From assembly GCA_052033955.1 (NCBI GenBank), contig JBPOJD010000030.1:33679-97678 (forward strand): a stretch of DNA of 64,000 bases, written 5' to 3'. Below the pieces are notes generated by a model, which was not told where the DNA came from, searched no databases, and saw nothing but the letters and a program-made list of their open reading frames with translations. The translations under genes were made by a program, and so were the position numbers. Below are positions 1 through 64,000 of the stretch, piece by piece; position 1 is the first letter of the stretch; each line of letters opens with the position of its first letter. This DNA is from Candidatus Hydrogenedentota bacterium (lineage in GTDB: Bacteria > Hydrogenedentota > Hydrogenedentia > Hydrogenedentales > SLHB01).

Positions 1-1254
1 CTGCGCGGCCACGGCCTGACGGTCGACGAGGGCGACGGCGAAGACCTGGCGGCGCTCTACCAGCGCATGGCGAAGGCCATGGCGATGACCGGGCCGGTCG
101 CGGTCGTGAACAAGCGGCCCATGGCGCCGGGCGTCCCGGGCATCGAGGGATCGCATGCCGGGCACGAGGTTGTGCGCAAGGACTACGCGATCGAGTATCT
201 GACGGCGCGCGGACACAACGAGGCCGTTGCGTATCTGAACAGCATCGAAGTGCCCAAGGTGTCCGCCACCTTCAAGGGGAGTTCCACGGATCAGGGCAGC
301 AACCGCGGCGCCTTCGGCACCATCGTGAACGGCATCCTGGACGGGATGTCCGAGGCCGCGCGGACCGAGCAGGTGCTGGTCGTGGACAGCGACCTCGAGG
401 GGTCGACGGGGCTCAATTCGATTCGCAAGGAGCATCCCGAGGTCGTCATCAACGGCGGCGTGCAGGAACGCGGCAATTTCTCGTGCGCGGCCGGGTTCGG
501 CTTCACCGAGGGCAAACAGGGCATCTTCAGCACCTTCTCGGCCTTCATCGAGATGATCATCTCGGAGGCCACGATGGCGCGCCTGAACGAGGCCAACGTC
601 ATCTGCCATTTCTCGCATGCCGGCGTCGACGAGATCGCCGACAACACCTGCCACTTCGGCATCAACATCTTTGCCGCCAACTCGGGGCTCCAGGCCCATG
701 ACACGACCCGGCTGTACTATGCCGCCGACGCGCTCCAGCTCAAGCACCTCGTCGAGGGCATCTGGAAGGACCGCGGCGTCCGCTATGTCTTCACCACCCG
801 CTCCAAGGTGCCCTATATCCTGAACGAGAAGGGCGAGAAGTTCTTCGAAAAGTACACCTTTGTGCCGGGCAAGGACGATGTCATCCGCGAGGGCAAGGAC
901 GGTTACGTGGTGAGCTACGGCGAGATGCTGTACCGCAGCCTCGACGCCGTCGAGCGCGCGCGCGAGCAGGGGCTGGACATCGGCCTGATCAACAAGTCCA
1001 CGCTCAACATCGCGGACGAGGACACCTTCAAGCGCCTGGCCTCGGCCCCCTTCGTGCTGCTGGTCGAGAGCCAGAACCGCAACAACGGCCTCGGTGTCCT
1101 GTTCGCCTCGTGGCTGCTCGAGCGCGGCATCACGCCCCGCTACGCCCACATGGGCGTCACCAAGCCCGGCCACGGCGGCACCGCCGAGCAGGTCGCCCAC
1201 CAGGGCCTGGCCCCCGAGCACATCCTCGAAAAGATCAAGGCGATGGCCGGCTGA
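1..1254 (+). CDS. tkt: Transketolase, C-terminal ~420 aa; the 5' end lies outside the window.
   Basis: The track ORF is 67..1254, and its reading frame stays open upstream to position 1. The sequence has the ThDP-enzyme pyrimidine-binding and C-terminal domains of the transketolase family, e.g. GTHDSHG-like 'EGSHAGHEV' and 'FSHAGVDEIADNTCHFGINIFAANSGL'. Confidence 0.75.
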   Translation: MRGHGLTVDEGDGEDLAALYQRMAKAMAMTGPVAVVNKRPMAPGVPGIEGSHAGHEVVRKDYAIEYLTARGHNEAVAYLNSIEVPKVSATFKGSSTDQGSNRGAFGTIVNGILDGMSEAARTEQVLVVDSDLEGSTGLNSIRKEHPEVVINGGVQERGNFSCAAGFGFTEGKQGIFSTFSAFIEMIISEATMARLNEANVICHFSHAGVDEIADNTCHFGINIFAANSGLQAHDTTRLYYAADALQLKHLVEGIWKDRGVRYVFTTRSKVPYILNEKGEKFFEKYTFVPGKDDVIREGKDGYVVSYGEMLYRSLDAVERAREQGLDIGLINKSTLNIADEDTFKRLASAPFVLLVESQNRNNGLGVLFASWLLERGITPRYAHMGVTKPGHGGTAEQVAHQGLAPEHILEKIKAMAG

Positions 1255-1356
1255 CAGCATTGCCAATCGAGCCGAATCCACAAGGCGCCCTGATCGCAGG
1301 GCGCCTTTTTTGTCATAGGCTGGACGAATGCGGCCGTTGGAGAGAGGGGCAGGACA

Positions 1357-2487
1357 ATGAAAAGACTCGCGTGGAGGACCATCTGCGTCGCGGCATGGGC
1401 CGTGCTGGCGGCGGTATCGGCCCTGGCTGCCGAGACCGGCGAACTCCCTGAGCGGGTCGTCTATGCGTTTCCGGAGAATTTCGCCACGGGCGAATTCCTC
1501 CTGTTTGTGCGGGACCGCGCCCGCACCGGACCGCACGAAATCTGGAGCTACGCGCCGGAAACCGACACGCTGCGGCACGTGATGACCGCCCCGGGGGGCT
1601 TTCCGGTCTCCCTTTCCCGCGTGGACTGCTGCGTCGTGTGGGACCACGAGGCGAAACGCCTTCACGTCGGCGGGACCGGCCGCGAGACCGTGACCCACCG
1701 CGTCGGGGGATGGGCGCCGGACGTCGAGGTCGCCGGAAAGGACCTCGAATACCACATCTTTGGACTGGTGGGGGATCCGCCGCGGCTGCTCGTGGGATAC
1801 CGCAGGACCTTCTGGACCTACTTCTCGCTCTTTGGCGATTCCGGGCAACGCACGGAGACAACCAGACGCTGGCTGGAGCTTCGCGACCCGTGGACCTATG
1901 CCAAGATCGCGACAATGGACGGGCTGAGCGAGCCGGACTTTGACCAGATAAACGGCGTCAGGAACGTGGATCACGCTACCTGCCTGACGTATTGCGGCGG
2001 GGGCGCCCGGTTCCTGTCGCTCGAGCCCCTCCGGTTTGAGGGTGTTGATATCGGGTTTGTCCCCGCATACCTTGGGGGTTACCACCCAACGTTCCGCGAC
2101 GACGGGCAGACCGTGGTTCAGCGGCTCCAGATCGATGCCGCCGCGCGAACGGTTACGGTCGAGGAGACCGAGGTGGGCCAATGGCCCCTGCACATTCGTC
2201 TTGGCGCGTTGCGAGACGGCCTTTACCTTGTGAAGTCCGACCAAAAGGCCCAGACCATCGAGGTGCATTCTACGCCGGGGCGCGAACCGGTGGTCGCAAC
2301 CACCATCGAGCCGGGGCGCGACGCCTTCCACGTCCACGGCACCGGGCAGTACGTCATTACCTACGACGGAAACAACAGCCCCGCCTGCGACACCGCCGAC
2401 GTGTGGGCACTGACCTCGGACGGGACGCTGGTCAAGACGCGCACGCTGGAATTCCCGGCCCCCGAACAGATGCCGACCAAGAAGTGA
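1357..2487 (+). CDS. Hypothetical secreted protein.
   Basis: The N-terminus is a signal peptide (MKRLAWRTICVAAWAVLAAVSALAAE). The 376-aa ORF has protein-like composition. I recognise no domain. Confidence 0.55.
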   Translation: MKRLAWRTICVAAWAVLAAVSALAAETGELPERVVYAFPENFATGEFLLFVRDRARTGPHEIWSYAPETDTLRHVMTAPGGFPVSLSRVDCCVVWDHEAKRLHVGGTGRETVTHRVGGWAPDVEVAGKDLEYHIFGLVGDPPRLLVGYRRTFWTYFSLFGDSGQRTETTRRWLELRDPWTYAKIATMDGLSEPDFDQINGVRNVDHATCLTYCGGGARFLSLEPLRFEGVDIGFVPAYLGGYHPTFRDDGQTVVQRLQIDAAARTVTVEETEVGQWPLHIRLGALRDGLYLVKSDQKAQTIEVHSTPGREPVVATTIEPGRDAFHVHGTGQYVITYDGNNSPACDTADVWALTSDGTLVKTRTLEFPAPEQMPTKK

Positions 2488-2543
2488 CGGCCCAAGGGTA
2501 GGTGAAGCGGCCGGCGAGTGGTGTGATCTCGAACGGCGGGCGC

Positions 2544-2963
2544 CTAACAGCCGGCGAGTTTGTCCTTGAGGAACTTGGCGAATCCCCGGACGCCTTTGGG
2601 TCGTACTCTCGTTTCCGTCAAGTCGTCACTTCCGCATTCGATGAAACCAAATCCGCCTTCCGCCCGGCGCGGTGCATGCAATGTCGAGTGAAGCGACGCA
2701 CGAATACTGGCAGGGTCGCCGGGAGCCAGTTCATCTGCCAAAGCGGAAAGCGCCTGCTGGTCAGTGCGCAGGACGCGAAACACAGCGTCCGCCGTATCGC
2801 GATCCTGAACGAGATCGACTTCCCCCCACTCAAGCGCCTGTACGAAGCCTTCGCTCACCAACGCCTTGTCGGCCAGCATTCGCCGGGTATACCCTGCGCA
2901 GCCCCGCAGATACTCGAGTGCGGCGCCGATTCGTGTTGCATGGATGGTATTGAGCGCGGCCAT
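2544..2963 (-). CDS. Hypothetical protein, 139 aa, downstream gene of a two-gene cassette in a GC dip.
   Basis: The ORF sits 2 bp downstream of the 2966..3295 gene on the same strand, and local GC is about 55-57% against roughly 67% around it. It may belong to a HEPN/nucleotidyltransferase-type pair, but I could not confirm any motif. Confidence 0.45.
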   Translation of the reverse strand: MAALNTIHATRIGAALEYLRGCAGYTRRMLADKALVSEGFVQALEWGEVDLVQDRDTADAVFRVLRTDQQALSALADELAPGDPASIRASLHSTLHAPRRAEGGFGFIECGSDDLTETRVRPKGVRGFAKFLKDKLAGC

Positions 2964-2965
2964 GG

Positions 2966-3295
2966 TCAGGATCTCTCTGCGTTTCTTGAGGCCTCGATGT
3001 CCTCTAGGTACTTTTTGTGGATAACCCGCATGTGCTGCCGAATGCCCCAGTAGACATCGACCCCGTCCATTTTCCTACGATACAACACCGGGTTCGTGAG
3101 CCGCAATTCCGTCAACGCGTCCAATTTCTTGGCGACTCGCTCCATATCCCGGCGGAAGCCCGCCCGGTCGTCCTGGTCGGGGATATAGGCGCCGAGAATC
3201 TTGGCCGCCAGTACCAGTTTGCGGAGTTCGTCTTCCTTCGGGTGTAATCCCCGCTTGAAGAAGCCTTTCCATAGTGATTGCCACTTCACCGACAC
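2966..3295 (-). CDS. Hypothetical protein, 109 aa, upstream gene of the two-gene cassette; possibly HEPN-like.
   Basis: The protein is predicted helical and forms an operon-like pair with 2544..2963. The C-terminal stretch 'IRQHMRVIH' fits a loose Rx4-6H pattern. Confidence 0.45.
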   Translation of the reverse strand: MSVKWQSLWKGFFKRGLHPKEDELRKLVLAAKILGAYIPDQDDRAGFRRDMERVAKKLDALTELRLTNPVLYRRKMDGVDVYWGIRQHMRVIHKKYLEDIEASRNAERS

Positions 3296-3446
3296 GTCCC
3301 CACCTGCTGACCCCCGCCGTTACCCATACAACGGCTGACGGTAGCGGAATAACCAGGGGCGTGTCAATGACCCTGTGTAGCTAGTATACCAGATAATCCC
3401 TGATTGGCAAGCGCGAATTCCGCAAACCCCGCGATCCCCGAGAGCC

Positions 3447-5444
3447 CTACAGGCCCTCCTCGATCTGGCGCCGCTCCAGGGCCATCAGGCGGTCGCGGTA
3501 CTCGGCGGCCTTCTCGAACTCCATCTTGTCGGCGGCGTCTTTCATCTGCTTGCGCAGCTTCTGCATGGTCTTCTGGAGGTTCTGTCCGGTCAGGTAGAGG
3601 TCGGCGTCCTCGGCGGCCATCGAGACGGTGACGTAATCGCGCTCGTGGATGCTCTGCATGACGTCGGCGATCTTCTTCTGCACGGACCGCGGCGTGATCT
3701 TGTGGGCCTTGTTGTAGGCGAGCTGTTTCTCACGGCGGCGCTTCATCTCGTCGAGCGCGCGCGCCATGGAGCCGGTCGTGGTGTCGGCGTACATGATGAC
3801 GCGGCCGCCCACGTGGCGGGCCGCGCGGCCGCAGGTCTGGATCAGGCTCGTCTGGGACCGCAGATAGCCCTCCTTGTCCGCGTCCAGGATCGCCACGAGC
3901 GACACCTCGGGGATATCGAGCCCCTCCCGCAGCAGGTTGATGCCGACCAGCACGTCGTATTCGCCCTTGCGCAGGCTGCGCATCAGTTCGATGCGTTCGA
4001 GGGTCTCGACGTCCGAGTGCATGTACCGCACGCGGACGCCGAGGTCGGTGTAATACGCGGTGAGGTCCTCGGCCATGCGTTTGGTGAGCGTGGTCACAAG
4101 CACCCGCTCGCCGCGGCCGGCGCGGACGCGGATTTCATCGAGCAAATCATCCACCTGGTTGCCCGCGGGGCGGACCTCGACCTCGGGGTCGACCAGCCCG
4201 GTGGGCCGCACAACCTGCTCCACAATCAACCCCTCGCTCTGCCGCAACTCGTATTCGGCGGGCGTGGCGCTCACGTACAGCCGCCACGTCGCCTTGCGCT
4301 CGAATTCGTCGAACTTCAGCGGCCGGTTGTCCCGTGCGGACGGCAGACGGAACCCGTAATCGACCAACTTGTCCTTGCGCGACCGGTCGCCGCGGTACAT
4401 GGCGCCGATCTGCGGCACGGTGATGTGGCTCTCGTCGATGACGATAAGCGCGTCGTCGGGAAAGTAGTCAATCAGGGTGAAGGGCGGCTCGCCGGGCATG
4501 CGTCCGTCGAGGTGGCGCGAGTAGTTCTCGATGCCGCTGCAGTACCCGAGTTCGCGCATCATCTCGATGTCGTACATCGTGCGCTGTTCGAGACGTTCGG
4601 CGTAGAGCAGCCTGTTGTCGGCGCGCAGCTCGTCCAGCCGCTGGGAGAGTTCCACCTTGATGCCGTCGATGGCATGGAGCAGGACGTCGCGTGTGGTGGC
4701 GTAGTGGGAGCCCGGGTGGATGACGACCCGGCCCATGCGCCGGTGCGTGACCCCGCGCAGCGGGTCGATGGCCGAGATCGCGTCAATCTCATCGCCAAAG
4801 AACTCGACGCGAATCGCCGTGTCCGCCTCGTAGGCGGGGAAGATGTCCACAACGTCGCCGCGCACGCGGAAGGTGCCGCGATGGAAATCAACGTCGTTGC
4901 GGGTGTACTGCATCGCCACGAGGCCCGCGAGTACATCCTCCCGCGACCGCTCGATGCCGGTCTCGAGTTCGAGGCGCAGGCCTTGGTACATCTCGGGCGA
5001 TCCGATGCCGTAGATGCACGATACGCTGGCCACAATAAGGCAGTCGCGCCGCGTCAGCACCGCGCGCGTGGCCGAGTGACGCATCTTGTCGATCTCATCG
5101 TTGATCGACGAGTCTTTCTCGATGTAGGTATCGGTGGTCGGGATGTACGCCTCGGGCTGATAGTAGTCGTAGTAGCTGACAAAGTACTCGACGGCATTCT
5201 CCGGGAAGAGGTCCTTGAACTCCTGGTAGAGCTGGGCGGCGAGGATCTTGTTCGGCGCGATGACGAGCGTGGGCCGGTTCAGCTCGGCGACCACGTTGGC
5301 CACGGTAAAGGTCTTGCCCGAGCCGGTCACGCCCAGCAGGACCTGCTCGCGGATGCCGTCGCGCAGGTTCTGGGCGAGGCTCTCGATGGCCCGGGGCTGG
5401 TCGCCCTGAGGGGTGAAGGTGCTGACGATCCGGAACTGGTCCAT
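3447..5444 (-). CDS. uvrB: Excinuclease ABC subunit B (UvrB).
   Basis: The protein has the helicase motif I 'GVTGSGKTF', the UvrB interaction and beta-hairpin regions, and the C-terminal UVR domain ('[27 protein letters not shown]'). It is 665 aa. Confidence 0.95.
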
Positions 5445-5453
5445 GGCCGCCGC

Positions 5454-7475
5454 TCAGACCTTCGAGCGGCGTTTGACCGAGGTCGTGGCGACCTCGCGAA
5501 CGCCAGGGACCGCACGCAGCGTGCGCAGCACGTGCTCGGTGCTCTCCTCGTCGGACGATTCAAAGACGAAATCGAAGAAGCCGAGGCCGTTGTCCTCCGG
5601 ATGCAGCGTCGCGCGCAGGATGTCGATGTTCATCGGGCGGATGGCGTTGGTGATGTCGGCGAGCACATTGGGCCGCTGCACGATGTTCACGCGCATCGCG
5701 GTCTCGAAGTGGCCCTCGCCTTCCCACGAGGCCTCCATGATGCGCGCGGGATCACGCTTGGTGTTCAGAAAGCTGCGGCAGTCCACACGGTGAACCGTGA
5801 CGCCCGGATTCTTGGTGACATAGCCCAGGACGGGTTCGCCGGGCATCGGGTTGCAGCATTTGCCGAACTGCATCAGCATGTTCTTGGTGCCCTGAATCCG
5901 GATGAGCTTCTGGCGCGTGGCCTCGTCCACCTGGCGCACGACCCGCCGCGGGGCCGGGGGCGCCGGGGCAGGGCGCGGCTTGTCCGGCAGGGCGTCCATG
6001 GGGGACTCGATCGGTTCGAGTTCGCCCATCTCGCGCAGCCGTTGCCGGATCCGGGTGCGGGCGCGGCCCGTCACGACGATATCGAGCCAGCTCAGGTGCG
6101 GGGTCTGGTTCTTGGAGGTCAGGATCTCGACGACATCGCCGGTCTGCAGGTTGTACTTGAGGTTGACCATGCGCCCGTTGGCGCGCGCGCCGATGCAGCG
6201 GTTGCCGACGTCGGAGTGGATGCTGTAGGCAAAATCCAGCGGCGTGGCGCCCGCGGGAAGCTCCTTGACCTCGCCTTTGGGCGTGAACACATACACCTCG
6301 GACGCCCCGAAGTCCCGCCGCACGTTGTCCATCAGCTCCTCGGGGGCGTGGGCGTCCTCGAGCCACTCGTGCATCTGCTGGAGCCACTGCAACTGGCTGT
6401 CCAGTTTCGTGCTGCGCCGGCCGCGCTCGCCTTCCTTGTATTTCCAGTGCGCGGCGATGCCCACCCGCGCCGTGCGGTCCATTTCCTCGGTGCGGATCTG
6501 CACCTCCAGCGGCAGCCCGTTGTCGCGCATGACGGTCGTGTGAATCGACTGGTACATGTTGGCCTTCGGGATCGCGATGTAGTCCTTGAAGCGGCCCGGC
6601 ACCGGCGGCCAGACGTGGTGGACCACGCCCAGCGCGTTGTAGCATCCCGCCACCGTCTGGGTGATGATGCGCAGGGCGAGGATGTCCATGACCTGATCAA
6701 AGCTCTTTCCCTGTGACTGCATCTTCTGGTAGATGCCGTACAGGTGCTTGGGCCGGCCAAACACGCGCGCATTGACCTCGGCCTCGGCGAGCCGCACCTC
6801 GAGGAACTCGATGGTGTCCTGCAGCAGCTCTTCGCGCTCCTTGCGCTTCATGGCCACCTGGCCCGCCATTTCCTTGTACTCTTTCGGGTACAGGTAGTGA
6901 AAGGCGTGGTCTTCCAGCTCCCATTTCCACTGGGCGATACCGAGGCGGTTGGCGAGCGGCGCGTAGATATCGAGCGTCTCGCGGGAAATGCGCTCCACCT
7001 TGGCCGGCGGGAGATAACTGATCGTGCGCATGTTGTGCAGGCGGTCAGCCAGCTTGATCAGGATGACGCGCACGTCCTTGGCCGTGGCGATCAACATCTT
7101 GCGCATGTTGTAGGCTTGTTTTTCGAGATGGGGCTCGGCGGCGTTCGCGCAGGCCAGCGTGCTGATCTTCGTCACGCCGTCCACCAGCGCCGTGACCTCC
7201 TCGCCGACCTCGGCCACCAGTTGCGCCCGCGTCATCTCGGAATCCTCGAGCACGTCGTGCAAGAGGCCCGCCGCGACGGTCTTGATGTCCACACCGAGTG
7301 AACACAGAATCTTCGCGACCGCCATGCTGTGCGAAATGTAGGGTTCCCCGCTCACGCGGACCTGCCCCGAGTGGGCCTTGTTGGCCACCCGGTAGGCGTG
7401 GCGCACCAAGTCATCGTCCCCGTCCGGGAAGGTTTTTCGCACCTGCTTGAGCAGTTTTGCAAATTCTTTGCGCAT
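5454..7475 (-). CDS. rel: Bifunctional (p)ppGpp synthetase/hydrolase (Rel/SpoT family).
   Basis: The domains are an N-terminal HD hydrolase ('GLLHDVLED'), a RelA_SpoT synthetase domain, and TGS and ACT C-terminal domains. It is 673 aa and lies directly upstream of uvrB on the same strand. Confidence 0.93.
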   Translation of the reverse strand: MRKEFAKLLKQVRKTFPDGDDDLVRHAYRVANKAHSGQVRVSGEPYISHSMAVAKILCSLGVDIKTVAAGLLHDVLEDSEMTRAQLVAEVGEEVTALVDGVTKISTLACANAAEPHLEKQAYNMRKMLIATAKDVRVILIKLADRLHNMRTISYLPPAKVERISRETLDIYAPLANRLGIAQWKWELEDHAFHYLYPKEYKEMAGQVAMKRKEREELLQDTIEFLEVRLAEAEVNARVFGRPKHLYGIYQKMQSQGKSFDQVMDILALRIITQTVAGCYNALGVVHHVWPPVPGRFKDYIAIPKANMYQSIHTTVMRDNGLPLEVQIRTEEMDRTARVGIAAHWKYKEGERGRRSTKLDSQLQWLQQMHEWLEDAHAPEELMDNVRRDFGASEVYVFTPKGEVKELPAGATPLDFAYSIHSDVGNRCIGARANGRMVNLKYNLQTGDVVEILTSKNQTPHLSWLDIVVTGRARTRIRQRLREMGELEPIESPMDALPDKPRPAPAPPAPRRVVRQVDEATRQKLIRIQGTKNMLMQFGKCCNPMPGEPVLGYVTKNPGVTVHRVDCRSFLNTKRDPARIMEASWEGEGHFETAMRVNIVQRPNVLADITNAIRPMNIDILRATLHPEDNGLGFFDFVFESSDEESTEHVLRTLRAVPGVREVATTSVKRRSKV

Positions 7476-7594
7476 GGATAGTTACACGTCGGCACGCCGC
7501 CATCGCGGCCGCGCCGGAGGTTCAAGGATATAGTGTACCATGCCGCCCCCGGGCAATCCCAGCGGACCGCGATCCGCCCGGCTGAAGTAATTAC

Positions 7595-7623
7595 TTGCCA
7601 AACGGCTCCAAACTTAGTATATT
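7595..7623 (+). promoter_or_regulatory. Sigma70-type promoter TTGCCA-N17-TATATT for the M23 peptidase gene.
   Basis: The hexamers and spacing are read directly from the sequence. The track ORF 'start' TTG at 7595 is the -35 box, and the real ATG is at 7631. Confidence 0.5.
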
Positions 7624-7630
7624 ACTAGTT

Positions 7631-8191
7631 ATGCGGTGCCAAGCGTTTGTTTCGGCTCCCCAACAGACGGATCGGGACGCCTCAGCTCACCGGCCTGTTC
7701 CGTCGGCCGATCGCCGATGCACGCTGGTATTGCTCGTGGCGCTCATTGTTGGTGGTTGCACCACCATCGGGGACAATGGGCGCCACACTTCTTCCAGTCC
7801 CCCGCAGGGATGGCCCTTGCCGCCCGCCTGCCGACAGGTGACCAGCGCATTCGGGCCGCGCGCCGCCGCAACCGGCGGCCCGAGCCGCCTGCACCAGGGC
7901 ATCGACATCGCGGCCCCAAAAGGGACTCCGGTCCACGCCACCGCGCCCGGCCGGGTGGTCTTCGCGGAGTCATGGGGAGCCTACGGCCGCATCGTGGTGC
8001 TGGATCACGGCAACGGCTACGAAACCCGCTACGCCCACCTGCACCGCATCTCGGCCAAGCCGGGCCGCACCGTGCGCCGCGGCGAGGAGCTTGGGAAGGT
8101 CGGCCGCACCGGGAACGCCACCGGCTACCATCTGCACTATGAAGTGCGTCATCAGGGGCAACCGCTCGACCCCGTGCGCTTTCTTGAGTGA
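7631..8191 (+). CDS. M23 family peptidoglycan metalloendopeptidase, lipoprotein.
   Basis: The C-terminal LytM/M23 domain is present ('GIDIAAPKGTPVHA...GYHLHYEV'). The N-terminal signal peptide has a lipobox-like 'IVGGC'. I moved the start to the ATG at 7631. Confidence 0.85.
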   Translation: MRCQAFVSAPQQTDRDASAHRPVPSADRRCTLVLLVALIVGGCTTIGDNGRHTSSSPPQGWPLPPACRQVTSAFGPRAAATGGPSRLHQGIDIAAPKGTPVHATAPGRVVFAESWGAYGRIVVLDHGNGYETRYAHLHRISAKPGRTVRRGEELGKVGRTGNATGYHLHYEVRHQGQPLDPVRFLE

Positions 8192-8208
8192 CACACCCGC
8201 CAAACGAT

Positions 8209-8238
8209 TTGTCAGAATCCGATTTATTTTGATACAAT
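8209..8238 (+). promoter_or_regulatory. Sigma70-type promoter TTGTCA-N18-TACAAT upstream of the sigma54 regulator gene.
   Basis: The elements sit in an AT-rich patch 40-70 bp upstream of the ATG at 8278. Confidence 0.45.
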
Positions 8239-8277
8239 ACGACCGATACCCTTTTCTTAACTGTCGCGATAAGCAAC

Positions 8278-9636
8278 ATGCACATTGACCGTCCATATCG
8301 AGTGTTGATAGCGAGCCCAGACGCGCCGTACGCGCGCGTGCTCGAAAACCACATCCAAATCGATGGGTACGAGACCGAGCGGGTGTCGGACGCGCCCGGG
8401 GTCCTGCGCCTGCTGGGGCGGCGCGCCTACGATGTGATTCTGCTGGACCTGCACCTGACCGAGGACGTGGACGTCCATCTCGTGTCCTATGCGCGGCGCA
8501 AGCTGCCCCAGGCGCAACTCATCCTGCTTTTCGACAGCCATCAGGTGGACCGGGCGATCGAGGGGCTGCGGCAGGGGGCCTACTTCTACCTTCCCAAGAG
8601 CTGCCAGCCGTCAGACGTGGCACTGGTGGTCAACAAGGCGATGCGGACGCTCCAGGCCCAGGCACGGATCAGCCAGTACGAACAGACCCTCTTCGAGGAG
8701 ATGGCCGGGAGCACCCCGGCGATGAAGCGGGTCATCGAGCTGATCACGAAGGTCGCCCCAACCGACAGCACGGTGCTGCTGCTCGGCGAGAGCGGCACCG
8801 GCAAGGAGGTGGTGGCCAACACCCTCCACCGCCTCAGCAACCGGCGCGACCAGCCGTTCATCGCGATCAACTGCGCCGCGCTGCCCGAGCAATTGCTCGA
8901 GAGCGAGATGTTCGGGCACGTCAAGGGGGCCTTTACCGGCGCGGACAGCGACAAGCGGGGTCTGTTCGAGGAAGCCGACGGCGGCACGATCTTCTTGGAC
9001 GAGATCGGAGACATGTCGCCGCTCACCCAGTCCAAGCTGCTCCGGGTGCTCCAGAGCGGCGAAACCCGGCGGGTCGGCTCGAACGCGCCCCAGCGCGTGG
9101 ACGTACGGGTCGTCGCGGCCACCAACGTGGACCTGGTCGAAGCGGTGCAGGCGAAGCGATTCCGTGAGGACCTGTATTTCCGGCTCAACGTCATCCAGAT
9201 CCGCATCCCGCCGCTGCGCGAGCGCATGGACGCCCTCCCGATGCTGGTCAACCACTTTCTCCAGCGCTACAACACCAAATATGGAAAGACGATACGCGGC
9301 GTGGATCCCCACGCCCAGGTTCTGCTCCGCACCTACACCTACCCGGGCAACGTGCGGGAACTGGAGAGCATCATCGCCCACGCGGTCATCATGAACGACG
9401 GCGACGAGATCCGGGCGCAGGACCTGCCCGACCACGTCCGTTTTGGAACTGGGCCGCAGCTTGCGCTGCCGGATTACGCCTCCGAGGCCCTTCCGACGCT
9501 GTCGGAGATGGAGGCCCGGCTCATCCGGACGGCCCTCGAGCGCCTGGACGGCAACCAGACCGAGGCGGCGCGGCAACTGGGCATTTCCCGGTCTACCTTG
9601 TGGCGAAAAATCAAGGAATACGATATAACCCAATAG
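8278..9636 (+). CDS. Sigma54-dependent response regulator (NtrC family): receiver domain, AAA+ sigma54 activator domain and Fis-type HTH.
   Basis: The receiver domain has the Asp in 'ILLDLHL'. The AAA+ domain has the Walker A 'GESGTGKE', the GAFTGA loop ('GAFTGA') and 'ESELFGH'. The C-terminal HTH is 'QTEAARQLGISRSTLWRKIKEY'. Confidence 0.92.
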   Translation: MHIDRPYRVLIASPDAPYARVLENHIQIDGYETERVSDAPGVLRLLGRRAYDVILLDLHLTEDVDVHLVSYARRKLPQAQLILLFDSHQVDRAIEGLRQGAYFYLPKSCQPSDVALVVNKAMRTLQAQARISQYEQTLFEEMAGSTPAMKRVIELITKVAPTDSTVLLLGESGTGKEVVANTLHRLSNRRDQPFIAINCAALPEQLLESEMFGHVKGAFTGADSDKRGLFEEADGGTIFLDEIGDMSPLTQSKLLRVLQSGETRRVGSNAPQRVDVRVVAATNVDLVEAVQAKRFREDLYFRLNVIQIRIPPLRERMDALPMLVNHFLQRYNTKYGKTIRGVDPHAQVLLRTYTYPGNVRELESIIAHAVIMNDGDEIRAQDLPDHVRFGTGPQLALPDYASEALPTLSEMEARLIRTALERLDGNQTEAARQLGISRSTLWRKIKEYDITQ

Positions 9637-9684
9637 GCACGGATCGAGACACGGCGCGAGGCCGCCCTGAAAGGACACACACCG

Positions 9685-11037
9685 TTGACGCCGGAAAACC
9701 ACCCGCTCAAAGGCGCGCAGGGAGCGCAGCATATCGGCCACCTCCTGGTGGAGGACGGCCTGATCAGCCAGGACGGGCTCGATCGGGCGCTGGCGGCGCA
9801 GAAGCAGCATCAGGGCAACCTGGTGGACATCCTGATCGCCCAAGGTGCGGTCGATTACCGGACCTTCGCCCAGTTCCTTTCCCGCCAGAAGCGCCAGGCC
9901 AGCATCGAGCTGTCCCGCTACGAACTGCGCCCGGAGGTCATTGCCCTCGTGCCGTCCGCGTTCGCGTTGCAGCACGAAGTCGTGCCGATCGACCGGCTGG
10001 GCAATCTGCTCACCGTCGGCGCCGTCCGCCCGCTGAGTGCCGGCGTCGAGGAGGAGCTGAAGAACCTGACGGACCTGAGCGTCAAGACCCTGTTGTGCGC
10101 GCCGGGCGACGTCCGGAGCGTGATCAAGCGCTACTATGGGGGCGGGGACGCGGTTCCGGCGGCGCGGGCGGACGCCGAGACGGCCGATCTCGAGAGTCCG
10201 CTGCGGTTGGGCGGTGTAGCCCAGTTGCTCCGGCGGCTGGACAGCCTGCCGACCCTGCCCACCACGGTGCAGCGTGTGCGCGAGATGCTTGACGACCCCG
10301 CGGCGGGCGCCGGCGACGTGGCCCGGGTCATCTCGAACGACCCGCCGATCGCCGCCAGACTGCTCAGCGTGGCGAACTCCGCCGCCTACGGCCTGCGCCA
10401 CCACGTCGACACGGTCGGCCTCGCGGTAACCGTGCTGGGACTCAAGGAGACCTACGGACTGGTGCTGTGCACCTCCGTGATTGACCTGCTTCGCGGCAAC
10501 ACGGTCTTCGACTACCGGTCCTTCTGGTTCGAATCGGTGTGTTGCGCCAACATCGCGACCGCCATCGCCCGGCGCTATGCCCGGGAGAAACGGTCCGGGA
10601 TCTTCTCGGCCGGGCTCCTGCACGACATTGGCCGGCTCGCGTTGAGCCAGGTCGCGCCCGAGCACTACGGCCAGATCGACCGTGAACTGCGTGGTCCCCG
10701 GCTCAGGCAGTGCGAGGAGGAGCGGATCGGCATTGCCCACACCGAGGCCGGGTACCAACTGGCCGTCCAGTGGGGCCTGCCGCCCGACATCGCCGAGGCG
10801 ATCCGGTTCCACCACGCCCCCGCGTTCGCCCAGGAGAACCGCGATCTGGTGGCCATGGTGGCGATTGCCGACGCGGTGGCCGTGTCGCAGCGGCCGGGCA
10901 GCGACGACAGACAACCCGATTTCGCGGCCTGCCGGGAGAGTCTGGAGGTGCTGGGCCTGAGCGAGGCAGACGTCATGGAGGTGCTGACGAAGGGCCCGGA
11001 CCACGACGCCGTGGACGTCTTTGTCTCGCCCAATTAG
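9685..11037 (+). CDS. MshEN (GspE/MshE N-terminal, c-di-GMP-binding type) domain fused to an HDOD domain.
   Basis: The N-terminus has two tandem MshEN-like motifs ('IGHLLVEDGLISQDGLDRALAAQ' and 'LVDILIAQGAVDYRTFAQFLSRQ'). The C-terminal ~280 aa match HDOD ('LPTLPTTVQRVREML...', 'GLLHDIGRLAL', 'IAHTEAGYQLAVQWGLP', 'AIRFHH'). Confidence 0.75.
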   Translation: MTPENHPLKGAQGAQHIGHLLVEDGLISQDGLDRALAAQKQHQGNLVDILIAQGAVDYRTFAQFLSRQKRQASIELSRYELRPEVIALVPSAFALQHEVVPIDRLGNLLTVGAVRPLSAGVEEELKNLTDLSVKTLLCAPGDVRSVIKRYYGGGDAVPAARADAETADLESPLRLGGVAQLLRRLDSLPTLPTTVQRVREMLDDPAAGAGDVARVISNDPPIAARLLSVANSAAYGLRHHVDTVGLAVTVLGLKETYGLVLCTSVIDLLRGNTVFDYRSFWFESVCCANIATAIARRYAREKRSGIFSAGLLHDIGRLALSQVAPEHYGQIDRELRGPRLRQCEEERIGIAHTEAGYQLAVQWGLPPDIAEAIRFHHAPAFAQENRDLVAMVAIADAVAVSQRPGSDDRQPDFAACRESLEVLGLSEADVMEVLTKGPDHDAVDVFVSPN

Positions 11038-11079
11038 AGCATGAACCGGGCCAGGCATCGTGTCGCACGGTTTCCGTAC

Positions 11080-11350
11080 GGGCGGGTTTGAAACCCGCCC
11101 CTACAAGACGAGATGCGCAACCCCGTGCCGACGCGTTACAAACCCGCCCCCGCAAAACGAGACGCGTGACCCCGTGCGGACGCGTTACAAACCCGCCCCC
11201 GCAAAACGAGACGCGTGACCCCGTGCCGACGGGCTGCAAACCCGCCCCCGCAAAATGTGACATGCGAACCCTGTAGGGGCGGGTTTCAAACCCGCCCCCG
11301 CGAGGCATAGGAAACCAATCACACATCCGGTTTCAAACCCGCCCCTGCAT
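11080..11350. repeat. Degenerate tandem repeat array of about six copies with a ~49-bp period, flanked by and containing GC-rich palindromes (GGGGCGGGTTT[G/C]AAACCCGCCCC).
   Basis: The core 'AAACCCGCCCC' recurs at 11091, 11140, 11189, 11238, 11288 and 11335. Copies 2 and 3 are nearly identical and the outer copies are diverged. The array lies in the convergent intergenic space between the 9685..11037 (+) gene and the 11369..12049 (-) gene. Confidence 0.8.
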
Positions 11351-11368
11351 CCGGCCTGGCGTGGCCAA

Positions 11369-12013
11369 TCAGGCGGGAGGCACGGCGGTTTCGATGCGGG
11401 TGGGCGACGCCTCGTTCGCGATCTGCTGGAGGTAGCGCAGGCACGCCTCGTCATCCCAACGCGCGCCGCTTTCATAGCGGAAGGCAATCCGGTCATCGGG
11501 CGTGAGGATGAAGGTCGTCGGGGTGCCACGGCCCTTGTACGCCTCGGGACGCGGCCCGGATGCCAGCAAGATGGGTACGGTCAGTCCCTGCTGTTCCACG
11601 ACGGCCCGGATTTCGGTCGTGAACGCCGCCATGTCCTCGTCCTTTTCCTTCTCGGCCACGCACCAGAAGACGACGTCCTCCTCCGCAGCCTTCTCGTAGA
11701 GGTCCTGGATGTGCGGCAGGGTCGCGATGCAGTAGGGACAGTGCGGATGCCAGAAAGTGAGAAAGACCGTCTGTCCCTGAAGCTGCCGCGCGGACACGGG
11801 CTCGCCCGTCTCCAGATCGGTGACGTCCCAGTCGTAGGCGGCGGGCGCATCGGGAAACGCCGGCGCCTTCAGGCGTGCCGCGGCGCGCTTGACAAGAAAC
11901 CGGTAACCGGTGTCCGTGCGGGTCATCCCGACCACCAGCAGCGCCTCCACGAACAGCACCAGCAGCATGCCGGCGACCAGGCCGCAAGCGAAGAGGAGTT
12001 TTGGGCGTTTCAT
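11369..12013 (-). CDS. TlpA/ResA-like membrane-anchored thioredoxin-fold protein with a CPYC active site.
   Basis: The active site reads 'WHPHCPYC', and the N-terminal TM/signal is 'MKRPKLLFACGLVAGMLLVLFV'. The track ORF extends to 12049 with an Arg-rich leader. A start at 12013 is more plausible. Confidence 0.7.
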   Translation of the reverse strand: MKRPKLLFACGLVAGMLLVLFVEALLVVGMTRTDTGYRFLVKRAAARLKAPAFPDAPAAYDWDVTDLETGEPVSARQLQGQTVFLTFWHPHCPYCIATLPHIQDLYEKAAEEDVVFWCVAEKEKDEDMAAFTTEIRAVVEQQGLTVPILLASGPRPEAYKGRGTPTTFILTPDDRIAFRYESGARWDDEACLRYLQQIANEASPTRIETAVPPA

Positions 12014-12089
12014 GGGAACCATTCTACGTCGCGCGCGGCGGCGGCGCAAGAAGCAGGCGCCGCCCCGCCCGCGTCATCCGGGTGCCCCG

Positions 12090-13265
12090 TCAGAACCGCA
12101 ACACCGCCCCGATCCCGTCCGCGCTGCGCGTAAGGTCCTCAGCGGCATCCTCCCGCATCTGCTCGACCATGCCGCCGCTCCGCGCGACCTCCTCGACCAG
12201 CCGCTCGATCAGGTCGTCGACGCCGCGCACCGCGCCCCCGCACTCCGGGCACTGGTCCGGCACGGCGGGTGACAGTCTGCCGCAGTCCGTGCATTCGGCG
12301 CCATTTGCCTCGAAACCCTCGGCGTACACGAGCGACTGGACGCGGTGCCCGGACACGGCCTCCACGGTCGGCGGCAGGCCAATGACCGCGTGATTGCGTT
12401 TGCGGGCCAAGGTGAGAAGCCGCTGCAACAGATCGCGTTCGGTGCTGCGCTCGTAGTCGCGGATGATGGGCCGCGTCGCGTCCAAGAGATCCTTGTCGGC
12501 AGCGGTCACGGCCATGGCAGTCGATCCGATGACGCGGTCGCGCATGCGGTCGCTCAAGAGCCGCTGCAATTCACTGGTGGTCTCGACCGGACCGGCAAGG
12601 ACGATGCGGCTGAACTCCTGACGCCGCCCGAAGTCGTCCATGATCTCCGCCACCCGCTTCAAATGTGAGCGCGCGTGCTCGTCGGCCTTGCGCTGTAACT
12701 GCATCTGGGACCACATCTGGTCCTTGCCCGACGCGTCGAAGCGTTTCACGTCGCCTTCGGCGGCGGTCTCCTCATACTCCTCAATTTCGTCGAACATGAC
12801 TGTGAACAGCCTCGCCTGGGCCCGGTCCGCGAGGATGATCCCGTAGCGCTCATGCTCGTCACGCGCCTCGATCAGGGGGCGCACATGGGGCCGGGCCGCC
12901 CAGCGCGCCGAGGTCTCGAGCGGCAACCGCAGGCTGCCGTGCCACTGGAACCCGTCGGAATGGTTGGCGACATAGAGGAGTGTGCGGCCCACCGGGCTGT
13001 AGCTCTTGACAAACTTCGTGCAGATCTCGGCGTCGCGGGCAAATTCCTTGCGTTCTGCGCCGCTCAGATCCTCCTCGATGCCGCGCAACACGTTGTGCAG
13101 CGCGACCTCAAAGCCCCGGTTCAGATTGGGGGCGTAGCCCTGGTTGACGTTCAGGTAGACCGTCAGTACGTGCGACCCCGCCGGGGCCGCGTAACCGAGC
13201 AGCCGCTTCAACTCGTCATCGGTTATCATGGGCATCTCCTGACATGGCTGTTGGTGTTGCGCCAC
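12090..13265 (-). CDS. eRF1/Pelota (Dom34)-like protein, a bacterial 'baeRF'-type, with an inserted C4 zinc ribbon; it has no GGQ motif.
   Basis: The central and C-terminal domains are collinear with eRF1 domains 2-3. 'IILADRAQARLFTV' matches eRF1 'FIVIDGSGALFGTL', 'RIVLAGPVETTSEL' matches 'GLVLAGSADFKTEL', and the C-terminal 'GIGAVLRF' matches 'GIGGILRY'. The GGQ position reads 'SGKDQ'. The insert is 'CTDCG-x10-CPECGG'. Confidence 0.75.
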   Translation of the reverse strand: MAQHQQPCQEMPMITDDELKRLLGYAAPAGSHVLTVYLNVNQGYAPNLNRGFEVALHNVLRGIEEDLSGAERKEFARDAEICTKFVKSYSPVGRTLLYVANHSDGFQWHGSLRLPLETSARWAARPHVRPLIEARDEHERYGIILADRAQARLFTVMFDEIEEYEETAAEGDVKRFDASGKDQMWSQMQLQRKADEHARSHLKRVAEIMDDFGRRQEFSRIVLAGPVETTSELQRLLSDRMRDRVIGSTAMAVTAADKDLLDATRPIIRDYERSTERDLLQRLLTLARKRNHAVIGLPPTVEAVSGHRVQSLVYAEGFEANGAECTDCGRLSPAVPDQCPECGGAVRGVDDLIERLVEEVARSGGMVEQMREDAAEDLTRSADGIGAVLRF

Positions 13266-13361
13266 GCACCTCTGGACTCGCCATAGATAACAGAAAAGAC
13301 GCCGTGCTCCATTCGCTCCGGCGCGCCATCGCCGGAACGTATAGGTTCTTTACAATGGAAC

Positions 13362-13398
13362 GGGGCCGCCACGGGTCCAATGGTCCCATGGCGGCCCC
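13362..13398 (-). terminator. GC-rich imperfect palindrome downstream of the alpha-mannosidase stop.
   Basis: GGGGCCGCCA...TGGCGGCCCC forms 10-bp arms with an internal loop. It lies just 3' of the GH38 gene stop on the minus strand. Confidence 0.4.
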
Positions 13399-13417
13399 GG
13401 TGTGGCCTGTCAGCCGG

Positions 13418-16213
13418 TTACATGGTCAACTCGACCGTCACGATGGCGCCCTTGGGGGCCGGGATCTCGACTGCCCCGTCCTTCAGCTTCAGGTCGCGGT
13501 CGGGCTCTTCGCTGAGCTTGAGCAGCCGCGCCTGCTTCACCGGGAGCGCCACGCGCAAGGTCGCCTTGGCATCCTTCCCGGTGGGATTGAAGAACCGCAC
13601 GATGACCGCGTCGCGCTCATCGGCCTTCTTCACCGCGCTCAGAACGACGCTGTCGCCGTCGAGACTCAGGAAGCTGTGCTCCGCCGGGAACTGGCCCTCC
13701 TGCCGGCCGAACTGGCAGGCGCGCAGCGGGGTATTGAACGCGAGCGCCGAGGGATAGAGGCCGGCCTTGTCCCACATCTTGGTATGGGGCTGCAACGCAT
13801 AGCGGTACCGGAACGAACGCAGCGACTGCGCGCTTTCGTCGCCGGGATATTCCATCCACAGGCGGTTGTCGCACGGGATCCGCAGCCGGACGCCGCGGAC
13901 CAGACCCATCGCCAGCGTGCCCGTCTCGTCGTGCTCGAGCACTTCGTAATCTTTGGCGGCATCGCTCAGCACCGCGAGCCCGTTCTTGCCGTCGAAGAGG
14001 TCGAACCACAGTTGTGCCGGATGACGCGCCAGCGCGGGACCCCGCAGCTCGGCGTTCCGGCCGGGCGCCACGGGAAATTCCGTCACCGTGAACGCGCCCT
14101 CGGCCCAGGTCTTTTCCGCCTGGAGCCCGGTCGGGAAACACACCTTGAGATAGTGGTCCCGGGCGCGGTTGTCGATTTCGGTCTCGACTTCCAGGTAGGG
14201 CTGGCCCTTGCGGAGCGTGGCGCGCACCTGTACCGGCACCGCAACCGTCGCCTCGCTGCGCCGCTGGGCGGTCCAGTCGTAGGAGGCGGGCAGATGCAGC
14301 GTCTGCCGCACGTCGAAGACCACCGCCAGGGGACCGCTGACCGCGATGGCGACCTGCGCCGGCTGGCCCAGGCTGCGGATCACGGCGTCGTTCGCGGGCG
14401 GGTCGGACATCCACATGTTGCCGGTCTCGCCCTGGTCCAGGAAGTAGTTCAGCGACGGGTAGACGTGGCCCGTGGCCTTGTCGGTCAGGTCAAAGGTGCC
14501 GTCGGCGTTGGCGCGGACCCGTACCAGGTCGTTCTCCGCCTGATTGGGACCGCTCAGCAGGCTGTCGGCCAGGATGCGCGGCGGGTCCCAGTCCTCGTGC
14601 GGGTAAGGATACTCGTTCTTCTGCTCCCATTTGAGCTTGAAGACCTTGTGACCCATCGCCGGGACATTGGCGGCCTCGAAATAGAGGTGCACCTTCGTGC
14701 AGTAGAACGGCATGTTGCGCGAGCGCGGGTGATACACGCCCGCCCGGGTCTGCTGGCGGCCGGCTTCCTGCACGGCGACCGGGTTGCCGTCGAGATCCTC
14801 AATCACGACATGCTTGAGCTGCACGTCGGCGGGCACGTCCACATACGCCTCGACGACCTCGGTCCGGGCAACGGCCGAGGGGTTGTGCACGGCCAGGAAG
14901 TACTCGCAGTCCTCGATGCCGCTCGTGTCGATTTCCTTGGTGATGTTCTCGAGCCCCTTGCGCAGCAGTCCCTTCGAAATGACGTGCGCCTGCTTGAGAC
15001 GTCCGAGTTCGCCTTCCGCCAGCGTGACGGGGCCGAGCCCGTGGAGCGAATCGTGCGCGTGGCTCTGGAAGAGCAGCCGCCAGATCTTTTCCAGGTAGGT
15101 GGCGGGATAGGAACTGATGCCGTGCGCCCAGGCGATCGTCGAGAGGGGTTCGGCCCAGCGCAGCAGCGCGTTCTCGGTGTGGCTGTTCTCGATCAGCATC
15201 TCCGGGTGAACCGACATGACGTCGGTGTGGACCGCGCCCACCGGGCCGTCGCGCATCGCGCCGCGGACGACGTCGAGGTCCTTGCGGCCCTGGAGCTTCT
15301 CGCGCAGTTCGGCCAGGTAATCGCCCAGACGGCTCTGGATGATCTCGTGGTCCGGGAACAGCTTCTGAATCTCGGCGTAGACCTGCGGGCTGAGCGGGTG
15401 CGGCTCGGTGAAGTCGGTGCCGTCGAAGAACAGGACCGACTCCGGCATGGCCGTCGACTGGACGGTCTTCAGCGTGCGCTCCATGCCTTCCTTGATACGG
15501 GTCGGGTGGTAGGCCGTTTCCGGGTCGAGGATTTCGTAGAACCACCCCCGGCCTTCCGGATCCGCCGTGTGGAAGACCTTGCCCAGGTCGCCCCACGTGT
15601 ACCGCCACTCCTTGTGCCACGGGTCGCGGTCGTACATGATCGGAATATGCCCGGCGAAGAAGAAATTCCAGCGGGCCTCGGGTCCCAGGCGCGAGGCCAG
15701 CGCCCGCGTGCCGTCCGGACCCTCCCAGATGAACTCCGGGTATTTCGTCCGGCTCGCGTCCATGTATTTGTAGAAGATGATCGTGTCGATGCCGAACTGG
15801 GCATAGATCTGCGGCAACTGGGCGATCTGGCCAAAACTGAAGACGTTGTAGCCGCAGCGCATCGCGCCGCCGCACTGATCGGCCCGCTTGAGGCCGTAGG
15901 CGAGATTGCGCACCACCGACTCGCCGTTCACCGGCGCGCAATCCGGCAGGGTGAACCACGGGCCGGCCTCGAGGCGGCCTTCCCGCACCAGCCGCTCGAT
16001 CGTGGTGCGCTTCTCGGGCCGGATCTCCAGGTAATCCTCGACAAGCGTGAACTGGCCGTCCAGCATGAAGGATTTGTAGTCCGGGTCCGATTCCATGATG
16101 TCCAGCAGATGATCCAGACAATCGACCAGCCGCATCCGCGTCCGTTCGAACTCCCACCGGAACTCGCGGTCCCAGTGGGTATAGCGCACAATATGTACCC
16201 GGGTCCTAGCCAT
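13418..16213 (-). CDS. Glycoside hydrolase family 38 alpha-mannosidase.
   Basis: The protein has the GH38 N-terminal catalytic domain ('HIVRYTHWDREFRWEFE', 'GPWFTLPDCAPVNGESVVRNLAYG') and the central and C-terminal GH38 domains. I moved the start from the track's 16339 to the ATG at 16213 (MARTRVHIV...). Confidence 0.85.
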   Translation of the reverse strand: MARTRVHIVRYTHWDREFRWEFERTRMRLVDCLDHLLDIMESDPDYKSFMLDGQFTLVEDYLEIRPEKRTTIERLVREGRLEAGPWFTLPDCAPVNGESVVRNLAYGLKRADQCGGAMRCGYNVFSFGQIAQLPQIYAQFGIDTIIFYKYMDASRTKYPEFIWEGPDGTRALASRLGPEARWNFFFAGHIPIMYDRDPWHKEWRYTWGDLGKVFHTADPEGRGWFYEILDPETAYHPTRIKEGMERTLKTVQSTAMPESVLFFDGTDFTEPHPLSPQVYAEIQKLFPDHEIIQSRLGDYLAELREKLQGRKDLDVVRGAMRDGPVGAVHTDVMSVHPEMLIENSHTENALLRWAEPLSTIAWAHGISSYPATYLEKIWRLLFQSHAHDSLHGLGPVTLAEGELGRLKQAHVISKGLLRKGLENITKEIDTSGIEDCEYFLAVHNPSAVARTEVVEAYVDVPADVQLKHVVIEDLDGNPVAVQEAGRQQTRAGVYHPRSRNMPFYCTKVHLYFEAANVPAMGHKVFKLKWEQKNEYPYPHEDWDPPRILADSLLSGPNQAENDLVRVRANADGTFDLTDKATGHVYPSLNYFLDQGETGNMWMSDPPANDAVIRSLGQPAQVAIAVSGPLAVVFDVRQTLHLPASYDWTAQRRSEATVAVPVQVRATLRKGQPYLEVETEIDNRARDHYLKVCFPTGLQAEKTWAEGAFTVTEFPVAPGRNAELRGPALARHPAQLWFDLFDGKNGLAVLSDAAKDYEVLEHDETGTLAMGLVRGVRLRIPCDNRLWMEYPGDESAQSLRSFRYRYALQPHTKMWDKAGLYPSALAFNTPLRACQFGRQEGQFPAEHSFLSLDGDSVVLSAVKKADERDAVIVRFFNPTGKDAKATLRVALPVKQARLLKLSEEPDRDLKLKDGAVEIPAPKGAIVTVELTM

Positions 16214-16331
16214 ACACGCGTTCTCCTGAAAAACGGGGGAAAGATTGCGGTTCAAAGGCCATGCTGTATAACATGACCAACAAAAGGATGCAACGTTTTG
16301 GCCGCGGCCCCGCGACGCCGGCCCTCGGGAG

Positions 16332-16808
16332 ATGCCCATGAGCGACCAGCCGAAGTACCACTACACCGCCGGCGGCGTCGTGCTCGACGTCCAGCGGCGG
16401 ATGCTCGTACTCGAGCGCGACGTGCCCCGCGACGGCCAGATCATACACGAAGTCCGCCTGCCCAAGGGCCACCTTGACCCTGGCGAAACCGACGACGTGG
16501 CCGCCCTCCGCGAGGTCTGGGAGGAATCGGGTTACGGCGGCGTCGAGATCATCGGCGACCTGGGCGTCGCGCGGAGCGAATTCGCGTTCCAAGGCCGCCA
16601 ACACGTCCGCGACGAGCATTATTTCATCATGCGCCTGCTCGAGAGTTCCCGCACCGGCCGCCCACCCCATCCCGATTCCGAGGAGGCCCTGTTCGAGCCC
16701 GTATGGGTCGACGTGGAAGACGCCGAATCCCTCCTGACCTACCCGACCGAACAGGAATTCGCCCGCCGCGCCCTCGGCTGGCTGCGCGCCCATCCCGAGT
16801 GCCTGTAA
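16332..16808 (+). CDS. NUDIX hydrolase.
   Basis: The Nudix box is 'GHLDPGETDDVAALREVWEESG'. The protein is 158 aa. Confidence 0.85.
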   Translation: MPMSDQPKYHYTAGGVVLDVQRRMLVLERDVPRDGQIIHEVRLPKGHLDPGETDDVAALREVWEESGYGGVEIIGDLGVARSEFAFQGRQHVRDEHYFIMRLLESSRTGRPPHPDSEEALFEPVWVDVEDAESLLTYPTEQEFARRALGWLRAHPECL

Positions 16809-17023
16809 CCCCCGCCGCGAACCAGAACTGGGGACGATGCACGCGGAGCGACGAAGGAGCGCGCACGGAAGCATCGGCGGTTTTCGTAACCCCAGGTGCC
16901 GTGCACCGGTAAGTCAGTATCCACATCCCATCTTCACGCTCTCCAGGGAAGGCGTAAGGCCTCGCGTATCGCTGAAACGAGGCAGGCGTCTTGATTGGAA
17001 GCTATCCCAAGACCGCCTCCTTC

Positions 17024-17105
17024 TGTCATTTCGAGCGATAGCGAGAAATCTCGTTCGCGCAATGTGGTTGAAGAGTCGAGATTCCTCACGTCGTTCGGAA
17101 TGACA
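17024..17105. other. Imperfect inverted repeat of 15-nt arms with G·U-compatible substitutions, inside an AT-richer 0.43-kb non-coding stretch; candidate structured RNA or regulatory element.
   Basis: TGTCATTTCGAGCGA pairs with TCGTTCGGAATGACA, and both mismatches are U·G/G·U compatible. An inner local hairpin CGAGAaaTCTCG is also present. Confidence 0.3.
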
Positions 17106-17292
17106 CAGGGGCGGTCATGGCGGGTCTTGGGAAAACCTCTGGTAATCTGCCCGGCTGTTTTGCTCAATTTACACCAAGGTTCGGAGGCGCGCTGCAATTC
17201 CGCAGGCGGGCTGCTATCATGTCGGAAATCACGCTGTGGTGCGGTCGGAACATTTCCTGAAGCCGCGGCAAGGCGCCGCAAAGGGACAACAC

Positions 17293-18753
17293 ATGCTCGT
17301 GCTCGCAACCAGATCCGCGGTTTCCGTTATCGTGTTCGCCATTGTCCTGGGAGGATCCGGCTGTCACAGCACACCCTCCGCGCGGATCGTCGCGCCGGCT
17401 ACGCCTTTCGCGATACCCGAACCGCCCGAGACGACAGACGTTGCGTCGTCCGGCACGGCCGCCGTGCCGTCACAGGTCTCGTTGGCGCAAATCGTTGGCG
17501 CCCGCACGGCCCGGTCATCCAGCTGGCAGCGCAACGGCGGAAACCGGGACTTCGTCAACGTGGCCCCGGGCGCAACCGAGGTGCTGCTCGACACCGAGGG
17601 GCCGGGCATGGTGACGCACATCTACTTCACGCTGGTGGAACCGGACGTGCTGGATTTCCGCGACACGATACTCCGGATGTACTGGGATGGCGAGTCCACG
17701 CCGAGCGTCGAGGTGCCGCTGGGGGACTTCTTCTGCGTCAGCAACTGCAGGATACGCCACTTCAGCTCCGCGCTGGTGTCGGTCAATCCCGGCGGAGACG
17801 ACAAGATCGGCAACAGCGGCTACTCGTGCTACTTCCCGATGCCATTTGGCACCCATGCCCGCATCGAACTCGAAAACCAGAGTGACCGTTACCTCGGCGG
17901 CGGGTACGCGGGGCTCTGGTATCACGTCGAGTACGAGCGGTACGAGCAGCCGTTGCCGCCCGATCTGGGCCGTTTTCACGCGCAATACCGCCAGGAAACG
18001 CCCACGACGGCCGACGGGGACCCCTTTGCCCAGGAGCCGGCATTCAACCAGACCGGTGACGGGAACTTCGTCATGCTGGAGGCCGAGGGCAAGGGGCACG
18101 TGGTGGGTACGTTCCTGCAGATAGACAACCTTGCCCCGGGGTGGTACGGCGAAGGAGATGACATGATCTTCATCGATGATGATACCTGGCCGCCGTCACT
18201 CCATGGCACCGGGACCGAAGAAGTCTTTGCCGGCGGCCCGACGCCGGATGTGGAGTTCGCCGGACTGTACACGGGGTTTCTCATGGTTGAAAATGCGCAC
18301 CGCAAGGATTTCATGGGAACCAATGCCCTGTATCGGTGGTACGTGCCGGACCCCATTCGGTTTCAGAAGCGCGTCAAGATGACGATCGAACACGGCCACG
18401 CAAATCAGGCCGCGAACAACTACGCCAGTGTCACCTACTGGTACCAGCAGGAACCGCACGCGCCCTTTCCTGCACTTCCGGGCGTCGCGGAGCGTCGGCC
18501 CAATCTCCCGCAGTCCTTCTGGGAGGCGCACGACAGCGCGCAGCGCCTGTACCGGGAGTTTGTGCCGATTCGGCTCGACATGCTGTATGGCGACAAGGAA
18601 TTCGCGCGACACGAGTACCGGGCTGCCGACTACGCGGGCCGCTTTCTCAACGACGGCTGCGGCCTGATGCACATCCAGGACTACGACGGCGCCCGGCGCA
18701 TGTTCGACCGCGCCTGGGAGATCTGGACATCGAGGGAGCAATGGGCGCGGTAG
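17293..18753 (+). CDS. DUF2961/GH172-like lipoprotein, putative glycoside hydrolase.
   Basis: The lipoprotein signal is 'MLVLATRSAVSVIVFAIVLGGSGC'. The motifs 'ILRMYWDGESTPSVEVPLGDFF' and 'WYGEGDDMIFIDDDTWPPSLHGTGTEEVF' are, from memory, typical of DUF2961. The track start at 17236 is a GTG lying in the 5' UTR. Confidence 0.6.
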   Translation: MLVLATRSAVSVIVFAIVLGGSGCHSTPSARIVAPATPFAIPEPPETTDVASSGTAAVPSQVSLAQIVGARTARSSSWQRNGGNRDFVNVAPGATEVLLDTEGPGMVTHIYFTLVEPDVLDFRDTILRMYWDGESTPSVEVPLGDFFCVSNCRIRHFSSALVSVNPGGDDKIGNSGYSCYFPMPFGTHARIELENQSDRYLGGGYAGLWYHVEYERYEQPLPPDLGRFHAQYRQETPTTADGDPFAQEPAFNQTGDGNFVMLEAEGKGHVVGTFLQIDNLAPGWYGEGDDMIFIDDDTWPPSLHGTGTEEVFAGGPTPDVEFAGLYTGFLMVENAHRKDFMGTNALYRWYVPDPIRFQKRVKMTIEHGHANQAANNYASVTYWYQQEPHAPFPALPGVAERRPNLPQSFWEAHDSAQRLYREFVPIRLDMLYGDKEFARHEYRAADYAGRFLNDGCGLMHIQDYDGARRMFDRAWEIWTSREQWAR

Positions 18754-18778
18754 CGAGGGCACGCGCCGCCGGATCCCA

Positions 18779-18807
18779 TTGCAGCGCAACAGGGCGGGTG
18801 CTATAAT
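18779..18807 (+). promoter_or_regulatory. Sigma70-type promoter TTGCAG-N17-TATAAT upstream of yebC-ruvCAB.
   Basis: There is a perfect -10 and a good -35 about 50 bp upstream of the yebC ATG. Confidence 0.5.
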
Positions 18808-18855
18808 TCCGCTGTTATCGAAGCTCGAAACGTCTATACCGGGAGATTTTAGCGT

Positions 18856-19608
18856 ATGTCGGGTCATTCCAAGTGGAGTACCATCAAACGGAAGAAGGGC
18901 GCTGCGGACGCCAAGCGCGGGAAGATCTTCTCGCGGTTGGCGAAGGAAATCGCCATGGCGGCGAAGGCGGGCGGCGGCGATCCGGAGATGAACCCGAAGC
19001 TGCGCACGGTGCTGCTTGCCGCCAAGGGCCAGAACATGCCGAAGGAGAACGTCGATCGCGCGATCAAGCGCGGTACGGGCGAGCTTCCGGGGGTCAGTTA
19101 CGAGGAGAACCGGTATGAGGGCTACGGATCCGCCGGGGTGGCGCTGATCATCGACGTCCTCACCGACAATAAGAACCGCACGGTGGCGGAGATTCGCCAC
19201 CTTCTGGGCAAGCACAACGGCAGCCTGGCCGAGTCGGGCGCGGTGACGTGGAACTTCGAGCCCCGCGGCCGCATCGTCATCGACAAGGGCGTTGCGGGCG
19301 AGGAGGCGATGTTCGAGAAGGCCATCGAGGCGGGCGCGGAAGACGTGGACGCCGAGGGCGACGTGTATGTGGTCTATACGGCCCCGCAGGATGTGCATGC
19401 CGTGGCGGAGGCGTTTGCGGGCATGGGCATCGAGGCCCAGGAAATCGAGCTGATCATGCATCCGAAGACGACCATCAAGGTCGAGGGCAAGGAGGCGATC
19501 TCGCTGCTCAAGCTGATGGACGCGCTCGAGGAACACGACGACGTGCAGAACGTCTTCGCCAATTTCGACATCTCGGAAGAGGACATGGCGGCATTCGCGG
19601 CGGAGTAA
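18856..19608 (+). CDS. yebC: YebC/PmpR family DNA-binding transcriptional regulator.
   Basis: The N-terminus reads 'MSGHSKWSTIKRKKGAADAKRGKIFSRL'. The protein is 250 aa and sits in the conserved position upstream of ruvC. Confidence 0.92.
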   Translation: MSGHSKWSTIKRKKGAADAKRGKIFSRLAKEIAMAAKAGGGDPEMNPKLRTVLLAAKGQNMPKENVDRAIKRGTGELPGVSYEENRYEGYGSAGVALIIDVLTDNKNRTVAEIRHLLGKHNGSLAESGAVTWNFEPRGRIVIDKGVAGEEAMFEKAIEAGAEDVDAEGDVYVVYTAPQDVHAVAEAFAGMGIEAQEIELIMHPKTTIKVEGKEAISLLKLMDALEEHDDVQNVFANFDISEEDMAAFAAE

Positions 19609-19635
19609 ACCACCCCTGCGGGGCAGGATGGGCGG

Positions 19636-20124
19636 GTGCGGATACTTGGTTTTGATCCCGGCACGGCTACCACGGGCTACGGCGTCGTGGAAGGGCGGGG
19701 GAACCGGCTCACCTACATCGCCCACGGGGTCATCGCCACGCCACCGCACACCCACTTCGCGTTGCGCCTGAAGAGCATCCACGAACAGGCCAGCGAACTG
19801 CTGGCGGCCCACCGGCCCGACGCCGTTGCCATCGAGAAGTTGTTCTTCTCGCAGAACGTCACCACGGGCATTGCCGTGGCCCAGGCGCGCGGGGTCATCG
19901 CGGTCGCGGTGGCCATGGCGGGCATTCCCATCGCCGAGTTCAGCCCGCTGGAGGTGAAGAGCGCCGTGGTGGGCTACGGGAAGGCCACGAAACGCCAGGT
20001 GCAGGAAATGGTGAAGATCCTGCTCAATCTGGACGACATCCCCCGGCCCGACGATGCCGCGGACGCCCTCGGGCTGGCGATCTGCCAGTATCACACCGGG
20101 GCCGCCACGCTCTCCCAGCTCTAA
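19636..20124 (+). CDS. ruvC: Holliday junction resolvase RuvC.
   Basis: The N-terminus 'MRILGFDPGTATTGYGVV' is the RuvC catalytic fold. The protein is 162 aa. Confidence 0.93.
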   Translation: MRILGFDPGTATTGYGVVEGRGNRLTYIAHGVIATPPHTHFALRLKSIHEQASELLAAHRPDAVAIEKLFFSQNVTTGIAVAQARGVIAVAVAMAGIPIAEFSPLEVKSAVVGYGKATKRQVQEMVKILLNLDDIPRPDDAADALGLAICQYHTGAATLSQL

Positions 20125-20133
20125 GGAGGTCCG

Positions 20134-20736
20134 ATGTTTGCTTTCCTTCGGGGAACGGTCGCCGAAAAAGGCCCCAACCGCATCGTCCTCGATGTGGGCG
20201 GGGTCGGCTACGACCTGCGCGTATCCGACTCGACGCTGCGCCGCGTGCACACCGGCGAAGCGGCCCAGCTCGTCACCTTCTGTTATATCCGCGAAGACGC
20301 CTTCCAGATTTTCGGCTTCCTCAGCGAAGAAGAGAAGCTGCTGTTCACGGCGCTGCTGGGCATCAATCACGTGGGCCCCAAGGTGGCGCTCGCCATCCTC
20401 TCCGTGCTGAGTCCCGCGGCACTGGGCCAGGCCGTCATTCACAACGACGTGAACGCCTTTACCAAGGCGCCCGGTGTCGGCAAGAAGATGGCGCAGCGCG
20501 TCGTGCTCGAGATGAAGACCAAGCTCGGGCAGGACGCGGAACTCGAGGCGATTCTCGGGGAAGGCCCGGCCCAGGCAGACGGCGAAACCGACGATGTGGT
20601 CGAGGCGCTGTGTTCGCTCGGTTGCACCCAGGCCGAAGCCGTCAAGGCGGCTGCCGCGGCCCGCAAACAGGCCGGAGCCGACGCGCCGGACGAAGAGGTC
20701 GTGCGCGCGGCGTTGCGCTCGATGGCGAGGATCTAG
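20134..20736 (+). CDS. ruvA: Holliday junction branch migration protein RuvA.
   Basis: The protein reads 'MFAFLRGTV...[10 protein letters not shown]' and has HhH motifs ('[14 protein letters not shown]', '[15 protein letters not shown]'). Confidence 0.93.
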
Positions 20737-20740
20737 GCCC

Positions 20741-21763
20741 ATGGCACGCGAGGAAGTGATCAGTCCGGCGCCGGTCGACGACGACGGGACCTTTGACGAC
20801 CAGATCCGCCCGCAACGGCTCGAGGATTTCCCTGGGCAGGAGGCGCTGAAGGAAAAACTGCGGATCGCGATCGCGGCGGCGCGGCAGCGCCAGGAGCCGC
20901 TCGACCACCTGCTCATGTGCGGGCCGCCGGGGCTCGGCAAGACGACCCTCGCCCGCATCCTTGCCAACGAGATGGGCGTGGCGATGAAGGCCACCTCCGG
21001 CCCGGTGATCGAACGCCAAGCCGATCTGTCGGCGATCCTCACCAGCCTCGAGGCCTTCGACGTGCTGTTTATCGACGAGATTCACCGCCTCAATCGCGCC
21101 GTCGAGGAGACACTGTACTCCGCGATGGAGGATTTCGAGGTGGACATCATGCTCGGCAAAGGCCCCACGGCGCGGTCGATGAAGATCGGGCTCAAGCCCT
21201 TTACCCTGATCGGCGCGACCACGCGCGCTGGCCTGCTGACCCCGCCCCTGCGCGCCCGCTTCGGCGACATCTGCCGCTTCGACTTCTATTCGCCCGAGGA
21301 GTTGCAGTGCATCGTACTGCGCTCGGCCCGCATCCTCGACGTGCCCATCGAAGACGACGGCGGCCTCGAGATCGCCGCGCGGTCCCGCGGGACGGCCCGC
21401 ATCGCCAACCGGCTGCTGCGGCGCGTGCGCGACTTCGCCCAGGTCAAGGGGAACGGCGTGGTCACGCAGGACATGGCGGCAAAAGGGCTCAAACTCCTGC
21501 AGATCGATGAACTCGGCCTCGACGAGATGGACCGCGTCATCCTGCGCACGCTGATCGACAAATTCAACGGCGGTCCCGTCGGGCTGTCCTCGCTCGCCGT
21601 TGCCATCGGCGAAGAGCCGCAGACCCTCGAAGAGGTTCACGAGCCGTACCTGATCCAGATCGGCTTCATGAAACGCACCCCGCAAGGCCGCGTCGTCACC
21701 CCGAACGGCTACCGCCACTTCGGCGTACACCCCCCGCAGAGCGGCCAGCCGGGCTTGTTCTGA
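20741..21763 (+). CDS. ruvB: Holliday junction ATP-dependent DNA helicase RuvB.
   Basis: The Walker A is '[11 protein letters not shown]', with sensor and winged-helix C-terminal regions. I moved the start to the ATG at 20741, directly after the ruvA stop. Confidence 0.95.
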
Positions 21764-21840
21764 GGCTGGACGGAGTTTGACAGGTTCTGGCGCAGGGGCT
21801 AGAATTCAGCGGACGCAATGGGGACGGGGATGCCCGCGGT

Positions 21841-24009
21841 GTGCGCCGGAAGGAACGCAGGATGAAACAGTACAGTTTCGGGACGTTCTTGGTGGACGAT
21901 GCCAATCGGGCCGCCTTTGAAGCGTGCCGCAACGTGGCGGACCTGCAGGATGTCGACCCGATGCCCGTCGTCCTGGTCGCGGACAAGGGCTGCGGCAAGA
22001 CCCACCTTCTCTATTCCATCGTCAACCGCGTGCGCGCGACGTCCGCCGACACCGGGCTGGCCTACATCACCGCCGACAACTTTCATCCGCGTGTGCGCGC
22101 CCTCGTGTCGGACCCGGCGCCGCTCCAACAGGCGGCGACCGCCATCCTCATGGTCGATCAGCTCGATGCCTTCGCGGACTGTCTTGACGAACTGGAAGCG
22201 GTGGTCCGCGTCTTCCTGCACTATGGCCACCCGGTAATTGTTGCGTCGCGGACGCAACCGGAACGGCTGGAGCACCTGCCGGCGGGGCTTCGCGATGTGA
22301 TGCGCGGCGGCCAGACCATCGAGATCGCGTATCCGGACGCGGCGGCGCGCGCGGAAATCATTCACCGGCAGGTCTGTGAGGAACTTGAGGCGCGCATCCG
22401 GCAACAGGAAGAAGAACTGGCCGTGTTGCGCGCGGCCGCGCCCGGGCCGCCGGAAGGCGATGCGGAGCTGGCAGCGCTTCGCGCTGAACTCGATGACTCG
22501 AAGGCGCACAGCGAGGCAGTGCAGCACGAACTCGAGCATCTGCGGGCGGAACTGGCGTTGCAGACCGCCTCGGACAAGGAGGCCCGCTATCTGCGGGGCC
22601 GGTTGGAGGCCGCCGAGCATGAGGTCGAGCGGCTGCGTGCGGATCTGGCGCACCACGCCGAGCCGCCCGCGGACACCGACGAACGCGACGCGGAACTCGC
22701 CGCGCTGCGTGCGCAACTGAGCATGGCGCAGAATGCCGCGGAGGCGGCCAAGTCCGAACTGGAAGCGCTCCGCCATGAGGCGGACGACGCGCGCGCGGAA
22801 GCCGAGGAATTGTGGGCCGAACTCGAACGGATGCAGACCGTCGCGCCGGACCCGGAGGTCGAGGCGGCCCGTCAACAGGCCACAGAGGAATTGGCTGCCT
22901 TGCGCGTGGAGGCCGCGGCGCTTCGTGTGCGGCTGGCCGAGGCCGAAGCCGCCGCGGCGGCGCCGGATCCGCAGGTGGACATCCTGCGTACCCAGCTCGA
23001 ACAGGCCCGGCGCGAGGAAGCGCAGGCCTCGCGGGAGGCGGGCGAGATGCTGCGCCGGGTAACGGCGCTGTTGACGGATGTCGAAGCCAACGGTGTCGAG
23101 CTGGCGGACCTGCCGGAGGACTTGCGCGCCGGGTTTGAGCAGGTGGAAGCGCTCATCCGGCAAGGCGTGCGCGGCCGCAACCACGAGGAACTTGAAGCGG
23201 CCCGGGCCATGGCCAATGACGCGCTGGGGCGGCTCGAGGCGCTGCGGCGTCAGTTTGACGACGAGCGGCGCACGTTGAAGCAGTCCTACAACGAAGCTTT
23301 GGCCAACCTGGAGTCGCGTCTGCTCGACGCGGGCGATGCGCGCAAGGCGCTCGAGATCGAGCGCGATGAGGCCCGTCGGGACGCAGCCACGGTGCGTACT
23401 GCGCACGAGGCCCTGCAGGCCGAAACAGAGCGGCTGTCGCAGCAGCTCAAGGCGAGCCGCGACAAGATCGAGGCAACCCAGCGCGAGGCCGAGACCATGG
23501 CGGCGGCAGCCGAGGAAGAGAGCCGGGCAGCCGAACACCGCGTGGCCTCGCTGCAGGCCGATCTGGATTTCACGCGCGACAGTGGCCGCAATGTTGGGGC
23601 CGAGCTTGCCGCGCTGCAACGACGGTTGACCGAAGCGGCGTCGGTTGCGGCCGATCTCGGCCGGCGGCTGACCATCAGCATGCAGGGCCCGGTGGAGGTA
23701 CCGCGACCCGCGGTGGCGCCGCTGTCTGCGGAGACCAAGGACGCGGAGGCGGCCTTCTTTGGCGATGCCGCGAAGGAAGACGATTTCCCGCCATTTCCCG
23801 CAGGCTTTGCCGTAGCCGGGGACGACGGCTTCGGCGATGACGACGAAGACTGCATCGACCTCGAGCGTTTTGGCGTCACCCCCAACGAACAGGACCGTCT
23901 GTCGCAGCCCTTCACGCCACTGAATCCGCGGGACCTCGAAGTGCCGGTCTCCGGCAAGCCGCGCAAGACCGGGCGCCACCCTTTCCGGGGTGAGAGCGAA
24001 GCCATCTGA
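21841..24009 (+). CDS. DnaA/Hda-like AAA+ ATPase domain fused to a ~450-aa Ala/Glu/Arg/Leu-rich coiled-coil region and an acidic C-terminal tail.
   Basis: The N-terminal ~190 aa follow the DnaA domain III pattern ('FxxFxV...N..A', 'VLVADKGCGKTHLLYSI', 'ILMVDQLDAF', 'VIVASRTQPERL...L.SR'). No DnaA domain IV is present. The rest is heptad-like low complexity. The true start may be the MKQYSF at 21862. Confidence 0.65.
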   Translation: MRRKERRMKQYSFGTFLVDDANRAAFEACRNVADLQDVDPMPVVLVADKGCGKTHLLYSIVNRVRATSADTGLAYITADNFHPRVRALVSDPAPLQQAATAILMVDQLDAFADCLDELEAVVRVFLHYGHPVIVASRTQPERLEHLPAGLRDVMRGGQTIEIAYPDAAARAEIIHRQVCEELEARIRQQEEELAVLRAAAPGPPEGDAELAALRAELDDSKAHSEAVQHELEHLRAELALQTASDKEARYLRGRLEAAEHEVERLRADLAHHAEPPADTDERDAELAALRAQLSMAQNAAEAAKSELEALRHEADDARAEAEELWAELERMQTVAPDPEVEAARQQATEELAALRVEAAALRVRLAEAEAAAAAPDPQVDILRTQLEQARREEAQASREAGEMLRRVTALLTDVEANGVELADLPEDLRAGFEQVEALIRQGVRGRNHEELEAARAMANDALGRLEALRRQFDDERRTLKQSYNEALANLESRLLDAGDARKALEIERDEARRDAATVRTAHEALQAETERLSQQLKASRDKIEATQREAETMAAAAEEESRAAEHRVASLQADLDFTRDSGRNVGAELAALQRRLTEAASVAADLGRRLTISMQGPVEVPRPAVAPLSAETKDAEAAFFGDAAKEDDFPPFPAGFAVAGDDGFGDDDEDCIDLERFGVTPNEQDRLSQPFTPLNPRDLEVPVSGKPRKTGRHPFRGESEAI

Positions 24010-24583
24010 GGTGGCCGCGTTCGAAGACAGCGTCCTGGACCTGTTCGAGACCATCCACCCGCTTGACCGCATCCCGCGCGCGGGGTATGTCCTCCGCGGA
24101 GTGACCGATCCCGAAAGCGTGGCAGCGCACAGCCATTTCGTGGCGTTGCTGGCGCTGCTCGTGCTCGACGCACACCCTGGTCTGGCTGACCGCGACACGG
24201 TGCTCGGCATGGCCCTGTTGCACGACCTCCCGGAGGCCCTGCTGATGGATATCCCGATGCCCGTCGCCGATGCCCACCTCAAGGCGGCCAAGGTCGAGGC
24301 GGAGCTGTCCATTGGCAACCAAATGCTCGCGGCCTTTCCCGAGAAATACCGGCGATGGCTCGCCGAGCTGGCCGAAGCCGTGACGGTCGAGGCCCGGCTC
24401 GTGCGCGGGCTCGACAAGTTGCAGATGATGATCAAGATCGTCATGTACCAGCGTGAGCATCGCGGACGGCTCGATGAATTCTGGAGCAATCCGCGCAATT
24501 TCGACGATTTCGGCATCGAGCCCGTGTCGCGCCTCTTCGATGCCGTCTGCCAGCGCGCAGGCAAGACCCGCCCCGCAGCATGA
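23990..24583 (+). CDS. HD-domain phosphohydrolase, YfbR-like 5'-deoxynucleotidase family.
   Basis: The HD motifs are 'ESVAAHSHFVALLAL' and 'ALLHDLPEALLMDIPMP'. It overlaps the preceding gene's stop, or starts at the in-frame GTG around 24011, which suggests translational coupling. Confidence 0.75.
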   Translation: MRAKPSEVAAFEDSVLDLFETIHPLDRIPRAGYVLRGVTDPESVAAHSHFVALLALLVLDAHPGLADRDTVLGMALLHDLPEALLMDIPMPVADAHLKAAKVEAELSIGNQMLAAFPEKYRRWLAELAEAVTVEARLVRGLDKLQMMIKIVMYQREHRGRLDEFWSNPRNFDDFGIEPVSRLFDAVCQRAGKTRPAA

Positions 24584-24599
24584 GTTGGGAAACGCCAAG

Positions 24600-24623
24600 C
24601 GCCGCCGGATGACTCCGGCGGCG
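24600..24623. terminator. Perfect 10-bp-stem hairpin (CGCCGCCGGA-tgac-TCCGGCGGCG) between convergent genes; a candidate bidirectional terminator.
   Basis: The hairpin lies between the HD-hydrolase stop (24583, +) and the gspF stop (24648, -). Confidence 0.45.
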
Positions 24624-24647
24624 CCTGCTGGGGATCTTGTCTTTGGC

Positions 24648-25853
24648 CTATGCGCCTGCTGATGCGGCGATCTGTTCGATCATGCCCACCATCGGCACAA
24701 ACAGGGCCAGCGCGAGCAGCACGACGATGATGCCGATGAACAGCGTCAGGATCGGCTGCAGGGCATCGCCGAGGGTGTCCACCTGGATGGCGACTTCCTT
24801 CTCGTAGGTGGTGCCGATCTCGTCGGCGATCTCGTCCATCGAGCCGGCTTCTTCACCGGTCAGGAGCATGTCGGCCGCCACGGGCGGGACACTCTCCTGA
24901 TGGTGCCGCAGGGGCTCTTCGAGTCCTTCGCCGCGTTCGACCGAGTCGCGCATGTCCTGGATGGCGCGCACCATGGCCTGGTTGTGGACGGCGTTGCGCA
25001 CGAGGTCCAGCGAGGCCATCATGCTGAGGCCGCTGCGGAGCAGCAGGGCCAGCGTGCGGGTGAACTCGACCATCGCGTTCTTGCGGATGATATCGCCCAC
25101 CACGGGGATGCGGAGCTTGATCCGGTCCGCGTTCAGGCGGCGCAAGGGACTGCGCACGTACCAGAGCTTGTACAGGGCGATAAGCCCGATGATGAGCAGG
25201 GCGAAGAACCACCACCAGTGGCCGAGAAAGTTCGCGACGGCGATGAATCCGCGCGAGAAGGCCGGCAGTGGCACGTTGAGCTGCTTGAACAGTTCCTCGA
25301 ACTGCGGGATGACCCATTTCGTGATGAGCAGCACGACGGCGAACGAGGCCACCACGAGGATCACCGGGTAGAGCATCGCGCCCTGCACGCGCTTGCGGAG
25401 CAGTTCACGCTCCTCGCGGTATTCCACCAGGCGGCGGAGCACGGTGGTGAGGGTACCGCTCGCCTCGCTGGCCTTGATCAAGTTGACGAAGACCGGCGGG
25501 AAGTGGCGCGGGTGACGGTCGAAGGCCTGCCAGAGCGGGTTGCCCGACTCGACATAGTTCGAGACGTCCGTCGCCAGCGCGCGGATGCCGGCGTTGTGAC
25601 CGCGAAGCGCCAGGGTGTGCAGGGCCTTGAGCAGCGGCGTGCCCGCTTCGAGCAGCATGATCAGTTGCCGCAGGAAGACCGTGATGTCGTGGTGGCGCAC
25701 CGATCCGCGCCGGAGGAGGTCCCCCCATCGCGACGGCTGGGGCTGCTCGACCCGCGATTCCTCGACCCGCGCAACGGAGACCGCGCTCTTGCTGCGGGCG
25801 CTGCGGCGCACGCGCTTGGGGCCCTCGGCCGGTTTATCGGCATTCGTGGCCAT
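24648..25853 (-). CDS. Type II secretion / type IV pilus platform protein (GspF/PilC family).
   Basis: It has two T2SSF-type repeats and three TM segments, including 'LLEAGTPLLKAL' and 'MLLTGEEAGSMDEI'. Confidence 0.85.
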   Translation of the reverse strand: MATNADKPAEGPKRVRRSARSKSAVSVARVEESRVEQPQPSRWGDLLRRGSVRHHDITVFLRQLIMLLEAGTPLLKALHTLALRGHNAGIRALATDVSNYVESGNPLWQAFDRHPRHFPPVFVNLIKASEASGTLTTVLRRLVEYREERELLRKRVQGAMLYPVILVVASFAVVLLITKWVIPQFEELFKQLNVPLPAFSRGFIAVANFLGHWWWFFALLIIGLIALYKLWYVRSPLRRLNADRIKLRIPVVGDIIRKNAMVEFTRTLALLLRSGLSMMASLDLVRNAVHNQAMVRAIQDMRDSVERGEGLEEPLRHHQESVPPVAADMLLTGEEAGSMDEIADEIGTTYEKEVAIQVDTLGDALQPILTLFIGIIVVLLALALFVPMVGMIEQIAASAGA

Positions 25854-25945
25854 AGTGTCCTTCCTCCCTGACGAGTTGGCTGTATCGTCCCATTATCTGG
25901 CGTACCCGGTTCACGGCGCGCGCCGTTGGCCCACGCACGTCTGCT

Positions 25946-26869
25946 TCACTTGTCCTCTTCCGACCAGTACCGGATGTGCGGCGCGCCCGTGTCCGGGAAC
26001 AGCACTACCGCTTCGACCACCGCCGAGGCGGCCGCGTGCTGGTTATCCGCGGGGCCGTCCTCAACGAGTTGTGCCTCGCCCCGGAACCGGTAACAGCGCG
26101 ACGTGGTGGCCAAGGCCTCCGGCGGCAGGTTGAACTGCGTTACGTCGATGCCCGCGGCGACGGCCAATTCATCCACCGACGCGAAAGGCCGGGCCTCAAC
26201 GACCCGTTCGGCCCCGCCGGGCGGCATGGCCAGAAGGGCCGCCATGACCTCAGCGGGCGCGCTGTTGATGTTGAGGTAAGCCAGAGGCTGGTCCTGATCC
26301 TCGGCGGTGTGGACGGTGAGGAGGTCGAGCGGGGCGCGCGCAAACTGTTCGGGTGTCATGAGGCCGCGCGCAACGAGTTCGTCGAGTTCGACGAACCAGC
26401 GCCCACCGAAATCATTCTCGACACCGGGACGCGGCACGCTCTGCGTGATGGCGCGTGCCACGCCGCGGTCGACCCCCAGCAGCGCCTCGAGCAGCGGTCG
26501 CGTCGCATGGTTGAGGTTCACCTTCTGCGACTCATCCGTGATGGCAACGCGTGCCGTAATGCGGCGCGTGTCGTCCGCTACCAGGCCCTCGGGGGTCTGC
26601 ACGTAGACCGGCCAAGTGATTTCGGCGTTGTTGGGCGGCGTCTGGCCCGCTTGGAGGCGCGCGGCCACCTCGGCGATCGCCGCGGTGATCGCGCCCGCCG
26701 CGCCCTCGCCCGTACGTATCTCGCGGAGGACGAGGTCCGTGCGTGCGCTCTCGGTCGTCATGTAGCCAAGGTAGGCGGCGCCCAACAGCGAGAACACCAA
26801 GAGCAGGCCCAACGCCGTGAGCAGCGCTACCCCTGACTGGCGTGCCGAGATCTTCTGGTCGTGATGCAT
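25946..26869 (-). CDS. GspK-like minor pseudopilin.
   Basis: The N-terminal hydrophobic segment is 'QSGVALLTALGLLLVFSLLGAAYLG'. Size and placement after the other pseudopilins fit GspK. I moved the start to an internal Met at aa 26 of the track ORF, whose own start is a TTG. Confidence 0.55.
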   Translation of the reverse strand: MHHDQKISARQSGVALLTALGLLLVFSLLGAAYLGYMTTESARTDLVLREIRTGEGAAGAITAAIAEVAARLQAGQTPPNNAEITWPVYVQTPEGLVADDTRRITARVAITDESQKVNLNHATRPLLEALLGVDRGVARAITQSVPRPGVENDFGGRWFVELDELVARGLMTPEQFARAPLDLLTVHTAEDQDQPLAYLNINSAPAEVMAALLAMPPGGAERVVEARPFASVDELAVAAGIDVTQFNLPPEALATTSRCYRFRGEAQLVEDGPADNQHAAASAVVEAVVLFPDTGAPHIRYWSEEDK

Positions 26870-26879
26870 GCTTACCCCG

Positions 26880-27509
26880 CTAGTGTGCGTGAATCGGGAA
26901 CACGGCCTTGCGCGCGACCTGCTCGCTGGGCTGATCCGGATCAAGAAGGGTCATGCTGACCCGCAGAGCGGCCGGCAACTGGGCGCGGTCCCACCCGCGA
27001 ACCCACTCGCCGGATCCGTCCGCCGGTGCGTACTCAATCGTGAAGCGCAACACGCCCGCGGCCATGACCGCCGGGTTGCCCGAGGGTTCGGCCGCGCCGA
27101 ACTCGCCCGTCGTGCGCACGAGCTGGGCCGGTTCCTGAGATGTGTCGATGCGGTACATGACCAGCCCGGCCACGTCGATGTCGTCCTTCTTCGCGGCGGC
27201 CCGCACCGGCAGCACGACGCGGTCGCGCGGCAGCACGCGGTCGAAGAACAGCTCGCTCTTCTCGTCCACCAGGATGCCGCGCAACGGCTCGCCGGAGAGT
27301 TCCTGCGAGATGACCTCGTTGACGTCGCGCTGAATCTGTTCAAAAGCGTGTTCGATGCGCGCATCGAGTTCGCTGCGGCCGCGGACCTGGGCCCAGCCGC
27401 TGGTCATCTTGAAGAAGATCGCCGTGCCCAGTGTGGACACAACGCCAATGACCGCCAGCACGGTCACGACCTCGACCAGGGTAAATCCAGCTCTGCGGGA
27501 ACGGTTCAT
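26880..27509 (-). CDS. Prepilin-type N-terminal cleavage/methylation domain pseudopilin (GspJ-like).
   Basis: The prepilin motif is 'RAGFTLVEVVTVLAVIGVV'. I moved the start to the MNRSRRAGF... Confidence 0.65.
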   Translation of the reverse strand: MNRSRRAGFTLVEVVTVLAVIGVVSTLGTAIFFKMTSGWAQVRGRSELDARIEHAFEQIQRDVNEVISQELSGEPLRGILVDEKSELFFDRVLPRDRVVLPVRAAAKKDDIDVAGLVMYRIDTSQEPAQLVRTTGEFGAAEPSGNPAVMAAGVLRFTIEYAPADGSGEWVRGWDRAQLPAALRVSMTLLDPDQPSEQVARKAVFPIHAH

Positions 27510-28018
27510 GGCGCCTCCTCGACGCTGGCCCGGGGCATGGCCGATGTGAGAATGAAGGCGCTCCCGCGCGTCTGCGGCGCCCATCGCACCACCACCGTGA
27601 GTTCGACGTGGGCCGCATCGGCGCGGGGCAGCCGCGCGAAGGCTTCCCAGGTAAATGCGTCATAGAACGCCTCTTCGCGTTGGGCGGCGGCCTCTACGGC
27701 AGGCATGGCCTCGGGGGCGGACAGGGTTGCCGTCCCGGATGTGGCCGTCACGGACATGAGCTGCCCGGGGGTGTCGAGCGTGGGCCATTCGAACAGGCCG
27801 GGCTGCCGCTGGAGCAGCTCGAGCTGTTCCTGGGCAAAGGCGGCGGCCACCTTGCGGGACCGGTTGGTCTTGGCGAGTGTGACGCTGGCGACGAAGAGGG
27901 TGATGATGACCGTGATGGCCACGCTGATGACCGCCAGTGCCGCGAGCACCTCCACCAGTGTGAAGCCTCGTTGGCGCCTGCGGGGGGACAAGGCGCCCGA
28001 AAGACGAAATGGCGTCAC
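27506..28018 (-). CDS. Prepilin-type pseudopilin (GspH/GspI-like).
   Basis: The prepilin motif is 'QRGFTLVEVLAALAVISVAI'. It overlaps the next pseudopilin gene by 4 bp. Confidence 0.65.
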   Translation of the reverse strand: MTPFRLSGALSPRRRQRGFTLVEVLAALAVISVAITVIITLFVASVTLAKTNRSRKVAAAFAQEQLELLQRQPGLFEWPTLDTPGQLMSVTATSGTATLSAPEAMPAVEAAAQREEAFYDAFTWEAFARLPRADAAHVELTVVVRWAPQTRGSAFILTSAMPRASVEEAP

Positions 28019-28099
28019 GTGGCCCTCTCCTTCCTGGTCCGGTATCCCGCGCCAGCGGCGAAGACGGCGCGGGCTGTTAAAAGTGCGCTACTCCCGTTC

Positions 28100-28129
28100 A
28101 TCGTATCGTCAATTGTGGGAAAAAGTCAA
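28100..28129 (-). promoter_or_regulatory. Candidate sigma70-type promoter (TTGACT-N17/18-TACGAT) for the pseudopilin/gspF operon, with a direct repeat ACAATTGAC x2.
   Basis: The elements sit in an AT-rich patch 80-110 bp upstream of the first pseudopilin start on the minus strand. Confidence 0.35.
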
Positions 28130-28203
28130 TTGTTTCCGAGCGAAAGGAAATATCGTTGCGGACGGAGCGGCGGCGCAGAAACTGTGCTTACAGCCGCGCC
28201 GGG

Positions 28204-29652
28204 TCAGACGTGGCGCGCGACGACGGCCAGCCCGGCCGCGACGCTGGTGAAGGTGTCGCGTTCGAGCATCTTGCCGGGGCCGAAGCGTTCCTCGAGCATG
28301 TGGCGAATGGACGGGATGAGGCTCGTGCCGCCCGTCGTCAGGACGCAGTCGATGTCGTCGGCGCGCACCTGCGCCGCGCTCTCGGCCTCCTGGATGGTGT
28401 GGCGCATGCGGTCGAGCATGTGGTGGATCGAGTCGGCCAGTTCGTCGCGGTCGATGGGTTCATGGATGTGGACCTGGTCGCGATGCAGTTCGATGGTGGT
28501 CTGCATTTCGGAGGAGAGGCGTTTCTTGGCGGCCTCCACCTCGCGGGCGAGCGGATAGCCGAGGTTGCGCCGCACGAGCCCGCGCAGGGCGCGGATGGCC
28601 TCGGGCTGTGTCGAGCTGCTTTCCATGGCGATCAGCCAGTTGATGGTCTCCTCGGTGTTGAGCTTATACAGGTTCTGCCAGTCGGCGACCGACGTGTACA
28701 GATACTGCGGGACCGGCAACTGCGAGGGACCGTAGCGCGACCGGCTTCCCAGGCAGGGAAAGACCTTGGTGCGAGTGATCTCGCGATCGATGGCGTCCCC
28801 CGCGATGGGCAGGCCCGACACCCCAAGGATACGGCTCTCGGCGAGCCGTTCGGCCGTTCCCTCGGCGCCGCCGAATTCCATGACGCACACGTCGCAGGTG
28901 CCACCGCCGATATCGACCACCATCAGGCGCTGGCGCCGTTCGGTGGCGATGGCGTACTCGACGCAGGCGGCCACGGGTTCGTAGAAGAACACGACGTCGG
29001 TGAATCCCGCGAGATGCGCGGCCGTCCGCAGGCGGCGCTCGGCCACATCGTCCTCGCGCTCGCGATCCGAGAAGCGCACGGGGCGGCCAAACACGGCCGT
29101 ATCGATGGACTCGCCGGCCGCTTCATCCACGCGCTCCTTGATGCGGCGCAATATCATCGCGGTCAGCTCTTCGATCTGGTAGTGCTGGCCGAAGATCTCG
29201 GTGCCGTGGTAGCCGCTGATGCGCAGCGAACTCTTGAGCGACTGGAACAGGCGTCCGGGCGAATTGACTTCGACGAGCGCCTGGGCCTTGACCGCCTCGC
29301 GGATCTCGTCGCCGACATCGCGCGGTCGATAAGCCTCGCTCTTGTCGGGCTCGGCGCCGACATAGCCCTCGATGGTGATCCCCAGGTCGATCTTCTCGAG
29401 GATCACCTCACGGTCCACGTTGCGGTCGATAAAGGCATTCGCGGCCGCGCGCCCGACGATACGCTCGCCGTCGCGCGCGATGTAAAGCAGCGAGGGCAGC
29501 GAGGTGGGGCTGTCGTTGGCGAAATCGAGCGGGAGGACCCGCACCTGGCCCGCTTCGTTGGCCAGGGCCGCGCTCGAGTTGGTCGTGCCGAAATCTATGC
29601 CACAGAAATGTCTTGCCACGGTACCGGTTGCTGCTTGGTGTTGCGGTTGCAC
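28204..29652 (-). CDS. Hsp70-family ATPase, YegD-like.
   Basis: The phosphate-1 motif is 'GIDFGTTNS', with 'VVFFYEPVAACVEYA' and 'MVVDIGGGTCDV'. The 482-aa protein is collinear with E. coli YegD and has no DnaK substrate-binding domain. Confidence 0.8.
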   Translation of the reverse strand: MQPQHQAATGTVARHFCGIDFGTTNSSAALANEAGQVRVLPLDFANDSPTSLPSLLYIARDGERIVGRAAANAFIDRNVDREVILEKIDLGITIEGYVGAEPDKSEAYRPRDVGDEIREAVKAQALVEVNSPGRLFQSLKSSLRISGYHGTEIFGQHYQIEELTAMILRRIKERVDEAAGESIDTAVFGRPVRFSDREREDDVAERRLRTAAHLAGFTDVVFFYEPVAACVEYAIATERRQRLMVVDIGGGTCDVCVMEFGGAEGTAERLAESRILGVSGLPIAGDAIDREITRTKVFPCLGSRSRYGPSQLPVPQYLYTSVADWQNLYKLNTEETINWLIAMESSSTQPEAIRALRGLVRRNLGYPLAREVEAAKKRLSSEMQTTIELHRDQVHIHEPIDRDELADSIHHMLDRMRHTIQEAESAAQVRADDIDCVLTTGGTSLIPSIRHMLEERFGPGKMLERDTFTSVAAGLAVVARHV

Positions 29653-29743
29653 CTTAAGCCATTGCGCTATAAATGGTTAGGGCTGGCAAAACGCGAAGTA
29701 TAGCACGAGCGCCGCAGGCTGTCAACGCGAGCGTCCCGACGGG

Positions 29744-30157
29744 TCAAATGTAGTACATGTGGGACGTGTCGGCGCTGTCGAGGATGGTGCGGACGGTCAC
29801 CGCCCGCAGGACGGCGGTCACTTCGCGGGCGATCGCGCGCCAGGTCGGGGCAAGATCGGCGGTGGACCGGTCATCGACAGGCAAGGGGTCGAGGACCGGC
29901 CCGTCAATGGATTCCACGATGTCCAGCAGCGTGATGTCATCTGGGCTGCGCCCCAGCAGGTATCCCCCCTGCGCACCGCGTACGCTGCGTACCAGACCGG
30001 CGCGCTTGAGCTGCAGGAGGATGTGAACGAGGTACTTCTCGGGGATGCCCCGCTTTTCCGCGATGGCCAGCGCCGTCACGGGTTCATCGCTGTTCTCGTG
30101 CCGGGCCAGTTCCACGACGGCGCGGCATGCGTATTCGCACCGGGAAGAAATGTTCAT
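29744..30157 (-). CDS. Rrf2 family transcriptional regulator.
   Basis: The HTH reads 'ALAIAEKRGIPEKYLVHILLQLKRAGLVRSVRGAQGGYLL'. There is no C-terminal Cys cluster, so the protein probably binds no Fe-S cluster. Confidence 0.8.
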   Translation of the reverse strand: MNISSRCEYACRAVVELARHENSDEPVTALAIAEKRGIPEKYLVHILLQLKRAGLVRSVRGAQGGYLLGRSPDDITLLDIVESIDGPVLDPLPVDDRSTADLAPTWRAIAREVTAVLRAVTVRTILDSADTSHMYYI

Positions 30158-30262
30158 GGCGTACGGGTTCCTGGCGTCAAGCGTGCGCGTCTGCGCCACC
30201 GGACAGTTGTTGCGGCAAACCTTATCTAACTGGTCTAGTTTATAAAGAACCGCCCGCGCGCG

Positions 30263-31054
30263 TCAAGGAATGATTGCTTCGCGCGTCAACGCCAGCAGTT
30301 CGGACGGGACTTCCCGGCGCTGGATGCCCAGCCGGGTCAACGCGAAGTCATAGCGGACGGGATCGGCCGACGACAGTGCGCGGAAGCCCGCGGTCACCTC
30401 GACGGCGGTTCGTTCGTCGGCCTGGCGCCGTTGCGTGAACCCGATCCGGCGCGCGACCCGGTGCATGTGGACGTCCAGCGGAACCATGAGGTCGGAGGGT
30501 GCGAGGACCTCCCAACCGCCGGGATCAACGGCATCGCGCCGGACCATCCACCGCAGGTACAGGTGCAGCCGCTTGCAGGCGCTGCCCCGCGCGGGGTCGG
30601 GCAGAAGCCCCGTCGGGCCGGCTTCCTGGAGTTCGCGGACCAGGCCCGTCAGCGCGGACGTCAATGCGCCATCCCAGTGCCGGGCCAGTGCGGTCTCGAT
30701 TGTGCCGTGCCGCCGCAGGACCTCCCGTGTGCCGGACAGCAGCCGGAACACGTCCCGGTCCGTGGTCCAACGATGCCGGAAGCCCGCGAGCCCGCCCTCG
30801 AGCGCGGCGTCGGACATCCGGAGCAGCCGGGCGCGTGGCCGGGAACCGAGCACCTCCAAGACGCGCGCTACCGACCGCAGAATCTGCCGGACGTTGCCAT
30901 AGGCGAGACTCGACGCGATCAACCCCACGAGTTCGCGGTCGCGGACGTCCTCGCAGGCGTAGAGGAACTCGAGGGGGTCGGGATGGACCCACCGACGGGA
31001 CGCGTAGGTCTGGTAGAGATGGTCGAGGACGGACTCAAGTGTGGGGGGCGACAC
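30263..31054 (-). CDS. Conserved hypothetical protein, possibly DUF2400/TIGR02757-like.
   Basis: The 263-aa ORF has protein-like composition. The family call is from memory only. Confidence 0.45.
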   Translation of the reverse strand: MSPPTLESVLDHLYQTYASRRWVHPDPLEFLYACEDVRDRELVGLIASSLAYGNVRQILRSVARVLEVLGSRPRARLLRMSDAALEGGLAGFRHRWTTDRDVFRLLSGTREVLRRHGTIETALARHWDGALTSALTGLVRELQEAGPTGLLPDPARGSACKRLHLYLRWMVRRDAVDPGGWEVLAPSDLMVPLDVHMHRVARRIGFTQRRQADERTAVEVTAGFRALSSADPVRYDFALTRLGIQRREVPSELLALTREAIIP

Positions 31055-31257
31055 CGGCGCGGCCTTTCGGTTGGAACGCGGTAATGATGACGGTTCCTGA
31101 TCGGACTGTCAACCGCCCGGCAGGCGGGCCGGCGGTTCCCTTCCCCGCACGGGACGTTGGACGTGCGCTATCTGCCTAGACACCCGTCAGTTAGCGGTGG
31201 TATGATCGGCGTTGCATGACGGGCGCTGCGACGTCACGGACCACCAAGGAGGAAAGC

Positions 31258-31419
31258 ATGACACGGTACGAGTGCCAGCTCTGCGGGTACGTGTATGACC
31301 CCGCGGAAGGCGACAGCACGAATGAGATTGACAGCGGCACCGCTTTTGATGAGTTGCCCGAGGACTGGACCTGTCCCGATTGCGGGGCGGCCAAGCGCGA
31401 CTTCGAACCCCTGCCCTGA
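31258..31419 (+). CDS. Rubredoxin.
   Basis: The two metal-binding knuckles are 'CQLCGYVYDP...' and 'WTCPDCGAAK'. AAGGAGG lies 7 bp upstream of the ATG at 31258. Confidence 0.9.
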   Translation: MTRYECQLCGYVYDPAEGDSTNEIDSGTAFDELPEDWTCPDCGAAKRDFEPLP

Positions 31420-31437
31420 GGCGCCGGGACGCGATTC

Positions 31438-32961
31438 ATGGCTACATCCAAGCTGAGCCAGATCAACCGGCAGGAGGGCCTGAGCGCGATCGTTGTCGGC
31501 GCGTCGGGCGACCTGGCCTTGCGCAAGATCTATCCGGCCCTGTTCGCCCTGTTCTGCCAGGATCTGCTGCCGCAGGACTTGGTCGTGGCGGGCTACGCGC
31601 GCACGCCGATGACGGACGAAGAGTTCCGAGGACGGGTGAGCGAGCACCTGACGTGCCGCTACGTTCCCGAGGACAACGCCTGTGCGCGGCTGATGACGGA
31701 TTTTCTGGGCCGCTGCCATTACGTGGCAGGCCAATACGACTCGGCGAGCGATTTTCTCGATCTCTACGCGCGGCTCAAGCCGCTGGAACAGGAACGCGGC
31801 AACAACCGCCTGTTCTACATGGCCATCCCGCCGTTTCTGTTCTTGCAGGTGGCGCATGCCCTGGGCAAGGCCGGGCTGGTGCGGTGCGAGGGCGACCGGC
31901 CGTGGGCCCGCGTGGTCATCGAGAAGCCCTTCGGCGAAGACCGCGCGAGTTCGGATGAGCTGACGCGCAACGTCGCCCAGGTCTTCTCGGAACCGCAGAC
32001 GTTCCGCATCGATCACTATCTGGGCAAGGAGGTCATCCAGAACCTGCTGGTGCTGCGCTTTGCCAATCTCATCTTCGATCCCCTCTGGAACCGCAACTAT
32101 ATCGACCGCGTGAGCATTTCCTGGACCGAGGATGCCGGTGTGGATGGACGCGGCGGTTACTTCGATTCCTACGGCATCATCCGCGATGTCATGCAGAACC
32201 ACCTGATTCAGATTCTGTCGCTGGTCGCGATGGAAGAGCCGGTCAGCCTGGATGCGCGTGCCATCGGCGACGAAAAGGTCAAGGTCCTCCGGTGCATCCG
32301 GCCGCTGCGGCTGGACGACATGCACCTCGGGCAGTACACCGCCGGCGCGCTTCACGGACGCCCGCACGCGGGATACCTTGAAGAAGACAAGGTCGGTCCT
32401 GGATCGATCACGCCGACCTACGCCGCCGCCGTTCTCCGCGTCCACAACCGCCGCTGGGACGGCGTCCCCTTCATCATGCAGGCGGGCAAGGGCCTTGATT
32501 CCCGGATGACCGAAATCCGCATCCGCTTCCGCCACATGCCCGCGAACATCTTCGGCCGTGACCTCCAGGCCGCGGCCCCCAACGAACTGGTCATCCGCGT
32601 CCAGCCGGACGAACACATCGCCCTGCGCATCATGAACAAGATGCCCGGACTCGGCGTGCGCCTCGTCGAAACCCTCTTGGACCTGCGCTACGAGGCCGCG
32701 TTCCCCATCACGATTCCCGACGCGTACGAGAGCCTCCTGCTGGACGTGGTCCGGGGGGATAAGAGTCTTTTCATCCGGGCCGACGAGTTGCAGGCGGCGT
32801 GGGACATCTTCACGCCGGCGTTGCACGAACACGAGCGGTCGGGGATGCGGCCGGAGGCCTACGCATTTGGAAGCAGCGGCCCTACGGGCGCGTTGCGGCT
32901 TCTGGAGGATGCAGCGGGTCATGTGCCCGCAGGGGAGGAATACGGGCGCCCCGGCGCCTGA
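31438..32961 (+). CDS. zwf: Glucose-6-phosphate 1-dehydrogenase.
   Basis: The NADP-binding motif is 'GASGDLALRKIYPALF', and the signature 'RIDHYLGKE' is present. The protein is 507 aa. Confidence 0.92.
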   Translation: MATSKLSQINRQEGLSAIVVGASGDLALRKIYPALFALFCQDLLPQDLVVAGYARTPMTDEEFRGRVSEHLTCRYVPEDNACARLMTDFLGRCHYVAGQYDSASDFLDLYARLKPLEQERGNNRLFYMAIPPFLFLQVAHALGKAGLVRCEGDRPWARVVIEKPFGEDRASSDELTRNVAQVFSEPQTFRIDHYLGKEVIQNLLVLRFANLIFDPLWNRNYIDRVSISWTEDAGVDGRGGYFDSYGIIRDVMQNHLIQILSLVAMEEPVSLDARAIGDEKVKVLRCIRPLRLDDMHLGQYTAGALHGRPHAGYLEEDKVGPGSITPTYAAAVLRVHNRRWDGVPFIMQAGKGLDSRMTEIRIRFRHMPANIFGRDLQAAAPNELVIRVQPDEHIALRIMNKMPGLGVRLVETLLDLRYEAAFPITIPDAYESLLLDVVRGDKSLFIRADELQAAWDIFTPALHEHERSGMRPEAYAFGSSGPTGALRLLEDAAGHVPAGEEYGRPGA

Positions 32962-33015
32962 GGGTGGTGGGACAGCCGGCTGTGCCGGGAGCTGACGGCC
33001 GGCGGAATAAAATGG

Positions 33016-33030
33016 TAATGAGAATCATTA
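33016..33030. promoter_or_regulatory. Fur/PerR-box-like palindrome TAATGAGAATCATTA overlapping the promoter of the Fur-family gene.
   Basis: The palindrome is a 6/7-6/7 inverted repeat (TAATGAg-a-aTCATTA) 13 bp upstream of the ATG at 33043. Confidence 0.5.
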
Positions 33031-33042
33031 CTAGTTGGTAAG

Positions 33043-33450
33043 ATGAATACGGAAACCAGCATAGCTCGAATGACTCGGCAGCGGCGCATCATCCTCGACG
33101 AGTTGCGTCAGCTCACAACCCATCCCACGGCGGACGACCTCTATGAGATCGTGCGCAAACGATTGCCGCGCATAAGCTTGGGAACGGTGTACCGCAATCT
33201 GGACGTGCTCTCGCGGACGGGCGTGATTCTGCGCCTGGAAATGGGCGGCAGTCAGTACCGTTTTGACGGAAATCCGTGGCCTCACGCCCATGTGCGGTGT
33301 GTGGACTGCGGGCGGGTGGCGGATGTGCATGCCGAGCAGGCACCCGTGCCCCTGCCGGACCCGGATGCTGCCTGCGGCTATCACGTGACCGGTTACCGGA
33401 TGGAGTATACCGGGACCTGTCCGGAGTGCCGCAGCGCCGCCACGAGTTAG
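33043..33450 (+). CDS. Fur family transcriptional regulator, PerR-like by context.
   Basis: It has an N-terminal winged helix and C-terminal Cys pairs 'CVDCG...CPEC'. It sits upstream of ferritin and peroxiredoxin genes. Confidence 0.85.
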   Translation: MNTETSIARMTRQRRIILDELRQLTTHPTADDLYEIVRKRLPRISLGTVYRNLDVLSRTGVILRLEMGGSQYRFDGNPWPHAHVRCVDCGRVADVHAEQAPVPLPDPDAACGYHVTGYRMEYTGTCPECRSAATS

Positions 33451-33525
33451 GATATTGGTCGAGACGCGACACGGCGGCATGGGTGCCGTCGTGAAACCCC
33501 ATACCTGGAAGTGGAGGGAGATTCG

Positions 33526-34014
33526 ATGTTAAGCAAGAAAATGCTCAAGGCGTTGAACGATCAGGTGAACGCGGAACTGTACTCGCATTACCTTTATCTG
33601 GCGATGGCGGCGCACTGCGAGGCCGAGAACCTCAGCGGTTTCGCGCACTGGCTGAAGGCGCAGTCGTACGAGGAGTACGGCCACGGGTTGAAGATCTTCG
33701 GCTACATCCAGCAGCGCGGATCGCGCGTGAGTCTCAAGGCGATTGAAGAGCCGCCCGCGAAATGGGCGTCGCCGCTCGCGGTTGTGGAAGACGTGGCGAA
33801 GCACGAGCGTCTGGTTACCTCCAAGGTAAACGATCTCGTCGACCTTGCCATCGCGGAGAAGGACCACGCGACGCTGGCGTTCCTGCAGTGGTTCGTGACC
33901 GAGCAGGTCGAAGAGGAGGCCACGGCGGACGCGCTCGTACAGAAGCTGAAGCTGGTGCGCGACACCCCGAGCGGACTGTTCATGGTGGATCGCGAACTGG
34001 CTGCGCGCCAGTAG
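33526..34014 (+). CDS. Ferritin-like protein (non-heme ferritin / Dps superfamily).
   Basis: Di-iron ferritin-fold helices are present ('ELYSHYLYLAMAAHCE', 'EEYGHGLKIFGYI'). The start is taken at MLSKK... Confidence 0.8.
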   Translation: MLSKKMLKALNDQVNAELYSHYLYLAMAAHCEAENLSGFAHWLKAQSYEEYGHGLKIFGYIQQRGSRVSLKAIEEPPAKWASPLAVVEDVAKHERLVTSKVNDLVDLAIAEKDHATLAFLQWFVTEQVEEEATADALVQKLKLVRDTPSGLFMVDRELAARQ

Positions 34015-34059
34015 TCCTCGGACGATTCTGCAGCAATTTTGTGAAAGGATAGGTGAACC

Positions 34060-34656
34060 ATGTCGTTTCTCGTAGCCCAGGAAGCCCCTGATTTCAGCGC
34101 CACCGCGGTGATGCCGGACAACAGTTTCCAGGAGTGGTCGCTTGCATCGCAGCGAGGCAAGTACGTGCTGCTGTTCTTCTATCCGCTCGATTTCACCTTC
34201 GTGTGCCCGAGCGAGATCATTGCGTTCGACAAGAAGCTCGACGAGTTCGCCAAGCGCGAGTGTCAGGTGATCGGCGTGTCCGTGGACTCGCATTTCACCC
34301 ACCACGCGTGGAAGAACACGCCCGTGAACCACGGCGGCATCGGCAACATCCAGTATCCGCTGATCGCGGATATCTCCAAGTCGATTTCGCGCGCCTACGG
34401 CGTGTTGCACGACGACAGCGTGGCCCTGCGCGGCCTGTTTCTGATTGACCGCGAGGGGATCATCCGGCATGCCACGATCAATGACCTTCCCCTCGGCCGA
34501 AACGTGGACGAGGCGCTGCGGATGATCGATGCGCTGCAGTTCACGGAGAAGTTCGGCGAGGTCTGCCCCGCCAACTGGCAAAAGGGCGAGAAGGGAATGA
34601 AGGCCTCGAGCGAAGGCGTGGCGGATTACCTGCAGGAGAAGTACACCGCGAACTGA
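34060..34656 (+). CDS. Typical 2-Cys peroxiredoxin (AhpC/Prx1 family).
   Basis: The peroxidatic Cys is in 'FTFVCPSE' and the resolving Cys in 'EVCPANW'. The protein is 198 aa. Confidence 0.92.
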
Positions 34657-34716
34657 CCACACGGGTATATATGCGGGCGGGCCGGCACAGGGACACCCTG
34701 CCGGCCCGTTCTGTGT

Positions 34717-35814
34717 TTATGCGCCGTGCTCCACCTGGTCGATGATGCCCGCGAGCAGTGTGCAGCCCTCGTCGTCGTAGCACACCGCCCACTGTCCGGG
34801 TGTCACGCTCCGCTGGGGCACATGCAGCCGGACACCAAAGCCGTCGTGGTCCGCGGTCACCGTGGCAGCGACGGGTTCATGGTGGTACCGGATCTGGACG
34901 AGACACTCGAAGGGCGCGTCCTGCGGCGCCAGCCCGGACCAGACCGCCTCGCGCGCGGTGAAGCGTTCCGCGAAGGTCGCATCCTCGAATCCAACGACCA
35001 CGGCGTTGCGGGCCGGTTCGATGCGGACTACATACAATGGCCGGGGCGCCGCGATGCCCAAGCCCCGCCGTTGGCCGACGGTGTAGAAGGGCAGTCCCTG
35101 GTGCTGCCCGAGTTCGTTGCCGTCGGTGTCGACGATGGGCCCGGGCCGCGCCGCGACATTCCGGCCGCGGAGGAACTCCCGGTAATCGCCGCCGGGCACA
35201 AAGCAGATGTCCTGGCTTTCGGGCCGTTCCGCGGCAGCAAGGTCAAGCTGGCGGGCAATCTCGCGCGTCTGCGCCTTGGTCATTTCACCGAGCGGAAACA
35301 GGCACACGCCAAGCTGATCCTGGCTCAGACCGGCCATGACGTAACTCTGATCCTTGGGCGTGTAGACGGCGCGCTGGACCGCATAGCGTTCGCCGCGGCG
35401 GGCCAGGCGGATGTAGTGGCCCGTGGCGATGCGGTCGCACCCGAGCGCGCGGGCCTTCTCGGCCAGCCCGCCGAACTTGAGCCGCTGGTTGCAGCGGACA
35501 CAGGGGTTGGGGGTGCGCCCGGCGGCATACTCGCGGGTAAAATCCCCGATGACCGCCTCGTCAAAATCCTCGACGTAGTTGAAGGTGTAATGCGTAAACC
35601 CCAGTTTGTCGGCCACTTGGCGGGCATCGGCGGCCAGTTCGGCGGAACAGCAGGGGCTGTACACCGACTGATGCTCTTCCTCGGCCACGACCCGCATGGT
35701 CACGCCGACCACGTCGTGACCGGCCGTGGCGAGCAGGGCCGCGGCCACGGAACTGTCGACCCCGCCGCTCATGGCGACGAGCACGCGGTGCCTCTGGGGG
35801 GAAGGGATGGTCAT
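34717..35814 (-). CDS. mnmA: tRNA-specific 2-thiouridylase MnmA.
   Basis: The PP-loop is 'VLVAMSGGVDSSVAA', and the catalytic Cys residues are conserved. I moved the start to the ATG at 35814. Confidence 0.9.
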   Translation of the reverse strand: MTIPSPQRHRVLVAMSGGVDSSVAAALLATAGHDVVGVTMRVVAEEEHQSVYSPCCSAELAADARQVADKLGFTHYTFNYVEDFDEAVIGDFTREYAAGRTPNPCVRCNQRLKFGGLAEKARALGCDRIATGHYIRLARRGERYAVQRAVYTPKDQSYVMAGLSQDQLGVCLFPLGEMTKAQTREIARQLDLAAAERPESQDICFVPGGDYREFLRGRNVAARPGPIVDTDGNELGQHQGLPFYTVGQRRGLGIAAPRPLYVVRIEPARNAVVVGFEDATFAERFTAREAVWSGLAPQDAPFECLVQIRYHHEPVAATVTADHDGFGVRLHVPQRSVTPGQWAVCYDDEGCTLLAGIIDQVEHGA

Positions 35815-36029
35815 CTTGGGCTGCCAGGAGTTGAATCGTCCACGATACGCCGTATCACCGTGCCGTGCGGACCCAACAGGGACCAATCTGGTATTATTCC
35901 GCACGGACCACCTCGACGCCCCAGTCTACGATACCCGTGGCGGGCCTGCAACTGCGCTGTACCGGGCGGGCTGAGTATGGTAGGGTAAGCGTCTGGATCC
36001 CATGATAACCGGCGGTACGAGAGAAAGGC

Positions 36030-36950
36030 ATGGACATGAACGAGCAGTGGACCTTCCTGGGCCGGATCGCGGCCGGCCTGTGTCTGGCAGCAATCCTTGG
36101 TGCGGCCGGGTGCATTCCCAGTGCGGAAGCACCCCAGGAACAGGCGCAGATCCAGCCGCCCGCCGAAGCGCCCGCGGCGCCGGTCAACGACGCGCCAGGC
36201 GCCAACAATCCGGATGCGCCGCCGCTGGACGAGCTTCTGGCAAAGTGGGAGACCTATGCGGCCAACCCGGCCGCGCACATGGACGATCTCCAGGTGCGTC
36301 AGCTGGTAGGTGATCTTGCATACTACCATGGTAGTGCGGGCTGGCAGCCCCTCTATGACTCGCTCGGCGCCGCCGAGACCGATCCGATGCTCAAGGTCAT
36401 GATCACCAAGTACCTGGCCTCCTTCGCGCAGCAGATAGCGCTGGATGATTCGCTGCTCGAACTGACCAAGCCGGATCGCGATGAGACTACCCGGGCCTGC
36501 GCCACGCACATCCTGGCCCAGGCGCAGGACCTCCGGCACGAGGAGCGGTTCAAGGAACTCGCGCAGGACAACAACCCCCGCGTGCGGCTTTCGGCGCTGA
36601 TCGGCCTGGCGAGCCTGGGCAATGTGCAGGCGCAGGACTCGCTGGCGAAGTACTACTGGCAGACGGATGCGTCCGTGTCCGAGCGCGAGAATGTGCTGGT
36701 CGCCCTCACCCGCGTCCCGCGCGAAGCGGACGAGCCGGTCTTCGTGGATGCGGTCAAGAATGAGGACCTGGCCATGGACGCCCGCCTGACCGCGGTCCTT
36801 GCGCTCGGGCAGATCGGCGGCGACAGCGCCGTGGCCCTCCTTGATGACCTTTCGAAGAATGAACCGGATCTCGGCATTCGCCAGACGGCGGTGATGGCCC
36901 TGAAGGCCGTGCAGGAACGCCAGGAACTGACGCCGTCCGAAGGCGAATAG
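36030..36950 (+). CDS. HEAT/PBS-lyase-repeat lipoprotein.
   Basis: The lipoprotein signal is 'LCLAAILGAAGC'. The rest is repeated 'R.RL.A...LG.LG' helical repeats. Confidence 0.6.
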   Translation: MDMNEQWTFLGRIAAGLCLAAILGAAGCIPSAEAPQEQAQIQPPAEAPAAPVNDAPGANNPDAPPLDELLAKWETYAANPAAHMDDLQVRQLVGDLAYYHGSAGWQPLYDSLGAAETDPMLKVMITKYLASFAQQIALDDSLLELTKPDRDETTRACATHILAQAQDLRHEERFKELAQDNNPRVRLSALIGLASLGNVQAQDSLAKYYWQTDASVSERENVLVALTRVPREADEPVFVDAVKNEDLAMDARLTAVLALGQIGGDSAVALLDDLSKNEPDLGIRQTAVMALKAVQERQELTPSEGE

Positions 36951-37020
36951 CCGGGCATTGTCAGCATGCGGATCGGCGCGGTATAATCGCACTATAGTGC
37001 TTGTTACCCGCATCCTTAGC

Positions 37021-37356
37021 GTGAGGTTGAAAGCGTTGTTATTCCGCAAGCGAGACAAAGATCGGAGCGCCGTCCTTGGCGGTCGGCGCGACACCGCCTC
37101 TTCCTTGGCCAATCCCGGTCTGTACCGCATCGAATTCGACATGATGCTCAAAGGTGCGACCATCAAACGCGGCAAGCGGACCATCCGACAGTATGGGGTC
37201 ACGGTCAATGGCTCGACCCGGATGGTCAACAGCGGCGACGTGGTGGACCGGGAGACCTACGACGCATTGCTTGCCGTAGGCGCGATCCGGCCGGAGTCCG
37301 CTGCGGCGTCCGGCGGTGACGTCCAATCGCCGCAGGCTGGCGAGGCGGCGGGCTGA
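37021..37356 (+). CDS. Small hypothetical protein with an uncertain start; alternatively 37141..37356.
   Basis: A sigma70-like promoter TTGTCA-N18-TATAAT lies at about 36958-36987, and the track's TTG 'start' at 36958 is the -35 box. The conserved-looking core is 'YRIEFDMMLKGATIKRGKRTIRQYGVTVNGSTRMVNSGDVV'. I recognise no family. Confidence 0.3.
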   Translation: MRLKALLFRKRDKDRSAVLGGRRDTASSLANPGLYRIEFDMMLKGATIKRGKRTIRQYGVTVNGSTRMVNSGDVVDRETYDALLAVGAIRPESAAASGGDVQSPQAGEAAG

Positions 37357-37361
37357 CCGGC

Positions 37362-38765
37362 GTGGCGGGCTCGATATCGATAGCGATGATCGTCAAGAAC
37401 GAGGCAGGGCAACTGGCCGAATGCCTCAAGAGCGCGGCGCCGCTTGCCGACGAGATCTGTATCGTCGACACCGGATCCGAGGACAACACCATCGAGGTCG
37501 CGCGCCGCTACCACGCCAAGACCAGTTTCTTCATCTGGTGCGATGACTTCAGCGCGGCCCGCAACGAGTCGCTGCGGGCATGCACCTGCGACTGGGTGTT
37601 AATCCTTGATGCCGACGAACGTCTGGCGCCGCAGGACGTCGACCGGATTCGCGTCTTGGCGCGCACAGGCGCGAACTGTGCGTACCGGTTCACGACGCGC
37701 AACTACACCAGTTCGACCAGCGTCAGCAGTTTTCAGCGCTGCGAGCCAGGCGATCCGTACGCGCGCGGCTTCGCGGGATGGTACCCGAGCGTCAAGGTGC
37801 GCCTGTTTGCCAACCATCGCGGCATCGAGTTCACGGGCCGCGTGCACGAGAACGTGGTGGCGGCGCTCGAGCGCGAGGGGATCCCGATTGAAGAAACCGA
37901 TATCCCGATCCACCACTACCCCTTCACGAAGAGCCCCGAGCACATCCTGAACAAGCAGGCCCTGTATCTGAAACTGGGCCACGACAAGGTGCAGGACCAG
38001 CCCTCCGATCCGAAGGCGTACACGGAACTCGGCGATCAGTATGCCGAGGCCCGCGACTACGCCAACGCCGCCGGGGCCTATCGCGAGGCCCTGCGCCTGG
38101 ATCCGAGCAATGCGCAGACCCTGAAGAATCTCGGGAGCATGCTCCATCTGCTCAAGCGCGGCGACGAGGCCAAGCGCGCCCTCGAACTGGCGTTGGCCCT
38201 GAATCCGGAGCTGACCGACGCCTGGCGCAATCTGGGCGTGGTGTACGCCGACCAGAAAGAATGGGTCGCTGCCGAGGAGTGCTTTCGCCATGCCCTGGCG
38301 ATCAATCCCGGCTGGGTCGAGGGCCTGCGCTATCTGAGTCTGACGCTTGAACGGAGCGGCCGCTTCGCCGAGGCCGCCGTGCATGCCGCCCAGGCCCTCG
38401 AGCAGGAGCGGTCGGTCGAGGCGCTCAAACTGTACATCCATCAGATGCTGCGGCTCGAGCAACGCGACGAAGCGCGCCAGGTGCTGAAACGGCTGATTGA
38501 CCAGGGCGTGCGCGATCCGGAGTTCCTCAACGCCGTTGGCGAACTCTATTACTACGATGAGCTGTTTGACGACGCCATCACGTATTTCGCGGCGGCGGGC
38601 GAAGCGGGCATAAGCGGTGCCTACAACAACATGGGCGTCGTGTACTATCGCCAGAAGAAATACGACGATGCCGTGGATGCCTTCGAGCGTTGCCTGGCCC
38701 TCGATCCTTCGCACCGCGGCGCGCGCACCAACATCGAGAAGATCATCGCCAGCCGCGGCCAGTAG
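37362..38765 (+). CDS. Family 2 glycosyltransferase domain fused to TPR repeats.
   Basis: The N-terminal GT2 signature is 'IVKNEAGQLAECL...ICIVDTGSEDNT...DADE'. The C-terminal ~230 aa are TPR repeats. Confidence 0.8.
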   Translation: MAGSISIAMIVKNEAGQLAECLKSAAPLADEICIVDTGSEDNTIEVARRYHAKTSFFIWCDDFSAARNESLRACTCDWVLILDADERLAPQDVDRIRVLARTGANCAYRFTTRNYTSSTSVSSFQRCEPGDPYARGFAGWYPSVKVRLFANHRGIEFTGRVHENVVAALEREGIPIEETDIPIHHYPFTKSPEHILNKQALYLKLGHDKVQDQPSDPKAYTELGDQYAEARDYANAAGAYREALRLDPSNAQTLKNLGSMLHLLKRGDEAKRALELALALNPELTDAWRNLGVVYADQKEWVAAEECFRHALAINPGWVEGLRYLSLTLERSGRFAEAAVHAAQALEQERSVEALKLYIHQMLRLEQRDEARQVLKRLIDQGVRDPEFLNAVGELYYYDELFDDAITYFAAAGEAGISGAYNNMGVVYYRQKKYDDAVDAFERCLALDPSHRGARTNIEKIIASRGQ

Positions 38766-38798
38766 CGGCGCGGGCCTCTCCCCTTTTCTGCCGTGACC

Positions 38799-38826
38799 TA
38801 AAGATCTGCCATCGCCGTGCCGATAC
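38799..38826 (+). promoter_or_regulatory. Sigma28 (FliA)-type promoter CTAAAG-N15/16-GCCGATAC upstream of the flagellin gene.
   Basis: It matches the class III flagellar consensus TAAA-N15-GCCGATAA and lies about 85-110 bp upstream of the flagellin ATG. GGAGGAGG lies 8 bp before the ATG. Confidence 0.6.
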
Positions 38827-38908
38827 AACCAGCGAAGCCGACGGCGCCACGCTGCGGCTGACCGATGCAAGGATGCAAAGGTAACCCGGATCACGGAGGA
38901 GGCATATC

Positions 38909-39727
38909 ATGGGTCTTCGTATCAACACCAATGTAGCGGCGCTCAACGCCGGCCGCACCCTGCGGCAATCCACCCACGACCTGAACCGGAGCCTGGAACG
39001 TCTCTCCAGCGGGTTGCGCATCAACCGCGCCGCGGATGACGCCGCCGGACTCGCCATCGCCGAGGGTTTCCGATCCGTCGTCATCGGCGCGCGCGTTGCC
39101 CAGCGCAATGCCCAGGACGGCATCAGCATGGTGCAGACGGCCGAGGGCGCGCTCAGTGAGACCACCAACGCGCTGCAGCGCATCCGCGAGCTGGCCGTGC
39201 AGGCCGCCAACGGCACCCAGAGCGACAGCAACCGGCTTGCCCTGGACGACGAAGTGCAGCAGTTGCTCGCGCAGATCGACGACATCGCTCTGCAGACGGA
39301 GTTCAACGGGTTGTCCGTGCTCAGTTCCTCGCAGACGGTGACCCTTCAGGCCGGGCCGCACGCGGGCCAGACCTTGGCCATCTCGGTAAACGGCGCCAAG
39401 ACCAACGACCTGGGCGTCAACACCGTCACCATCTCGTCCATCGCATCCGCCTCGTCGGCGCTCAAGACCATCGACGACGCGCTCACCAGTGTGACGCGCC
39501 TGCGCAGCGCCTTCGGCGCCTTCCAGAACCGCCTCGAGTTCACCATCAGCACCCTGGCGATTCAGGAACAGAATTCGGCAGCGTCGGAAAGTGCCATCCG
39601 CGATGCCGACATTGCCCGCGAGACCATCCAGTTCACGCGCAACCAGATCCTGGTCAACGCCGGCACCTCGGTGCTGGCCCAGGCCAACGTGGTGCCGCAG
39701 TCGGCGTTGCAGCTCCTCGGCGGATAA
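38909..39727 (+). CDS. fliC: Flagellin.
   Basis: The conserved N-terminus is 'MGLRINTNVAALNAGRTL...LSSGLRINRAADDAAG' and the C-terminus is 'QILVNAGTSVLAQANVVPQSALQLL'. The protein is short, at 272 aa. Confidence 0.9.
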   Translation: MGLRINTNVAALNAGRTLRQSTHDLNRSLERLSSGLRINRAADDAAGLAIAEGFRSVVIGARVAQRNAQDGISMVQTAEGALSETTNALQRIRELAVQAANGTQSDSNRLALDDEVQQLLAQIDDIALQTEFNGLSVLSSSQTVTLQAGPHAGQTLAISVNGAKTNDLGVNTVTISSIASASSALKTIDDALTSVTRLRSAFGAFQNRLEFTISTLAIQEQNSAASESAIRDADIARETIQFTRNQILVNAGTSVLAQANVVPQSALQLLGG

Positions 39728-39885
39728 CGCCGGTCTTGATCCTCGCTCGACAGTGGAATCGCCGCTGCCGGCGCGCCAGCCACTCACGGTCAAACGCGCA
39801 CAATGGGAAGACCGGGGCCGTGGCCCCCGCCGCCGCTCCGCCGGGATACAGTCCGGTTACGTTCGCCGGCAGCGCAGACAGTTAC

Positions 39886-39921
39886 CAGGCGCCTGCCCGT
39901 CCATGATGGGCAGGCGCCTGG
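39886..39921 (+). terminator. Hairpin with a perfect 14-bp stem (CCAGGCGCCTGCCC...GGGCAGGCGCCTGG) downstream of the flagellin gene.
   Basis: The hairpin sits about 160 bp after the flagellin stop and is followed by TGCTTGGTGTG. Confidence 0.5.
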
Positions 39922-40010
39922 TGCTTGGTGTGCGACGAATGAAACCCGCCCGCCGCGTGTTCAAAAGAGACGGCTGCATTTGGGCCGTTGGCCCGCTGTG
40001 AGGCGCTGCA

Positions 40011-40607
40011 ATGAACACAGGGCATTTGACGATCGCGGTTGCCGCGCTGGCTGTCGCGGCCGTTGCCGTGGCGGCGGTGGGGGTTCGCGCCGCTGCGGGG
40101 CGTTCGACCGGTGGAGAGGATCAACCCATGGCACAGGCGACGTTTGCGGCGGGCTGTTTCTGGGGCGTCGAGGACGCGTTCCGGCACGTCAACGGGGTGA
40201 AGGAGGCCACGTCGGGCTATACGGGCGGCCACACGGCCAACCCGACCTACCGGGAGGTCTGTTCGGACACGACCGGGCACGCCGAGGCCGTGCTGGTCGA
40301 GTACGATCCGCAAGTGGTGTCCTACGGGAAGCTTCTGGAGATGTTCTGGGGCATCCACGACCCGACGACACTGAATCGGCAGGGACCTGATGTCGGTTCC
40401 CAGTACCGGTCAGCCGTCTTCTACCACGACCCCGGCCAGAAGGCCGCGGCCGAGGCGTACCGGGCGAAGATCGAGGCGGAGGGGGCCTTCGGACGGCCAA
40501 TCGTGACCGAGATCGTCGCGGCATCCACCTTCTATCCGGCCGAGGAGTACCATCAGCGGTACTACGAAAAGCACGGGATGAAAGGCTGCCACGTTCCGGG
40601 CGGGTAG
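40011..40607 (+). CDS. msrA: Peptide methionine sulfoxide reductase MsrA, with an N-terminal membrane anchor or signal.
   Basis: The active site is 'GCFWG', and '[10 protein letters not shown]' is present. The N-terminus is hydrophobic. Confidence 0.9.
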
Positions 40608-40611
40608 AGGA

Positions 40612-40788
40612 TTACTCGCCGTTCTTCTTTGTCGGCTCCTCGGACTTGGACTCGTCCTTGGGCTTGACGCTGCTCTTGAACTCGTTGATGGCGGATCCGA
40701 GCGAGCGCCCCACTTCAGGGAGTTTGCCCGCGCCGAAGAGAATTAGCACGACGAGCAAGATGAACACCCACTCGACCGGTCCGGGCAT
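40612..40788 (-). CDS. tatA: Twin-arginine translocase subunit TatA/E.
   Basis: A TM helix is followed by an amphipathic helix ('WVFILLVVLILFGAGKLPEVGRSLGSAINEFK'). The start is taken at MPGP...; the track ORF starts further upstream. Confidence 0.75.
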   Translation of the reverse strand: MPGPVEWVFILLVVLILFGAGKLPEVGRSLGSAINEFKSSVKPKDESKSEEPTKKNGE

Positions 40789-40944
40789 GTACATGGTCGT
40801 AAGGCTCCTTATGCCCTGTTCGGGCACCGTTTTCCGCTACCCAGTATACTGCGCCGCCGGGTCCTGCCGCAATCCGGCAAGAAGTTGAACGCCGCGAAGC
40901 GGTGTGCCTCGCGGCGTTCCCGGGGGGTGGGGGGCAAGGGACTG

Positions 40945-41763
40945 CTATGGCGCCAGATCCGCTTGGGCAGGGGGCGGCGGCATCTGCTGCATGGGCTCGC
41001 CCTGAACCTCTTGTGCGCCCGGGGGCGGACCCATGGGCTGACCGGGGCCGCCCTGCATGCCTGGTCTGCCCGGACGCGGCCCCATCGGCTGGCCGGGGCC
41101 ACCCTGCATACCTTGTCCACCGGGACGCGGCCCCATCGGCTGATCGGCTCCGCCCTGCATCCTCGGACGCTGGAGACCTGGCCGGTCGCCCTGGGGGCCC
41201 ATCGGCGGCTGCTGGTCCGGGCCGTCCTGCTGGCGGCCGCGCATGCCTTGCCTGCGGGCCTGCTGGGCCATCTGGCGCATCTGGCCTTCGAAATCTTCCA
41301 GGAACACATACAGCCGGGCCTGCTGCGTCGCGGTGAGACCTTGGGACAGCTCGTCAAAGGTCCGCTGGCGGGTCTCAATCATCTGGCGGTCGTGCTGGCG
41401 GATCTTCGCGAGATTCTCCTGGATTACGGCGGCGTCCTTGCCGGCCTGAACGCTGTCACGCAGTGTTTCAAGCAGCGTCTGCCGCTCGGCCCGCAGGGTC
41501 TGCATGGCGTCGCGCGTTTCGGTCACGCGCTGCACCATCGCAACGGTCTGGTCCTTTTCCAGCGCGAGTTCCCGCGCCAACCGCACCATCAGCAGCGTTT
41601 CGACCAGTTCCCGGGTGTCCTTTCCTTCCAGCGGCGCGTCGGGATCGGCGCCCAGCGCGTCCAGTGGTCCGGGCGGCGGCCCGGGCGGCGGCGGCTGCGC
41701 CACGGCCCCGGTTGCCGTGAGGGCCAGGAGCACTATCGTGAGCGTACAGGCGATGATCTTCAT
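40945..41763 (-). CDS. Periplasmic LTXXQ-motif (CpxP/Spy/ZraP-like) protein with a C-terminal Pro/Gly/Gln/Met-rich repeat tail.
   Basis: It has a signal peptide, and the LTXXQ motif is 'QGLTATQQARL'. The C-terminus carries about three ~17-aa repeats 'MQGGPGQPMGPRPGRPG'. Confidence 0.65.
   Translation of the reverse strand: MKIIACTLTIVLLALTATGAVAQPPPPGPPPGPLDALGADPDAPLEGKDTRELVETLLMVRLARELALEKDQTVAMVQRVTETRDAMQTLRAERQTLLETLRDSVQAGKDAAVIQENLAKIRQHDRQMIETRQRTFDELSQGLTATQQARLYVFLEDFEGQMRQMAQQARRQGMRGRQQDGPDQQPPMGPQGDRPGLQRPRMQGGADQPMGPRPGGQGMQGGPGQPMGPRPGRPGMQGGPGQPMGPPPGAQEVQGEPMQQMPPPPAQADLAP
41010..41210 (-). repeat. Roughly 51-bp in-frame tandem repeats encoding the Met/Pro/Gly/Gln-rich tail of the LTXXQ protein.
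   Basis: The repeated DNA block 'CCATCGGCTGGCCGGGGCCACCCTGCAT...' is visible on the plus strand. Coordinates are approximate. Confidence 0.6.
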
Positions 41764-41767
41764 GGTA

Positions 41768-42379
41768 CTATCCCTTTCCTAGCGTGGAGACAACGAGACT
41801 GTTGAACACTTCGACCTCGGCCGTATCCAGAGAACGGAGGAGGTCCGCCGATTCCGCGGTGGCGTAGACCTCTTCCACGAGCTCGTCAAACCAATCCTCC
41901 TCCGCCAGCATGGCGAGGAGGTCATCCCCGGAGAGCGCGCCGTCAGCGTCGTACGCCGCGAGCGCGGTCTCGATGTCGCCGGTCTCGGCCCGGCTCGCCA
42001 GCTCATTCCAGAGCCGCTCTTCGATTTCCGCCAGCGACACGGCGGGTGGCGCCGTCGTTGCGGGAGGACGCAGGGTGTTGGTGACAACGGCCGCGACAAT
42101 CAGTGCCGCGACCGCCGCGCCGCTCCAGGCTATCGCAACCGGCGCATGCCAGCCGCGCGGCGGCGCTGCTTCCCGGACGTTGGCCATGATGCGTGTCGTG
42201 AACGCGGGCGCCACGTCGGGCGCGGGCAGCTTGTGCAGCGTGAGCGCCATCGCGCGCAGTTCGAGATAGTGCCGCTGGCAGACGGCGCAGCGCCGCAGAT
42301 GCGCGGCGACCGCCTCCGGGTCCTCGGCCTCGCCATCGAGAAAGGCCGAGAGCTGATCGATAACGTGTTCAGTGCTCAT
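41768..42379 (-). CDS. Anti-sigma factor with an N-terminal zf-HC2 motif and a single TM segment.
   Basis: The zinc motif is 'HLRRCAVCQRHY', and the TM segment is 'VAIAWSGAAVAALIVAAVV'. It overlaps the ECF sigma gene by 11 bp. Confidence 0.75.
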   Translation of the reverse strand: MSTEHVIDQLSAFLDGEAEDPEAVAAHLRRCAVCQRHYLELRAMALTLHKLPAPDVAPAFTTRIMANVREAAPPRGWHAPVAIAWSGAAVAALIVAAVVTNTLRPPATTAPPAVSLAEIEERLWNELASRAETGDIETALAAYDADGALSGDDLLAMLAEEDWFDELVEEVYATAESADLLRSLDTAEVEVFNSLVVSTLGKG

Positions 42380-42956
42380 GGAGCAGTTCTCCCAGATGCG
42401 GCGCCAGTTCCGCGCGCAACTGTTCGCGGGCGCGGGACAACCGGCTCTTCACCGTTCCCCGGCGGCACCCAAGCACCGCCGCGATCGCGTCGTAGTCCAG
42501 ACCCTGAATGTCCCGGAGCACCACAATCTCGCGGTATTCGGGGCGTAGCCGTTGCAGCGCCTGCTGCACCAGTTCGTCGGCCTCGCGAAGCTGCGCCACC
42601 TGGTCGGGCTGCGGGTGACGATCCGCCACGGACCGCCCCGCGCCCTCCTCCTCGACGAGGGGCTGTTGCGTGTCGCGTCCCCGCCGGCCGCTGTCGCGCA
42701 GATGGTTCAGCGTCAGGTTCCGGGCGGTGGCGAACAGATAGGTGGAAAACAGCGCCTTGGGCCGGAGCCGGCCGAGTTGACCGTAAACGCGGATGAAACT
42801 TTCCTGGGCGAGATCCTCGGCGTCCTGGCGGGACCCGGCCATGCGCCAGCAAAAATGCACCACATGCTGTTGATGACGGCGGACCAATTCCGCGAAGGCC
42901 TCGGTGTGGCCCTTTCGCGCCTCGTCCACCAACTCCCAGTCTGTGCGTGCCTGCAT
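42369..42956 (-). CDS. ECF (sigma-70 family group IV) sigma factor.
   Basis: Region 2 reads 'DAEDLAQESFIRVY', and region 4 is 'YREIVVLRDIQGLDYDAIAAVLGCRRGTVKSRLSRAREQL'. Confidence 0.9.
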   Translation of the reverse strand: MQARTDWELVDEARKGHTEAFAELVRRHQQHVVHFCWRMAGSRQDAEDLAQESFIRVYGQLGRLRPKALFSTYLFATARNLTLNHLRDSGRRGRDTQQPLVEEEGAGRSVADRHPQPDQVAQLREADELVQQALQRLRPEYREIVVLRDIQGLDYDAIAAVLGCRRGTVKSRLSRAREQLRAELAPHLGELLHEH

Positions 42957-43163
42957 GTGCTCGCCTCACGTCTGCCTGTTGAACACCAGGTTCACGGAAA
43001 GGTTCCCGCGTCTGCCCGAATGGGGAGGAGTCCGATCTCCTATCCTACCACTGAGCAGGGGAACGCCGGTGTTGAGTGACACGCCGAGGGAATGGCAGAG
43101 GGGCTGCAAGGGGCTGAAGCCCCTTGTCTGGGGGACACTCCAAGTGCATGACCGGACAACAGT

Positions 43164-44558
<1,395 letters not shown>

Positions 44559-44624
44559 GGTGTCCTTCCTGTTGGCCGTGTGCGTTTCCCGTGTGACGGC
44601 GCCCGGCGCACACTTCTTTCGACG

Positions 44625-45566
44625 TCAGTCCTTCGATCCGAAGAGCGCGTCCACAAACTGGTTGGGATCGAAGGGCTGGAGGTCATCCACCCCCTCGCCC
44701 ACGCCGACAAACTTGATCGGCAGCCCCAGCTGTTTCTGAATGGCTACCGCGATGCCGCCCTTGGCCGTGCCGTCGAGTTTGGTCAGCACGATCCCGGTCA
44801 CCTGCAGCGCCTCGGCGAAGAGCCGGGCCTGCTGCAGGCCATTCTGGCCCGTGGTGGCGTCGAGTACGAGCAGGACCTCATGCGGGGCGTCGGGCACGCG
44901 TTTCTTGATGACGCGCTGCACCTTGCGCAGCTCCTCCATGAGGTTGGACTTCGTGTGGAGGCGTCCGGCGGTGTCGATCAGCACGCAGTCCGCGCCGCGC
45001 GAGATGGCCGCATCGACGGCGTCGTAGGCCACGGCGGCGGGGTCGGCCCCGTGCTGATGCTTGATCATTCCCGCGCCCGTGCGATCAGCCCAGACGCTCA
45101 GTTGTTCGATGGCGGCCGCGCGAAACGTGTCCGCCGCGCCGAGGACGACCGACTTGCCCTCACTGCGCAGATGCGCGGCGAGCTTGCCGACGGTGGTGGT
45201 CTTGCCGGTGCCGTTGACCCCGGCCACAAGCGTCACATGGGGGCCATCCGGCGCGGTCCAGATCATCCGGTGGCGATCGCCCGGGTCAAGCGCCTGGCGC
45301 AGCTCTTCCTTCAGGACGTCGATCATGGCCTCGGGCGATTCGATCCGGCGTTCGCGGGCCACGCGGCGCATGTCCGCCACGATTTCCATGGCCGTCTCGA
45401 CGCCCAGGTCGGCCCCGATGAGGATTTCCTCGAGTTCGTCGAAGACCTCGTCGTCAAGGCGGGTGCGGCCCGCGAACACGCGGCGCACATTCTCGACCAG
45501 CCCCGAGCGGGTCTTGCTCAGGCGCTCGCGCAGACGGCCGAAAAAGCCGGTTTTCTGCTCTGCCAT
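44625..45566 (-). CDS. ftsY: Signal recognition particle receptor FtsY, short form with NG domain only.
   Basis: The N domain is followed by a G domain with 'GVNGTGKTTT', 'DTAGR' and 'TKLDG'. Confidence 0.93.
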   Translation of the reverse strand: MAEQKTGFFGRLRERLSKTRSGLVENVRRVFAGRTRLDDEVFDELEEILIGADLGVETAMEIVADMRRVARERRIESPEAMIDVLKEELRQALDPGDRHRMIWTAPDGPHVTLVAGVNGTGKTTTVGKLAAHLRSEGKSVVLGAADTFRAAAIEQLSVWADRTGAGMIKHQHGADPAAVAYDAVDAAISRGADCVLIDTAGRLHTKSNLMEELRKVQRVIKKRVPDAPHEVLLVLDATTGQNGLQQARLFAEALQVTGIVLTKLDGTAKGGIAVAIQKQLGLPIKFVGVGEGVDDLQPFDPNQFVDALFGSKD

Positions 45567-45646
45567 GGTTCCTCCTCACGTGAAAGAAAGGCGAAATGGT
45601 AGCATGCGGCAGCGACGGGAACCAACCGCGCACGCGGATGCGGCGG

Positions 45647-46405
45647 TCAGCGGGGAAGCGGGTAGGCGACGATGGTGTACTGCTCGCCGCCGGCATCCAG
45701 CAGTCCGCCCAGGCATGTGAAGGCGCCGCCCTGGCGCTGCGCCACGCCGACCGCATCAAAAAAATCGTCGCCGGTGCGGACACCGACCGAGTTGGGCGCA
45801 CGCAGGCGGTCATTGATATCGATCTGCGCAAAGCCGCGCACCTCGGCGCCGTTGTTCAACTGCGCCACGAAATACAGGACGTTGGCGTCGCGTCTGGCAG
45901 CGGCGAGGCCCAGCGCCCGCGGCAGCAGCGCCTGGCTTCCCTCGGGCACAAGCACATAGAGGCCATCCAGCGGTCCGTTCGGAGACAGGGCCGCCTGGGC
46001 CGCCTCGACATCAGCCGGTCCCGCCCGGCGTCCGCCGATCTGGGAGACCAGCTGCTGGTAGAGTTCGCTCTCGGGGCCGCGCCAATAGGCCGCGGCAGCG
46101 GGAGGACGACCGAGTTCGACCAGCCAGCCGGCAATCGTGTTGACGTTCAGCGCCACCCAGACCACCACGAGGATCCCCGCAAGCGCCAAGCCCCGCGTAA
46201 GCCACACGCCCCGCTCCTCGGGCATATCGAGTTCGGCCACGCCGCCCGCGGCCACACGGTTGCGGCGCTGATCGCGCAAGTTGTTGCCGCAGGTCTTGCA
46301 GAGAAAGGTGTCTTCTGGATTCACCGTGCCACAGCGTTCGCACACCGCGTCGGCGTCGACATGGGAATGAACGACACCGCTGTCGTTCGGGCCGTTGTCT
46401 ATCAC
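45647..46405 (-). CDS. Hypothetical protein with an N-terminal zinc ribbon, one TM helix and an extracytoplasmic domain.
   Basis: The ribbon is 'CERCGTVNPEDTFLCKTCG' and the TM helix is 'LALAGILVVVWVALNV'. It lies 80 bp upstream of ftsY on the same strand. Confidence 0.5.
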   Translation of the reverse strand: MIDNGPNDSGVVHSHVDADAVCERCGTVNPEDTFLCKTCGNNLRDQRRNRVAAGGVAELDMPEERGVWLTRGLALAGILVVVWVALNVNTIAGWLVELGRPPAAAAYWRGPESELYQQLVSQIGGRRAGPADVEAAQAALSPNGPLDGLYVLVPEGSQALLPRALGLAAARRDANVLYFVAQLNNGAEVRGFAQIDINDRLRAPNSVGVRTGDDFFDAVGVAQRQGGAFTCLGGLLDAGGEQYTIVAYPLPR

Positions 46406-46621
46406 CCCGCTACTCCTCGTCTTGTGGGCAGAAGAAAGGCCTGGTGCCCGTCTGCATCCTAGATGCTACTCCGTTGGGCGCTGGAGTGCAAGCCCAAGCC
46501 GGGCGCGCGTTCCCCTGCCGGGCGGGGTTTTCCCGCTATCATCTTGTTGTGCGGACGCGGAGAAGGGTGTATCGTAAAAAGAAAGGCCGTGCAACGCATT
46601 CTGTACGAGGGAGACGCCACC

Positions 46622-47104
46622 ATGAAGCGTGCGGAGTTGTTGGAGAGCCTGTCGAATTCGCGGTACGCGGTGCTGGAACACTTCGACCTGCCCCCGCAGG
46701 ACCGCACCAAGACCTATGCCCCGGGCAAATGGACCGTGCGGCAGATTCTGGCCCATCTGGCCGACATGGAGCTGGTGTGGCTGTACCGTGTGAGCCGGGG
46801 GCTCGCCGAACCGGGCCGTGCCGTCGAGGCAATCGACGGTGACCGCTGGGCGTTGGGGCTGGACTACGCGAGCCGGCCCATTCTCATCAACAAGGAGCTG
46901 TTCCACAGCGCCCGCAGCCAGATCCTCTACTACATCGAGGCCCTGCCCGAGAGCCGACTCCAACAGCAGGTGTATCACCCGGAGGTCGGCACGGTGACGG
47001 TCTGGGAATTGCTGGAGATGCTGGCCGGGCACACCGAGCACCACCTCGCCCAGATCGACAAGGCCCGCAGCACGGGGATGGCCAGCGCCCTCGGCGCGTT
47101 GTAA
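46622..47104 (+). CDS. DinB/YfiT-like (DinB_2) family protein.
   Basis: The four-helix-bundle His motifs are 'ILAHLADMELVW' and 'LAGHTEHHLAQI'. I moved the start to the ATG at 46622. Confidence 0.65.
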   Translation: MKRAELLESLSNSRYAVLEHFDLPPQDRTKTYAPGKWTVRQILAHLADMELVWLYRVSRGLAEPGRAVEAIDGDRWALGLDYASRPILINKELFHSARSQILYYIEALPESRLQQQVYHPEVGTVTVWELLEMLAGHTEHHLAQIDKARSTGMASALGAL

Positions 47105-47107
47105 GGT

Positions 47108-49069
47108 CTACTCGATCTCGATGACGGCCATCGCCTCGCGCGTATCGCCGTACAGGTCCGTGGCCGCCAAGGTGACGCTGTACCGCCCCGGCGCGTCGAA
47201 ACGGCGCCGGATGCTCAGGCCTTTCCCCCGTTTCCCGTCACTGAAGGACCACTGAACGCTTTTTGTGCAGGCAGTGGCGTCGTAGCTCACGGCGGCTCCC
47301 GCCAAAAGGTCGGCGCTGACATCCACCGGCAGCCGGCCGGCGGGCGCCCGCAGCCAGTCTGCGGCCGTCAACGCGATGTCCTCGCCCACCCGCGCGCGCA
47401 GCGGTGCGGCCGGCGGTTCGACGGCGACAGCGGCCTTGCCGAGCAGCACGTCCGCGACGGCATCGAGCGTCGTGGCGGCCAGGCGCGGGTCCGCGTAGGC
47501 CAACAGCACCGCGTCGGCCTCCATCAGGTGCGCAACTTCGTTCGGATGCCCTAGATACACCAGCACCACGCGCGCTTTTTCGGCCTTGAGCCCCCGCACG
47601 AGGTCCCGCTGGCCCTGGGGGCGGATCGTTGGCCCCAGGACCAGCACCACCGTGCGCACGCCCGAGACCTGCCGCGTCACGCGGAAGACCTCAAAGTCCG
47701 CAATGTCGCCTATATGTCTGGCCGTGGACATGGGTTGCTCGCCGACGTTCTTCAGCGCCTTCTTGAGCCGGTCTTTGAGGTCGCGCACGCCCACGATCCC
47801 GGTGACCAGCACCGGCGTCGACTGCTCGCGCGTCAAGGGCAGGATTCCGTCTGCGTTCTTGACCAGCGTGAGCGACTGCCGTTCGATGGCGGCCAGCGTC
47901 TTGAGAGCGGCCGTGTCACGCGGCAGCCGGTCGGCGTCCTTCTGCTCGGGCAAGGGCCGGGCGGCCAGCTTCATCGTCTGCTTGTGGGTGAGGATACGGG
48001 TCACCGCCTCGTTGACCCGTGCCTCGGGTATCCGGCCCGCCTCGACCGCGCGCCGCAGCGCCGGGACGATTCCCTCGAGTACCGACGCCTGGCCTTGCCA
48101 GTAGAGCAGATCCGCGCCGGCGTTCAGCGCAGCCGCACAGGACTGGACCGGGTCCGCGAAGGGCGCGAGGCCGGGGTCGTCCATCGGACCGGCGACGACG
48201 AGTCCCTGGAAGCCCAGTTGGCCGCGCAGTACCGACTGGATCGCGTGGGGAGTGAGCGGCGCGGGACGGTGCTCGGGCGAGTAGGCGGGCACAATCACGT
48301 TGGCAAGCTGGATCGCGGGCACACCGGCATCCACGGCGGCGCGGAACGGCGGCAGATGGCGCTCGGCGAGCATGCTCTCGGACGCCACGAGGACCGGCAG
48401 CTCGTTGCTGGTGCTCAATCCAGGGCCGCCGGGGAAATCGCGCACGATGGCAAGGAGTCCCGACTGGGCGAGCGCAGTCACGGAGGCCGTACCAGCGGCG
48501 GTCGCGAAGCGGATGTCGCTGCCATAGCCGTGGAGCGTGCCGTCGCCCGATGCGAGCAGTGGCGCGACGGCCAAAGACGGTCCCAGAGAGGCGTTGAAGC
48601 CCATCGTCGTGAGGTGACGGCCTGCAATGGCCTCGATCGCGCCCGCGTGCCGGGGATCGCGGGTGGCCGCTACCGCCAACAAGGAGGGAATCTGGAGGTA
48701 GGGCGGAATTGGCCGGGCAGGCGTCTCGAGAACCCGCCGTAGGTCCGTGGCGATGAAAAGCGGCACCGCCCCCGCCTGCTCGTCGCGGCGCAGACCGGTG
48801 ATGAACAAGGCGGTCTGTCCCGGTTGGGTGGGCGGCGCCAGCACCACCCCGGCGGGTGGCAGCGTCTTCAGCAGCTGGCGTTCCCCATGGTCCGCGCCCA
48901 GCCCGCCCTGGAGCGTAACAAGCATGAGCTGGGCGATTCGCTGATCAAGCGGCATCGCCGCGACCTGTTCCGCAACGGACGGCGTCGCAGGCGGCTGCTG
49001 GGGGGCTTGAGCGTGGCCGGCCGCGGCCAACATGAGGGCAAACGTGGACAGCACCAGAGCGTGGTTCAT
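47108..49069 (-). CDS. Glycoside hydrolase family 3-like protein (NagZ/beta-glucosidase-like fold) with a C-terminal PKD domain; secreted.
   Basis: It has the signal peptide 'MNHALVLSTFALMLAAAGHAQA', GH3-like N- and C-domains, and a C-terminal PKD-like segment 'SVQWSFSDGKRGKGLSIRRRFDAPGRYSVTLAATDLYGDTREA'. I moved the start to the ATG at 49069. Confidence 0.7.
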   Translation of the reverse strand: MNHALVLSTFALMLAAAGHAQAPQQPPATPSVAEQVAAMPLDQRIAQLMLVTLQGGLGADHGERQLLKTLPPAGVVLAPPTQPGQTALFITGLRRDEQAGAVPLFIATDLRRVLETPARPIPPYLQIPSLLAVAATRDPRHAGAIEAIAGRHLTTMGFNASLGPSLAVAPLLASGDGTLHGYGSDIRFATAAGTASVTALAQSGLLAIVRDFPGGPGLSTSNELPVLVASESMLAERHLPPFRAAVDAGVPAIQLANVIVPAYSPEHRPAPLTPHAIQSVLRGQLGFQGLVVAGPMDDPGLAPFADPVQSCAAALNAGADLLYWQGQASVLEGIVPALRRAVEAGRIPEARVNEAVTRILTHKQTMKLAARPLPEQKDADRLPRDTAALKTLAAIERQSLTLVKNADGILPLTREQSTPVLVTGIVGVRDLKDRLKKALKNVGEQPMSTARHIGDIADFEVFRVTRQVSGVRTVVLVLGPTIRPQGQRDLVRGLKAEKARVVLVYLGHPNEVAHLMEADAVLLAYADPRLAATTLDAVADVLLGKAAVAVEPPAAPLRARVGEDIALTAADWLRAPAGRLPVDVSADLLAGAAVSYDATACTKSVQWSFSDGKRGKGLSIRRRFDAPGRYSVTLAATDLYGDTREAMAVIEIE

Positions 49070-49203
49070 GCGGACCTCCTCGGCGGCCATTCTAGCAGAA
49101 GAAATGGGCCGGCCGCAGTGCGGCGTCAGCACCGGGGGCATCCTGCGCCCGCCAGTGTTGCCCATTGACATACATACCTTTGGGTATGTAAAATGAGGGG
49201 CCT

Positions 49204-49830
49204 GTGGGAGGCATCGTGGGACGGCGCACCAAAGACGAGGCACTCGAGACGCGGCGGCAAATCCTGGAGGCCGCGCTGGACTTGTTCAGTTCGCAGGGCT
49301 ACTCGCAGACGACGTTTGTCGATGTGGCCCGGCGAATCGGCATGACCAAGGGCGCGGTGTATTGGCACTTCCGGGATAAACCGACGCTGCTTGCGGCGTT
49401 GATCGTGGAGATGCGGCGGCGCGAGGACGCCTTGGTCGCGCAGCAGGTGCCCGAGGTGGCCTGTCTGGAAGACATGAAGCGGTATTTCACGGCGTACAGC
49501 CGGGTGATTGTCGAAGATGACCGGTGCCGGAAGTTTGCGTTTTTTATTGCGTTGCAGATGGAGTGGTCGCTGGAAACGCTCGGCGCGGTGCGGGAGCATC
49601 TGACAACGTTGCAGGCGTGGCCCTTTGATCTGGTGGCGCAGCTGCTGACACAGGCGCAGGCGGCAGGCGAACTGCGCCCGGATATCGACCTGGACCGGTG
49701 GAAAGATATTTTCGCGGGAACGTGGCGGGGACTGATCCTGAGCTATCTGGCGGGATTGAGCGCCGCGGACGTTCTCGAGACGGTGGAGTGCGCATTTGAT
49801 GTGCTGATAGAGAGTGTGCGTGCGCGGTAG
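49204..49830 (+). CDS. TetR/AcrR family transcriptional regulator.
   Basis: The HTH is 'YSQTTFVDVARRIGMTKGAVYWHFRDK'. Confidence 0.85.
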   Translation: MGGIVGRRTKDEALETRRQILEAALDLFSSQGYSQTTFVDVARRIGMTKGAVYWHFRDKPTLLAALIVEMRRREDALVAQQVPEVACLEDMKRYFTAYSRVIVEDDRCRKFAFFIALQMEWSLETLGAVREHLTTLQAWPFDLVAQLLTQAQAAGELRPDIDLDRWKDIFAGTWRGLILSYLAGLSAADVLETVECAFDVLIESVRAR

Positions 49831-49849
49831 TGCCTCAGGCAAGGAGAGC

Positions 49850-51142
49850 ATGGTGAATATGGAGAAGCAGAAAGACGCCCCCTTGGCGCCTTCCGGTTCG
49901 AGATGGCCGGCCGTTGTGATTCAGGCGGTACTGGTGCCGTTGTTGTTGGCGGCGGGCTGGTTCTTGCGAGGACTGATGCCCGCGCCACCGATGGGCCCTC
50001 CGGGGGGTCCCATGGGCGGCATGATGCCCCCGCCCGCGGTGGTGGTCGCAGCGGTGTCGGAAGGTCCGGCGTCGCCGCCCGTATCGTTCCTGGGCCAGGT
50101 TGAAGCCATCGAGGAGGTGGTGATCACACCGCAGGTCGCCGGGTACTTGGACGCGGTGCATTTCCAGGAAGGGAGTCTGGTGCAGCAGGGTGACCTGCTG
50201 TTCACCATCGACCGGGCGCCTTTCGAGGCGCGCGTGGCCCTGTCGGAAGCCGGCGTGCAGCAGGCCGAGGCCAATCTGGGCGGGGCACGCGCGGATCTCG
50301 AAGCCGCCAAGGCCGACCTCGACCGCGCGCAGAAGTATCTCGACCGCTTGCGCAGTGCCGATGCGCGCAGCGTGGTCCAGGCGGACCTCGAAGCGGCTAC
50401 CGCGGACGCGCTGCGGGCGCAGGCGCGGGTGGAACAGGGCGCCGCGGCGGTGCAGCAGGCGGCCGCGGCCCTCGAACAGGCGAAGGCGACCCTTCGGCTG
50501 GCGGCGATCGATCTGGGTTATACGGAGGTCCGCGCGCCCATCACGGGCCGCATCGGCGAGGCGCTGGTCACGGCCGGCAACTACGTCATGCCCGCTTCGG
50601 GTCCGATGGCGCGGCTGGTGCAGATAGACCCGGTCCGGGTGGTGTTTTCGGTGCCGGACCGCGCCTACATCGAGATGATCCAGCAGGCGGCTGAGGGCGG
50701 TGCGGAGGCGATGCGGGCATCCCTCCGCCTTCCCGGCGGCGTCGAGTTCGCGGAGATGGGTGCGCACGATTTCGCGGACAACGTCATGGATCCGGCGACC
50801 GGCACCATCGCCATACGTTCACGTTTCGCCAACAGCGGGGGCGTGCTGGTTCCGAGCATGCATGTGACGGTCATGGTGCAGCCGTCCGGCACGCAGACGG
50901 CGCCGCTCGTGCCGCAACAGGCCGTCATGACGGACCACGACGGAGAGTACGTGCTGATCGTGAACGCGCAGAACGTAGCGGAGGTGCGCCGGGTGCGCCT
51001 TGGCGCGGCTGTCGAGGACAAACGCATCGTTGAGGAGGGCCTCGAACCCGGCGAACAGGTGATTGTCCAAGGCATTCAGAAGGCGATTCCGGGGATGGAA
51101 GTCCAGATCCCGGGCGCCGCGTCCGCGCCAGAAGGAGCGTGA
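49850..51142 (+). CDS. RND efflux periplasmic adaptor (membrane fusion protein).
   Basis: It has a TM anchor, a coiled-coil hairpin ('AEANLGGARADLEAAKADLDRAQKYLDRL') and the beta-barrel motif 'YTEVRAPITGRIGEALVTAGNYV'. AAGGAG precedes the ATG at 49850. Confidence 0.85.
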   Translation: MVNMEKQKDAPLAPSGSRWPAVVIQAVLVPLLLAAGWFLRGLMPAPPMGPPGGPMGGMMPPPAVVVAAVSEGPASPPVSFLGQVEAIEEVVITPQVAGYLDAVHFQEGSLVQQGDLLFTIDRAPFEARVALSEAGVQQAEANLGGARADLEAAKADLDRAQKYLDRLRSADARSVVQADLEAATADALRAQARVEQGAAAVQQAAAALEQAKATLRLAAIDLGYTEVRAPITGRIGEALVTAGNYVMPASGPMARLVQIDPVRVVFSVPDRAYIEMIQQAAEGGAEAMRASLRLPGGVEFAEMGAHDFADNVMDPATGTIAIRSRFANSGGVLVPSMHVTVMVQPSGTQTAPLVPQQAVMTDHDGEYVLIVNAQNVAEVRRVRLGAAVEDKRIVEEGLEPGEQVIVQGIQKAIPGMEVQIPGAASAPEGA

Positions 51143-51145
51143 GGC

Positions 51146-54100
51146 ATGCTGGCACGCTACTTCATCCGCCACCCGCGTTTTGCGGGGGTTATCAGTATCC
51201 TGCTCGTCCTGGCGGGGGTGTTGGCCATGTTTGCCCTCCCGATCGAGCAGTACCCTCAGGTCACGCCGCCTCAGATCCAGGTGAGCGCGTTCTTCCCCGG
51301 GGCGAGCGCCGAGACCCTGGCCACACTGGTCGGCGCGCCGCTTGAGGAAGAGATCAACGGCGTGGACGACATGATCTACATGGAGTCCAGTTGCGACGCC
51401 CAAGGGTCCTATGAGCTTACGATCACGTTCGAGGTCGGCACGGACCGCGATATCGCGCAGGTCAAAGTGCAGAACCGTGTCGCCCAGGCCACGCCGAAGC
51501 TCCCGGTCGAGGTCATCCAGCAGGGTGTCAGCGTCAGCGCCCAGTCACCGGCGATCCTCGGGCTGGTCGGATTCGTCAGCTCGAACCCGGCCCACGACCG
51601 CTTTTACCTGTCCAATTTCGTGCATGGCAGCGTCAGCGACGCCCTCAAGCGCGTGCCGGGGGTGGGCGGGGCAATGACCTTCGGCCCCGAATACAGCATG
51701 CGCGTGTGGCTGGATGCCGACCGGCTCAGCCAGCTCGGGTTGAGTTCAACCGAGGTGGTGCAGGCGATCCAGACCCAGAACGTGCAGGCCTCGCTCGGGT
51801 CCGTGGGAGCGGCGCCGCGCAACGAGGGCCAGCAGGTGATGTACATCCTGCAGGCCGAGGGGCGCCTCAACGATCCGGAGGCCTTCCAGAACATCATCGT
51901 GCGCGCCAACGACCAGGGTGGTCTCGTGCGGCTCCAGGACGTCGGGCGGGTCGAGATTGGCGGCAACTCGTACGCGGCCGAGGGCTTTTTCAACGGCGAT
52001 GCCAGCACGATCATCATGCTGTCGCAGACGCCGGGCAGCAATGCGATCGAGGCGATGGACGACGTGCGGGCCACGCTCGAAGAGATGAGCGCTGCCTTCC
52101 CCGAGGGTATCACATACGAATTTGTCTATGATGCAACCGCGTTCGTGCGTATCAGCATCAGGGAAATCGCCATCACGCTGTTCGTGACCTTTATCGTGGT
52201 CGTGCTGGTGTGCTACATCTTCCTGCAGGACTGGCGCGCAACGCTGATCCCCGCCGTGGCGATTCCCATCTCGCTGCTGGCAACCTTTGCCGTGTTGCTG
52301 GCCGTCGGATACAGCATCAACCTGCTGACGCTATTCGCGCTGGTACTCGCGATCGGCATCGTCGTCGACGACGCGATCGTGGTAGTGGAGCGCGTCATCC
52401 ACCTGATGGAAGAGGAGAAGCTCGACCACCGCGCGGCCACACTCAAGGCGATGCAGCAGGTCACCAGCGCGATCATCGCATCGACCCTGGTATTGATGGC
52501 CATTTTCGTTCCGATCGGCTTCGTGGCGGGCGTCACGGGCAGCATTTACCGCCAGTTCGCCGTCGCGCTTTCAACCTCGGTGCTGTTCTCGTCGCTGGTG
52601 GCGCTGACGCTGAGTCCGGTGCTGTGTGCGGTCTTCCTGCGCATTCCCAAGCATCGCCGCCACGGCCCGCTGGCCTGGTTCAGCAACAACCTCGACCGCG
52701 CCCGCAACGGGTACGTGGCCATGTCGAGCTATCTGACCGCGCGCAAGCTTCTGACCATGATGTGTCTGTTGGTGGTCGCGGCGGTGGCCGGTATCCTCGC
52801 CCTGTTCACACCCACGGGCTTCCTGCCCGAGGAAGACCAGGGGTTCATCTTTGGCGCGGTGCAATTGCCCGAAGGTGCGACGCTGGGGCGCACCAAAGCG
52901 GTGCTGGACCAGATTGTGCCGGAGATGCTGAACACGCCGGGTGTGGCCCAGGTTGTCTCGGTGGCGGGGTTCGGCATGATCGGCGGCCGCGCCGAGAACG
53001 TTGGTTTTTTGGGTGTCGCACTTGATCCCTGGTCGGAACGCACCACGCCCGAGACCCAGGTGGCGGGACTGGTGCAGAACCTGCAAGGGCGGCTCGCGGC
53101 GATCCCGGAGGCCCAGGTCAACCTGTTCACGCCGCCGCCGATCATCGGGCTGGGTGATTCGGGCGGCATGGACATCCGCTTGCAGTCGCTGGGCGACGGC
53201 GATGCCGCCGACCTCGCCACGGCGCTCCAGGGCCTGCTGCTCCAACTCAATCAGGCGCCCGAGATCATGTTTGCCTTCTCCGGATATACGGCCGGCAAGC
53301 CCCACCTGTACGTGGACGTCGATCGCGAGAAGGCGCAGAGCATGGGTGTACCCGTGGCGGCCCTCTTTACGACGCTTCAGGAGTATCTCGGGTCGCGCTA
53401 TGTCAACGACGTCAACTTCGCGGGCCGCGTGAATCAGGTCTATGTGCAGGCGGACTGGGAAGGCCGCAAGGACATCGACGACGTCCGGCGCCTGTTCGTG
53501 AAGAGTCTGAGCGGCGACATGGTATCGGTGGACAGCCTGGTGACAATGCGCACCGTGGTTGCGCCGAGCGTGGTGCAGCGGTTCAATCTGTTCCGCAGCG
53601 CCTCGATCACGGCCGTCGCGACGCCCGGCGTCAGCTCGGGCACCGGACTTGAGGTGGTTGAACGGCTGGCCCGCGCCACACTGCCCGCCGGTTACAACAT
53701 AACCTGGTCCGGCATGAGCTATCAGGAGAAACGCGGCGGCAGCCAGGGGGCGACCCTGTTTGGTCTGGCACTTTTGTTTGGCTACCTGTTCCTCGTGGCG
53801 AAATACGAGAGCTGGACCATTCCGGTCTCGGTGATCCTGTCGCTGGCGGTGGCCATTCTTGGCGCGCTCATCGGGCTTCGGGCTTTCAACATGCCGCTTG
53901 ACATGTACGCGCAGCTCGGGTTGATTATCCTGATCGGCATTGCGAGCAAGAACGCGATCCTCATCGTCGAGTTCGCCAAGGAGGGCCGGGCAGCGGGCAA
54001 CCCGATTGACGAAGCCGCGGCCACGGCCATGTGGGAACGCTTCCGTCCGGTGCTCATGACGGCCTTCACGTTCATTCTGGGCACCTTGCCGCTGGTGTTC

Positions 54101-54298
54101 GCTACCGGCGCGGGGTCGGCGAGCCGTCGCGCAATCGGCACCACCGTGTTCTCGGGCATGGCCGTCGGCACTGTCTTTGGCATCCTGATGATCCCGGCGT
54201 TGTACGCCATTTTCCAGACCCTGCGCGAACGCCTGAAAGGCCCGGCACACGTGCCGGAAACCGCCCCGGAGGAAAGCCCCGATGAAACGCGCCTGTAG
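51146..54298 (+). CDS. RND family efflux permease (AcrB/HAE1 type).
   Basis: The 1050-aa protein has 12 TM helices and two large periplasmic loops. Conserved RND motifs include 'VLAIGIVVDDAIVVVE'. Confidence 0.92.
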   Translation: MLARYFIRHPRFAGVISILLVLAGVLAMFALPIEQYPQVTPPQIQVSAFFPGASAETLATLVGAPLEEEINGVDDMIYMESSCDAQGSYELTITFEVGTDRDIAQVKVQNRVAQATPKLPVEVIQQGVSVSAQSPAILGLVGFVSSNPAHDRFYLSNFVHGSVSDALKRVPGVGGAMTFGPEYSMRVWLDADRLSQLGLSSTEVVQAIQTQNVQASLGSVGAAPRNEGQQVMYILQAEGRLNDPEAFQNIIVRANDQGGLVRLQDVGRVEIGGNSYAAEGFFNGDASTIIMLSQTPGSNAIEAMDDVRATLEEMSAAFPEGITYEFVYDATAFVRISIREIAITLFVTFIVVVLVCYIFLQDWRATLIPAVAIPISLLATFAVLLAVGYSINLLTLFALVLAIGIVVDDAIVVVERVIHLMEEEKLDHRAATLKAMQQVTSAIIASTLVLMAIFVPIGFVAGVTGSIYRQFAVALSTSVLFSSLVALTLSPVLCAVFLRIPKHRRHGPLAWFSNNLDRARNGYVAMSSYLTARKLLTMMCLLVVAAVAGILALFTPTGFLPEEDQGFIFGAVQLPEGATLGRTKAVLDQIVPEMLNTPGVAQVVSVAGFGMIGGRAENVGFLGVALDPWSERTTPETQVAGLVQNLQGRLAAIPEAQVNLFTPPPIIGLGDSGGMDIRLQSLGDGDAADLATALQGLLLQLNQAPEIMFAFSGYTAGKPHLYVDVDREKAQSMGVPVAALFTTLQEYLGSRYVNDVNFAGRVNQVYVQADWEGRKDIDDVRRLFVKSLSGDMVSVDSLVTMRTVVAPSVVQRFNLFRSASITAVATPGVSSGTGLEVVERLARATLPAGYNITWSGMSYQEKRGGSQGATLFGLALLFGYLFLVAKYESWTIPVSVILSLAVAILGALIGLRAFNMPLDMYAQLGLIILIGIASKNAILIVEFAKEGRAAGNPIDEAAATAMWERFRPVLMTAFTFILGTLPLVFATGAGSASRRAIGTTVFSGMAVGTVFGILMIPALYAIFQTLRERLKGPAHVPETAPEESPDETRL

Positions 54299-55877
54299 TC
54301 TCGCGCTGACATTCACCCTGCTGGCCGGATGCACCACCGTCGGCCCGGATTATGTTCGGCCTGATCTGCCCGAGCCGGCCTATGCGGACCTTGTGCCGCC
54401 GTCCGGCCAGGAGGCTGCGCCCGGCGATGAGACCTTCACGCCGGAGACGCTGGCGTCGTGGTGGCAGACACTGGACGACCCGCTCTTGACGGGCCTGATT
54501 GAAAAGGCCTTGGCGGGAAATCTGGACCTGCGGCAGGCGCAGTCGCGGGCGCGTGTCGCGCGCCTGATCCTGGGCATAAGCCAGTCTAGGCTCTATCCCC
54601 ACTTGGACGGCGGCGCCGTCTACCAGCGCACCCGCACCAGCGAAAACCTGGTGGAGAAAGCTGGCCGTCCCGCAGTGCAGGAGGTGGCGGGTTCGATTGC
54701 CACGGGCCTCGGAGTCGCACAGACCTTGGCGGCATTCCAGACCGATCCGGCGTCCGCGTGGCTGAGGGTGCCGGGTCAGGTCGCGGCATGGCCCGTCGAG
54801 CAGGCCCTCGATCTGGAAAATGACTTCTACCGGGTTGGTTTCGACGCGGCGTGGGAGATCGACATCTTCGGCGGGACGCGCCGCGGCGTCGAGGCGGCCC
54901 GGGCCGATGCCGAGGCCAGCCAGGCCAACCTCGAACACGTGTGGGTGTCACTCGCGGCGGCGGTCGCGCAGGGCTATGTCGAGCTCCGCACCTACCAGGC
55001 GCGTTTGACGGTTGCCGAGTCCAATCTGGCCGCGCAGGAGGAGACGCTGGCACTGCTCGAGTCCCGGTACGACGCGGGACTCAGCGACGCGCTGGCCGTG
55101 CAGCAGGCGCGGTATGTGGCGGAAGGCACCCGCGCGTCGATCCCGCCGCTGCGCAGCGGTGTCGAGGCCGCGCTGAATGGTCTCGCGGTACTCACCGGGA
55201 CCATGCCCGGCGATCTGCACGAAACCCTGGCCGCGCGCACGCCTGTGCCAGGCGCTGGTGTGGCTGCGGTGACGGGCATTCCGGCCAATGCGCTGCGGCG
55301 CCGCCCGGACATTCGCCAAGCCGAGCGCGAACTGGCCGCTCAAACCGCGCGCATTGGGGAAGCCAAGGCGGAGCTGTACCCGAAATTTGCATTGACCGGA
55401 TCGATTGGCCTCGAATCGCTGCGCTCGTCGACCCTCTTCGATGGCGGCAGCGACGCGTGGACCATCGGACCCAGCGTGTCGTGGCCCATCTTTCATGCCG
55501 GCGCCATCCGCAAGAACATCGCCGTACAGTCCGAGCGGCAGGAGCAGTACCTGGCCGCGTACGAGCAGACCGTGCTGGGCGCGGTCAGGGAAGTGCGTGA
55601 GGCGCTCATGGACTACGCGCAGGAACAGGAGCGACATGCCGCCCTGGCGAGCGCGGCGGACGCGGCGCAGACGGCCCTTGAGGTCGCGCAGGACAAGTAC
55701 CGGAACGGGTTGAGCGATTTCAACAACGTGCTCGATGCCCAGCGCGCGGTGCTGACGTTCCAGGAGCAGCTCGCGGTGAGTGACGGCATCATCACCATCA
55801 ATCTGATCCGTTTGTACAAGGCCCTCGGAGGCGGCTGGGCGCCCATGGCGCAGGCCGATGGTCCGCAGGGCGAGTGA
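54282..55877 (+). CDS. Outer membrane efflux lipoprotein (NodT/OprM family).
   Basis: The lipobox is 'LLAGCTTVGPDY'. Two OEP repeats are present. The gene overlaps the RND gene by 17 bp. Confidence 0.85.
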   Translation: MKRACSLALTFTLLAGCTTVGPDYVRPDLPEPAYADLVPPSGQEAAPGDETFTPETLASWWQTLDDPLLTGLIEKALAGNLDLRQAQSRARVARLILGISQSRLYPHLDGGAVYQRTRTSENLVEKAGRPAVQEVAGSIATGLGVAQTLAAFQTDPASAWLRVPGQVAAWPVEQALDLENDFYRVGFDAAWEIDIFGGTRRGVEAARADAEASQANLEHVWVSLAAAVAQGYVELRTYQARLTVAESNLAAQEETLALLESRYDAGLSDALAVQQARYVAEGTRASIPPLRSGVEAALNGLAVLTGTMPGDLHETLAARTPVPGAGVAAVTGIPANALRRRPDIRQAERELAAQTARIGEAKAELYPKFALTGSIGLESLRSSTLFDGGSDAWTIGPSVSWPIFHAGAIRKNIAVQSERQEQYLAAYEQTVLGAVREVREALMDYAQEQERHAALASAADAAQTALEVAQDKYRNGLSDFNNVLDAQRAVLTFQEQLAVSDGIITINLIRLYKALGGGWAPMAQADGPQGE

Positions 55878-55994
55878 GCGTCCGCACGCACGGCAAGGGA
55901 CCGGCTTCCGGCGGAAATGGTTGACTTGGCTCGCATCCGCATGCATCCTTGACGCCAATATGAACGGGACCATTTCCCCCCGGAGACACAAAGG

Positions 55995-57632
55995 ATGCCT
56001 ACCGCGACAGACGTGCTTGTGATCGGCTGTGGTATCGCCGGCGCTGTGACGGCGTTGCGGCTGGCCGAGGATCCGCGGCGGCGCATCCTCGTGATCACCC
56101 GGGCCAGCCGTGCCGAGGACTCGAACACGCGCTACGCCCAAGGAGGCATCGTCGGGCGCGGCCCGAACGACTCGCCGCAACTCCTCGAACAGGACATCGC
56201 CGAGGCCGGCGCGGGGTGCTGTCTGCCCAGTGCCGTGCGCGTGCTGGCCGAGGAAGGTCCGGACGTGGTGCGCCGCGTGCTCATCGACATGGCCGGCGTT
56301 CCCTTCGAGCGCGACGAGACGGGCGAGCTGTCCTATGCCCGCGAAGGAGGTCACTCCGCGCGGCGCATCCTGCACGTGGGCGATGCCACGGGGCATGCCA
56401 TCGCGCACAACCTGCTTGCCCGCCTGCAAGAACTGCCTAACGTGACCCTGCACACCGGATTCACCGCCGTGGACCTGATTACGTCGGCGCACCATGACCG
56501 GGATCCGCTGGCGCAGTATGCGCCACTGAAATGCCACGGGGCATATGTGCTGGATACCGCCGACGGCAAGGTGCATCGGGTGCTCGCCAAGGCCACCGTT
56601 CTCGCAACGGGCGGCCTGGGCCGCATCTACCGCCACACGACGAATCCCGAGGGCGCCCGCGGAGACGGGATCGCCATGGCGTTCCGTGCGGGCGCGCGCG
56701 TGATCAACGCGGAATACGTCCAGTTTCACCCAACGACGCTCGCGGTGCCGGGTGCGGACAACTTTCTGATCTCGGAGGCGGTGCGCGGCGAAGGGGCACG
56801 CCTGTTCACACCCGACGGCCGCCATTTCATGGACGATTACGCCCCCCAGTGGGGGGATCTGGCCCCGCGCGACATCGTCTCCCGGGCGATCCACAACGAG
56901 ATGATCGCCCACGGCTATCCTCATGTGCTGCTCGATCTGGGCAGCCAGATGGACGCAGCGCGGATCCGGGAGCGCTTCCCCACCATTCACGCCACGTGCC
57001 TCGAAGTGGGCATCGACATCACCGTGGACCCGATCCCGGTCGTTCCAGCCGCGCACTACTCCTGCGGGGGTGTTCAGGTCGACGAGTGGGGTCAGACCAT
57101 CGTGGACACGCTCTATGCCGTCGGCGAGGTCTCGTGCACGGGCCTGCACGGCGCCAACCGCCTTGCGAGCACGTCGCTCCTGGAGGGCGCGGTGTGGGGA
57201 GACCGCGCCGCGCGGCACATCGCCACCAGGAACGACCTGAGTGTGATTCCGGAACGCCGCATCCCCTCGTGGGCGAACGTGGCCAGCTACGGCGACCCGG
57301 ATCCGGCGCTCATCCATCGCGACCGGCGCAACATCCAGGACACGATGTGGCTCTATGTGGGTCTGGCACGCAACGCCCACCGCTTGGCGCGTGCCTTCGA
57401 GGATCTCGACCATCTCTGGCGCGTGATTGACAATTTCTACCGGGCCGCGCGCCTCAATGACGACCTGATCGGGCTGCGCAACATGGCGCAGACCGCGCGA
57501 ATCGTCGCGCAGGCCGCCTGGCACAACCAGTGCTCGCGCGGGGCTCACTATCGCGAAGACGCGCAGGATCCGCCGCTGCCCGCGGCCTACGGAGGCGGAG
57601 ATCCGCACCGGGAACGCGCGGTGGAGTTCTAG
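55995..57632 (+). CDS. nadB: L-aspartate oxidase.
   Basis: The FAD-binding motif is 'VLVIGCGIAGA', and 'RYAQGGI', 'HYSCGGVQVD' and the C-terminal capping domain are present. Confidence 0.9.
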   Translation: MPTATDVLVIGCGIAGAVTALRLAEDPRRRILVITRASRAEDSNTRYAQGGIVGRGPNDSPQLLEQDIAEAGAGCCLPSAVRVLAEEGPDVVRRVLIDMAGVPFERDETGELSYAREGGHSARRILHVGDATGHAIAHNLLARLQELPNVTLHTGFTAVDLITSAHHDRDPLAQYAPLKCHGAYVLDTADGKVHRVLAKATVLATGGLGRIYRHTTNPEGARGDGIAMAFRAGARVINAEYVQFHPTTLAVPGADNFLISEAVRGEGARLFTPDGRHFMDDYAPQWGDLAPRDIVSRAIHNEMIAHGYPHVLLDLGSQMDAARIRERFPTIHATCLEVGIDITVDPIPVVPAAHYSCGGVQVDEWGQTIVDTLYAVGEVSCTGLHGANRLASTSLLEGAVWGDRAARHIATRNDLSVIPERRIPSWANVASYGDPDPALIHRDRRNIQDTMWLYVGLARNAHRLARAFEDLDHLWRVIDNFYRAARLNDDLIGLRNMAQTARIVAQAAWHNQCSRGAHYREDAQDPPLPAAYGGGDPHRERAVEF

Positions 57633-57714
57633 CCCCGTCTTGACCGGCCCCGGATGCCCTGCGAAAATGGGCGCGACGCGCAATTCGACTGCTTCAAACA
57701 AACGGTGACGCACC

Positions 57715-59871
57715 ATGGCCCACGAGAGCGCTTTTTTTGAGATCGCCGCCATCCTGAGTCTGGCGATCTTTCTGGGTATGGCCGGGCAGAAGCTGCGCCA
57801 GCCACTGCTCATCATGTTTCTCGCCACGGGGATCCTGGCGGGACCGTCGGCGCTCGGGATCATCAAGAGCTACGAGCAGATCGAACTGCTGGCGCAGATC
57901 GGCATCGCCCTGCTCCTGTTTATCGTGGGGCTCAAACTCGATCTGCATCTCATCCGCACGACGGGCGTGGTCGCGGTGGCCACGGGCATCGGGCAGATTC
58001 TCTTCACCTCGCTGATCGGATTCGGCATCGCGCTGGCCCTCGGGATGACAGTCGTCAACGCGGCCTACGTGGCCGTGGCGCTGACCTTCTCGAGCACGAT
58101 CATCATCGTCAAGCTGTTATCCGACAAAAAGGAGATCGATTCGCTGCACGGCCAGATCGCCGTCGGATTCCTGATCGTGCAGGACATCGCCGCGATTCTG
58201 GCGCTGGTGCTGTTGACCACCCTCGGCTCGCACGTGCCGGGGCAGGACTCGGTCTTCTGGGCCTCCGCCCTTATCGTTGGCAAGGGACTGGGCCTGCTGG
58301 TCGTCGTGGGCGCGATGATGAAGTACCTGATTCCGCGGCTGACCCGGCGGCTTTCCCATTCGCAAGAGATGCTCACGCTGTTCGCGATCACCTGGGCGGT
58401 GTTTCTGGGGGCGGGCAGCGAGGTCCTCGGGTTCAGCAAGGAGGTTGGGGCGTTTCTGGCCGGTGTATCGCTGGCATCCACCGGATACCGCGATGCCATC
58501 GGTGCCCGGCTGACGAGCCTGCGCGACTTTCTGCTCCTCTTCTTCTTCATCGACTTGGGCGCCCGGCTGGACTGGTCCACGGTCGGATCGCAACTGGGCG
58601 CGTCGGTGCTGCTTTCGCTGTTCGTGCTCGTGGGCAACCCGCTGATCGTCATGGCCATCATGGGCTATATGGGCTACCGGCGCCGCACCGGGTTTTTGGC
58701 CGGGCTGACGGTCGCGCAGATCAGCGAGTTCTCGCTGATCGTCGCCGCGCTCGGACTCGCCATCGGGCACATCACCCCAGAGACCATGGGCCTGATTACC
58801 CTCGTCGGTGTGCAGACCATCTTCGCGTCCACCTACATGATCCTCTACTCCGGCCCGCTCTACGCCCTGCTGGCGGACTCGCTGAAGATCTTCGAACGGC
58901 GCGATCCCTACGCCGAGGCCGCCATCCAGTCCGTGCCCGATGCCCCGTCGGTGGACGTCATTCTCGTTGGACTCGGCAACTACGGGAGCGGCCTGGCGCA
59001 GTACCTCTTGCGGCGAGGCAAGTCCATCATCGGCGTCGACTTCGATCCCCTCGCGCTCGAACGCTGGCGCGCGCAGGGCGTCCCCGTGCTGTATGGCGAC
59101 ATCGCCGACCCGGAACTGCACGAGCACCTTCCGCTGGACCGTGCGCGCTGGGTCGTCAGCACCGTCCGCTCGCGCGAACTTGGGCTGTCGCTGCTGCACC
59201 ACGTCGCGGCCCGGGGCTATACCGGCAAGGTCGCCCTTACCGCGTCGAGCGAGGACGAAGCCGATCTCTACCAGCGCGAAGGCGTATCCGCAGTATTCCG
59301 GCCCTACAACGACGCCGCCGAACAGGCCGCGGACGCCCTGACGCACGCGATGGACGTGCTGCCGGACAGCGTGGACTGGCCCATCGCATTTCGCGAGGTC
59401 CGTGTTCACTCGGATGCCGTCTTCGCGGGCCAGACCCTGCGCAGCATCCCGCTGCGGTCGCTCACGGGCGTGTCGGTCATGGCGATCAGCCGGGCCGGCC
59501 GTGTGCACTACGAACCCGAGCCCGATTTCCAGATCTATCCCGGCGACCGGCTGGTGATCATGGGCGCGCCGGAGGTCCTCGATCTGGCCGAGGCCCTGCT
59601 CAACGAGACCGGGGAAGGGGACGGTTCGCACGAGGCCATCCGCTTCGCCGTTGCCGAGGTCCGCGTGGGCAACGGCTCGCCGCTGATTGGGCAGACGCTG
59701 GCCGACGTGCGGTTTAGGCAACAGCACGGGGTGACCGTGGTGGGGATTCAACGCGGCGGCGACCGCATCACCACCCCGTCCCCGGATGAATGTTTGGCGG
59801 GGGACGACGGTTTGATCGTTGTAGGCACCGGCGAGGCCGTCGAAGCCCTTCGGCAGGCGGCGCCCATCTGA
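57715..59871 (+). CDS. Kef-type (CPA2) cation/proton antiporter with a C-terminal TrkA-N (RCK) domain and two TrkA-C domains.
   Basis: The N-terminal ~400 aa are a Na+/H+-exchanger-fold membrane domain. 'ILVGLGNYG' is the Rossmann fold of RCK-N. Two RCK-C segments follow ('LRSIPLRSLTGVSVMAISR', 'LADVRFRQQHGVTVVGIQR'). Confidence 0.85.
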   Translation: MAHESAFFEIAAILSLAIFLGMAGQKLRQPLLIMFLATGILAGPSALGIIKSYEQIELLAQIGIALLLFIVGLKLDLHLIRTTGVVAVATGIGQILFTSLIGFGIALALGMTVVNAAYVAVALTFSSTIIIVKLLSDKKEIDSLHGQIAVGFLIVQDIAAILALVLLTTLGSHVPGQDSVFWASALIVGKGLGLLVVVGAMMKYLIPRLTRRLSHSQEMLTLFAITWAVFLGAGSEVLGFSKEVGAFLAGVSLASTGYRDAIGARLTSLRDFLLLFFFIDLGARLDWSTVGSQLGASVLLSLFVLVGNPLIVMAIMGYMGYRRRTGFLAGLTVAQISEFSLIVAALGLAIGHITPETMGLITLVGVQTIFASTYMILYSGPLYALLADSLKIFERRDPYAEAAIQSVPDAPSVDVILVGLGNYGSGLAQYLLRRGKSIIGVDFDPLALERWRAQGVPVLYGDIADPELHEHLPLDRARWVVSTVRSRELGLSLLHHVAARGYTGKVALTASSEDEADLYQREGVSAVFRPYNDAAEQAADALTHAMDVLPDSVDWPIAFREVRVHSDAVFAGQTLRSIPLRSLTGVSVMAISRAGRVHYEPEPDFQIYPGDRLVIMGAPEVLDLAEALLNETGEGDGSHEAIRFAVAEVRVGNGSPLIGQTLADVRFRQQHGVTVVGIQRGGDRITTPSPDECLAGDDGLIVVGTGEAVEALRQAAPI

Positions 59872-59900
59872 GAAGTCTGGTGCCCGGACAGGAGGTTACC

Positions 59901-60197
59901 ATGCGTGTTCTGGCCGATGTCAGCGTTGTGCCCCTCGGGGTTGGCGTATCCCTATCCACCTATGTGGCCGCGTGCGAGAAGGTATTCGAAGAGGCTGGCC
60001 TGCGGCCGGCACTGCACGCCAACGGCACCAACGTCGAGGGCGAGTGGGACGTGGTCTTCCAGGCGGTGCGCCGGTGTCACGAGGCGCTGCACGAAATGGG
60101 CGCGCCGCGCGTCCACACCACGATTCGCTGCGGCACCCGCACCGACAAAGAGCAGACCAACGAGGACAAGGTCATCAGCGTGCGGCGCAAGCTGTAG
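59901..60197 (+). CDS. MTH1187/YkoF family protein (DUF77).
   Basis: The N-terminus is 'MRVLADVSVVPLGVGVSLSTYVAACEKVFEEAGL'. GGAGG lies upstream of the ATG at 59901. Confidence 0.7.
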   Translation: MRVLADVSVVPLGVGVSLSTYVAACEKVFEEAGLRPALHANGTNVEGEWDVVFQAVRRCHEALHEMGAPRVHTTIRCGTRTDKEQTNEDKVISVRRKL

Positions 60198-60205
60198 CGC
60201 CGGAA

Positions 60206-61360
60206 CTACAGTACCTCGACGACGCCTGCCGCGCCCATGCCGCCGCCGATGCACATGGTGACCAGTCCGTAGCGCAGGCCGCGCCGCTGCAACTCGTAGA
60301 TCATCTGCACGGTCAGCTTGGTTCCGGTGCAGCCGAGGGGATGACCCAGCGCGATCGCGCCGCCGTTGACGTTGACCTTTCCGGGGGCGATGCCCAGCTC
60401 GCGCGTGACAAAGATGGCCACGGACGCGAAGGCCTCGTTGATCTCGAAGAGGTCGATGGCATCCAGCGCGACACCGGCCTGTGCACAGGCCTGGCGCACG
60501 GCCACGAGTTGCGCCGGGCCGAGGTACTTCGGCGTATCGCCCGCCACGGAATAGGACAGAAGCCGCGCCATCGGCTTGATGTCCAGCGCTTCGGCCTGGT
60601 CCTTGTGGAGGAGCAGCACGGCGGCCGCGCCGTCGCTGGTCTGGCTCGCGTTGCCCGCCGTGTGCAGGCCGATGCCGGGCACCCCGAAGGCAGGTTTCAG
60701 GGACGCGAGCGTCTCCAGGCTGGTGTCCCGCCGCGGTCCCTCGTCCACCTTGAACACCTTGCCGCCGGCGCCGTTGGCCACCGTCAGCGGCACAATCTGG
60801 TCCTTGAACGCGCCCGCGTCGATCGCCGCGACGGCCTTTTCGTGGCTGGCCAGCGCCCACGCATCCAGTTCCTCACGCGACATGCCGAAATCCCGCGCTA
60901 CGTTGTCGCCGCAGTGGCCCATCGCGGTGTAGACCTCGGGGCGTTCGCGGCACAGGGTCGGATTGGGGGCATAGCGCAGGCCGGTAATCGGGATGTGGCT
61001 CATGGACTCGACGCCACCGGCAATCGCCGTGTGCAGCATGCGGTTGTGGATCTTGGACGCGGCCACGGCAATCGCTTCGAGACCCGACGCGCAGTAGCGG
61101 GTCAGGGTCATGGCGGTGGTCGTATCGGGCAGGCTGGATCGCGCCACCACAATGCGTCCGAGGTTCATGCCCTGCTCGCCCTCGGGGATGGCGCAACCGA
61201 GCACGAGGTCCTGCACGCGTTCGGGCGCAAGCTGCGCCCGCTGCACCACCTCATCGGCGACGGCCGCCGCGAGGTCCTCCGGGCGGCTGTTGGCCAATGC
61301 ACCCTTTTTCGCCTTGCCGACCGCCGTGCGCGCCGCGGCGACGATGTACGCATCCCGCAT
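60206..61360 (-). CDS. Acetyl-CoA C-acyltransferase (thiolase).
   Basis: The active-site Cys is in 'RYCASGLEAI', and the C-terminal 'GCTGTKLTVQMI' and 'CIGGGMGAA' are present. Confidence 0.92.
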   Translation of the reverse strand: MRDAYIVAAARTAVGKAKKGALANSRPEDLAAAVADEVVQRAQLAPERVQDLVLGCAIPEGEQGMNLGRIVVARSSLPDTTTAMTLTRYCASGLEAIAVAASKIHNRMLHTAIAGGVESMSHIPITGLRYAPNPTLCRERPEVYTAMGHCGDNVARDFGMSREELDAWALASHEKAVAAIDAGAFKDQIVPLTVANGAGGKVFKVDEGPRRDTSLETLASLKPAFGVPGIGLHTAGNASQTSDGAAAVLLLHKDQAEALDIKPMARLLSYSVAGDTPKYLGPAQLVAVRQACAQAGVALDAIDLFEINEAFASVAIFVTRELGIAPGKVNVNGGAIALGHPLGCTGTKLTVQMIYELQRRGLRYGLVTMCIGGGMGAAGVVEVL

Positions 61361-61384
61361 GATCCTGCGACTCCTTCGCCGCGG

Positions 61385-63784
61385 TCAGTTCCGCAGCGGT
61401 TTTCCTGTTGCCAGCATGTGTTCGATCCGCTCGCGCGTCTTGGCGTGGCGGCACAGCGCCACAAAGGCCTCACGTTCGAGGTCCAGGACGTCCTGTTCGG
61501 TCATCTCGGCGCCCGGGGTGCGGCCGCCGCCGGTCAGCACCCACGCAAGCTTGCCCGCAATCAACGCCTCGTGCTCGGTCGCGTAGCCGCCCTGCACGTA
61601 CTGGTACACCTGCGAGTCGAGTGCCGCGCGCGCGGGTTCGCCCAGCGCGGTGAGGACCGCCGGCAGCGGCGGCCGGTACCCGGCGAGCACCAGGGCGCGG
61701 CAGACGTCCTTCGCCCGGCGGACCAGGTGGTCCGGATTGACCTCGAGCAGATCGGCATCGCTGATCAGCCCAAACGCGGCCAGTTCGGGACCGCTGGTGC
61801 TGACCTTGGCCATGGCGATGGTTTCGAAGGCCCGCCGCACGAAGGGGAATGGATCGACGCCCGCGACGGTGGCCGGCACAGCGGCCAGCGCGCGGCGCAG
61901 CATCTCCTTGGTCCCCCCGCCGGCCGGAATCACGCCGACGCCCGCCTCGACCAGTCCACCGTAGGTCTCGCCCGCAAACACGACGCGGGCCGCGTGCAGG
62001 CACACCTCGATGCCGCCGCCAAAGGTGTAGTGGTGCGGCGCGGCCACTACCGGACCGCGGCAGAACCGCAAGGCCATCAGGCTGTCCTGGAAGGCCCGGA
62101 TCAGCGCGTCAATCGCGTCCCAGTCCGCGCGGTGGATCGCGTCGAGGATGACCTTCAGGTTGGCCCCGGCGCAGAAATGCGGCCCCTGATTCGCGACGAT
62201 CAACCCGTCAAACTCGCCCTCGTCGACCCGCCGTGCGCCTTCCCTGAGGACATCGAGCACGCCCCGGTCGATGACGTTCATCTTCGTGTGGAATTCCGCG
62301 CAGAGGATGCCGTCGCCGACGTCGATCAGGTCGCACCCCTCGCCGGTATGGACCGCGCCGCCCGCGGCCTTCACCTCGTCGAGGATCACCCGCCCCGGAC
62401 GGACCGGGACCGGCTGGTACTGGCGCGTGGCGAGGTCGAAGCAGTGCAGTTGGCCCTTTTCCACGCGATAGAAGGCGTCGTGCCCGGCCTCGAGCAACGC
62501 CTGCGCGACCGGCGGCAGTGCCAGACCGTCCGCCTGCATGCGCCGGGCCGTTTCCACGGCGCCCAAGGCGTCCCACGTTTCGAAAAGGCCCAGTTCCCAT
62601 CCAAAGCCCCACTTCGCCGCGTTGTCGAGGCTCACAATGTCGTCCGTGCACTCCCCGAGGCGATGGCCGGCATACACCGCGGTGTGTGCGAAGACCTTCC
62701 AGGCGAAACGGCTGGCCGCATCGTCGCCGGAAAGCAGCGCGCGCAGTTTGTCGCGCAACCCGCGTGCCTGCCGTGCGGACTCGACGGATGCGAAGGTCCG
62801 CGTCTCCTGCGGCCCGTATTCGAGCGTGTCCACGTCGATGGCCAGGATGACGGGCCGGCCCTCGGCGTCACGGTCGCGGGTCCGGGTGTAGAATCCGGCA
62901 CCGGTCTTCGCGCCCAGCAGCCCCTGATCAATCATCGCTCCCAGCCACGCCGGTTCATCAAGTATTTCGCGCCGCTCGTCGTTCGGACACCCGTCCCGCA
63001 CATTGGCCACGACATGCCGGTAGGTGTCCAGGCCAACGAGGTCGGCCGTACGGAAGGTCGCCGACGAGGCGTGGCCCATCAGCGGCCCGGTCACGAGGTC
63101 GACCTCGGCCACATTGAGGCCGTCCTCCTTCATCGCGTGCATGATGTACTGGAAGTGGAACGTGAGGATGCGATTGGCGATGAAGTTCGGGGTGTCCTTG
63201 GCGAACACCACGCCTTTCCCCAGCGCCGTCTCGCCGAGTTCGGCCATGGCCGCGATCACCTCGGGCCGCGTGGCGGGGCCGGGGATGATCTCGAGCAGCT
63301 TAAGGTAGCGCGGCGGATTGAAGAAATGCGTGCCGAGGAAATGCTGGGCCATGTCCTCGTCCATGACCTCGGCCAAGGCCGCAAGCGACACGCCGCTGGT
63401 ATTGGTGCTGACCACCGTGCCGGGACGCCGGTGGCGGGCGACTTCGGCCAGAAGGCCGCGTTTAATCTCGGGATCCTCGCGCACGGCCTCGATAATCCAG
63501 TCGCACTCGGCGATGCGCGGCAGGTCGTCCTCGAAGTTGCCGGTCTCGATGAGACGCAGCGCATCCGCGGTGTAGAGGGGCGCGGGCCGGGCCTTGAGCA
63601 GGGCCTGCCGGGCCGTGTTTGCGATCCGGCTGCGCTCGGCGGGGTCGTTGCGCTTTTCTTCGGGCAAGTTTTCGGCCACCATGTCGAGCATGAGGCACCG
63701 AAAGCCGCAGTTGGCGAGGTGGGCCGCGATCGCGCTTCCCATGACCCCCGAACCCAACACGGCCACGCGACGGATGCGATGCAT
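61385..63784 (-). CDS. Bifunctional 3-hydroxyacyl-CoA dehydrogenase (N-terminal) / enoyl-CoA hydratase (C-terminal), FadN-like.
   Basis: The N-terminal Rossmann motif is 'VAVLGSGVMGSAIAAHLA', with 3HCDH N and C domains. The crotonase fold is 'GLIVANQGPHFCAGANL...FGGGIEVCL'. I moved the start to the ATG at 63784, which has an AGGAG RBS. Confidence 0.88.
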   Translation of the reverse strand: MHRIRRVAVLGSGVMGSAIAAHLANCGFRCLMLDMVAENLPEEKRNDPAERSRIANTARQALLKARPAPLYTADALRLIETGNFEDDLPRIAECDWIIEAVREDPEIKRGLLAEVARHRRPGTVVSTNTSGVSLAALAEVMDEDMAQHFLGTHFFNPPRYLKLLEIIPGPATRPEVIAAMAELGETALGKGVVFAKDTPNFIANRILTFHFQYIMHAMKEDGLNVAEVDLVTGPLMGHASSATFRTADLVGLDTYRHVVANVRDGCPNDERREILDEPAWLGAMIDQGLLGAKTGAGFYTRTRDRDAEGRPVILAIDVDTLEYGPQETRTFASVESARQARGLRDKLRALLSGDDAASRFAWKVFAHTAVYAGHRLGECTDDIVSLDNAAKWGFGWELGLFETWDALGAVETARRMQADGLALPPVAQALLEAGHDAFYRVEKGQLHCFDLATRQYQPVPVRPGRVILDEVKAAGGAVHTGEGCDLIDVGDGILCAEFHTKMNVIDRGVLDVLREGARRVDEGEFDGLIVANQGPHFCAGANLKVILDAIHRADWDAIDALIRAFQDSLMALRFCRGPVVAAPHHYTFGGGIEVCLHAARVVFAGETYGGLVEAGVGVIPAGGGTKEMLRRALAAVPATVAGVDPFPFVRRAFETIAMAKVSTSGPELAAFGLISDADLLEVNPDHLVRRAKDVCRALVLAGYRPPLPAVLTALGEPARAALDSQVYQYVQGGYATEHEALIAGKLAWVLTGGGRTPGAEMTEQDVLDLEREAFVALCRHAKTRERIEHMLATGKPLRN

Positions 63785-64000
63785 ACTAGGGGTGTCTCCT
63801 TGTAGCCGGTTCGATCTCCCGTGAGTCAACACGACAAGCTTGCGGATTATTCGCGTTATTCCTGTCCGCGCGCCACGTTGGCTAAAGTTTCGATGCGCCC
63901 TGCCGATACCTTGAGTGCAAGGCTGAGACACGGAGGTCGAGGCGGGCGACACGGATGTCGATTTTTGAAATTGGAGACGTGCGTGGCGGACAATCCCGCC

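Follow-up and report, generated by a model that had tools for sequence, protein, structure and literature searches.

The functional contacts of domain III in the initiator DnaA require Arg285, Arg281, the AID motifs, and Lys243; Arg285 and Arg281 of box VII drive the ATP-dependent head-to-tail oligomerization of DnaA, while Val211 and Arg245 are crucial in single-stranded DNA (ssDNA) binding, and Arg334 is a sensor for ATP hydrolysis (PMC5742627). Hda/HdaA (TIGR03420; 3bos, 5x06) is a paralog that consists of DnaA domain III only, has no DNA-binding domain, and comprises, within ∼230 to 250 residues, (i) an N-terminal clamp-binding motif (QL[SD]LF or QLSLPL), (ii) the Box VII arginine, Arg153, and (iii) a lid with sensor II, Arg202; its Box VII arginine finger is essential, and an altered clamp-binding motif inactivates it (PMC5397184). 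Every characterized protein that contains PF00308 alone, namely Hda/HdaA, is a DnaA regulator (PMC5397184, PMC3836487). The HD_3 5′-nucleotidases, including E. coli YfbR, HDDC2, YGK1/YGL101W, and Pyrococcus PH0347 (2cqz), consist of a single HD domain. YabA, the DnaA/DnaN hub of Bacillus subtilis, has ∼120 residues, a Zn-binding domain at its C terminus, and no AAA+ fold, and the coiled-coil scaffolds FrzS/AglZ of Myxococcus and Scy/FilP of Streptomyces have heads that are receiver domains or are absent.

The locus described here lies in a 64,000-nucleotide stretch of DNA (the window) from a bacterium of the Hydrogenedentota, a phylum without a cultured member, and constitutes a self-contained bicistronic operon with its own promoter (21777-21805), two translationally coupled genes, and terminator hairpins (Table 1). 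Gene 1 encodes a DnaA paralog that keeps only the nucleotide-binding α/β core of domain III, with the lid, sensor II, and domain IV replaced by a ∼450-residue rod and an acidic disordered tail; gene 2 encodes the HD-domain protein.

Table 1. Features of the gene 1-gene 2 locus, numbered by position in the window.
Feature	Position	Strand	Basis or remark
Sigma-70-type promoter-like site, TTGACA-17 nt-TAGAAT, 11/12 matches	21777..21805	+	ruvB/gene 1 intergenic region, 56 nt upstream of ATG
Gene 1 CDS, DnaA-derived coiled-coil protein, 715 aa + stop	21862..24009	+	ORF, homolog starts
AAA+ α/β core (homology to DnaA domain IIIa), residues 1-155	21862..22326	+	Pfam, TIGR00362, AF2, Foldseek
Walker A (P-loop), ADKGCGKT, residues 40-47	21979..22002	+	G45, K46, T/S47 kept in 163-164/165
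Walker B, ILMVDQ, residues 95-100; Mg-binding Asp99 kept, second acidic residue = Gln	22144..22161	+	D99 in 163/165
α-Helical coiled-coil-like rod, residues 160-607	22339..23682	+	AF2 full-length model, composition, Pro positions
Conserved rod box A, residues 368-435	22963..23166	+	Occupancy ∼0.94, mean top-residue frequency 0.33-0.45
Conserved rod box B, residues 511-600, ...ALR.EAA.QVA.A...AGE.E.R...L...	23392..23661	+	Occupancy ∼0.95, mean top-residue frequency up to 0.54
Acidic disordered tail rich in Pro, Asp, and Phe, residues 608-715, with the C terminus ...GESEAI	23683..24006	+	pLDDT <50, net charge -10
Gene 2 CDS, HD_3 (HDDC2/YGK1/YfbR-like) metal-dependent phosphohydrolase	24011..24583	+	PF13023, PF12917, PDB relatives
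Two GC-rich hairpins, probable bidirectional terminator	24599..24647		Between convergent HD gene and T2SSF-like gene
T2SSF-like gene	24648-25853	-	Convergent with HD gene

Gene 1 occupies an intact ORF on the + strand that opens at GTG 21841 or ATG 21862 and ends at 24009. All homologs begin with MK(R/Q)(F/Y)(S/N)FGTF at a Met equivalent to ATG 21862, which is preceded by a Shine-Dalgarno-like stretch (GGAAGGAA); because both features favor this ATG as the true start over the in-frame GTG upstream of it, the product has 715 residues, not 722. The protein P0001 (97% identity) is also 715 residues long. Divergence from a 74%-identical relative falls mostly at third codon positions, whether in head, rod, or tail; as read from these alignments, the + frame 21862-24009 is the real coding frame, and all three parts of the protein are under purifying selection. 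A 921-residue antisense ORF (21799-24564) and a 228-residue ORF (23912-24598) had no Pfam match and were rejected as genes, since they have GC3 in common with the sense frame, as expected of high-GC antisense artifacts.

The architecture of gene 1 recurs in ∼200 clusters (203 at 50% identity, E ≤ 1e-30), and in nearly all of the best 150 of these 203, the domain begins by about residue 25. PF00308 is the sole Pfam family in 82 of 83 members. All 31 GTDB species matches belong to the Hydrogenedentota; by this distribution, the gene 1-gene 2 operon is specific to the phylum. The literature on DnaA-like coiled-coil proteins or on DnaA of Hydrogenedentes yielded nothing relevant, and the view that a DnaA-like core with a rod and a tail is a nonstandard, uncharacterized architecture, taken earlier by a sequence-only reading, was borne out.

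The head has the α/β fold of DnaA domain III (PF00308; 8bv3, 1l8q, 2z4r, 2hcb). Pfam PF00308 (Bac_DnaA) aligns with residues 9 to 160 at 58.9 bits (cutoff, 23; E = 9e-16) over profile positions 3 to 161 of 162, which places gene 1 in this family, above the gathering threshold across the whole α/β domain. DnaA was also the first match of the head in a PDB sequence search. An AlphaFold (AF2) model of residues 1 to 200 (pLDDT 88) contains a five-stranded β-α-β core, for which Foldseek retrieved DnaA domain III at the top (8bv3, E = 1e-10, TM 0.70), Hda second (E = 4e-8, TM 0.65), and then ORC/DnaI. Among AAA+ proteins, the head is thus closest to DnaA by profile and PDB searches, by Foldseek, and in a neighbor-joining (NJ) tree, and NCBI annotates the relatives as "DnaA/Hda family protein." The earlier assignment of the N-terminal module to the DnaA/Hda type of AAA+ protein therefore stands, as does its observation that DNA-binding domain IV is missing: TIGR00362 (DnaA) covers only positions 104 to 284 of 437 in gene 1 (68 bits versus a cutoff of 344), so that there is no lid past its first helix and no domain IV, and neither domain I (PF11638) nor domain IV (PF08299) was detected with the Pfam profiles at E ≤ 1. 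TIGR03420 (Hda) scored 35.9 bits against a cutoff of 194.8. What gene 1 and DnaA have in common are an N-terminal F-x-x-F-x-V-x-x-x-N, the Walker A GxGKTHL, the Walker B hhhhD, and a reduced ISM-like insertion; unlike DnaA, gene 1 lacks domains I, II, and IV, the lid, and sensor II, and continues after the core into the rod and tail.

To map the motifs, 165 relatives were aligned in E. coli DnaA numbering. The equivalents of Gly177, Lys178, Thr179, and Asp235 are kept in at least 163 of the 165. At the second Walker B position (Asp236 in DnaA; residue 100 in gene 1), Gln is found in 87 relatives, Glu in 26, Asp in 20, and other residues in 32; it is thus acidic in 46 of the 165, and the pair reads DE in basal lineages and DQ in the crown group. 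The arginine finger, Arg285, is replaced by Val146 in the window protein and by Leu (79), Ile (32), Met (12), or Val (9) in the family, where the column holds L/I/M/V/A in 139 sequences and Arg in 10. Arg281 of box VII is likewise replaced in the family, by Gly142 in the window protein, where the box VII-like "...L.SR" once proposed proved to be LRDVMRGG, without the box VII arginines. The sensor I Asp269 is replaced by Ser, Asn, or Arg; Val211 of the ssDNA-binding H-motif is Arg in 138 of 165 relatives; and Arg245 of the B-motif is acidic (Asp or Glu) in 104. Glu204, Arg227 of AID-1, Leu290 of AID-2, and Lys243 are also replaced in these 165 relatives, while the position of the sensor II Arg334 falls within the rod, which takes the place of the lid. 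A β-clamp-binding motif (QL[SD]LF or QLxLxL) was found in none of the 165 proteins, in their N-terminal 15 or C-terminal 130 residues; the sequence-only reading had proposed a test for such a DnaN-binding motif at the N terminus. Compared with Hda, which has no coiled coil, gene 1 is without the clamp motif, the Box VII arginine finger, and the lid with sensor II, and an Hda-type mechanism is not supported. With DQ in Walker B and no arginine finger, box VII Arg, sensor I, sensor II, lid, ssDNA motifs, domain IV, or clamp motif, the gene 1 protein is neither a DnaA nor an Hda.

In the full-length AF2 model, the rod is built from helices at residues 160 to 192, 200 to 265, 272 to 325, 334 to 366, 370 to 436, and 441 to 607, with Pro/Gly breaks in between, so that the ∼450-residue helical, coiled-coil-like rod with an acidic tail that had been read from the sequence was recovered. 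Its composition is 22% Ala, 16% Glu, 12% Leu, and 12% Arg. The 3.5-residue (heptad) periodicity is modest and core hydrophobic residues make up only ∼16 to 20%; parts of the rod could be single helices or helical bundles, not canonical coiled coil. Searches of the rod against Pfam, NCBIfam, and PADLOC gave coiled-coil noise only. A weak match to the intermediate-filament Pfam family lay below cutoff (E = 1.7e-4). The rod varies in length among relatives, which range from 342 to 989 residues. In an alignment of 148 sequences (147 full-length relatives and the window protein), boxes A and B stand out, while residues 241 to 360 have an occupancy of at most 0.6 and a top-residue frequency of at most 0.25. 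In 96% of relatives, the last 100 residues carry a net negative charge (median, -12), and a D-x-S-I motif is found repeatedly at the C terminus of some relatives. With net charges of -7 in the head, -39 in the rod, and -10 in the tail, the whole protein is acidic, which argues against DNA binding. A basal variant (P0025/P0026) has a C-terminal MshEN domain in place of the acidic tail; such a fusion occurs in 1 of 83 members.

Gene 2 matches PF13023 (HD_3) at E = 8e-23 (81.6 bits; cutoff, 22.5) and PF12917 at E = 5e-12, and its sequence relatives in the PDB are 2cqz, 1xx7, human HDDC2 (4dmb), and yeast YGL101W (5yox). The metal ligands H...HD...D are intact (His47, His78-Asp79, and Asp142, aligned with PH0347 and PF0395; the HD dyad is encoded at 24221-24226), as is Glu82. 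Gene 2 shares the single HD domain of the HD_3 5′-nucleotidases and differs from YfbR at the equivalog level, with NF003009 at 24.8 bits against a cutoff of 122. Homology, namely alignment with locus L001, places the gene 2 start at GTG 24011, 1 nt past the gene 1 stop; an alternative start, GTG 23990, would give a 20-nt overlap with this stop. With either start, the two genes are, by their spacing, tightly coupled, so that of the earlier claim of an HD gene overlapping the gene 1 stop, the coupling is retained and the overlap applies only to GTG 23990. To our knowledge, coupling of an HD_3 gene to a DnaA-like gene has not been described elsewhere.

The HD gene is not always adjacent: it lies directly downstream of gene 1 in 15 of 33 assessable loci, and ∼half of the lineages, including a subclade with proteins of 860 to 930 residues, have no HD gene adjoining gene 1. 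Either the complex need not be obligate or the HD gene has been relocated. Since every assessable basal lineage has the HD gene downstream, the pairing looks ancestral; it is probably ancestral, but not universal. Measured to the closest in-frame start codon, the gap between stop and start is -4 to +14 nt in 11 of the 15 loci, ATGA-type overlaps included. Across the phylum, the HD proteins are 55 to 64% identical versus ∼30 to 45% for gene 1.

The promoter-like site is the sole such site between 18700 and 24800 (shuffled sequences, mean of 0.4) and one of nine with at least 10 of 12 matches across the window. A corresponding TTGAC[AT]-17-TA[GCA]AAT precedes the homologous gene in almost all of 35 loci, mostly 30 to 45 nt from the start codon. 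Downstream of gene 2, the region 24584-24650 folds at -35.8 kcal/mol (z = -3.4), with a terminator-like match at 24613-24633. ruvB ends at 21763, 98 nt upstream of gene 1; a link to ruvB, which the sequence-only reading had noted directly ahead of gene 1, is not borne out, since this adjacency is limited to the window and the 74%-identical relative and gene 1 has its own conserved promoter, and we regard ruvB cotranscription, if it occurs, as incidental.

Neighboring genes at the family loci point to no coherent process and represent varied housekeeping contexts. In 13 crown-group loci, a gene for a membrane-anchored PP2C phosphatase is divergently oriented upstream; this neighbor is absent from the window and the basal lineages. 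The convergent T2SSF/K/J operon occurs in the window and L001 only, and MshEN proteins are encoded 4 to 6 kb away in locus L004; a link to type II secretion or type IV pili, although suggested by these genes, was too sparse to be adopted. A dNTP-metabolism theme was rejected as coincidence, with an R2-like gene (ribonucleotide reductase [RNR] small-subunit family) nearby in 2 loci only, and a candidate RNR "large subunit" cluster was an unrelated hydrolase. The gene 1 family is next to dnaA or dnaN in none of 38 loci, and no DnaA box (TTWTNCACA, ≤1 mismatch) recurs between -300 and +30 nt of each family gene. A tblastn search with Actinomycetota DnaAs against 39 loci and the window found family heads only; the DnaA-like matches P0030 and P0031 are themselves Actinomycetota DnaAs (Solirubrobacterales, Thermoleophilia).

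We tentatively favor, as a possibility that falls short of a firm assignment, an ATP-binding, poorly hydrolyzing scaffold or adaptor that works with the HD nucleotidase. The P-loop and the Mg-binding Asp are under strong constraint, and every residue that serves DnaA in catalysis, head-to-tail oligomerization, or ssDNA binding is replaced. The Walker B D-Q is a classic hydrolysis-dead substitution. A latch-like head is proposed because of this constrained pocket, the replaced residues, and the D-Q together: the head would be an ATP/ADP-binding, slowly or non-hydrolyzing sensor or latch, neither motor nor initiator. Nucleotide binding by an AAA+ core without a lid may be weak, and since the Walker B Asp is followed by an acidic residue in 46 of 165 members and basal lineages have DE, some members may hydrolyze ATP. 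The rod, most likely a dimeric coiled coil that would reach up to ∼65 nm if extended, would act with the tail as the scaffold or adaptor. The gene 1 protein would be made in a fixed ratio with the HD enzyme, a predicted 5′-(deoxy)nucleotidase or (d)NMP phosphohydrolase, and probably binds or positions it. The architecture, the state of the motifs, the range of the family, the operon structure, and the conserved coupling are thus observed, and from them we infer nucleotide binding without turnover, a dimeric coiled coil, and a partnership, physical or functional, between the gene 1 protein and the HD enzyme; a role in nucleotide homeostasis or in the control of the cell cycle would be our guess.

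A regulator of initiation that acts directly on DnaA, with a head that binds domain III as a defective "poison" subunit or cap or a rod that tethers DnaA, seems rather unlikely to us, though not far-fetched. Its function would resemble that of YabA or Hda, with a different mechanism; YabA itself is alike in concept only, as a coiled-coil oligomerization stalk with an initiator-addressing module, and has no sequence or structural relationship to gene 1. The nearest AAA+ protein to the head is DnaA, degenerate AAA+ paralogs often remain in the complex of their active relatives, and the intact ATP pocket could in principle take the Arg285 finger of DnaA. The regulatory role of the characterized PF00308-only proteins points the same way (PMC5397184, PMC3836487), but the residues that make the domain III contacts, namely Arg227, Lys243, Arg281, Arg285, and Leu290 (PMC5742627), are replaced in the family, the conserved promoter regions hold no DnaA boxes, and the family is never beside dnaA or dnaN in the 38 loci and has no clamp-binding motif. 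That gene 1 encodes a genuine RIDA factor of the Hda type, or a second and divergent initiator DnaA, is very improbable despite the PF00308 domain and the NCBI label, as the scores lie far under the NCBIfam cutoffs (68 versus 344 for DnaA; 36 versus 195 for Hda), and the absence of the arginine finger, lid/sensor II, clamp motif, and domains I and IV, including residues essential according to PMC5397184 and PMC5742627, contradicts it.

The long, variable rod with two conserved boxes could instead belong to an autonomous cytoskeletal or polar scaffold of the Scy/FilP/DivIVA/FrzS kind, with a nucleotide-bound head that controls self-assembly, regulation by Ser/Thr phosphorylation, and an HD neighbor that is merely a cotranscribed housekeeping gene. 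FrzS/AglZ and Scy/FilP resemble gene 1 in joining a globular N-terminal signaling-type domain to a long, variable, poorly conserved coiled coil; their heads, however, include no AAA+ or DnaA-type P-loop. The intermediate-filament match, the PP2C gene, the MshEN variant, and the strong conserved promoter, which suggests an abundant protein, are in favor of such a scaffold. We nevertheless consider it unlikely: PP2C is missing where the window and the basal lineages are concerned, and the tight HD coupling in basal lineages suggests more than chance cotranscription. A DNA organizer like SMC or Rad50, or a module of antiphage defense or a mobile element, is highly improbable. The SMC likeness drawn earlier dissolves into coiled-coil noise: the weak SMC and Rad50 matches are rod to rod (15 to 31 bits versus cutoffs of 300 to 1087), and the strongly acidic protein has an AAA+ head and neither split ABC ATPase head halves nor a hinge or zinc hook. 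In PADLOC, JetC, LmuB, and DndD matched in coiled-coil segments only (E ≥ 2.8e-5) and the HD protein had no match, and a family that is widespread in one phylum (31 genome matches), in varied housekeeping contexts and with a conserved housekeeping-type promoter, argues against defense.

The impact of the gene 1 family is limited for now by an uncultured phylum and a function that is inferred only. It is conceivable, though improbable, that a replication-initiator AAA+ module was co-opted as the ATP-locked head of a phylum-wide coiled-coil scaffold, which would form, with its cotranslated HD 5′-nucleotidase and, in the crown group, the membrane PP2C phosphatase, a previously unknown nucleotide-sensing or cell-cycle module, in one version a DnaA-capping tether linking initiation to (d)NMP clearance and in another a new type of nucleotide-gated cytoskeletal element in bacteria. 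To date, the known proteins with DnaA domain III alone are Hda-type switches that shut DnaA off; the gene 1 family represents a different evolutionary route, in which the nucleotide pocket was kept on a long rod and the catalytic, oligomerization, and DNA-binding residues were stripped away. The conserved coupling provides a testable partner for the HDDC2/YGK1-type nucleotidases, a family with an ill-defined role in physiology, that of humans and yeast included. An ATP-bound latch in the head would represent a natural use of the E-to-Q "trap" state as a design principle, and a head that still addresses DnaA would represent a new class of initiation regulator.

Gene 1, the ORF for the DnaA-derived coiled-coil protein, has a possible in-frame start at GTG 21841, which the sequence-only reading had adopted. 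The N-terminus MK(R/Q)(F/Y)(S/N)FGTF, common to all of its relatives, moves the start to ATG 21862, 5′ of which lies GGAAGGAA; because of these two features, we assign gene 1 a product of 715 residues. Substitutions between the window and L001 (the locus of the 74%-identical relative) fall mostly at codon position 3 of the plus frame in every part of gene 1: position 3 differs in a fraction of 0.36 for the head, 0.48 for the rod, and 0.57 for the tail, against 0.07, 0.11, and 0.19 for position 2. Antisense ORFs over the region (921 aa and 228 aa) gave no Pfam match, and we rejected them as high-GC artefacts on this ground and because the position-3 bias favors the plus frame. The 948-aa and 921-aa minus-strand ORFs listed in the table, which have GC3 in common with the sense frame and fool naive length-times-GC3 gene calling, are typical high-GC shadow ORFs.

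Features at and around the gene 1 locus (positions in the window)
Feature	Position	Strand	Remarks
505-aa ORF	17236-18753	+	upstream of yebC; GH172/DUF2961-type by eye
Antisense ORF, 948 aa	18196-21042	minus	covers yebC-ruvCAB
yebC	18856-19608	+	upstream of gene 1
ruvC	19636-20124	+	upstream of gene 1
ruvA	20134-20736	+	upstream of gene 1
ruvB	about 20741-21763	+	immediately before gene 1
TTGACA-17-TAGAAT	21777-21805		inside the 98-nt ruvB/gene 1 gap
Antisense ORF, 921 aa	21799-24564	minus	covers gene 1
Gene 1 ORF	21862-24009	+	715 aa; between ruvB and the short HD-domain ORF
HD gene	24011-24583	+	directly downstream of gene 1
T2SSF-like gene	24648-25853	minus	converges on the gene 1/HD pair
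T2SS/T4P-like operon	24648 to about 28000	minus	T2SSF, T2SSK-like, T2SSJ-like, N-methyl prepilins; convergent with the HD gene

Over residues 9-160, the protein clears the Pfam threshold for the DnaA ATPase domain by a wide margin (E = 9e-16), and DnaA was the top match in a PDB sequence search (8bv3, E = 4.5e-7). With 24 family sequences as input, AlphaFold modelled residues 1-200 confidently (pLDDT 88, pTM 0.77); Foldseek of the modelled head returned DnaA domain III first (E = 1e-10, TM 0.70), followed by Hda (3bos, 5x06) and then by Orc4, DnaI, and clamp-loader subunits. In the full-length model, helices span residues 160-192, 200-265, 272-325, 334-366, 370-436, and 441-607, with Pro clusters coinciding with the helix breaks, whereas residues 608-715 are disordered. 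The rod is rich in Ala, Glu, Leu, and Arg and carries a net charge of -39, the acidic tail contains much Pro, Asp, and Phe, and the protein as a whole is strongly acidic throughout. Both the DnaA/Hda-like head and the A/E/R/L-rich helical rod with its acidic tail, as proposed from the sequence alone, are thus borne out. Across the family, rod segments 368-435 and 511-600 are conserved, rod residues 241-360 form a lineage-specific insert in the alignment, 96% of members have a tail with negative net charge, and D-x-S-I ends the protein in a subset. The precomputed annotation of P0001, a protein 97% identical to the window protein, gives Pfam PF27935.1 besides PF00308; PF27935.1 was not among the matches of the window protein in a local Pfam scan (E<=1), and it may be a Pfam entry for part of the gene 1 protein.

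Heads of 165 family members were aligned with E. coli DnaA (whose residue numbering is used here) and eight other DnaAs; the roles of the DnaA residues are those given in PMC5742627. The Walker A residues G172, G175, G177, K178, and T179 are kept in the family, the Lys in 163 of 165 heads, as is D235 of Walker B (163/165). D236 is Q in 87, E in 26, and D in 20 of the 165 heads, and Walker B reads VDE in basal lineages versus VDQ in the crown group, to which the window protein belongs. E204 and K243 are replaced, sensor I D269 is S, N, or R, AID-1 R227 is A or G, and AID-2 L290 is Q or R; H-motif V211 has become a conserved Arg (138/165), the residue at B-motif R245 is acidic, and the position of sensor II R334 falls within the rod. 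The box VII motif that had been read into the head is incorrect, since R281 is mostly G and the arginine finger R285 is L, I, M, or V, with R in only 10 of 165. Hda possesses both a clamp-binding motif, alteration of which inactivates it, and a Box VII arginine finger, R153, which is essential for its function (PMC5397184); the 165 family proteins, in contrast, contain no beta-clamp-binding motif at either terminus and mostly lack the finger. This pattern of conservation indicates that selection has preserved the nucleotide pocket in the family heads and has discarded the DnaA/Hda features for ATP hydrolysis, protomer contact, and ssDNA/dsDNA or clamp binding.

A word-indexed search turned up 26 relatives with a comparable architecture; those that have names are from Candidatus Hydrogenedentes MAGs and are annotated as "hypothetical" or as "DnaA/Hda family protein." At 50% identity and with E<=1e-30, an exhaustive head-profile search yielded 203 clusters. 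In nearly all of the best 150 of these, the domain begins no further in than residue ~25; protein lengths are mostly about 430-990 aa, with shorter entries of 168-429 aa. When one genome was scanned for each GTDB species, all 31 loci were in Hydrogenedentota (a few are labelled "Nitrospiraceae"), and the next matches were ordinary DnaA genes of about 25% identity; the family is therefore phylum-specific and widespread within the phylum, and the organism of the window is accordingly a member of Hydrogenedentota. Protein searches for a canonical DnaA in these genomes led to actinobacterial DnaAs, and a literature search found no description of this DnaA-like coiled-coil family. Pfam analysis of 83 members gave PF00308 and coiled-coil noise only, save for one with a C-terminal MshEN domain. 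In the most basal variant (P0025/P0026; 8001-10292 of locus L008), MshEN (T2SSE_N) stands in place of the acidic tail, with two tandem copies resembling, by eye, the 24-residue c-di-GMP-binding motif (...LGDILCRMGAITKAQLGKALIAQ / RLGELLVEQGAVTEDRVLQAVARQ); through this domain, the head may have a tie with c-di-GMP signalling or with pilus/secretion ATPases as partners. Outside Hydrogenedentota, a further departure from the canonical DnaA layout is seen in two Gemmatimonadales proteins of 658-673 aa (P0028 and P0029; locus L085) that carry the annotation "DnaA/Hda family protein": DnaA domain III occurs twice in tandem, both modules having a Walker A and a box VII-like motif, and domains I and IV are missing.

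The HD ORF gave an HD_3/YfbR-like Pfam match (E = 8e-23) with its H...HD...D ligands intact, in keeping with the HD-domain gene described downstream; the closest solved relatives of its product are PH0347, PF0395, human HDDC2, and yeast YGL101W. We compared neighbourhoods over 38 loci by tblastn and ORF clustering. Of 33 assessable loci, 15 have the HD gene directly downstream of gene 1; a divergent upstream gene for a membrane-anchored PP2C phosphatase is present in 13 loci, and ruvAB is upstream only in the window and L001. On a neighbour-joining tree of heads rooted on DnaA, all basal lineages that could be assessed (L030-L039, with proteins of 435-610 aa) have the HD gene downstream, whereas a subclade of 860-930-aa proteins no longer has it next to gene 1 and neighbours PP2C instead. 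Between the stop codon of gene 1 and the nearest in-frame HD start, the spacing in the 15 loci is -4 nt in three, -1, +4, and +6 nt in one each, +9 nt in two, +14 nt in L001, -8 or +28 nt in L033, and, for the window, +1 or -20 nt; the other four have a larger or unresolved spacing. Together, the basal adjacency and these short distances indicate that the pairing is probably ancestral for the phylum, yet can be lost, and that the two genes are, judged by their spacing, translationally coupled. Across the phylum, HD proteins share 55-64% identity, a conservation far above that of gene 1.

The promoter-like site in the ruvB/gene 1 gap matches 11 of 12 consensus positions and is among only nine sites in the 64-kb window with >=10/12 sigma-70 matches. 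Nearly all loci examined (L001-L039) have TTGAC[AT]-N17-TA[GCA]AAT 5′ of the family gene, the spacer always being 17 nt and the usual distance to the start codon 30-45 nt. The genomes are ~65% GC, where near-consensus sigma-70 sites are rare. Two GC-rich hairpins (-35.8 kcal/mol, z = -3.4) separate the HD gene from the convergent gene. Given the promoter-like site and these terminal hairpins, gene 1 and the HD gene make up a transcription unit of their own, whose place after ruvB is incidental.

Other neighbours recur as well. A crown subclade (L004, L009, L011, L012, L014, L018, L019, and L028) carries a conserved block upstream of the family gene, comprising J-domain-like, unknown, PHP-like, signal peptidase S26, Metallophos (LpxH-like), and membrane-anchored PP2C (minus) genes, the last always divergent from the DnaA-like gene. 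The convergent T2SS/T4P-like arrangement is also found in L001, and L004 has MshEN-HDOD and MshEN-T2SSE genes 4-6 kb downstream of the family gene. L006 and L033, too, encode GH172/DUF2961-type proteins close to the family gene; the 505-aa ORF probably belongs to unrelated polysaccharide metabolism.

The retained pocket, the loss of the hydrolysis, contact, DNA, and clamp features, and the acidity of the protein make a nucleotide-binding head on a scaffold the most economical reading, and we favor it tentatively. The head would bind nucleotide with poor or no hydrolysis and act as a sensor or latch mounted on the long rod, which we infer to be a probably dimeric coiled coil; the protein would be produced in a fixed ratio with an HDDC2/YGK1-type 5′-nucleotidase and would probably work with it, possibly through contact. 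A regulator acting directly on DnaA would fit the ancestry of the head, but all known DnaA-DnaA contact residues are lost, and neither DnaA boxes in the promoter regions nor replication-gene neighbours in the loci compared were found, so that we consider it unlikely. Ranked after it, and unlikely too, is an autonomous cytoskeletal or polar scaffold controlled by PP2C. A true Hda or DnaA is highly improbable, as is, equally, an SMC-like or defence module.

Gene 1 is a conserved, uncharacterised architecture, a variant inside the DnaA/Hda AAA+ family that belongs to neither functional class, and it shares an operon, probably ancestral for the phylum, with the HD nucleotidase-like gene. The conserved promoter-like site suggests strong constitutive expression of the family gene and gives a picture of Hydrogenedentota housekeeping promoters.
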